A stretch of 64,000 nt of DNA from Balanoglossus misakiensis (Eukaryota; Animalia; Hemichordata). Positions 1-64,000 of the stretch are shown here, in pieces. The position numbers and the translations under genes are program-made. The notes below the pieces were generated by a model, which saw only the letters and a program-made list of their open reading frames with translations, searched no databases and was not told the origin of the DNA. The first letter of the stretch is position 1; each line of letters starts with the position of its first letter. The stretch lies in the NCBI GenBank assembly GCA_040954595.2, contig CM082595.2, positions 2,651,943 through 2,715,942 of the forward strand, given 5' to 3'.

Positions 1-407
1 GACAAATCTACCAATAACTCGGCGCGATATTTGCATGAAATGATACAGTGATATAATCATAAACTTGTATGAGTCGTAATGTTGTCTGAACTCTTCATAA
101 CTGTCGGTCATTGACTGCCAAGGCCCAGACATGTCTATTTTTTTACAAGTTCGTTTTGGTTTCAAAAACAGAATGGCGACACATATATTGCTAGGATGTG
201 CTATGTAAGAATACTACATACGATGTGTGTGACACAGTGTTAGCTTTGGATGTGTTTGGTGATGAGACGGGAAACGTGCAGTGCCTTGGAAGGCCAATTG
301 TCATAGGTTGAAGGGTGAAGTGACAAGGGAAGCGGACCAATCAGACACAACCTTACGAGATCGCTGCCAGACAGCAGGTGTTCAGTCAAATAGGAGGATA
401 AGCTTAC

Positions 408-439
408 CTGCGCCACAACATATCCATGGACTTGTCCAT
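408..439 (-). CDS. Candidate alternative (DeltaN-type) first coding exon of the p53-family gene: MDKSMDMLWR
   Basis: Strong Kozak context (gaaaATGG), CAG|gtaagc donor, and a phase-2 end identical to the TA exon. It lies in the intron just downstream of the TA exon. Confidence 0.55.
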
Positions 440-712
440 TTTCTGATATCAGAACTTCATGACAGCAAAATGTTTATTATTTAAATTACTGCAAGGGTGA
501 GAAAATCCACCATTCCAAGCTCATTGGCTAGTAGTTTTTGCTCCATCTACCAATAAGTGACTTGGAAATCGTTCAGTTTTAACACTGACATTGAACTGGT
601 AGGCTTGTTGAAACTGCGACTGAGCCAGTGATCGTTTTGCACAACTACCCTGAGAGCTGGTGGATTGGAAAAGGACTTGCTCACCCTTCTCGGAATAAAA
701 TACTTCACTCAC

Positions 713-882
713 CCATTATCTGTGATGTCTCCCAACTGGGACCACAGTTGATTGAACGTCTCTTGACTCAGTGGTTGACTGTGTGATCCCTGCGATGTGG
801 TTCTGTCAAAGGATTTGTCGTGCAGTCCCCCGCTGCCCAAGCCGCAGGGTGGGGTCAGGTTCTCGCTCTCTTCTTGCGACAT
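713..882 (-). CDS. p53/p63/p73-family transcription factor, transactivation-domain exon (gene continues left of the window)
   Basis: Exon 900-713 has a long polypyrimidine acceptor (tccctgttag|) and a GG|gtgagt donor. ATG at 882 gives MSQEESENLTPPCGLGSGGLHDKSFDRTTSQGSHSQPLSQETFNQLWSQLGDITDN, matching the p53 TAD1 signature PLSQETFxxLWxxL (FxxxWxxL MDM2-binding motif). The DNA-binding domain is not in the window. Confidence 0.92.
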
Positions 883-1126
883 TCTTACTTGAACAAGTAC
901 CTAACAGGGACAGGGGAGAGAGACAGAGAAGGAAAAAGACGGTGATCGTTAGTGTATAAAGCAGAGAACTGCAAACCCTTATTGAATCTCGAGAAACCTG
1001 TAAGTTTGTCTGATGTGTCAAATAGTTGAGGATCCGATACAGATAGTTGGAAAATTGTTTATTCTTCTCAATATGCCCAAGTGAGGGAACATCTCATTAT
1101 TGTTATTGTCATAACAATTTTGGTAG

Positions 1127-1182
<56 letters not shown>

Positions 1183-1183
1183 C

Positions 1184-1224
<41 letters not shown>

Positions 1225-1239
1225 CTGATGATGATGATG
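1127..1239. repeat. (GAT)n trinucleotide microsatellite
   Basis: About 37 GAT units with two GCT interruptions. It generates the spurious poly-D, poly-M and poly-I ORFs. Confidence 0.98.
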
Positions 1240-2403
1240 GTGGTGACAATAATAATAGTTTGGATCGACTGCAAACCAATCACCTCACTACTATTTTTAT
1301 GCCGATCATCTCTATTTTTGGTTTCACAAAACTGCCACCAATCATAAATTTTCTATTAATTCTCTTTGTTAATTCTGAACACTACAATTCACCCAAATCC
1401 CTGACTTTATTCATAGCTTTCCCACAAAAAGGACCAGGGACACACTCCCATTTCGATACCACTGTCTGTATATGGAAGCATTCAAGTCAGAAGTTGCGTT
1501 TTATTGTTGATACACACAGCGCAATATGAACACGAACATTTAATAAAACTGAAGCGAAGCGAGAGAAAGTAAAATCATATATTTTGATGAATTGTCGGAA
1601 CATGCCAAAACATGTTATCGGCATACATAAAATTGAAAAGCGACAATGGTAAAATGCCGCTATTCTTGTAAAACAAAAGGACTGGCTCAACTCACAGGAA
1701 GCGAGTTCTCTCAAAACACGTTTTTATAATGTGTCCGTTTTTCTAAAACACAGCTAAAGGCAAAATGTGATTAAACTTTGAACTCACACCTGCTGGCCAA
1801 TAAACCAGCAGTTTTGTTCAAATTTGAGACTTTTTCAAAAAACTATTTTTTTCCTCAAGGTAAACATTACCTCTGATGCTTATATATTTTCAGTTTTGAC
1901 CAATATTGACAAACTAAATGTGATATGTTTCAAAAAATTCACACCAATAACTCCATCACTTGTTAAAATGAAATGATTGCATCCCATACCATATGCTAAA
2001 ATTAGAGAGACAATATTTACGAGATAATCATATGATACCGGTTGCCAGCATTTTCACCAATTTTATATTTTTTGCCATCACTGCCTCTCACTTCAGTACA
2101 TATGAAAATCTCTTCATTGTACAAACATTACTCATTCACTGATAATGTTCAATCCAGAATGGCATCCAGAGGGGGAGGGGGGATTAAGACAAAGACTCTT
2201 CCTCCCCTTATCCATCAAAGCTTTGAAATTCTCTCTACCATCTCATCAAGCTCTCTCCTCCCCTCAGGATTGGTCTCCCCTCTCTCTCTCCTCACATCAC
2301 GCTCCCTTCCTCCCCTCATCCATCACAGATTGGTACCTCGCTCCCCCACAGTAAAATTCCATCCTTCACAATATCATAAACTGTACCTACACTCATCTTA
2401 ACA

Positions 2404-2475
2404 TCACCTCTCCATCCCTCCCTCCCTCCCCTGCAGAGTCACCTCTCCATCCCTCCCTCCCTCCCCTGCAGAGTC
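2404..2475. repeat. Tandem duplication of a 35-bp C-rich unit
   Basis: tcacctctccatccctccctccctcccctgcagag occurs twice in tandem. Confidence 0.9.
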
Positions 2476-5400
2476 GGGACCATTCCCCTCTCAACACCCC
2501 TCACAGAAAGCCGTTACTGTCACCATCCTTCTTCCTGAAAAGCACTTCATGTACCAAAAATCCTTGTTTCCTTTTTCTGTACACATCCAGTTTGGATGAA
2601 AAAAAATCATGAAGTCAAAAACAAAGTTTTAAAACCAAGCGTACAAGTGGACCAAAGTACGTGAATGGTTGTGAAAAAGTGGGACAGGTCTCTAATTAGC
2701 ACCTTCTGAAGAAGCAAAGTTATGTAAGCAGGATTGGTTGTTGTCTATACAAGAAAAGTACTTATCACATTGATTCACAATACAACCATAGCTAGCAATG
2801 TCTGAGAACGGGTAATGCTAATATATTATCCCCAGTACATGTAGGAGCGACTCGGCCCTCTGCTAGAAACACTCACAGTCACAGTGATGACACTGTCACT
2901 TTTTTATGTCACATCACAGCCACCCATAAATAATAAACACCCCCAAAAGAAAACTTCATATACACAAAAAAGTAACAACATATTTCACTTTTCAGGAAGT
3001 AAAACCTGTCTTGTACATGTGTACACAGTCAAAGCGGTCTAGACACAAGCATGTCTGGACAACACGTGGATGAAAAATTTTGTCAGAAACAGACATAAAA
3101 ACTGAGAGCACACAACACCACTTCTCAAGTACAGTCCTACCTGGGAGAGATCGCTCGGTGGATACATGGCAACAAGAAAAATCCCGGAGAGAGAAAAAAA
3201 AAGAAACCTTGGCTGTCCTCTTCAAGATGCTTCTGTCCGAGTAGGCGTGCGAGCACTGGCTAAATATCACAGTAGTTGTGCTACTTAAAGCAGCCACTGT
3301 TTTATTGTTTTGGTTTGCCTCATTGATCTCGCTGACTGCTTCCTGTTCAAGAGTGGCTTTTGTTCGACACACGGCACATCACAATGCTCATTATCCCCCT
3401 TAGCTTTGTCATTTTTCGGAGCGAATTAATATTAATAAACTTCCTGTTCTCTTCATTCACTGCGGCGATTTTTTTCTAAGCGCACATGCACTGCTGGTCG
3501 TGCTCCATCAAAAATAGAAACTGGAGATTGACACTGGCCGTGTGTCGGGGGGAAATGGACAATGAAGACAGCCGACAAAAACCCCCAAACCAAGATCACT
3601 TCACAGCTGGATGAGTGTTTTCATCGCTGTGGTCGCCGTAGAATAGCATCACACATTTACACATCACCAGTTGAAAATGACACTCCTCAAAACAATTTGT
3701 TCTTTACAACAACCATATCAAATCTACTGAGAGCCCCATCCCACCAACTAGAGACCACGATTTTTTGGAAAAATACAGAAGTTTTTGGTTTTGTTATTGC
3801 TGGTCAGCTTGGAACTTTTTTCTCAAAATCAGACATCAATCGTAGACTTGATTATTGACTACCTGTTGATTGTCAACTGGATAGAAATCCCTCAAAAGCA
3901 ACAAAAAAATTTACTTCACATCAAGTTTACTATCAGTGGTCTCATCTTCTATTTTGACTACATGAACGATAATGATATATTTTACATAACTATGATATCT
4001 TTTTCATAACTTAAACACAATTGACATAAGTCTTACCCACTGCACACTGGGTGGAGACTAAGAAATGAACAGGCATCTTGTTTTGTTTCTCCATCATAAG
4101 ACTTCAAGCAATGTGAGTATAACTTCATTTAAGCATCAATTCCATAATTTTGGGGGCACTTTTCTGAAAGCATCTAAATTTCAACCTTGAACAAAAATCA
4201 CACATTTGAGCCAGTTCAATGAACTCCAAAAAGTTCCTCGTCAATCTCAAAGCAACACAGACGTCCAAGATTTTTTTCCAGACAAACAACATCTCGACAC
4301 GTGCAATGTAGAGCAATGTCCCAAAGTCAATAGCATGTTAATGTCCCTTTAAACTAAGACTCCCCAGCACGGTGCAAGAGTACCCCCCTCCCCCTCCACA
4401 AAAGATCACATAAGTCTGATAATTGTTCATACACCCACTCAAATAATTAATACCGGAACATGGGTTATCACAGCCATGCGTCTGATTGCCTCAGAGAGTA
4501 GAGTAGTACATTTAAAATACTTTAACGTGTTTAGGGGCCGGGGGTCCCATTGAGACCAATTCACCAAGGAGTAGACAAAATGCACATTCATCGAGGTTTG
4601 GACACAATACACACACCGACAGCTCCCTTTTTGTGTGTGATTACCGGTGTCTAAGAAACTGCTCAATGATCGCCTGTCGCTTCAATGGAACCAAGAAAAC
4701 GTAAACAAAAGAATCTGTCTGTGAAAAGACACCGAATTAACCTATCGATATAGTTCAAACACAATGAATACATTTCATTAAATATAACATGTAAATAATA
4801 ATTCATCTAAAAATAACATAACACTTCCATCAACAGCTTCATGAGCTTAAACTTTCCAATTGCTTATTATGATTTCGGCGCTGGAGTCAAAATTAATTGT
4901 ATATAATCAACCGATAAATATGTTTTCAAAATGTCATAGCTTGGATTACTCAGAACTGATGAGTTAATTAAATCTGTAATAAACACCACTGTCAAAATTT
5001 TGACAATCCCATCTTGGTTCCTAACAAATCATTTTCTTTTTCTCATCAATCAATTTAAATCCCTACATGACATAACTGGATTATCAACGCATGACTTCCC
5101 AAACCACAACAATGGATAAGGGGGGAAACCCTCGCAAGAAATTCCCACGGAATTCGAGAAAAAATTATCTGAAACGTCATTTCGCAGAACAAGAAATAAG
5201 TTGTCATTTTCATTAGATGATTTCTTGTCAATGCAGAATAGTCAGAAAAATTATAGATATTTTACATAATATCAGACTTGTAAGAGATGTTACTTTTTCT
5301 TAAACAAACTCAAATAAAACTTTGGCAATCATAAGTACATAAAGTTGAAACAAAACCAAGAGTTTCGGTTCTGATAACGCTAACCACAGCAATAAAGATA

Positions 5401-8400
5401 TTCGTCTTTCCATCCAACTTTTTAATTAGTCTGAACAAAGAATAACACTGAAAGCCACAACATTGCTATCAACTTTGGAGCGAAAGAATGCCAACACACA
5501 AAAAGTCCTTTATAAGATCTGGACAGAGTTGTGTAACCGACGCGAAACACAATCTCGCTAATTGTTCTCGCGTCATTCTCAAGCACCAGTTCTCACAGTT
5601 CATCACAGCAGAAAGCAGACCGCTACTCCGACAAGGGACCACTTCCCAGGAGCAAAGTACACAGAAGCAAGAATATCTTATATAAAACAGGGGATTTAAA
5701 CTTCTCCCTATATGATTTAAAAAGCCCTTTGTCTGGCTCCTTCTTAACTATCGGTACAATTGTGCTGTATTTGCTTTACAAAGGGTCTTCCGGAAACACT
5801 ATACTACCCTGTGTACTTTAATTCCAATTTCAACACAAAAGATCGCGCGACTTCCGAGCGGGATCAGAATTTTTCCGGAACTAGACATTAACTTTTGTTT
5901 AATGGAAGTTTTTCCATAACATAACATAGAGAAACTCGGCCAAAACTTAGGTAATCTTGAAAAATTATCATTCTTTTTCACTAACATGAGAAAATAAAAT
6001 TACCTTCATGAAAGACAATCACTAAGGACGTTTTAACCTTTCTGAGACAAAGGTTATGTAAGAACAAGCATTTCAATAAGACAACTTTAAACTTCTCAAA
6101 AATGTCCATTTCAAAATGCCAGTTTCCAAGAGACAATGGGTACAGTTTCTCTCGGTTACATCAATGATGGCTACCGGTGTTACGCATGTCAACTATAAAC
6201 ACGGGACAATGACATTTTTCGCTTTGACCAAGCATTTTAGTCCTTGGGTGCAAATCTCACATAAGCCTGGTGTACGATTCTTTTCAGAAGTGTAAACTCT
6301 ACTTTACTTTAATTATGAGTTTTGGAGAAAACTGACTTCAAAGACAGTGTTGGGTGCTCATCTCAATTCCTCAAAATCTCTTCACGCGACATACATACGT
6401 GTCAACTTCACAAATACTGTATTGCATGAAGGACAGAATAAAGCTGAAAATTCACCTTCACACGTCAAATTTTCACCAAAAATTCACACCTAACCTTAAT
6501 GAGATCGGGATCCATGGTCGCCATGGAAATCATAACAACCATTCACAACAAAGCCAACTTGTCCGGACAGCAGCAACAAAGTTGTAACAGTCACAACAGA
6601 AATAAAAGCAGAACACCAAACGCCATTTCAAAATTTGGTCTTTTTCTAATTTTATCAAACTCATTTGCATTCATATTCTGGCACAGAGTATACGACTTAC
6701 AGGGTGGCCATCTTGAAAACAACACACTCCATCCATGTTAGTTTCATATCTGCCATTTTAGCATCCCTCCACAGTAGCCTTACCACCCCTGTATATCGGA
6801 AATGGTCTATTCCAAATTTTTACCTATTGTCCTATATCAAATGGCCACGGAATGTACGAACATGTCGAGATGGAAAATAATAAAAAGCTATGCAAATTAT
6901 CGCTCTTTAGAATTTAACATATATATTATGCATATTGAGTCCAAGCTGCAAGCAATCACAAAATCAGTTTTAAAAACTACGTACACCTTCATATTTCAAA
7001 GGGTGACAAAACATCATCTTTGGTGTCTGTCTCTGAAAACAGTCTTTCCCAACACATGAAGCATTCACTGATTTCATCCGAAGCAAACATGAAACATACA
7101 TTCGCAAACTACTTTACATATTTCCATTAGCATCTTGAACGTTGGGAAATCACAACAAATCTGAGAACGTTCAACACAAAACTTTCCCTGGAGCTCAACA
7201 TTTGTCGTGCAAATAATTCCCTTTATATAGAACAATTTTGAGAAAGAAGAGGATCTAAGCAAAAAGCCTGGGAACCACAGTTTTCTTCAGTTGGCCTGAG
7301 AATTTTGTCGATTTACAATAGCTTCATCTTTGCATGTATAAACTATCGCCTGCATCTTCATATTAGAAACAAGTCATAACGTTGACTATTACATCATCTA
7401 TTATTACCCTTCTCTATTTTGATGAGCTAAGCACTGCATCATTGTAAAGGTATTATTGCTTTTTATTTTGGACAAACACCAATTGGCCTTTTGATCAAAA
7501 CACAGCTGTATGGCAATTAGAGTGCCTAATCCTTGCATAAATTATTATTTCTGTCCCTCAACACAAACATCTCAGTCAGAAACAGGTGCCCCCCAAATAC
7601 CCAGGGGGGGCTTTGTCATCTATTGGGTGCTATCACTATCAGCTGTTGTCATTGGAGAGACCAGGGGTTCATTGCCCTCTAAGATGGCAACTGACCATAC
7701 CACCTGAATGACCGCTATCATTGTACCCCCCCCCCACCCACAATATAGCGTAACTGGACACAAGTACTTCACAATTTATCATTTCTATAACTGACAAGAG
7801 AGTATAGAGGGAATTTATATCGGCAGTTTACTTGAAGAAATGTGGGCTTACTCTTATCTATGCCCCAAGGTGGTACTCAGCATTCTCTGAAGGAAAAAAT
7901 GTTTAATGTGAACAGAACATGTAATAAGGAATGGGATTACATGATGAAAGAAAATATTCTCTGTAGAGAAAGGCCTTCTGGATGTGTACTCTTTGATTCA
8001 ACTAATTTTGGGAGACTGTTCAATATACCGGTAGATTTAGCGAGACCGAATGTCCAGAGTTCTTTTCCTTTGGTTAAATTTTCAACAAGACTTTGATCAG
8101 TTTTTGCCTCTGGAAGTTGGGATACGTGGATTCGGAATGAAAGAGTGCCATAAGACAGGATTCCAGAACAGTACAGTCACATTGCCTGTTACCACGGTAC
8201 CCATCTGATGCAATCTGGGGTTAAATGGACAAAAACTGCCTCCAGAGGGCGATCTCACTTGACACTTTCTTTACATGCTACAACTCAGAACTGTGCAAAT
8301 TATTCATCAGTACATACTCCACAAAATACCTACAAGACATTACCTTGGACTGTTTAATGCTCTATATCTCGAATTTAAAAATTTTATTATAAAGCTGGAA

Positions 8401-11400
8401 TGACTTATTGCTATGACAACCAGCATCGGCCACAACACTGACTTTCTTTCCACCACAGAAACGCTAATCTAGGTCAGGAGTAACCTGTGACCTTGCCCCT
8501 GCGTCACAACCAAAGCCCCTAATCTTGGTGAAGAGAGCACGCCTATTGAAAATAACCAGTGATTGATTAATGAGTACAACACAGTCATTAATCTCCGGTC
8601 ATATGTCTACATGCCAGCGATAAACATCAATTTCCAAATATCAAAAATACTTGATATCGGTGGATATCAGTGTGTCATTATTTCAAGCAAAACAAAACTG
8701 TGACAATTTTGCTTTTAATTAAAAAATCATCCCATTCCCTTTCTAACTCGACAGAAAGACTGACCACGAGGGAATATACATGTCAGTACATGTATATCCA
8801 ATTTTGGAACTTCTGGCCACAAACAAATCTTGGTTTTGAATGATACTGTGTCAGACCTTCATGGTCCAATTGTAGCCTTTCTGTGTTTGCCAAGGTAATT
8901 TTAACTACAAGGTACAAAACAGAATTCAACCATAGAACCCACACACCTAGAAATATAACCATGAACCCTAAAACCATCAGAGATGAAAATATCTCCATCA
9001 GGAGCCAAGCAACAACATTAGAATGCCAAAAAGCCAAAGTGACCATTAAAATATTCTCACTGTTCCAAACGAATAAGCATATCAGTGCAAGTGTCCAACA
9101 GGTCACCATTTTACACACTGTGCAAATTATCTATCATGCTTATCACAAAAGTTCCCACTATAGGCAGAACCCTACATTATCAGGACCCCCTCCCTCCAAA
9201 AATCCACAAAATAACACTCTCCTGCACAAAGAGTGACCACAAGGAAAAACTCACAATGCATCACACACGACTGTGCTGCACACCACACACTAAATTACCT
9301 TATTTATTAGACGATTATTAGCTGCATCACAGCGCACACAACCATGGCATGCGCTCTACACACCGCATCCCGACGAACAAAGGCAAACATAGACTTCACA
9401 TTAGAGCTATTATACCTATAACATACATCTTGACATGCCAGCTAACCGGCCGACCAGCCTATGACATTCCAATTTTGCCCCACAGTAACCAATCCCTCAC
9501 CTAGCAACAGGTGATCCCAGAGTTCAGTTGACAATCGGCAGGGGGGAGGGGGTAATCCCTGGGGCTTGTCAACAATGATGACCTCTGACCCCTCCAAGCA
9601 CAGCAGGGAGACCACCTGGCCAGTTAGGTGGTCTGCTGTTGGCTTAGGTTGTCCATCTGCTTGGGGTCGTGATGTTGGGGTCGTAACCTCTGTACATTCT
9701 GATTCTCCACAGTTACTGAATCTGAATGAAGCTTCTGAACACAATACACTATATGGGGTAAAGGCTTCATGTTCTGAGTTAAGACACCACTCACTATGTC
9801 CAAACCTTTCACCACCAAACCATAGTAGCGAAAGTGTGAACCAAACTGTCATACTGTATACTTGTCTTGTGGACAATAGTGCAAAGTGCAGAGGCTGAAG
9901 AAAGGTAAAACGTTTCCACTACAATCAGTGGGTCTATTCCGTAAAGTAATGGCACAATAAAACATCTAAGAATCTAAAGGAAGCGAGCGCCATTAAAACC
10001 AAGAGTCTTCACACAGCCACTCCCCAATTGAATTGTCAACGACGAATGACGTTCGTTTTTTCACGTTAGAATCAAACCACACAGGTCAACCCAAATTCAC
10101 AGGTGAAATCGTTTCTCATCACTCTCTCTAGCACAGTTGTACTTTGCTTGTGATTCTTGGCAGTGCAGACCCTGTTACAAATGAGGCATCTTGTATGATC
10201 TCAGTTGAGTGCAAGTACGCTGTAAATTCTCCATGATAAATCTTGCCATCTCAAGCAGCAATGTGAAACTTACTAGTGGGTGTTGGCTCGATAAAACAAA
10301 AGATGATTGTTCTCCCAAGAACAGTGCAACAGAAAACACGAACAATGGCTAAACTTTGACTTTTTACTCAGGTTGGCAATCTTTCGCGGAATTTTATTGA
10401 AAGAAACTGGGGAAGGCGGAACTCTAACAGTAATCTAGTATTGGAGCCATCACATTCGGCACACACAGTGGTGTGGAACAAAGAGCGAACAATGGCTCGG
10501 GGGAGACCGCTTTCAATACCTGCTGCAAAAACAATGCCATTGTCTGCCTCAGCACCTGAGATCTCTTCTGTAACCGCCACACACTTTCAAGACAAGAGAA
10601 TGGGTCAACAAATTTGAAAAGCGGCCGCAAACAAACCCGGCGCGCAGGGGGATTGTCCCGCAAATTGAGGAGTGTCTCAAAACAAATTTCAAGATAGGGA
10701 ACAAGTCAACAAATTTAAATTGGTGTTAAACTCTTTGTCAAAACAAAAGGGTCAACAAACTAAAATACATCTACAACTGACGTAAAGGTATATGTGCCAT
10801 TGTAACCAGTGTGCCTGCCAACATACATAATTTTTTAAAAGCTTTGAGTCCAATTTAAGGATTTCTAGAAGTTTTTCCGAATCAGCCCTATAGCTCTGCA
10901 TGTAGTGTGGATAATTTTCTCGAGTCATCAGTGAGTTTGTTGAGTTAGTGGCTCGTCGTATGAGACTTAGAGGGGTTGCAGACACAATGCTTGCAAGCTC
11001 ATTTTGCCACCACACTGTTGTGCTGAGTAAGAACACACAAAAGCACCAGCAACTCTGAAAAAGCTGGGAAAGTATCTAATGGAACTAATTGGGTGTTGAA
11101 TTTGAGGTGTCCTTCAAGTCTGAAAAGCTGAATACTAAATACAGAGGCACCTTAGAATCAGTGGATGTCAATAAACTCCACCTCCCAGACACGGTATTGT
11201 TGAAACATCCCATGCATTATGCATCCCCACGAACGCCCGTTTCTGAAATCTGAGAAAAGTAATGGAAGAGAGTATCTTTTGCAGGGTAGCGTAAAAATCT
11301 GGCAAACATCATTTTATTTATTCTGCAATTTTGTTAAGAAAATGTCAGACATGATATGTGTCATATCAGATTCCACTATTTTCATTGTACAAACAAGGAG

Positions 11401-14400
11401 GTTGTCGGAAATTCAATCAAGATGCAAATTTGCCAATTACCGTAATACTATTGATTTCAGACAGCTATCGCTCGGACTGTGTGAACTTTCCTCCTAAAGC
11501 CTGTGTCTCGAGTCAGAGACCGTCCTCATAGCTGGCTTTCAACAACAACAAAATCAAGACGGAAAAGCATCTCCAGTTAACAACTGCCTCAGGGCAGACA
11601 CCCATATACCCAGGATTGTAATAAAACGATTGATCAGCAACCCTGGGGGAACAGACATTCCGACATTCCAATCGTTCATTTCCTTAACTTTTGATAAAGT
11701 TATGATATTTGCGACTGGAGCACTTCTAATTTTGCCAGCATTTGTCTTAAATATCGGAGGAGAGTGCAGATGGAGAGATATACAGACGATGAAGGTTACA
11801 GATATGAAAACAAGACGCCATCTTTTAACCACTACAACAGGTTATAATATAAATCTCAGGATGTCCCGCGGCAAAGAGTCGAGACCTGTGCAACTAACAC
11901 AAAGAATCACCAACGCTCATCACTTCTCCAACATTTCCTTTTCAACCCAGAAATCATCCCATGATAAAAGAACTTGCGATGAAACTGTTCTGTGAAAGAA
12001 ACGTAATCCCGTCTTCTATCCAGTCTGAGTCATATATTTTTTTTTCTGTGCAGGCAATCTCAAAGCAGTAGCCTCAGGCATCCTGCTTACATAAAAGCCC
12101 ATATATACTCCAAACAAAACGGCTCCATTTTCAAATTAAGTGTACACTTTATGAAGTAATACCGTTATCATATTTTCACACACAAACCAGGACTTCAGTA
12201 TAATTAATAACAAAAATGCTACGTTGATCCAGAAATCAGTCATAACGGTCCTAATCCGATTTTAACCCTGCGCGGTTTTCAAAACCCTAACATCAACTCC
12301 GAAAAAGAAAGCAAAACAACGACATAATAGGTATGAACAACAGAGCCGGAAGGATGGTGGCATTCCTTTGTAGAACCCAAATTCTCACCTGCTGCGATTG
12401 CATGCACTGCCAAGGCCATGTTGAAAACGCCTTCCTTCCAACGTTCATCATAATTACGTATGCGGATAAACTCGCCACAAAAACCTGATTTGTAATTTGT
12501 TTATGCGACTGCTTTTCTTCTCCCGCCAGTGTCCTCTCTGCCAGTTCCGGTGTGAAGGGTGACCACCGCTGATGTCCAGCAGACAGAGTATTGTCACTTA
12601 CACGTGCCTCTCACTGGCGCCGTGCCAACATAATTCCACTGGGCCAAGCCAATCTGCTCGTAAGACCCCCAAAAGGCATTGTTTGCCTCAAACAACCCTT
12701 CCATGCCAGTGATAACAAATGTACTCCATTCATTGGGGAAAACTCTGACATAGAATAGCTGATCAAAACTACTTGCTCCTCGTAAATCTTTTTTTTTTTG
12801 AGCAAGAGAGAGGGGGTATGGCATGTACAACAAATCCCCACCAAATGTCCAGCCGAGTATGAAACTTTTGTTCTTTCAAAATACACAGCCAACAGTCGTT
12901 TGCACATTTAACCTCCAGACATGTTCATCTATGTGTACACAATACAATTGTCTTCAGCGTCCCAATTGAGAAGGAAAGCCTTTATGGTTCAAAAGAGAGG
13001 GGCCAATATGTCATCAATACGCCCCGAAACATAGTTAATCAAGGTTAAGAAATATAAGAATTTTGTGTACTTGAGATGGGTACAATAGGTTAGAGTCTTG
13101 GAGTGGGTGGGTGGGGGGGGGGGGGTGACCGCTAAGCTGTAACCCTTAGCAACCAAGGACTGCTCAAAAGAGGAACCAGGGTAAAATCAGAGTACACTGG
13201 GAAAGAACACTGCCCTCTGGTGTTCATCATTCATAGTGAGGTTACAATAACTGCTTGAGGACTAAACAACTGTAATGGAGATGTAGATGTGATGTGAAAT
13301 GTCAAAACCTGTTTGGAGTTCTCTCTTCATTTCAAATCACGCCAGCGATTACGTTTTGATAATATACCAAATTAACAACTATAAAACCAGTCTACACTCA
13401 AGTGTTTAAAACATCTTGCACAAGAATTCATCCAAGAGTCAAATCTCTATTGACATCAACTGCGATAAGTTTTCAAGGTTTTGGTGTTTGTGATGCTGAA
13501 GTAAAACTCGACTTACAGTTAACACAATCATTCAGATTTACATAAAACAGTTCCTCCTATCATTTGATCTTTCGACCGCTAATGTGCTGCAAACTTGGAC
13601 CACCGCCAAAGGTGACCTCTAACCCCCTCTGTCCACACGTCACCAGGACAATGTCCCAAGCGCTTAGTCTCAGTTTCCATTCACATGCAAATCATATGCA
13701 AATAGGCCACTAAATTAGCTTTTAACCACACAAATGGCAACAGTGTATGCAAAAGCTTAGATGTGACAGCAGCGTCTGACATTGGGTTGCTGTGTCATCA
13801 GGTTTCCATGGCAACAAATCCGACAGGCTCAGAAATCCCAACAATTCTCAAATTAAACATGGGCGTTTCTCGTAGACGCCAAGGTTGTTATCAGATGGAC
13901 TGCCCTCCAAATACAGAAAGAAGAATCTTGACTCGTAATACTCGTAATTTCTTACAATTTACAGTATAACTTTGCAATGCAAATCACCATCTGACTAGTA
14001 TATCTCACTCAACAGGCCCAGAAAACTGTACCAAAGTTGAACAGTTCAAACTATTTCAGTATCTGTACCCTGAAACCACTTCACATAACCTAAAACCATG
14101 TCCAACAAGACTTACCACTATCTTTTTCAAACTTGGTAATTTGTCACAGTCAATTTTATCCCTCTCAAATTACAGGTCCGGGGAGTATGTGTACATTGAC
14201 ATCCTAGATGACTGATCCATATCTCAATCACTGAGCACACATCCAACCTGTTGACTTATATCTGGTCCAACCGCCGTCAGTCATAAACTCAAGTTCCAAT
14301 AGTGTATATAAATCGCAGTGGTAGAACTTTTTGAACAGAGCCAGCTACAAATATTTGCTAGACCCAGTAATACAGGGGCATGGTTTGTTTACACATGGTT

Positions 14401-17400
14401 ACAATAAAACAAAATTGGCCGGAAGAATAGGGCTGGGCGCTTGCTGAAGAATGGTGAGAGTCCTTGAACCAAATAAGGGTAAATAAAATTTTAACTCAAG
14501 AGATGTTATCAGTGATACCTGTTGATAAATTGCTGTCGGGTCGGTCGATCAATCTTTTCATGGAACACAAAATCACAGAGTACATGTACAAGCTGTGCAT
14601 GGTTTTCACCAAAGCAGCAAAATATTTACAAGCGTTATTCTCTTTTAATGTTACCAGTAATCGTGCAGAATATGAAGTCACTTGGACAATACTAGATGAT
14701 GGAAAATGGACAAGATATGGATTTAGAGATATCCAGCAAAGACCAGTAGAGACAAATTCCAAATAGCAAGTGGCCACATGAGGTGGAAACTTGCAAACCA
14801 GGAGTTTGAAAACTCAACGTTCCACCAAGAAAAGACGCCCACTGGGGTACTATAGACGTATGCAATATCAGCTCCACACAAAAGGGTTTATGAATGGAAG
14901 AATACACGGCCTGATAAACAACAACAGTTCAAATGTCAAATGTCTTGTAAATCAATATCGGTCACCAATGCTGGCTGTTGTACTACCAGTAGTGGGTTCT
15001 CGTTTCACAGTTTTACAGAAAGACCAAAGCGTCATGTTTCCAGCTTGCGCAATGAATTACATGTACAGGAACATATTATATTCTGGGTCAGAGGTCAAAT
15101 AGAAGACATCCAATGGGTAAATCACAAATCTCGATAATCCTCCTACTTCTGGGTTGACTCAAAAATTTGCATTACTGGACCAGTCTGATCACCAGAGTTA
15201 TCACACTGTCATCAGAATGACCCAAAATAAAACATGATATTATTCACATATTTAACAGATTACCATTTTCACAGACCAGGATGAAGCCAGAACCAGGGCT
15301 GAAAACAATTTTACGGTTATGCTGAAAACTGCAAGTGGTTTTCACCCCTTGGGAAATCAAACCAAGTCTAAATCCAGGGCAGTTACAAAGCACCACACAA
15401 AAGACACAGCCCACTGTTTTTTGTTGGTGTTAACAGTTATTGAGGATTACTCAATAGCCGAGTTAATTGAAAGGCATATTCCCTCAGGGCTTGGGATTTG
15501 ACAAGACTGGAAAACAATAACACGTTCCTTCCCCCATTGCTATACTGCATCCGGAAGAGAATTTACTTCCTTGGAAAAAATCAGGTGCCTCCAGCAATTA
15601 TACAGGAGGGAGGTTCAGTGTATGCTAGATAAGACAGTACCAAGCGTTTTAGTGACACGGTTCAAAACGATGATTTTCAATGTCAGGGCCACACCAACCT
15701 GTCCTTCTGTAACTTTGCTGGAAGAGCCAGGCACTCCCAGAAGTAAAACAGTCATACTACCCACTCTTTGAGTGACCATAAAAAAGTTCAACTAAACTTT
15801 GATACAATGAAAACGAAATTATTCAATGGCGTTTTGAAAGGTCTCCTGGGTGATTCCACAAAAGTATTTGACATGAAATTCAAAAAAAAAAAAAGAATGA
15901 CACAATAAGACATTCACACTCTCGTCTCCTGTGAATGGGTGCTTCTCAACTGTGACTGAAATGAAAGACTCCTGAACTGAAAATGTAGTCTGAGTGTGAT
16001 TAATTGTCTGCTAATTTATTCATAATATACAGCAGTGAAAATAGCAGGTAATCTATTTTTCTCCAGTTCAGAGAACTTAACACCCAACGTTAACCCCTTC
16101 ACCCCCATTCCCTGCAAATGGATGCACCCAAGTCAGTGACAACAATGGAGTAAAGACTATTCATAGGGGGGAAACTTGCAATTCAATTGCTCTTTTGCAA
16201 GTATCGCTAACAGCAATCTTTGTGGGGTTTTTTAATCACTTTTTTCCTGAGGTATGGATAGGCACGTAATCTTCCAGTAAATTGCAATTGTCAGAGTCTT
16301 TCTTACACAGTTCACAGCTAGGTCACCATGCACACACGAATCCATGGTTTGCTAAAGGAGATTAACTGGGTCACAAGCAATACACTGAATATGTCAACCA
16401 ACAAAAGGTTGTGCTTGGGACAACGGTCACTTCACAAACCATTCACCAATACAAAGATGACTTTTTTCCCTGTTTGAAATACTTTTACATGAAATACTAG
16501 TCACTAGCTTGGTTGATAAAAATGACCGATGACAATAAATCCTAAGAATCTACCTGGTTGATCTTTCATTGAATATATCTTTTTAAATACATTGCAGTTA
16601 CACCAAAAGATTTCGGTTGGGATTTTTTTATTTCAACAAAAATCTGTTTGGATTGGTGGCTCAGATTGTACAATTATATGGCTTCCCCTGAACTCCACAG
16701 GGGAACTGTTTTCCTGCAGTAAACAATTAGAATCCTAATGCCAGGCAGCTCAGATATCAAGACATGTTAGGCGATGTTGGACAACGGAAAGCCATTTGCC
16801 TAGTAAACAGTAGGGGTGATTCGCAAAAACAAATGATGGATAAAAAGCACGGCAGTTAATTATCCCGAGCTGGAAAAAACGGCAGCAGTAGCCTTGGTAT
16901 TTTCCGACTGTACACCGAAGAATGCCAATGTACACAACGGACAAATAAAACCAGCACTAAACAACTTTTAATTGGATTTGGATCATGATGCGCCCCATCT
17001 ATCCTGGGAACCAGAGTAAATAAATTCCGATGCATTTTCAGCAAAACAACAATATTGCAACATCACAAATACCAGGATACATGACATCAGAACTATGCTG
17101 TATTCCCATCTTTTGCAAGAAAAAACTCACGACTGTCAATATTGACAGTCCATCAAGTCCCAATGAAATGGACAGACAGTTCCTTCCGGGTGGGCATAGT
17201 ATACAACTACACCATCACATTCCAAAACATCGTTAGTGAAATATACACACTGACACTAAAAACCGCTACAAAATCTGCAACCAACATGTATGTAATGAAC
17301 ATCTGTACAGATTTCATATAACCCAACCACAGTGATATCGTGGTTCCGCGATCGGGGGTCTCCCTCAGGGAAGACGCAAAGCGATCAATCAGCTGACGTG

Positions 17401-17737
17401 GAACTAAGGTGTGAAAATCTTGCAAGTTATCGATCTCCTACCTGGCCAAATCGATCCATAACAAACCAAGCAGTGGTCTGAGAGTGATGCCGATCTCGTC
17501 GGGGCTTCTTTTCTGCTGAAAAGACTACTTTACGCGATCGGGGCGCAGCGATCGATCTTTACGTGGACACGGTGTAACGAAAAAACATTATGTGATCTGC
17601 GCGCCAAAATGTACTGAACGTTTGTAAACGAGCATGCACTGCACTCGTGAATAAGGTGTCAACATCTCGGGCCAAAAACAATGCCTTCCCTGACGCCAAG
17701 CGTGGACTTAATTAACATTGATGCATTCCACACTTAC

Positions 17738-18030
17738 AGGGTGACACTGTCGTTGGTCCAAGATGTAGACAAATCGACAGAAATAACGATTTTAGAAGCT
17801 GATTTTGACTTACCGATCAAACGTTAACACCACGAGGTCTTGAAGAATGTGCCCTGGATGTGACCTATGCAGGAATGAATATTCATAAAGTCTCTAAAAT
17901 GCACGCAGCAGGGTTTTCTTCTCGGGAAACTCAGGCGATTATCTCACACGGAGGTTATTTTAGTGACACTCTACTTTCGTTTCGCAAAATAAACTTAAAA
18001 CAGCAACTTTTAAACGACAGGTATCGTTTA
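17738..18030 (-). other. Probable non-coding exon 1 of the p53-family gene with two alternative 5' splice sites
   Basis: Minus-strand donors CG|gtaagt (exon end 17814) and CT|gtaagt (exon end 17738). Surroundings are CpG-rich and promoter motifs lie immediately upstream. The TSS position is approximate. Confidence 0.55.
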
Positions 18031-18039
18031 CCTACAGCA

Positions 18040-18110
18040 CACGTACGGAAGTACTTCTTCAGTGACCCTGATTTGACCCCTAACTTACATTTCAACTGAC
18101 CAATCAGAAC
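18040..18110 (-). promoter_or_regulatory. Putative p53-family P1 promoter, head-to-head with DNAJC16
   Basis: ETS motif CGGAAGT 18046-18052, DR5 TGACCC-n5-TGACCC 18063-18079, CCAAT box near 18100. Confidence 0.45.
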
Positions 18111-20158
18111 ACTTGGATCATCTTTCACGCATTACCTGTATTTTTTGCTAACAAAATTCCCTCGTATTGTACGAATATCCATACTGCCGCACTTTCAGTT
18201 ATTGTTTCTTTATCGAGACATATTTATGATCATATAAATCTGTGTTAAGCCCTGTTTTTCGTTGTCGAACGACGGTGACAGCACCGTGGTATTCGATCAG
18301 CCAATGTGGTTTCCACAGTTGGATTTCAATGAAGACTTCAAACTTTTAGTGTGATCGAAAAAGACTTGTGGTAATTACAAAATAAGTTGCGACAAAAGAA
18401 AAATAGAAGAATAACCTTGAATCTTACGACACGAAGGACACAATTTTCAAAAGCGATGAGACCATCAAGGTCTCGGTTTGTAAACATAGTCAAATGCAGT
18501 GCAGTGACCCTTGGTCTTTCATTGTCCATTCTTCTATAGTGTAAAGCAATGAGAAAGATGGATGGATGCGCATTCACGTTTAAAGCAGTTTTTACACATG
18601 AGAAGATGGTGGTATATAATATGTTTGATATGGACTTAGCCCTTACAAAAATACCCTATATGATTCCTATAGGGTTAGCTTATAGTATTTGAACTCGAGA
18701 TTTATGATATGCTAAAACCACCTGTGAGAAGGCTCCCCAACTGTATATCCATCATCATTGCTATCTTTCAAGAACCACATAAATAACCTTAGTCTTTATT
18801 TCTTATATGGCCTATAGCGCATAACTACAGCGCGTTTTGCAATCTAGTAAAATGGACAACAAAAGTGAAATAAAAAAGATCAAAGCTTGGTTAAAACAGT
18901 TTACGTAACACCCAACTCATCAAAGATCATTAATATATAGTCGGGAAAATTGTTTCACGAGTCGTCTGATCAGACGCCTACTGATGGAAGGAATGTGTCT
19001 TAATACGAAACATATTTTTGCACAAATTGATAGTGTGACGTTTCTTAGGTACCCTTGGGACAGCTATTCACGATGGCCGACATCTCGCGATTAAAAGGAC
19101 ATGGGGCATAAAAGCATGTATAACAGGGATCCGTTATCGAACGACGGCCTTGGGGATATTCGCAGTCGCAGTCCCTTGTGAACGATCAACTTTTCTCCCT
19201 TCATCCGTTGACCTCTTCATTTTCTCTCTAATGAATGGTCAACTTCGGACTTGAACACATGTCGGCCTTGGTTCCTGCATATAAAGTGTGGTTGTGTAAC
19301 CCTTTTTGTGCAAGGAAACAGTCAAAGAGTGATAGAACACGAAAATAGGCCTATAAGAAAAAAAATAATCAAGTTTCGCTGATTCTGTTCAGTGTATTTT
19401 AATCACATACGACACTCCGCATATAATGTTTCACTTTCCTGCCATGGACCTATCTGATTCACATTACCGAAGCCTTTGTCTCAACTTACAATTACAGCAT
19501 ATTTATACAGCACATCGAATCCGAAACTTTTAAATGATGACAAATGAACAGATGTAGTCTAACTAAAGAAACTGGGCTTTCCCATTCGTCACCTATCAAA
19601 TCGAGCGACTGTTTCGTCAGTTTCACGATTGTTTTGAAAAGTTATGTTAAGGTATAACAAAATTGACTGATTGCATGAATGAAGTGACGTTAGAATATGC
19701 TGCTTATGATCTATTAGATCATATTCTCAATTGAGCAGATGGCCAAGGAGGCCAGTGCATGCAGTGATCGGATCGATTTGGAAAGCGCCACCAGCGACAA
19801 AAAGCTCTTACATTTTGTCGCAAATAAAGAAACGAATACTTCTCCTGGTTTTAGACGTATAAAATCAAAATGCATTGAAAAATAAAACAACAATAAATTT
19901 TACAATGATATATATAACCAGTTTATTTACGTATAGAAATTGGTCTGTTATTATTGACCCGAAATACCCTTTTATCGCAAAACTAACTTACCCATTTACG
20001 GTACGAGTATTTCCTGGGTATTTACACTGCTGATCAGCGTAATGATGATAATTCTCTGGAATTAATTAGCGAATACGCCTCACCGTTACATGAGTTCGTG
20101 AATGGCTTTAAGACTTTCAATCATATATACTCAGTTCGTCTGATTGTTTTGGAGCGAA

Positions 20159-22168
20159 ATGAGATCCTTCTTGTGCAGAAAAGTATCAGTCGTCTGCGTT
20201 CTCCTAATCCTGGGGATAACAACATCATCTGCCAGTCTCAATCCTTACACAGAACTCGGGGTTGAAAGAACGGCGTCATCGCAGGAAATCAAAAGAGCAT
20301 ATAAACAACTTGCTAAGGAATGGTAAGGATATCTACTCATTTTAATAAAAGCCATTCTCGCTATCGTTCCATGGCCGGTATGGTTGTTGATCTCGGATAT
20401 GATGTACATGTCATGTGTATATTTCTTTCACTGTGCATAATGATAGTGTTGGGTTTCCGATGCAGCGATCCAAGTATTCCGTGTGAAGACTATCTTTTAC
20501 GCCTAGGTTACCTCACCGTCCGGTTATTTAAGCCGAACGCTATCTTTATTTTCTTCTTCTCACCACTGAAGGTGTAGCATATGTTTCTAGTAGTACTGAT
20601 GATACTGATAGTGATATACTAGTAGACATTTGCCCTTTGTACAGTAGACGGCCAATCAATAACACTATGAATGCATTGTGTCCATAGTGTACCTGAATCA
20701 CAAAACAAAGCCCCTACTTTCACTTTCAGTATAATCCAGAAAGTACTGTTGGTCTGATGATAAATGCGCTCACACTGTATTGATAGAAATGATAGATTCT
20801 CATTCATAAATCTGTTCCTTGCATTCAATTATAGGCATCCAGATAAAAACAAAGATCCTGATGCCGCAGATAAGTTTATGAAAATAAGTGAAGCATACGA
20901 GGTAAGTAATGACTTGACGACAGAGACAAGTTGTGAGTCAGTGTAATTTGTGTTGCCATGGGAACACAGGTTGTTGAGTTGGAAATTGAAGGACAGTTGA
21001 TGAGTGGCCACCTTATTATGAAGAAATGTGACTTCCTTAACATCAGTATAGGATATCTCATGTTATTGCTGGTTAATAGGCAACTAAAAATAAATTTCAT
21101 GTCTTATTACAGATTCTCTCAGATGATCAAAAGAGGCAAGACTATGATCATTTTGGTTACACAGACTCTAGCAATCGCAGAAATGACCCCAACCCCTTTC
21201 ATGGATTTGGAAATCACTTCAGGAACTTTGACTTTGGCAATGGCTTTGGGTTCAAATTTGAATCCGGTCAGAGAGGAGGTAAAGATCAGCGTCACAGGAT
21301 CAACCTCAATGGTTACCAACATAACATTCTGCCAATAAGTCATAGGAAACCGTACCTTATCTTCATCACTGCGGACTGGTGTTTCTCTTGCAAGCAAGCT
21401 GAGGGGCCCTGGGAGGACATAGTGAAAGAATTAGAACCTTTAGGTAAGTAGAAAAAAATCAAGGCCCCCTAAGCAAATAGAAAAAAATGCTGCTAAATTT
21501 TAGATGGGCTGCTAATGCTGAACTGACCTTTGGTTAATTCCTACACAGGGATCGGTATGGCGGTTGTCAATGCTGACTATGACAGGCGTTTGCCGGATGA
21601 ACTTGGGATAGGCCGCATTCCAGCACTGGTAGCTGTCCTGAAAGGAAGAGTGTATCATTTCAAGAATTTCAAATCTCTGAATGTGAAATCTGTCAAAGAC
21701 TTCCTGCAAGGATTGTTTCCTACTGGACTTGTCAACATGGTAAGTTATATACACGACATATAAAATGCTGTAGTTTGTTTAGTTTGCAGAGGTAAAGCAT
21801 ACAGATACATCAAAGGACAATCATATGATAAGAATGTTACTTTTTCCCCCGAATGCAGTTACATGATAACAGCTACCAAGATTTTCTGAGTGGCTGGAAA
21901 GACAACAAACCCAGGGCCTTGCTGTTCTCCTCAAGAACCGAGGTGCCATTGCTGTTCCTGGTGGTCGCACTGGAGAATAAAGACAGGGTGGCCTTCGGCA
22001 TGGTTCCCAGGAGTAGTTTGGATACACAGGCTGTGAGGAGGAAGTACAATGTTGTCTCGTCGTCTGAGCCAACTCTGCTGATATTCAGAGAAGATATAGA
22101 GCATCCAGCTCATAGATTGGAGGTGAGATCTTGAGGTTTTGCCTGCTGCACACTGATTACTCCTTTGT

Positions 22169-22207
<39 letters not shown>

Positions 22208-22235
22208 GAGAGAGAGAGAGAGAGAGAGAGAAAGG

Positions 22236-22267
<32 letters not shown>

Positions 22268-25200
22268 ATCAGAGTGCACTGCTTTGGGCATCAATGTCAT
22301 TTAGAAACTATGGAAGTGTGTATTTAACCCTGTACTGACCTGACATAAAGTTTGTCTTTCTTTCTCTGTCTAGGCCACAGAGATGAAGAGTGGAGTTCTG
22401 AGAGACGCGGTCAGAGGTCACCACTACTTGACTCTGCCAAGACTCTCATCACAGGCTGTGTTTGAACAGTTGTGTCCGGTATCTGTGAGCTCACACAATA
22501 AAAGGTAGGGTGTTTGAATTAACCCTTTCACACAATGGTACAGTCCAAAACCATTGGCAATGTCAGGTTTCAGCTGTTCCTTCTGGTACCCCCCCCCACC
22601 CCTTTATTTCAGCATGTTATGATATGCTGAAAATTACAATAAGCTCAAACAAAAGTAGTGTCATGTGGTGAAAACTATCATGTGTAAATTGAGGGTATAT
22701 TTTGTTTTCCAGGTTCTGTGTGGTGTTGATCAGCAGAGACACCAGTGACCATGACGAAGCCAGGGCTATGCTGCGTGATTTCATCACAGAGAACTCGTAC
22801 ACAAAGAACAAGGTTCGATTCTCCTACCTGTACGAAGGAACGCAAAGCAGATTTGTCCAAGCATTGACGAAAGGACAAGTCCTGCTCAACGACTGGCCTC
22901 TTCCGGTAAGCCACTTGTGATAAATCTGTTTGGTCATTAAAACAATCCCTTTCACCACCACCATGGTTCAGTCCAAAACCATTGTTTGTTTGTTTTTCAC
23001 ACAGCTTGCTATTCTGTGGAGGGAGAAGACATTCCGTGTGTCGTACGACTGGCTACCTACTGGATGGAGTGGAAAGCTAAAGAATGCAGACGAAGACAAG
23101 AAGAATTTAAAGACTTATTTAGACAAAGTGATAGCAGGGACAAAAGAATTGCCAAAGAAATCCAACATTGAGGATCTGCTGGATGAAAATTATGTAAGTT
23201 GGATAGTTCATTGAATCAAGAAAAAAAGTTTGTTTGTTTGTTTGGATTTCAGTAAATCAGTTCTGAGAAGCTCTTCATTATCCAAAGATGACAGTCCATG
23301 TAACATGTACCAGGAAACTAGAATAAAACTACTGATATTGTATTTTGATAATAATTTTTGTCTTTCATGTTTCCTTGTTACAGAGCGTGTGGTCAGATGC
23401 ATATAGCCGATTTATAGAAAAGCTCGGATCAGTTTGGAGATATCTAAGCAGTTCTAGGTGGTAAGTGATAAAACACAGAAATATTGCAGGCAAGGGAAGT
23501 GGTTGTAGTTTGTACCTATGCAGACATTGTATCCTGTGAACGACACATTTATGTCTTGTCAAAGTTTTTGTGCAACATTTTCTCATTTTTTACAAGACTT
23601 GTAATGTCAATTTTCCACCAGGGAAGACCTCCTTTGGTTAGTGGTTGTTGCCATGATTATTCTACCAATTATTACACCATTTATTGTACGAGCTGTAAGA
23701 AATGTAGCACAAGTTCTTCGACACCATCCTAAAGTCAGGTAAATTAGACACGATGTCATTTTCTGCTGGGAATGAGGGATGCTAGAGTCTCTGAAGACGA
23801 CAGGAATCATTTGAACAAAGTTTGTATATTTTGCAACTGGGCATCTCTGGTGAATGGCAAATTTAATGTCTTCAGTGGCTGTCTGTATCTCTCAATCCCA
23901 GACAGAACTGTACTTTCAACTTTATTCGTGAAAATAATCATTTGGTTTTTCGTTTTACAGGGAGGAATCTGCGTTAACCATTGCTATGCTTGCTGTCTAT
24001 CTACTGCCAATTTTGCTTGTATTCAGCAGTGTACTCTCCTTCAGTAAACCAAGGTGATTTTTGTTAATATGCTGATTTTTGCATGCAGTCCACTGCTGGT
24101 TGGCTTGCGAAAGTTGTAGGGAGCAGTGTGGTTATTTCAAGATGCGTGTAACATAGGGGTGTGAGTGGTTCAGTGTGAATTTCATCTGAGCTTGATGTTT
24201 CAATCATTGAATTCTGAGTTCTGCTTACTGGTCCCTGGGTACAAAGTCCAGGGTGTGTGTAGCTTAGGCTCTGTCTCTCTGTCTGCCTCTCCTGCTTGCC
24301 ATTACTCATACATGAGAAATGCCTTTATGAAGAAGTAAAAAATGTGTGTGCCTACAGATTTGCTTTGTGAAGTAATCCAATATGGCCGCAACAGGTGGCT
24401 ATTGTGTTTACTATTGCGAAGTCCTGAACTCTTGGCTCTCTATTCGTAGCTTTCAAAAAATTAAGGCAGATATAATTTGTTCAATATTTTTGACATTCAG
24501 TGTCTTTTCTTCTTGACAGAGATGAAAATCAAAGACAACCAAGAGATGATCCTGTTGCAGATTTAAGGTAAACTCTCAAAATTCAAAATGGCCGCCAATC
24601 TCATACTGCATTTATGAATGTGACTATGGACAAAGATTTACAGTTTCTCCATTGTGTCCACCAGGGATGGCAATGAAGAGGTGCCTGTGGTTCGTATGGA
24701 CCCTGCTCTGTACCAACGACTGGTGTTGGAACCGACCAGCAGTGGTCTTACTCTGGTGTTACTTGTCGATCGAAGACAAAGAGATGATTGCCTAGCCCAG
24801 TTTAAAGAGATAGTCAGGTATGGTAAACCCCTCTCCCATTCTAGCTTGAATTGGAAACTTTGATTGTAAACTTGTATTTGCTGTTATGGGTACCTGTCAT
24901 AACACTGATATTTCTTGCCATTTCTTTCCAGTTTACACAAGTTTAATGTTGTCTACACCTACCTTGAGGTGGAGGCATATTACACCTGGTTTGAAGATGT
25001 CCGTGGCATTGAAGTCAGGTCAGAGTCACATGGCCGGGAATACGCAGGCTGTGTGCTGGCACTTAATGGACGCAGAAAATATTACTGTTTATTCACACCC
25101 CATACAAACGCCACAGTCCATGCAGAAGGATTGGGGCAAGGGGATTCAGGAAGCAATGAGGATGAGCTCCCAGCACAGGATCTGTTGCCTGGCTTGGAGA

Positions 25201-25271
25201 CGTGGCTAGAAAGAATTTATGATGGATCATTAGAAAGACATGCTGTACACAAGTGGCCACCACTTTGGTAG
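20159..25271 (+). CDS. DNAJC16: DnaJ homolog subfamily C member 16 (ERdj8), about 14 coding exons
   Basis: Signal peptide, then a J domain (NPYTELGV...AKEW|HPDKN across exons 20159-20322, 20835-20901, 21113-21443), a thioredoxin-like WCFSC motif, further Trx-like segments and hydrophobic TM segments at 23.6-24.05 kb. The last exon ends WLERIYDGSLERHAVHKWPPLW*. Junctions are canonical GT-AG. Confidence 0.93.
22171..22267. repeat. (GA)n/(GACA)n microsatellite in a DNAJC16 intron
   Basis: Direct reading of the sequence. Confidence 0.95.
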
Positions 25272-25273
25272 AT

Positions 25274-25419
25274 ACAGTAGTGCCGTGGAACCTGTGTTAT
25301 CCGGACATTGGATAAACCAGATTGCCTATCTGTTCCAACCACTTCTCTGTGTCTAATACATACATCTCTCTAGACTGCTTCAGTTTATCCAGTGTTTGGT
25401 TAAAACAGGTTTCACTGTA
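25274..25419. mobile_element. Tc1/pogo-like MITE remnant in the DNAJC16 3'UTR
   Basis: Imperfect inverted termini (gtggaacctgt ... acaggtttcactgta) ending in TA. A related terminus cagtgaaacctgtct occurs near 40799. Confidence 0.45.
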
Positions 25420-27328
25420 AAAATATTAGTTTGTGTTTTGAGTAGCTAGTGCTATCTTCTTATAGCTAATAGAGAAGGCGTGAAAAATTACTTAGAAATA
25501 TTTAATGTAATGCCAGCGTTCAAAGAAAATGAACACATGTTGCAGTCACTGCGACTATATTTCCCAGAATTCAACAGAACAGTGATTTTTTTCTCAGAAT
25601 TAAGTGGACACATTTAGTCAATGTTTGTATAAGTAAAACTTGTATGAAGTTGTGTATTGACAAAACATTCAAAATGCCCCAAGTAAAATTTTCAGAAATG
25701 TCTGTGTTTGTGTGTAGACTTAAAACTCACGTTTTGTGTTTTAATTAGAATCTTGTGGATGTAAATTGTTACAAGAAATAGTTTGTGTGGAATCATGTCG
25801 TAAAATTACACAGATACCACAAATTCAACCAATACATAAGAAAGAAGAAACAACTCGTGATGAATATTTTTTTTTAAATTTGTATGTTAACTTTCTTATT
25901 ACAATAAATCTGATGGAAATCATAATTTATTGAAGCAAATAATAAATGACCATACATGTGATACGCAGTGTGCCAATTTTTGTTTAGAATAATGTGAACT
26001 TATTTTTGACTGACTTTTATGGTGCTTCTAAAAATGCCACATGACTGTGCTTACAAGATGTGCAATATTTGTAATACAGATAATAAACACATCATACAAT
26101 TTTCGCTCAGCATCATAGATTTATTTTATAATGTGATTCAAAAACGTCAATACATAACATAAAATTTTTCATATTGGCAAAAATATCACTTGAATTTTTT
26201 GAAAATGTTTGGTATTTAACAATTGAAAGAATATTCCCAAATATACATGCAACAACCTTTTACACAAATTAAAACGTCAAACTAGTGCAATGGCTACTAA
26301 GCTGTGTATCAACCCTGGCAAGTTTTTCAATCATTTATTTCTTGAAAATAAGATATCAAACAAACGAAATGTATGTTAGGAAAAAGTTTCATACACATGT
26401 CTGAAAATTTGTATGTAACTTTTTCAAAACATACCAATGGTTTCCCCATTATAAGTATCCCAAATTAACATTGATTCATAAAGCCCTACAAATAAATATA
26501 TTGATAATCTGTAAAAAAAAAAAGAAGGAAAAATAAAGCTGTAATTGCAAAATTTACTCACAATTGTAAAGTAAACAATTTCTCTTGCAATAGACTAAAA
26601 TGCAAAATATCACATAAAAATTTAACACAGCTCACTAGTTGTTCAGTCAAATGAACAAGATATTTATAAATCTATTTGATTATATTATTTTTATGATTTG
26701 GGATTTCAATTATTGTCAGCAATCAGCACTCATATAAAAATAAATCAATTCTTGGCAATAATTTCTTCACCCCTGTGTTTCCTATGGTTTGACCCATCTG
26801 CCCATAGAAGACTACAGGACTACTGTAACCCAAGGGCCTTTCTGGGAGGGTGTGGTACCATACTAGGGTTTTACGAGCGTTTGATCTACAAGTAGAACTT
26901 CCCAAATAAAATCTAGGAAGTGTAAATGAGACTTCAAGAAAGTTTAATGCCAACAAACCATCTTATCTTAAAAGAAAAAATCATATAAGAAAAAAAATAT
27001 TGTCAAGCCTACAACGTTCTGAGTAGATACAGACAATATATTGAAAAGTGAGAAGAAAATAATCAGTGAATTATCAAAATTTACATGTACTGTCGTTTTA
27101 ATTCAATGGACGTAGGAAGGATGGAATTTCCTTTGTGTTTCACTCTGGAAAATATTGTGGGTGGTAATTTACATTATAAGCAGCCATGATTGGCCACAGG
27201 GTTCTGGTAGCATTGGCTATCCGATCACAGTACACCCTAAAAAGATTCCATTCCATGAGAAGAACAACCTTGATCGATTGACAGACTGACTAACCGTCGT
27301 GAGTGAAAAAATACAGTGCAGATGATAA

Positions 27329-29227
27329 CTAAAATTCATCATGAACACTCTTTGCATAGTTGAACATTTTACTGCTGACGAAGAAGTCATAGTTGACCAG
27401 AACTTCTTTCAGCGTCAGACGACCATCTTCATTGAGGTCTGCCACACCCAGGAGATGTCTAGCCTCACTCTCAGCATTGTGACGACTCTTTGGATCCATG
27501 TAAGACTGAGAAAATCAAAGAAGACGACAAAATATATTTTGTTCTTTCATTTGAAGGGATGCAGGTTTATGTAATATCAGACACTAGAGGGCGCACAACA
27601 GCTTACCTCCAATTCTTCAATTGTAACTCGGCCATCTTTATCCGTATCAATGGTTTCTTCAAATTCATTTTTTCTTTCTCTGACCCACTCGTCCTCCTTT
27701 GCCATTCGTTCAAGTTCACCTTCATGGCCAATCGGCAAGGACACAAATTCAATCAGTGACAACACCGAGTCGCCATCTTGGTCTGAACAGAAAAAAAAAG
27801 AAAACATATCAACATCAACTATTTTTTTCAACAGCAAGAAAGCTGGTAATATTCCAAAACTAGGAGTTCTCATCAACTGATGCTTAGCCCTTGCACCACT
27901 ATGGTTCAATCCAAACCCACTGTTTCCTATGGTAAGGTTGGACCTCTGAAGATGGAACTGGGGGTGATAGGGTTAACCTTGAATACCACTGTCCTTTAAA
28001 CTCACCTAGATCGTGTAAGATTTCTGTGACAAGTAACCGCAACATTCCTTTGCAATGTTCAGGGTGCTTAAAGGCCAAAAACTCGGGCGGAGTTAAACAG
28101 TTATCTTCATCTTCATCAGCTTGCTGCCATCTGTCTTGGTCGCGGTACAAATCATAGTCATCTGGAAATGTACATACAGGGATCATCAACCAATGAATGT
28201 GAGGTATTGTTTGTATAGCTGACAAGACTTGTGCTCTTCTAAGAAATGTACTGTCGTAAATACCCGGTATTAACATTTCTGAAATCTACAGTTTCATTTA
28301 CATACCATCTTCGTGGAGCTCAATGTTAAGGTCACCTTCAGCTGCTTTTGCTATGACCGGTTCATCGTAGCCTCTCTCTTTAAGAAAATATAATCGGTAC
28401 TCATCCCAAGTTATTTTACCTGAAATATATGACAGAAATACACATCCATTATTTCCATGTGGTTGATCCCATTTTCAGTGGAAGAGGGTGCTTGCCCCAG
28501 TGCAGAGCATAGTTAAAAGGACCAAAGAAAATTAGAGCAATCATGTGAAAGCAAATTACTTGCACTCACCATCTTTATTTGGATCAAATCTTGGAAATAT
28601 TTTTTCGTTTTCTTCTTTGGCTTCTTCAAAATGTTCCCTGGTTTTCATTGAAATCCATTCTGTGAGTTCTAAAAGACTCAGCTGGTTGTCTGCATTGGTG
28701 TCTGCCCTAGAATGAAAGAAGTATTGACCATATCAGTTTCTGTTTTCTTGACTGCTGTTGTATATCCCTGTGCAATGTATAATCATGTATTCACATATGA
28801 TTCAAGTTGTTTTTTAATCCCATGCTAAATAACAAATGCATACTTACTGTAAAAATATATCTTTTAATCTCCTATTTCCCTCTTCCCTACTGATCTCCTC
28901 AAAATCTTTGTGTTCGTTTCCTAAAAACACCTCCTTCCCGAATTCCTTATTGAGGTGTCCATCCCTTTCCAGCCTCACGCCCTCAATGTGGTCTGGTGGA
29001 AATGGTTTCTCATCGTCCCTGTCCCTTGGAAGAACATTATCCCGATCGTTTTTCCGCAGAAGTTGCGGATCCACTTCTTTCATTTTCCCATCCTTTTGAA
29101 GTTTTGTGTCATTTATGGGTTTGCCCAACGGGCACTGCAAAAACGCCACGATCAGTATCACAACTGCGCAAGTCCTGGATAAGTTTCCCAACGCTGGCCA
29201 GTGACAGCATCGCGCATTCGCCGTCAT
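27329..29227 (-). CDS. SDF4: 45 kDa calcium-binding protein (Cab45, CREC family), multi-exon
   Basis: Signal peptide, the Cab45-type motif PPDHIEGVRLERDGHLNKEFGKEVFLG and several EF-hands (DEDEDNCLTPPEFLAFKHPE, DQDGDSVLSLIEF, DTDKDGRVTIEEL). The C-terminus is VHDEF* with the stop at 27329-27331. Confidence 0.95.
27884..27976. mobile_element. ~90-bp piggyBac-like MITE copy
   Basis: ttagcccttgcacc ... ggtgatagggttaa. TTAA/CCC termini and the internal sequence are shared with copies at 42140 and 49092. Confidence 0.65.
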
Positions 29228-31949
29228 TATCACCAAGATGTGCCAATTTCCCGATAACGACACGACCTGTCGTCTCAAAACAACCTAATCACGGTTAAAC
29301 TCAACAGCTGTCCCGGGATAACACGCTGGATATCGGCGACGCAAACACAGAATAACGCAACAGCCTGACAGCGACTGACGTGTCGTATGTGTCCCCACTG
29401 CTAGGTTAGTTCGTTTGTTTGGCACGTGTTTTCTCCCACGGGCAATACAAATATTAGCCCAGTTTTCTGTATAACGTTAGTGTACTTCACACACTTTTAA
29501 ACTGTTGGAAAATGGTAGGCGTTGGCCGCATATAACCAAATTCAACGAAAGCTTTATCTCCCTAAGAAAGGGATAACATTGATATGTAGGGGAGGTAATT
29601 CTAATCATTGTTTTTCAAACCGCAAATGCATTTGTAGCAATGCGAAACCCACCCGTATATTAATTTTAAACACGTTGAAAACGACTACACGATATCGAGC
29701 TCATCAAAACCATGAACAGAATGACAGAGGTCTTTTCCGTCACATCACCTTGAATCTGAAGCTAAGAGACGAATTAGTCAAGGCGTATTCTCAACCGAAT
29801 ACAGTTCAGCATTGATTTATCTTATACAGTTTAACTTCCAAGGTTGTTCAGGCAATTGTCAATTCATAGCCTTTTCTCCTATTCCCCGTCGAAAAAGCAG
29901 TTCGGACGAGATAATGAATTTGATTAAACATAAAGATACTCCTACTCGAAGAAAAGTCCCTTATTAAAAAATAAAGCTAAAAGCGTGACAATGGTGTTAT
30001 TCTCTATTCGTCATATTACGGATAAAATAAGTACAGTTTCCATGGAAACTGAGCATCCCCGTTAAGAAGGCGCCAGTACCCAGAAGAGGTTATAATCACG
30101 TGTGTTTATATATAGTTTAATGACATCGGGTATAAATATATATAGTTTAATTATGCACGGTCGTCAATGCAAATTTAACCACTGTTACCATGGAGAATTC
30201 AAATATAGTTTTAGTGGGTGGCACACGCGAAAAAGTGCGTCACCAAGTGGTCATTCGAACCCATATACACATAATATCACAGGCGATCGTATACGTCTTT
30301 TCACATTATTTCAAAGTTTCAAAAACATTAATAAAGTTACATTTGTCTACTTCAAGTTGTTAGGCCCATTTTGCGTGTAGAAAAAATATCTTGGGCGTGG
30401 GCGGAAGAAGTACTTTTGGCCGCCATTTTGATTAATGTTACCTTAACAGCTCCATCTTTCCAGCATTACAACGGTGAGCGAAAACAGAATCCTACAATTA
30501 CCGATTCCTCCAGAGAGTTAAACTCGTTTACTGCAGCGATAACGTGTTTCATTCCCCGATTCATCTCTGACAACTTGTCGACTGGCAATAGCTCACAATG
30601 ATTCAAATGTCATCCCAATAGTCTTCCAACTGTGAATCAGGGTTCATAGCCTTTCTGTCAGACACAAAAATCGCAAAGCGCCGTGATGTAGTGGGCGTCA
30701 CATCGCTGCGTGCCTAGCAGTTCTGTATAGCAGACGGAAATGTCATTTCGTCTTATTCAGATTCCCGCGGGAAATTTTCGCATCCCGTTGCTTTAGCAGA
30801 AAAGTTAACGTGCAGGCAAAAAAAACGAAGGAAATCACCGAAGCCAATTCAATTTCCACCAAAAAGGTCAGTCAAAGTATCTCGCTGGGATAAAACTAAA
30901 TTCTGGCAGCACGGAGAGACATGCGCAAATGCACCAGTTGCCTGACTCACAGATCACTGAAAGGACACCCCCGGGGCGAACAAACCTCGGAGGGATCTAT
31001 ATGCCAGGGGAGGTAATTCTAAAACGACGAGTAGATTGCCATAGTTACGCCTCACCCAGGTGGTTATGCATCATTGTTTGCGCGCGCGGTCACTCGCTGT
31101 TGTCAATGAAACATAATTTTGAACAGCAAGTATCATACGTCATTGGGTGTCATATAGCCTTTGGATTGGTCGCAAATTGGTCCTAATTTTGTGAAAATGT
31201 CTTTGACGTGAAAATAATAATGATAATTACTGTTCGGTAAAATTGAAGACGGGAAACGTCTAGTCGTGAAACTAGCGGTTATTGTGCGTCATTTGCCTTG
31301 GTTGGACATTATATGTTTTTAAGAATGGCCAGAGCATCTTTTTTAGGTCTCAGCTCTTGCCTAGGCGTCGTGTCTCTTAACAAGATGTCATAGCGCAGAA
31401 CTTACGCTGTTTCCGAGAAACCTTTCACGGTTGCAATGAATACGTCAAGAGGCTTCATCTGGTTTAAGTGCCCACTTCAGTGAATTTGCCGCTGCCTGTA
31501 TCTCGACATATTCTCACAGTAGGCCTATAAGCGTCATGTGGTCGTGATGACCACACCTGAGTTTAGCGCTGCACGTGTTGATTGATTTCCCCCGTGGACA
31601 GAAGAAGACCATCGCATTTGCGGATAAAATGGCCACCCTGGACCGACCAAGCGACCGACCATACCTTTGTATTTTCTGCAGGCCTCGCTATAGTCTTGAT
31701 GTTTTGCATAAGCCTCTTTATGTGATACCAACCCTTTTAGAAGACAAGGCTTAAAACCCCCAATTTTAAAATAAATGCATTCTGTCCGTTTTCCAAAACA
31801 CGATATCTAAAAAACAATATGTTTTATCTGCACTCGTTATATGATGTTATTTGTTTCAGGATGCTCCAAGGGCCATTTTTGGAAAAATGGCAATAAAAAT
31901 CATGGTTCTCATTCTGTGCTTGTAAATGTTTCACCGAGAAACCTGTTGG

Positions 31950-32060
31950 TGGTGATTGGTTTCTTCGTTACCGTCTCCACGTGACGTTGCGACGTCTTCT
32001 CTGGCCTTGGCTGTTTCAAAATGATTGCTCTGTTATAAATCTCCCACTGTTTCATGTCGG
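31950..32060 (+). promoter_or_regulatory. Putative core promoter of the GPCR gene
   Basis: Reverse CCAAT (gattgg) near 31954, E-box/CRE-like ccacgtgacgtt near 31977-31988, TATA (tataaa) near 32034. Confidence 0.4.
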
Positions 32061-32612
32061 AGTCAAGGCCTGTCCGTCCTGCCTTGACAGAGAAGCTTAG
32101 CGAGCTTTGAGCTTCAGGCGGTTCTGTACAGATCTGAGATGTGATAGATAACGCCTGGGTTTCTCACGCTGAGTTTCGAGGGCAAATTTTGATTCTGGTG
32201 CGTATTAAAATTGGTGGGGGTGAAAAATGTTCGCATGGGGGGCCGACACATAATATTTTCCATAACAGAGAGTCAATCGCATAAAAGTCTGCAGATAGAG
32301 TCGAAAGAGCGCAGAAGCAGATGTCTGCAGTCGTCATGGTATCTCACCGGTTGCCACGGCAATCCTCCGCGATCTCATCCCAACATACATTATATGCCTA
32401 TGTTCGCTCAAAAATCGTAATTGGAGACGTGCGCATTTTTCTCTTGCGACACAAATTGTACTCTGAGTGAAAAAGTCGTTATATTACTATTCTGTGTCAC
32501 CTATAATTGACAGAACCCTCCCGGGATTCACAATGACGTAGACATGGCATTGGTAGAGTTGAGTTTATTTCAAAACAGTTATTGTGGACAAAATTGGCAA
32601 TGAAAAATAAAA

Positions 32613-32770
<158 letters not shown>

Positions 32771-33056
32771 TTGTGTATATTGATGGATGGATGTGAATCT
32801 ACCTATAGGCTATACGTCATAAGATTTACATTAATATGCTAGTATAAACTGACCTGCTTTTAGAACAGTATATCGGTTATCCGGTAAACATCATTGTGTT
32901 GTCAGCCACGCGTACTTATCCCGCAGAAATGTCTCAATATTACAACTCCTTGATAATCAACAACAACGTCCAAGATTCTCATTTATGACGCATATTTTTA
33001 ATATTCATATAGTGGCCCTCTGTTGCTTTGGATTGAAGATTAGCTGTTTTGTTCAG

Positions 33057-33535
33057 ATTGCGCTTACTTCCCCCGCACTCGCCTTTGTTAGGGGTACAAA
33101 TCATGTCACGTTATCTTTCTCGTTGCCTGGCAACGTATCATCTGCCTCCCCGAAGAGAGAGGTTATTAAAAAGGAAACGGTGGCACACGATGACTGGAGT
33201 TGCTTGTGCGCAGGTCTCCTGGGGTGATGAAATCCTGGGTATATACTGTGGGACTGCAGCTGACTCTGATGTATAGATGATCACAATTACTGCCAGAATG
33301 AACTCTCGCTTTGATCCGTCACTCTCATCTTGATAACGGAGAAGGTCAAGACGCTTCGCCATTGCAAATTTTCTTCGGAATCCGCTTCGTTCTGATATCG
33401 GGCGTTCTTTTCAAGAAGAAATCTAGTATTTTTAGGGCCAGCCTGCTACATGAGAGAGTTTATCTGTTGTAGGAAAATGACGAAGAGGAAACTCTATCAG
33501 CTTTTATCCTTTGTTGAATACGAATTTCATATGAG
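33057..33535 (+). other. Probable 5'UTR exon of the GPCR gene
   Basis: Acceptor tttttgttcag| and donor GAG|gtaagc. It would splice to the strong acceptor ttcttttttttag| at 34840 that precedes the GPCR ORF. Confidence 0.5.
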
Positions 33536-34921
33536 GTAAGCGCTACGGATGATTCCGCCACGAGATGGATTCACATAAGACAGTGAGTGAATATAACGCT
33601 CAGTTAAACCGCAAAATAGGCGTCCTTGTATACACAGGATCAAACTGACGTTCACCGCGCCAGTATCAACATATATCAGCTTACTTCATCGTAATATCCT
33701 GCCATCAAATCTTGTTATTTTTAACCGACGTACTATAAGTCCACATTTCAATTACCTTTTTTCATAAAAATATAATTTATATACTTCTGCCGAGAAGGCA
33801 TGTTCGACGAGGAAAACATGTTGCGTATTTAGCTATGATCACATATGCGTTTACAAAAAATGTCTACACGTACATGGATTACACTTTTGTTTCAATTTGC
33901 GGGTGTTTAGAGCAGAAGACGGAACGTTAATCCTTGCATAAATGGTTTATGCATTTCTGCAAATGCTCACCCCTGCTTTGAGGTTGTTAAAACCTTCTAC
34001 AGCCTTGATTCCCTTCCATTGCCCTAGGATAAAAACGCGTGACGCCAGCAATAACGTCACAAGCTTTACAATTTGACAAGCTTGCGCAATGTTTTGACGT
34101 TGTTGTTGTAGAAAACTAGTCCGAATGGATGGTAGTCAAATGAATCTCTGTGTTTTTGGCCTTGTAACAGACAAACAAGACCGTCTTCGAGATGCAGGCC
34201 TACATGTATATCCAAATTTCGTTATGAAAATGGCAAATTTGCCTCCGTCTTTCAGCTCGCTCGTTACTGTCAGAAGTCTTTACACTATCCTTGAAACGTA
34301 GTGATTTTTCCCTACGGGACCTTATTATCGTATTTTAATAATTGACGATTTCTCACAGTGGATGATGGAGTAATCACCGGACCATCAAATTCAAAACACA
34401 ACTGCCATTGACTACTATTTCCCCCGCCATTGTCAGCATAAAGTTTCATTAAGATAGCGAGTGTGAATATTCGAATGCACTTTACTCGATTCCATTTTCG
34501 AGCAGCAGGAATTTTAAGCGTGGGGTTTCACAGACTTCTCTGTGCGAGGCATCTCCGGTCACGGAAATATTATAAAAGCCTTCGCGGTTCCTTTGTATTG
34601 TCCCCGAGTAGAGAGAACACGATGTTTCTGCCATTAGTGCGAGGAAAGAAAAAACATGCTGTTGAAATGTGAAACCAGATCTCCGTTGCCTTGGTTTTGG
34701 GGCAACAAACAGTCACGGCGGGCGTGTTGCCATGGTTTTTGGGTACTAACAAACAGTAGGTGCCGTTGTTTCAAATTAAAGGGTTTCCTGTACTATTCCT
34801 GTTTAACGGAGTAAAAAATATCTCGTTTTCTTTTTTTTAGAACGAAATAGGAGAATCGCCAAAAGGGTTCGCTTACACCAGATGGTATATAAATGGAAAC
34901 CAATCGATGGACTGAGTGAAG

Positions 34922-37900
34922 ATGGTTCAGGAGGTAGACTGTACGTATCATCAGCCGGGCGCCAACTGTTCTGCAATCAACGACATGGATTCTAACTCAA
35001 CGGAGATTCCGAACGCCGCAATCGTGTGGAATGACCCGTTCATCGTGATTACCCTTTCGATCTGCTATTCACTGATTATATTTTTCGGGTGCGTCGGGAA
35101 CGCCATCGTTATCGCTTCTCTGGCGGTCCACCGAAGAATCTTCAAAGTCTGCAACGCGGTGCTCGCTTCATCCGCCGTTGCCAACGGACTCGTGTGTGTC
35201 GTCTGCGTGCCCATCAGCTTCTCGGCGCTTTTCAGGCGTTTTGGAGAGAATTTGTACTATCATGATATCAGAGAGACTGTGTTCATCCTGATTACCACTG
35301 CGTCGTTCTCAAGTATTGCTATCTTGATGGTGGAGAGAAGTCTCGCGACTCGACAAGGCACCCGCTGTCGTTTGAACTTCCGTCGTGTAGTAAAATTGAC
35401 GGTGTCGGCTTGGCTCGCATGCGGGTTACTCTCCGTGCTGTCAGTCACACTCGATTCTTCTCCAATCTTCTTCGATTTACTGAACTACACGCAGAACAAT
35501 TGGTTCATTTTGCGGCCAGGGGCCATCAAAACACATTGTGTTTTGTTTTGCTTTATTTTCGCCGTGGCAACAACATTGTTTTGCGTCGGAACAATACGCG
35601 TAAATCTGAAGAAATATAAAGTCGAAAATGTCGCCCTTCACGTCTCGGGAGCTGTGCCGGGAGGCTCACAAACGAAAACTGGTAAAGTTGCTGCCGAGGA
35701 AATATCGGAATCGAACGGAACGCTTGCATCACCGGACGTCAAGTCACGATCAGGCATAGATGTGCTCACAAGGGACCTGAATTCTCAAACCTCCGAATCG
35801 ATATCGTTAAAATCAGACCTCGACGGCCCCTCCGCCGATACGCTGGGGGCCATGTACAGTTCGCCGAAGTCTCGTCGTAAGAGCTCGGTCACTCTCGGAC
35901 GGCGAATTCTGAGACGTCGAAGATCGTCCAACAATTTAATAAATGCGCGTCGGCATTCTCGTGTCTCGATGATCTCCAGCTCGCTGCCGTCGATCGCCGA
36001 CGAAGATTTAAGACAGCGCGACACGATTCGGCGCATGTCCCGTCGGATGTCGCGAAACTCCCGCGACAGCATCTCGTCCACAAAGTTCATGGATGAAGAT
36101 TCTCTCTCCGGGGTTCTGATCGGTGATGGCGAACCACCTGTTGAATCTGCTCGAGATCGTCGCCAGCGATGTATGTCCCGTAAACGGTCACGCGTATCGA
36201 TGTCCTCGCTAGGCCTGTCGTCGATCACCGACGATAGCGACAGCGAGCACGACGAAGTTGACAACGCGACGGGCAAAGTCAAGCGGTACAGTAAGCGGAG
36301 ACACGAATCACGGAAGCCAGACTCGGGTCATTGGGGAGCGGGGCACGGAGAATCGGAATCAGACTACTCGGACGCTTCGCTGACGGCCGTCGCTGGGTCC
36401 TTCCGATCCTCCGTGCATTCTCACCGACACGGAGAAAAGTTCTCACGCCTCTCCTTCACCTCGTCAAATCTAGCCTCGATCGTAGACAGCGAAACCGACT
36501 CACCCCAAATCGAACCCAAGTTAACAGACCACTCGCGATTTGGAGACAGCAAATCCATTAGTACGGACAGCGGTGGATTCAATTATTCATCTCCCCATTC
36601 GTCCGATAAGAAGGAAGAGATGGAAAACCGTGAATCGCGTGCAGAATCTAACTTTGTAAGATCTTTTTCCACGACCACTGAGTTTGAAAACACGGAGCTG
36701 AAACTTAGAAGAGATACTATCGAATCTTTCGGATCTTTATTCACGGACGATTCAATCTCCTTGAGCATGTCAATCAGCCACGGTAACTCTACCCCAGAAG
36801 AGAGTCATTTCAGTCGCCTGAGCGTGGTGTGTCGCATCGGTTCCAAAGAGGATAAATTCAGAGAACGTCTTCAACAGGTGTCCGCCATGAATTCGAGAGG
36901 AGGGGCCTCGAGAGGGCGCTTGAGTCGTGATTTGGGGGCACGGGTCGAAGGAGGACTCGTTGGAGTTACTCCGGCATGTTACGACTTTAAAATGAGCGAG
37001 GGAGATGATAACAGTCTGCGTTTCGACAAGGAAACAAACGTTGCGAACACTGGCAGTTCCTCAAACATGGCAACGCCAGCGTGTTTCAATTTCAAGATGG
37101 ACTCCAATGACGTCACCAGTCCCAGGCAACTTCGAAAGGAAAGTACAGACTTCGGACCAAACGGAGGTACAACACCGGCCTGTTATAACTTAAAAATGAG
37201 CGAGGCGGACTCGGACAGTCCGAAACTACCACCGCCAACTCATAAAGTAATAAATGTAGCCTCTCGAAAAAGCGACTCGTCCATAGCGTCAGATACCGAC
37301 AGAAAACCGAAAGTATTTCGCAAGAAACACAACAGTATGACGTCCCTGGTGTCTCTCGCCTCCCGGACGAGTCTGTTCTCGCGACGAAGTCTTGCTACTC
37401 CCATCTGTTACAATTACAAGATGCGAGACAGCGATACATCGAGTGTTTCGCGATATGTGACCGACATATCCGACAAGACCGGGCAAACGAACCCGGCATT
37501 CGTGAGTGATGATAGGCGATCCGCTGTCATGGCAACGCCCATGCTGTTTAATTTCAAGATGAGCGAGTCGGACATCAGCAGCGTTCGCTACAGTGTCGAG
37601 AGTTACGGCGGTTCCCGGGCTGGTTTCCGACTCGAGAAGGGGGCAACGCCTGCTTGCTTTCATTTCAAGATGCACGACAATGATATCAATTCGCCGCTTG
37701 GCGACGACGACGCGATCAACATGGACGGACAGCAACGGCGCGTCAGTATAACTTCACTGGGCGACGGCCAGAACGACGCTGGTGGCCCGACGCCCGTGGA
37801 ACACAGCGTCATGATGAACATCGGTATTGACGAAGCGACAAAAAAAGGCTCCTTGCAGCCGGGCTACCTGGAGGGGCGCCCGCCGCTTGCAACAGCAGCA

Positions 37901-38353
37901 TCGTCGTCATCCGGCAACAGCGGCGAAAGTACAGAATACAACACCGCCCAAGACACGACAACAAGCACAACTACCTCAGCAAAGTCAAAATCGAGTACAA
38001 ACATATCCACCATTGTCAACTACTCTCCCACTTCTCCGCGAATTCTCTCAGCTCAACCAGAAAACTCACCCGCCAAGCCAGATTTACGCCTCATTCGCGT
38101 AACCATCATCGCCAGTATTTCATACTTCATCTGTTGGTTTCCATGGATATGCGTCGCCGTGGTTACCTCCTACCAGGGCTATACATACTCCTTGAAGATA
38201 TTTCTTCGCGTGACATTGACCATCGGCTACGTTGCCTCGGCAACCGTTCCTTACATTTACGGCCTTGGCAACAAACACGTGATAGCCACATTTAGGAACA
38301 TCTGGAGGCGTGTTAGGCGACATGAACAAGTGCAAAATTCTGAATCTATGTAG
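34922..38353 (+). CDS. Orphan rhodopsin-like (class A) GPCR with giant intracellular loop 3, intronless CDS
   Basis: 1143-aa ORF from ATG 34922. It has N-glycosylation sites at the N-terminus (NCS, NST), TM1 GCVGN, TM3 end ERS, TM4 W and TM5, then ~825 hydrophilic residues, then TM6 CWFPW, TM7 VPYIYG and helix 8. Confidence 0.93.
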   Translation: MVQEVDCTYHQPGANCSAINDMDSNSTEIPNAAIVWNDPFIVITLSICYSLIIFFGCVGNAIVIASLAVHRRIFKVCNAVLASSAVANGLVCVVCVPISFSALFRRFGENLYYHDIRETVFILITTASFSSIAILMVERSLATRQGTRCRLNFRRVVKLTVSAWLACGLLSVLSVTLDSSPIFFDLLNYTQNNWFILRPGAIKTHCVLFCFIFAVATTLFCVGTIRVNLKKYKVENVALHVSGAVPGGSQTKTGKVAAEEISESNGTLASPDVKSRSGIDVLTRDLNSQTSESISLKSDLDGPSADTLGAMYSSPKSRRKSSVTLGRRILRRRRSSNNLINARRHSRVSMISSSLPSIADEDLRQRDTIRRMSRRMSRNSRDSISSTKFMDEDSLSGVLIGDGEPPVESARDRRQRCMSRKRSRVSMSSLGLSSITDDSDSEHDEVDNATGKVKRYSKRRHESRKPDSGHWGAGHGESESDYSDASLTAVAGSFRSSVHSHRHGEKFSRLSFTSSNLASIVDSETDSPQIEPKLTDHSRFGDSKSISTDSGGFNYSSPHSSDKKEEMENRESRAESNFVRSFSTTTEFENTELKLRRDTIESFGSLFTDDSISLSMSISHGNSTPEESHFSRLSVVCRIGSKEDKFRERLQQVSAMNSRGGASRGRLSRDLGARVEGGLVGVTPACYDFKMSEGDDNSLRFDKETNVANTGSSSNMATPACFNFKMDSNDVTSPRQLRKESTDFGPNGGTTPACYNLKMSEADSDSPKLPPPTHKVINVASRKSDSSIASDTDRKPKVFRKKHNSMTSLVSLASRTSLFSRRSLATPICYNYKMRDSDTSSVSRYVTDISDKTGQTNPAFVSDDRRSAVMATPMLFNFKMSESDISSVRYSVESYGGSRAGFRLEKGATPACFHFKMHDNDINSPLGDDDAINMDGQQRRVSITSLGDGQNDAGGPTPVEHSVMMNIGIDEATKKGSLQPGYLEGRPPLATAASSSSGNSGESTEYNTAQDTTTSTTTSAKSKSSTNISTIVNYSPTSPRILSAQPENSPAKPDLRLIRVTIIASISYFICWFPWICVAVVTSYQGYTYSLKIFLRVTLTIGYVASATVPYIYGLGNKHVIATFRNIWRRVRRHEQVQNSESM

Positions 38354-39166
38354 AAATTAAAGATGGTCGCTAATCTTTGTGTTATTTTAAAAGAAAACCA
38401 AGACTGTGACATGCACCATGTATTCTTCTGTTTTTAGACTCCTTTCACTCTATGTAGATATAGCAAAGAACTGAAAAGTTTGAAGAACTGTCATTTATCT
38501 GAAAATCTGTCCCCGAGGCGCACACAACAAAAGCTGGTCGAGTTTACATTCGAAAGTTTTACCTGACACTAAAATTATATTTACATACCCATACTTTCAA
38601 CACATCGGTAAAATTAACCCTAAAGCACAATCATGTAGGTTTTAAATATTGCACATATAATTCACATATCCATATAATACTCATATGTTTTTTGATAAGC
38701 GTTTGTATTTTGTCGTTCGATTTATTTTGATAGTCACGTTCACTTCGGATAGACAATAGCTTTGAGTTTTCTAGATATGGGCCTGCATTGACAGGCTGAA
38801 TGCACACAGTATTATAAACAGTAAGAAAGGAGCGAATTAAAATGCGAAATGATAGAGTATTGTCTGGTTGACATCTAGCCTATTATAGCTGTTTTGTACA
38901 TGTATTTGAAGTCTATTTTTCACGTCAGTATATTTTGAATAAACATGAACATTTCAATCGAAGTCATTTGTCGCAAATGATATGCATGCGTTTAAGAGAG
39001 AGAGAGAGATGTGTGTGTTTATATATAGAGAGAAAGATATGTTTTATATACTGTAAGAAAACTTGATTCACCCCCACCTCGTGCCCCCACCCCACCCCCG
39101 TTCAACAGTGGACTTGTCACTGGAGTGCGCCACTACACGACAAGACTAGTAAAGGAGACGCTCTCC

Positions 39167-39240
39167 GTCGTCATGCTAACCACCACTCTTCTTAAACCTG
39201 CTAGTGATTGGCTGGCCTATTAACATTCGGCCAATCATGT
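39167..39240 (+). promoter_or_regulatory. MORN1 proximal promoter: RFX X-box-like site and two CCAAT boxes
   Basis: gtcgtcatgctaac 39167-39180, gattgg near 39206 and ccaat near 39231, just upstream of ATG 39276. Confidence 0.45.
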
Positions 39241-39275
39241 AGTATGTTCTATACAAAACCACAACATTTCTCAAA

Positions 39276-49382
<10,107 letters not shown>

Positions 49383-51046
49383 GGTTATGGTTATCACCAG
49401 AATATCAGATGTGTCTTGAAGCCCCAATAGGTATCTTTTCATATTATTTTACCAACTTACGGTTGTCATGCTGTTTTTTGCACCACCAGGAGATATGTTG
49501 ATGGTTATTACTTTGTGTATCTGGGGAAATGTGTTTGTTAATTGCAATGTAAATTAAAAGTATAACCACATTGGGTTGCACAACACAATGAGCCTGCTGT
49601 GTAGGGCAACATAGAACATGTGACCATCACATGTTCATCACATGCTCATGATGTCCGCGACCATATACATTCCTATGGGAATCATCCAATTGAAAATTGC
49701 ACGATAACAGAACAATTTTATACCATCAGCCAAACTGCTGAAAACATTTTGTGCCGAGACACTAAAGCTTGTATGACAAGTTGTTAATATAAAACCATTT
49801 ACATCAGTTATACATTATTTATATATGTACATACCCTGAGTATAAAATTGTATGCTGATGAAACCCTTTGAGTTTTTATTATTTTAGATTTGTAATGTAC
49901 ATATGTTAAGATACAGTTTGAAATACACATGTACTCCATCCGAATTTCTGGAGAAATTCATTGATTGTGGTTGAGGGGAAATTATTGTGTGTTTATATTT
50001 TATCAGAAAGCAGTCCGTCCTTGTATCATTTATATCAAATAACAGATATATGTTTTAACATTTTCGAGACAAGTTGTTAAGGAAGAGAATCAAATAAACA
50101 AGTTCTGTGATAAAATTTGAAAGTAACAATGGTGATTGATGGTACAGCTTGTAGTGTATACCTTTGGGCAAGTTCAAGCGTTGGTAAAGCCTGATCTACG
50201 CAAAAAACATGGCTGCCCCCTCTACTGTTCTTAACAGCCTTCCCTGTGATATACTGAATGCTTCCTTTGTTTGGGATGTGATTTTATGATGTTTGTGTGA
50301 GCACAGCTGTTGTGGTGACACATCTGAGTCATGATTTAGATTGTGCAACGCAACACAACACAACCACATCCTTAGTTTAAGACCTCTACACTTTTAAAAA
50401 GAAGTTGCCATCACCCTGATCATTGAAGAGGTACTACGGTAGACACACCCTGGACTAAGTGTATGGTAAGACAACTTTTGATATTAAGTTACTTTTGCCT
50501 CTAAGATGACCAGTTTCCGTGAATGCAAACTATGAAATGTTGGGGTTAATTCAAATTGAAATGTCATTCTAATGATGTCTACAACAGCTGTGGTGGCTAT
50601 CATGGTTTAACCAATATGCAACTGACAACCAGTCTTCCAACCAAAGTACCAAGTGTTACATTATAGTTTCATCCCAAAGGAGCAATTTCACCAAAATATT
50701 CTACCATTTTCACATTTCGATATTTTCTTTCAACCACAAAAAATAAATTGTGTATGTTATAGGTCTAGTAAGGACGTTTAACAAAGTAAACCAAGCATAA
50801 TCGTGTATGATGCTTGCCACCACCTGTTGCCTAAATCCTGTTGTTTATTTCAGGAGTGTCAGATTAAGTCTATATTTAAAATATCCTGGTCACGTGGGAC
50901 AGATAAAATGACTAATCCAGTCATGAAAAAAAGCATCGATGTCACACTGCATAATTTTCGCAAAAAAATTACCAAATCATATCCACCTGACTTGTATATC
51001 TTATTTCCTTTCAGTTATAAGTGGTATATCTCTTCAACCTTTGGAT

Positions 51047-53167
51047 ATGAAGATTTGGAATCTCCTTGTATATATATGTGGATTGTATCTGCAATCAGAA
51101 GGGCGGCTAGTTACAGTATGTGGTTATATTTTTATCAGTTAATAATGGACAGTAAACTGGAGACTGCTGTTACCAGTAATTGATTGTGCTCACAACCTGT
51201 GAATTTTTGTGTGGATAAATATATCCATCTGTCGTGTGTCGTGATGTAGATGGGCCAGGGCATGTTGTCTTTGAAATTTGCACAGACATTTAATGCATTA
51301 TTCAACGGTATCGTTTCGTATGTTTCTCATTTGCACAAAATGTGACAAATCTGTCTTCTCATCTTTCAGAAGTTCTCTGAAGAAGCTGAACGTGAGTTTG
51401 GTTTTCAAAATGGTGGTGGTGGTCAAACCTGTCTTTGATAGATTTTTAATTTACATGTACTTAGACTTATAAACGATATATATTTCATGATATATTATTA
51501 TCGGCTGCCTGAATATATTGTAGTATTAAAAGGTCATTAAATGTTAAAAGTGTTAACATTATTTAGATTGTGTATGCTTTCTCAAACCATATTAGACACG
51601 TTGTGGTGATGGAGAAAAAACTAACATCATTTGTTTTGCAGAATCACACGATGTCAACAGAATACGTAGAATAACATCCGGGCGAGAGGCAGAGAAACAT
51701 GCCTATCCATGGATGGTCTCGCTCCAGTTGGAACTCTATGGCGAAAGCAAGCATTTCTGTGGTGGTGCATTGATTGGTAAAGAGTGGGTGCTGACGGCTG
51801 CTCACTGTATGTATGGGTAGGTGGTTTCATTTAGATCTTGCTGAAGAGAGTTGGTAACTGAGGGCTTACAGGGACAGACAGACAGACAGACAGACAGACA
51901 GAAAAAGGCAGGTGCACTGAGTGGAAGGGAACAAGACTCAAAGAAAGTTGTGTGGTTGAAACAATGTACAAGTACATGTTTTGTATAAAATAGTGTCTGT
52001 GGCAGTGATGCTCACATATATTCTTCCAGTGAAAGCTATTTCACACACTCCATTTCTTTACTTCAGAACTCCCACAGACTTCATGGTAGTGGTTCTAGGT
52101 GACCATGACCTCGGAAAGGATGAAGGCACAGAACAGCGACTTGTACCTGCAGCCATCTACGTCGACGATGATTTCAACGGCAACACCTGCGTTGGTGATG
52201 TTGCATTGATACAATTGGAGGCACCAGGTGCAGAGTTGAACGATTACGTCCAGCCCATCAAATTGGCCACTAAACAGAAACAGTCTGGCAAATGTGTGGC
52301 TGCTGGTTGGGGAGCATCTATTGTTGATGGTAAGTACGGGCTCATCATGTCTTCACAGCAAATATGATACACTGGACAGTACATATAGAATTCGTCACAT
52401 CATACCAAAGTGTCTGAAATATTATTGCTCGTAGCTAAACTATTGAAGCAAAAATTCTGAGCTTGCATTTTCCCCAATGATTAATTAAACTTTATACTGT
52501 GACTCTTATTTTAACACCCCTGTAGCACTGATTTGCCATTCTTGAGCACTTGCTAATAAACTGATTAAAATAATTAAAATTGAAAGGAAAACTGATGCAA
52601 ACAATAAGATACATTTTGTTTTTTCTGAAACACAGGTGAAACAAGTAACATTTTGGAAGATGCTACCCTCGACGTGATTCGAAACAACGTGTGTAAAACA
52701 GTTTGGGTTCAACAGGTGATATCCGGTTCCATGATGTGTGCAGGGAGTGGTGAATCTGGTATATGTTCGGTGAGTTTGGATTCGAGGGTTGGGGTAGAGG
52801 TCAGGGGTACATCGATCATGTTTGCAATGGTACCTGCCCAGTCACGCGAGATCTCTCAGGGTCTCATGGAAGTTCGGGAAATGGTCTATTGATGGTAATT
52901 ATTTGTTCATTGCAGGGAGACAGTGGTGGGCCACTATTTTGCCGTGAAAATGGTGAATGGGTCGACTATGGGATATCTAGTTGGGGTCCTCAGGAATGTG
53001 GCATTGATGGTGTCCCTGATGGTTACACTCGAGTTAGCAGTTACTATGACGACATTATGGGTGTTATCAATGAATATAGTGTCTTAGATGATAGGGACAA
53101 TGAACGGAAAAGCATAGATAAGAAAAAAGGGAGGAAGAGAAAATCTTTGAAGTCAATCACTGAGTAG
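51047..53167 (+). CDS. Secreted S1 (chymotrypsin/elastase-like) serine protease, paralog 1
   Basis: Signal exon MKIWNLLVYICGLYLQSEGRLVT (51047-51115), 22-nt exon 51370-51391, then RIRR/ITSG...HFCGGALIGKEWVLTAAHC, GDVALIQL and GICS|GDSGGP. The catalytic triad is intact and there is a basic C-terminal tail. Confidence 0.92.
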
Positions 53168-54330
53168 AAATTGGTCGATCGAATATTTGCTTCATGGATG
53201 TCAGGTAAATGAGGCTCACAGTTCTTGGAACCAGCTGAGGATAAAAAGGTCGATTAATACGTCAGAGTAAAAACATTCTCCACCGTTTCCCAGTTCAATA
53301 CGTCATTGATTCATTCACTTAAATTCCTTGCTATCTTGAAATTGCTGCTATGACAAACACACAATTACAAAGCTTTTTTTATAGCAATGAAATATATAAT
53401 ATGTTTCCAATAATAATCATCCATTATCAAAGTTTTACCCAATAATTGCATTATGAAGAAGTCTTAACATGAAAACTCAGCTACTATGGTACTACCGGTA
53501 TATTTCATTTTCCAAGCATGAAACTGTATTATACCCCCTATTTCCCTTTGCTCTAAACAAAGTTCAATACTCAAAGGTGTCTTGTTAACATCTCTTATCC
53601 AGGCATTGTACTCACTGCATTGCCTCGGTGGTAGCTGATACCTTCCTTGTCAAATAGCAACATTAAACTACAGATTTTCCTATTCATATCTGTGACATAT
53701 TGCATAATATTTACACGTGGATTTTCTGATTTATTATTGCTATGGTTATTAAAAATAAAATTACAAAAAGCTACAAAAACCTGAGGTATCCCTCAAACTG
53801 AAAACCACTGGCACAAATATTCCTGTACTTTTAATATGGCATCATATTCCGGATGTGCCTTGCACTTTAAATCGCTTTACATTCCACGCTCTAAGCGATT
53901 CACTGGAACGAGAATAGATGAATCACTTAATAGCCAGATTCGATTGATTAATTGTCACGGATGGCGTATATTACTTGCAAGGCGAAGATTGAACACCACA
54001 AATTTGTTGACAATCAAAGCAACAAGTTTACCTCCTGGTGTCACAAGCAAATAGAAGGCACGGCTGAACTCCCACTCATACGCACATTTTTCCCGCCTAG
54101 GAAAGGTAAGTGCAATTTTTGCCACCTACTCTTTTTATCCAGTCTTTTCTGATGAAATATTCATCCAGGAAATATTTGTATGTTCAATGTATGTATGAAC
54201 CAAAAGTTAATAATTTCCTTTTGTCAGCTAGATGGCGTCAGCTCTAACTTCTCACTCATCGAGTCATGCTATGTGCTTGACTTTATTAACCTTTTATCTT
54301 AATTTTTTTATATGCAGAACACTGGTCTTC

Positions 54331-56410
<2,080 letters not shown>

Positions 56411-56819
56411 AAACAGGATCAGACATGTCGGATATGCTGCTAATCTATGACTTCCCATGCTACGTCACCTTCAAGCTTATTACAGTCCCAAGCTCAAGAT
56501 CAGTTGATCTTGTATGGAATTAAATTAAGTTGTTCAATGTTAAACTATAATTGTGCGAGTAACTTTTCCACGGAAACTTCTTATGTGATTAAACTGAACG
56601 CATATTATACATGTGTCAGATCTACCTACAATGTCTAAGTATAACTTGAATCTAGGACAAGCACTCTTGGTGATCAGTGACTTCTGATGGTACATGTACA
56701 CAATCACGCTATACCTTTTTCAAAAATCTGAATATCAGTTTGCATTTTATGAAATGTAATGTTGCAAATCACATTTTAATTTTACAGTCTTCAACACCTT
56801 GTGCAAAAATATTTTCCAT

Positions 56820-56938
56820 AAGTATATATGGTGATATATGGTCTGAACTGATAATTTCTCGTTGTGACATAAATTAATAAAGTATATATGGTGATATATG
56901 GTCTGAACTGATAATTTCTCATTGTGACATAAATTAAT
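56820..56938. repeat. 60-bp tandem duplication
   Basis: aagtatatatggtgatatatggtctgaactgataatttctc(g/a)ttgtgacataaattaat occurs twice. Confidence 0.95.
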
Positions 56939-57264
56939 GGAGCTTTGTAAGAATCATCAAATGCTGATATTTCATAATCTGTGTACTTTTCTGTGCTTAA
57001 AATATACTTTTATTTCATATTTTCCATTTCGCAAACACGAGATATTAGTATGTACTTTCTCGTCCTTGGATCCTGTCTGTTCGGATGTGTTAAACACTTG
57101 TAACAAAGACCCAATAAATGTATGAAATTGCTCAAGATATTGAGGTGTTTCTTTTATTATTGTGAAGTGTGTATCGATCTGTGATGTATGATAGATCATC
57201 TTTTGTAACATGATAACAGGAAACTGATAGGAATTTCCTGGTACTGGTATAGTACTGGTACTCC

Positions 57265-57274
57265 GTGACGTCAC
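57265..57274. promoter_or_regulatory. Palindromic CRE upstream of cyclin L
   Basis: GTGACGTCAC about 265 bp before ATG 57538. A YY1-type CAAGATGGCGG overlaps the start codon. Confidence 0.5.
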
Positions 57275-57537
57275 TCCCAGAAATCCATGTGCCACCACTT
57301 TACCTATTCTACATCCGCGCAGTTATTGCAGTGTATGTTTAACTTTATTATTTCATGAACCCAATTAATTTATAGTATCTTAAAAATAACTGTTATAAAG
57401 TTGTCTTTATACACAATTTTACATAATTTACGTCGATATTTTGTGGGGTTTGGCATGAACAATGACGAACTATTTTGCGTGCGCACTGATATGGGAACAA
57501 AGTCGATCCGTGTACGTATCGCGTTGTTTTTTCCAAG

Positions 57538-60500
57538 ATGGCGGAGACTGGACAGAAACCAGAGAGAACCTACGGGAAAGTTGTCATTAATCTAGAAAAT
57601 TGCATATTGCCAGCGGAAAAAGTTGCAACAACACCTTCTATGATAGATGGGCTTGATCACGAGACCGAAACTGACCTCAGAATACTCGGCTGTGAGTTCA
57701 TTCAAACAGCTGGAATTTTGCTGAAGTTGCCACAGGTTAGTATTTGAAATGGCGAATGTCCTGGAATGAGTAAGAGACATGTTCTTTTGTCTCTATCGAA
57801 CATTATACAGTCACAAGATGCTGTTTTAATTCACAAGAGACATCTATGTTTCCATCGTTTATTTATAGATCTGATTAACACTTTAGTTACGTTTTAAAAA
57901 GATGTCATTGCCATCCTGTTGGTTTATTACGAACTGAATTTCTAGTTTGAAATGTGAACATCGCGTGTTCACACATTGATAGCGTGGGAAAAATGGCTTC
58001 TCACATGGTATCTCATTATGCATTCTAGTATAAGTGTTTATGTACAATCCACGTATACTAGATCTTTCGGCAGTGTCCATATACAAATAGATATTGTTTG
58101 TGATTTGATATTGTGGTTTTATAATCTTGAGGTTATTACTCATTAGACAATTAGACTTGCTTCTTTATCCAGGGATGATGAAAATGCAAATTATCTTCGT
58201 GTCTATTTCAGGTTGCTATGGCCACAGCTCAAGTGATCTTCCAACGATTTTACTACTCCAAGTCAATGGTAAAACACAACATGGAGGTGAGTTGTTGTTT
58301 TTTCAACTGTTTCAACCGTTTCTTGTCGTTCTTTGTCTGCCGTGTCATGCGAGTTACTTCCTGAACACGAGATTTCATCGTAGAATGGTTTTAACTCAAC
58401 TGATACATGTCCATTCCATGAGTCATTGCCGGATGTCTTTCTGATGGTCAGTGATAAGACTGGCGACAAGCAATAAGGCACATGCATACACACCCACAGA
58501 CATCTCTTTATTGCACTGACAATTTGAATTCATGAAATATCTTCCCATTTCCTCTTACAACCTGTAAAAGTTACAGACATTAGCAATGGCCTGCATCAAC
58601 CTGGCTTCCAAAATTGAGGAAGCACCAAGGAGGGTTCGAGATGTGATCAATGTATTTCATCACATACGCCAGAAGAGAAATAACAGGTAAATATCATTCC
58701 TTGTGATTTGGGTGAGAAAGATTGCGAGATTAATAAAATGTGTCCACATTGTTTCATATTCATCTCTCTAGCCATGAAATATATGTGTTCAATGACCATG
58801 GCATTTATATATTTCATGTATGAGTCCGTTTATGTCACATAAACATTTTTCATGCTATGTATTTCAACGATGGTAAGCTGTAAAAGAAAAGGGTTGATAC
58901 TGCCTTCAATGGATTGCTAAAACCACGCAATTATCTTGGGTGGACATAAAGTTTAATTGAGGAAACCATGACCACTGTTTATCAGATGTTTTTAGGAGGC
59001 ACTAGTCCAAAGTTGTTTGTTTTTACAAATCGTGCAGCCTTGAACTATGACTGAGGAACGTTTACCAAAACATACAAAAACATAGTCTGCCACCTCACTG
59101 AAGTACTTTGAGAAATACTAGAAACACCACCCTCTTTATTGGCATAAATTTGTGACCTTATGTTTTATAAACCAGTGTGGTGACCCCTGTTTTAATGACT
59201 TGATATTCCTTCCAAAGAGAATCCAAAAATAAATATGACAGTACCGCCAGCTTTACTTATTGTACTCTTAACCTAAGTGTACAGCAAAGTGTAAATGTGC
59301 AACTGCAAGTTAGTTTGGCCTTAGGGATTAATGTGAAACCCATAATTTCTTTTCAGCATAATCACTTTCAGTGGTGAATGTTTATAGCACACACGATGCA
59401 TTCACATACACAAAACATGATACACTGTACAAACACATCTCTTTTAACGACTGTTGTTCTAATTGCTTGCTTGTTTGTGTACCTTCCTTATTCTAGTGTT
59501 GTGTTTAATCGTGTCCTTCCAATATTTGATCCGACATTAATATATTATTTTTCCATTTGCTGTAAACTTACAGCTTCAACCTCACCAGCTCTGCTGATTG
59601 GTTTCTATGGCAACCAACACAAGAGGTGTCTTTCCATGGCCCCCCGTGGTTGGTTGGTGTCTATCTACTTTGATGTTGAGCAGCGCATCTCGTGAAGGCA
59701 AGCAACAGGGAATAAATATCTACTGGAACCCACATAATTGAAGGGCTCAAATTGTCTATGATGACAACACAAAAATAAATATTGTGGTGAAGAGTAAGTC
59801 TGTGAAAATGTGTGTCCATTGGTCAACATGAGTGTTACAAAACTCCAGTGCATGTATTGTAAATATAACAATATTGTGATGTTTAAAAAGTATCGTATAT
59901 TATCCTGAAAGTAAATGGCTCATGAGAGGCATTGTGTGACTATTCTAAAATCTGATGACTTTACGTTGGACATGTTATTGCCCTAAAGGGGTGGACAATA
60001 TGAGTGTACAGAAGTCTTGACCCCCTCCCCCAATTTAATCTGAAATTACAAAACAATCATAATAAGACTTCTTTTGTTTATGTAAGCAAGTGCTATGAAT
60101 GGGCTGTTGATAAATGAATAGCTCTATGAAGTCCTAACAAACCTTTGGGTTGAAGTACCCACAGAAATACTTAACTGAGACAAGGGGGAAAAGAAAATCA
60201 TGTGAAACTTATGCTAACACAAACAACTTTTTGTTTCATAAACAAAATACTTGTCATTCTAATTTAGTAATTGCAAACTTAATGTTTTTCATACTGTTCT
60301 CCAAAAAACAATATGTCATGAATAATCTGTGATGCAAGTTAGGGTGAGGATAAAGTTATAAAAGCAGATAACAGTTTTCAGTTGTTTTGGAGTCGCCAAA
60401 GAGATTAACAATTACAAAGATGTAGATGAAACCCAAAATTCAAATGGATAGCTCTATATGCAAGGCACATGGGCTAGTGGTCTTTGGGACCAGCACCAAG

Positions 60501-63500
60501 TGAAATCTGGTTGTTCTGTAACTTATACACTGGTAGTCTTGCCATCATTTTAGCAGCCAGGCATAGGTGTAGCTTGGTAGTCCATCAGACTAGGATAGGC
60601 ATGTATTGTGGTCCATAATAGCGCTTAATTTTCTAACTCTTGCGACGTTTTAAGCATCAGACATTTTCCATTAGATGGAAATTATTTCAGGAAATTAATT
60701 AACAAACTAGTAATGCTAGCCAAGTAACACCGCTAATCAAGCTTGTTAAATTCTAACGTATTTGTGACAAGATTCTCTAAAATTCTCTAGAGGTAATCAT
60801 ATTGTTATCAGATGATGTTATTTCATCTAATTGAGCTCATGATTTTGATTCAGGTTTTGTTTGGTGTCAGCATTGTTAGTTGTGAGTTTGCAGTGCAGAT
60901 TGCATGCACGTGTTAACAGGGCTTATTCAAAGCTGTAGCAATTTTTAAAGTAATATTTAGTTTTGATTGGGGTGGACTAGAAAAATGTAACATGGTTTGC
61001 ATAGAATTAATCAAGGCAGTCAGTGGAAGGATGAACATGGAGAAAATAGGCCATGGTTTGTTCCAAATCCATTGTTTTCTAAGGCAAAGTTTGACTCCTA
61101 TGCAGTGAAATGGGGATTAGATCGGTAAATAATATGTGGTAGGCATATTTCTTGTTAGTGTGTGTGTATCTGAAAAGCAGATCTTGGTAGTAAAATTGTT
61201 GTGTCTGTACGTGTCTTGGAGATCATCAAATTATTCTTTTTTTTCAGCAAAAGTCCCGTGGAAAGTAAAGTAACGACTTGAAAAAGTTCTTGTGTATTCT
61301 TCAATGAATGCGCAGAAACAAGTGAAGAAATTCCAAATCAAGTTTCTGAAAACGCAACTGGTCAATCTTCTGATGTGTATCTCTTTCAGTGTATCTGTCC
61401 ACTCCTGTTATTTTCCTCCAAGCCAACTACAGCATCCACGCACACACTTACACTGTACAAAACAAACTGACCATCAATCTAGTTTCAGGTGTACACCTTC
61501 ACAAGTAATATACAACTGTCACTGATTTCCCTTTCAGGATCCCAACACCGTTAGTGCTGGATCAGGGCTACATCAATTTGAAGAACAGTGTGATCAAGGC
61601 AGAGAGGAGAGTCCTGAAGGAACTTGGGTTTTGTGTTCATGTCAAACATCCGCACAAAGTAAGTTTAGGGTGCTTTGTTTTTATATCACAGCAACTGTTA
61701 CATTCTGTCTGTGAGATTGGGACAGGTGTCCTCTTTAAAATTACTGTGGAACCAGTTTTGAGGGTAAACAATTTGCTGTTTCGAGGGTTGAATTGGCATT
61801 CTATATTCCTATCTTGTATATGTACTTAGCTGTACATTGTCCATGATGTTCGGAGTCTGTTAAAAAACAACTGTTGCTTTAATCCATAGCTGTCTTCTAT
61901 TACAGATGATTGTAACATATCTACAAATTCTTGAATGTGAACGCAATCTGAAGTTAGTGCAGACTGCATGGTAAGTTGAGCTTCATCAAATTTCTACCCC
62001 CATCCTGGCTTAAAAACCAATGCTTAAAGGAATTCAGTCACCTTAAATCTACGTATGCCCACATATGGTCAAGAGGGTATCTGAACCTTCGACTGACCAT
62101 ATTGGGGCGTACTTTTGAACATGTGGTCACCCACTATGATCACAGCTTTCCATGGTAACAGCTTTCCATGGTAACTAACTTTGGCTAAATTCGCATAGGT
62201 GACTGTATACCTTGAACTTCCCCCAACATCAAAACTGCACACAGTTGCCAACTTGCTATGTTTGTTACGTTCAAATCAACAGATGTAACAGACGTTAAGC
62301 TTGTGATTTTAACTTGCCTCGGTCATCCACAAGCTGTAAACCTCTTGATTCCTTGCCTCCCCCGCATTGGTTTTGACAGCCACATGTGTAAAGCTGGACT
62401 TTGATTAACGGCCGTCTTTTATCTTTGTTCACCCTAGAGGGGGGTAGATTAAGATTGGTAAGTACATTTGCACCAAGCAATATGCGGCATCTGTCCTCAC
62501 AACCACTGATGATGTCAGCATGGGTCTCTTTTGCTGCTCTGCTATTGGATGGACAAACCAGTGCACCTGGGTTGACCAGTAACCAGTAAAAAAACAGAGA
62601 TACTGAAGATGGGTCCAGAAGATCGTTGCAACTTCCGCTGATGACAAGAATTAATGCCAGAAGAAAGCTTTTATTCTAAGCAGCATAATTACATTCATTG
62701 AATGACTCTAGTGCTGTTGAATATTTTATGAATGCTGGAGGAGGACAGAACGAACTAAGTGACTAGCTGAAGTAATGACTAGAAAATGAATCGTTTCCAT
62801 TGCTTATTATCTTGGTGCATTTCTGACAAGTTGGTTTTACTATTAACTATGTCAGACAAAGTTTCTTGCAGACTGAGTTTGTAGTCAGTCAGTCTCTTGG
62901 AATGGAATGGTTTTGCACAGAACCATCCGGACCAGTCGCTCAAGAAGAAATTCATGATTTGAGACCACGGAGATTCTGCCGTAAGAATGACTTTGTGAAA
63001 GACATTGTAAACACGCAAGGACTTCACATCCAAAGAGAACCTGTGGAACTCCCTGGAGTGGCGGAGTGAAGTGAAAGAGAGGACATAGCTTGGTGCATTT
63101 GTATTTTACCACGGTCTTTCTAACTACTCACAATTTCATGTTTGTCTGTCGAGTCCCAATTCATGTTACGCAGAGCTGTGTGTGATCTGTGGTTGGTACG
63201 TCTGTTAATATTATTGAACGGTGCCCATAAATTGACCAGTTATCAATGATTTTCCGGGGTGGGTCTTGATAATTTTGACCCAAAAGTAATGAAAACCAAA
63301 ACATGGCTGTCCCAGTAGCATGTTTACAGAACAGCTCAAGAGGTTCATTCTATTCTGCAATATGTCTGCTAATTCAGTAGTGCTCTATATCCAAGAACCA
63401 GACTTGTTCACTGTGAGTTCGAAAAGACCTTTTGAGCTGAACTGTATCTGTGGTGGAAATGCAACACTTTTGTAAAGTATATAACTAACGCCTAGATGCC

Positions 63501-63892
63501 TCTTCTGCTCTCTTTTAGGAACTACATGAATGACAGTCTACGTACCAATGTCTTTGTCTGTTTCAACCCGGAGACCATAGCTTGTGCCTGTATTTTCCTG
63601 TCTGCCAGACAGCTCAAGGTTGGTAACACTATACATCAGTTCTACAATCATCAAATTTTACTGGTGGTGGTTGTTGCCCAGAGCCGACAGAGTTAGAAAC
63701 TTTCTGATCTGTACTCTACAGCAGAAGTGAAGTCTCAACTATCATTTTACAATTTACTTATGTTGATGTTATTATCGTTCTTGACAGCTGCCACTACCAA
63801 ATCGTCCACCATGGTATACATTGCTCGGTGCTTCAGAGGATGACTTGGTTGTGATCTCACTGACGATATTGCAGTTATACGCAAGGCCAAAG
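57538..63892 (+). CDS. CCNL1: Cyclin L (CCNL1/2 ortholog), 5' part; truncated at window end
   Basis: Exons encode [24 protein letters not shown]|[18 protein letters not shown]|...[25 protein letters not shown]|...[21 protein letters not shown]|[10 protein letters not shown]...VQTAW|[13 protein letters not shown]|LPLPNRPPW, all diagnostic cyclin L cyclin-box sequence. Confidence 0.96.
62438..62457 (+). other. Candidate poison microexon in the cyclin L QTAW|NYMND intron
   Basis: Pyrimidine tract and ccctag|aggggggtagattaagattg|gtaagt. It introduces a stop with either acceptor. Confidence 0.55.
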
Positions 63893-64000
63893 GTATGTGA
63901 ATGTCTTGGCACTCTTTTTGCATATGTGGCTACCCAGTGAAAATCCATGATTGGCTAGATCTGAACTCTCCATGGTTACATTTGCATAGATGACTGAATC

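Follow-up and report, generated by a model that had tools for sequence, protein, structure and literature searches.

The window, which is the whole stretch of 64,000 nt of Balanoglossus misakiensis DNA analysed here, encodes a seven-helix receptor whose third intracellular loop (ICL3) carries one short motif six times. What keeps the copies alike, and what could they do for the receptor? A preliminary description of the locus had answered with a new docking motif, and we have followed this proposal through the gene, its closest relative and the systems that it resembles.

A divergent class A receptor with an outsized loop

34826..34840, + strand: pyrimidine tract followed by AG, 82 bases 5' of the ATG, likely a 5' UTR splice acceptor on sequence only
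34922..38353, + strand: receptor ORF P0001, a single coding exon for a 1,143-residue divergent class A GPCR
35609..38089, + strand: ICL3, about residues 230-1056, between hydrophobic segments five and six, rich in Ser, Arg and Asp

The open frame spans 34916-38353 on the plus strand, with the ATG at 34922 and 1,143 codons. The Pfam family 7tm_1 matches the protein with 49.2 bits (cut-off 30.5), and hydrophobic segments are found where seven helices would place them, five before residue 230 and two after residue 1056; six segments exceed 1.5 in hydropathy, while TM7 was placed by alignment to the histamine H2 receptor. Class A hallmarks include N1.50 (GN at 59), E-R3.50 (ERS at 138), W4.50 (W164) and CWFP at 1071. 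The receptor lacks D2.50 (Asn at this position), C3.25 (His) together with the ECL2 cysteine, P5.50 (no Pro in TM5) and the canonical NPxxY with N7.49, which reads VPYIY here and VPYAF in the acorn worm Ptychodera flava. Taken by these residues, the receptor is best classed as a degenerate member of class A, not as an outsider. GPR75 clusters ranked first in an Atlas feature search (0.94), with 159 of 256 features common to both, below the 170 usual for family members. GPR75 is described in the available text of bioRxiv 2025.07.30.667585 as having His3.49, a poorly conserved CWxP and a C3.25-ECL2 disulfide with CLPM; with Glu3.49, CWFP and no C3.25-ECL2 Cys pair, the receptor does not carry these hallmarks.

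In passages of PMC10033409, class A loops usually measure 10-240 residues, and long ones are reported to gate G-protein access; with about 830 residues, the loop here exceeds the upper end of this range more than threefold. The 7tm_1 fold is common to this receptor and those with other long loops. ICL3 is coding and under purifying selection, and the gene is intact. Among the allele differences listed (40 sites in 38 codons, from contigs of one sample that is possibly the window's own source and hence not independent), 34 codons of the whole ORF differ synonymously and four non-synonymously, and in ICL3 the counts are 27 and 0. For one contig, seven of 10 differences are listed, and parts of the gene are covered by one run only. 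The sample contigs also hold two in-frame 6-base insertions late in ICL3.

Several other features lie in the neighbourhood. On the plus strand there are a Nop14-like exon (1047-1529), a weak thioredoxin-like exon (21080-21451), MORN-repeat exons downstream of the receptor (40087-41435) and exons that belong to two or more trypsin-family domains (51960-56410). The minus strand carries exons of an EF-hand protein with a signal-like N-terminus and an HDEF end (27329-29284), which we take to be similar to SDF4/Cab45. A long two-base microsatellite occupies ~32530-32790, and a short dispersed repeat with a depth spike and many loose ends (38458-38522) lies directly 3' of the receptor stop.

Six copies of one motif

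36965..37015, + strand: motif copy 1, Thr683; core 9/9 identical in P. flava
37070..37120, + strand: motif copy 2, Thr718; core 6/9 identical, decayed in P. flava
37169..37219, + strand: motif copy 3, Thr751; the copy nearest to APC 15-residue repeat 1, with its core 9/9 identical in P. flava
37394..37444, + strand: motif copy 4, Thr826; core 8/9 and extended motif 16/17 identical in P. flava
37532..37582, + strand: motif copy 5, Thr872; core 8/9 identical, Cys absent in both species, head similar to that of APC 20-residue repeat 2
37643..37693, + strand: motif copy 6, Thr909; core 9/9 identical in P. flava

The preliminary description had placed six in-frame copies in the loop, and all are found, with their Thr codons at 36968, 37073, 37172, 37397, 37535 and 37646. 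It had drawn a motif of ~15 residues; the core stands as drawn, but the likeness runs further and takes in Asp at +12 and Ser at +15, both invariant, so that the motif reads T-P-x-C-[YF]-x-[FYL]-K-M-x-[DE]-x-D-x-x-S and covers 17 residues. Outside the array, the pattern was not found in the six frames of the 64,000-nt window. When residues 230-1058 were shuffled 20000 times, 19997 shuffles had no match, three had one and none had two or more. In leave-one-out profiles, the held-out copy scores 31.9-41.4 bits.

The copies had been said to be alike at the level of protein, and the codons bear this out. Between copies, synonymous sites of the nine-codon core are saturated (pS 1.03), with pN at 0.17 in the core versus ~0.7 in the flanks (0.73 and 0.70). 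Across the 12 copies of the two species, T, P, K(+7), D(+12) and S(+15) are invariant, and an aromatic F or Y stands at +4 in 11.

Conservation in a second acorn worm

Searching 1,835,955,588 cluster representatives with a profile built from the six copies returned one protein at E <=0.001, the 553-residue P. flava XP_070561034.1, which its source lists as uncharacterized and without a function. It is 58% identical to residues 616-1141 and keeps the six copies in matching order. It differs from the receptor in that it starts at the equivalent of Met616 and is without TM1-5, copy 2 is decayed, and Tyr7.53 is Phe. Met616 lies at window position 36767, and from there the P. flava record encodes only half of ICL3 with TM6-7; the short record may reflect a break in the annotation or a genuinely short protein.

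The alignment of the two proteins shows the motif cores to be kept far better than the spacers of the array (49/54 versus 71/141 identical residues, Fisher p 6e-8); the outcome by which the preliminary description would have been refuted, equal conservation of motif and spacers, is not seen. The stretch from TM6 to helix 8 is identical at 54/74 positions, below the motif cores; the constraint on the motif is thus stronger than that on the receptor's own membrane helices. Five of the six copies pair uniquely with their own P. flava counterpart (copy 2 ties), which argues that the copies have been kept one by one and were not homogenised. The copies are old, and each is kept in place in the second acorn worm.

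The earlier view that the spacers are unrelated needs correction in the light of the ortholog, where about half of the spacer residues and several near-invariant blocks are kept. Three conserved blocks outside the motif copies are the following.

36803..36877, + strand: conserved single block 5' of the array, residues 628-652; 8-9/10 identical per ten-residue block in P. flava
37727..37771, + strand: residues 936-950, a conserved basic-kinase site with Ser at +3 behind it
37907..37939, + strand: conserved Ser/Gly block, residues 996-1006; 10/10 identical in P. flava

A T-N-P-x-F sequence followed by acids (37484-37507, + strand) is also kept in P. flava and presumably resembles N-P-x-F sorting or PTB-type motifs. 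A PKI-like R-R-x-A 5' of copy 5 is absent in P. flava and was rejected.

The motif is known from these two species, a range to be read with the 50% clustering of the database in mind, which can hide close relatives. Word-index searches yielded no homolog for the array region against proteins of 628-2001 residues (a size range that excludes the 553-residue ortholog), for the whole protein among the best 7990 candidates, or for residues 30-615 against shorter proteins among the best 7995 candidates. No relative was found in the metagenome contigs.

A second repeat in the same loop

35957..36001, + strand: second repeat, copy 1, with the pattern S-R-[VL]-S-[MF]-x-S-x-x-L-x-S-I-x-D
36188..36232, + strand: second repeat, copy 2; allele differences are synonymous here
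36443..36487, + strand: second repeat, copy 3, same pattern

The first half of ICL3, beyond the coverage of the P. flava record, holds a second repeat whose triple score was reached by 0/300 shuffles in each of two shuffle schemes. Its end is similar to the PP2A-B56 consensus L-x-x-I-x-E as given in PMC5586252 (consulted in part), but position 6 is Asp instead of Glu in each of the three copies.

Putative kinase sites and a possible counter of phosphates

ICL3 is enriched in putative kinase sites. It has 13 [RK][RK]x[ST] sites against 4.0 expected (0/2000 shuffles), six of which carry S/T at +3 (1.0 expected), and 18 S/T-P sites against 9.2 expected, six of these being the motif's own. The D-x-x-S at the end of all 12 copies matches the CK1 consensus as stated in the available part of PMC4900676. 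Upstream of copy 4, S/T residues follow each other in steps of three.

37334..37399, + strand: eight-site S/T-x-x ladder, Ser805 to Thr826, which ends on the Thr of copy 4; a predicted CK1 relay

The ladder has eight sites in both species, a length reached by 168/20000 shuffles.

These sites give rise to an alternative in which each copy is a kinase unit made of a MAP-kinase site (T-P), a DEF-like dock (aromatic-x-aromatic) and a CK1 site (D-x-x-S), and the array as a whole would count phosphorylations and, through them, open the loop or promote the binding of arrestin and turnover. T-P in 12/12 copies, [FY]-x-[FY] in 9/12, Pro after S(+15) in 6/12 and the excess of S/T-P sites all agree with it. 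DEF docks have the form F-x-F-P, usually at a distance of at least six residues from the phosphosite; in none of the copies is the aromatic pair followed by Pro (0/12), a departure from this form, and kinase units leave the invariant Lys(+7), the near-invariant Met(+8) and Cys(+3) unexplained. A precedent is the C-tail of Drosophila Smoothened, which carries PKA/CK1 clusters according to passages of PMC4900676. Overall, we consider the kinase-unit account unlikely.

Less likely readings: lipid anchors, paired strands or relics

The preliminary description had also named palmitoylation of the motif cysteine as a possible switch. Developed into an explanation of its own, this idea makes the copies lipid anchors that, with a palmitoylated Cys and with aromatic, Lys and Met on the membrane, would pin the loop into sub-loops. 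Palmitoylated cysteines are often followed by aromatics and Lys; the order Cys-aromatic-Lys in the motif is of this common kind, and five of the seven Cys residues of ICL3 lie within copies. However, Cys(+3) is replaced in 3/12 copies; copy 5 has Leu or Met instead in the two species with all else kept, an acidic tail follows each copy, and the five invariant positions other than Cys exceed what an anchor needs. The palmitoylation proposal is weakened by these observations, and anchoring is an improbable account of the array.

Equally improbable is a mutual pairing of the copies as beta-strands, inside a single loop or across receptors, which would fold or cluster the receptor. Hydrophobic residues alternate at +4, +6 and +8, and a single-sequence AlphaFold2 model of the array alone draws five of the six cores as strands, which may be taken as a hint; the mean pLDDT of this model is 31.9 with no residue above 50, Pro at +1 and the acidic tails disfavour stacking, and spacer lengths vary (33 versus 41 residues). 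For the C-terminal half, modelled from two sequences, the pLDDT is 28.2, and neither model is informative on the fold. That the copies are a functionless relic of internal duplications, as the decay of copy 2 in P. flava might suggest, is largely refuted by cores that are kept where synonymous sites are saturated and are more conserved than the membrane helices, and we give this reading almost no credence.

Family searches and the likeness to APC

Profile and database searches had been proposed as a check on novelty, and the copies match no Pfam family (filters drop most hits above E 0.1). PDE8 appeared in the Pfam scans at E 0.21-0.27, under the cut-off, and PCNA was the best match of the motif profile to PDB sequences (E 0.15); both were rejected. 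The Atlas feature search gave no usable match to the array. No paper was found on GPR75 with an invertebrate ICL3, on repeated motifs in long ICL3s or on a GPCR loop that binds beta-catenin, in a search mostly of papers outside subscription; hemichordate-GPCR and long-ICL3 literature, judged by title or the start of the abstract, held none on this receptor.

The statement that the motif is unlike any family thus stands with regard to Pfam, but needs a qualification, since the motif resembles the 15- and 20-residue repeats of APC at a level below membership. APC was chosen for the comparison after the motif had been seen, and its sequences were checked in supplement 1 of PMC7402488; two supplement rows come from PMC5643146, and passages of PMC3529405, PMC3698177 and PMC13596306 provided general background on APC. 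Human APC 15-residue repeat 1, given in this supplement as DTPINYSLKYSDE, aligns to the motif without gaps at T, P, the aromatic +4, L +6, K +7, S +9 and the acid at +10. Copy 3 has 6/11 residues in common with it and the P. flava copy 7/11. In the same rows, sea-squirt APC 20-residue repeats 1 and 2 start with TPACF and TPMMF, five residues that recur in copies 2 and 6 here and in P. flava copy 5.

Ligands of beta-catenin follow the consensus D-X-theta-theta-X-Phi-X2-7-E, in which the Asp pairs with K435 and the residue that follows it lies against R469 or K508, as reported in the accessible text of PMC5342195; by register, the residue after the Asp is the motif's Thr(0). By residue count, the invariant Lys(+7) corresponds to APC K1030, which a passage of PMC13364647 proposes to pair with beta-catenin E462. 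Both E462 and R469 are kept in 27/27 animal beta-catenins aligned, a set built from metagenome contig loci L001-L118 (29 long frames over the armadillo domain, two near-duplicates left out) with K435 in the search pattern. The 12 copies have an aromatic five residues past the Asp position in 11 cases; in the X2-7 interval after it, Glu is found in 3/12 and Asp or Glu in 12/12. Where APC repeats have an acid at -1 or -2, none of the 12 copies has D or E, and the full beta-catenin consensus does not occur in ICL3.

By profile score, the likeness is statistically weak. APC 15-residue repeat 1 scores 9.7 bits against the motif profile (P per site 1.4e-5), three APC 20-residue repeats score 9.9, 5.0 and 0.3 bits, and the window's own copies 32-39. 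Among unrelated translations, 3/293782 sites reach 9.7 bits or more, and about a hundred such sites are expected per large proteome. The motif profile search of 1,835,955,588 representatives returned no APC protein at E 0.001, and the Pfam scans returned no APC repeat family. Because the defining Asp is absent from 12/12 copies and the scores are ~10 bits versus 32-39, the array is not an APC repeat; it may work like one.

A probable docking array for a folded partner

The reading that we prefer, with a probability of about 0.65, is that the six copies form a multivalent, phosphorylation-gated docking array for one folded partner. The preliminary description had proposed a multivalent linear docking motif switched at T-P; the invariant T-P of 12/12 copies fits this proposal, whose docking, phosphorylation and scaffold parts we infer. 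All six copies probably bind the partner together, each as an extended strand that would turn its hydrophobic residues at +4 and +6 towards the partner. In the register of APC 15-residue repeat 1, equivalent sites would be taken by Thr(0), Pro, the aromatic +4, the hydrophobic +6, Lys(+7) and the acidic tail.

The best candidate that can be named as the partner is beta-catenin, with phospho-Thr in the armadillo groove replacing the missing Asp, a tentative identification that we think would more often than not prove wrong. Since the Asp that pairs with K435 is absent, unmodified copies would bind weakly, and a phosphate on Thr(0), facing the basic patch of K435, R469 and K508, would supply the missing charge. 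Thr(0) would be phosphorylated by a proline-directed kinase or, in copy 4, by the SxxS relay, CK1 would add a phosphate at S(+15), and only with a phosphorylated loop would the receptor hold its partner at the membrane. The complex predicted for copy 3 (33 residues, unphosphorylated) and an invertebrate beta-catenin armadillo domain scored 0.02, without alignments and with a method unproven on peptides, and we count it neither for nor against this partner.

The fullest form of this idea is an acorn-worm class A receptor with an APC-like loop, in which six repeats, switched by phosphorylation of their T-P threonines, capture beta-catenin at the membrane and thereby control Wnt output or adhesion independently of Frizzled and of G proteins; as a whole, we hold it to be possible and rather doubtful. 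Even with another partner, the array presents the T-P-x-[CM]-F head of the APC 20-residue repeats on its own and may share the partner of the essential Thr in repeat 2. Repeat 2 is the closest of them to copy 5; according to part of PMC5727331, it fails to bind beta-catenin. In passages of PMC3983206 its Thr, matched by our own count from the alignment rows, is essential in APCL for a reason that the authors leave open.

Implications

The motif is unannotated and strongly selected, and the kind of system to which we assign it, a multivalent phospho-gated motif array on a receptor, is a known one. The constraint on the motif, together with the outsized ICL3, suggests that the receptor is built as a scaffold, consistent with the several G-protein activation residues that it has lost. 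Should the APC likeness be functional, the array would be a naturally occurring, phospho-switched form of the beta-catenin groove motif and would link a GPCR directly to Wnt signalling in a deuterostome group used for the study of body-plan evolution. If it is due to chance, the motif is still a new linear motif, known so far from two species, with six copies that can serve as bait. Peptides of the array could be used to find binders of the T-P-x-x-F head of APC repeats; the role of this head in repeat 2 is unexplained in the consulted part of PMC3983206, and the original APC structure papers may describe it.

Comparison with known systems

The PPPSPxS repeats of LRP5/6 combine proline-directed and CK1 sites as phospho-gated docks in Wnt signalling. 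Both systems are membrane receptors with several sites; the likeness is limited to S/T-P, and LRP5/6 are single-pass proteins. With the Smoothened C-tail, the receptor shares its seven helices and clustered basic-kinase sites followed by CK1 sites, but there the clusters lie in a class F tail and here in a class A loop. We know of no repeated T-P/aromatic motif in the Smoothened tail.

The closest comparison is with APC itself. Like the APC 15-residue repeats, the array consists of several copies in a disordered region, with T-P, an aromatic at +4, Leu or Phe at +6, Lys at +7, Ser at +9 and an acid at +10; unlike them, it has Cys rather than Asn or Asp at +3, Met rather than Tyr at +8 and an additional D-x-x-S, and is part of a membrane receptor. 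With the 20-residue repeats it shares the T-P-x-[CM]-F head, the alternation of Cys and Met between copies and CK1-type serines downstream, whereas the acidic prefix and the S-x-x-x-SLSSL phospho-tail of these repeats are missing from the array. The SxxS ladder, which in the APC 20-residue repeats stands behind each head, lies here upstream of copy 4.
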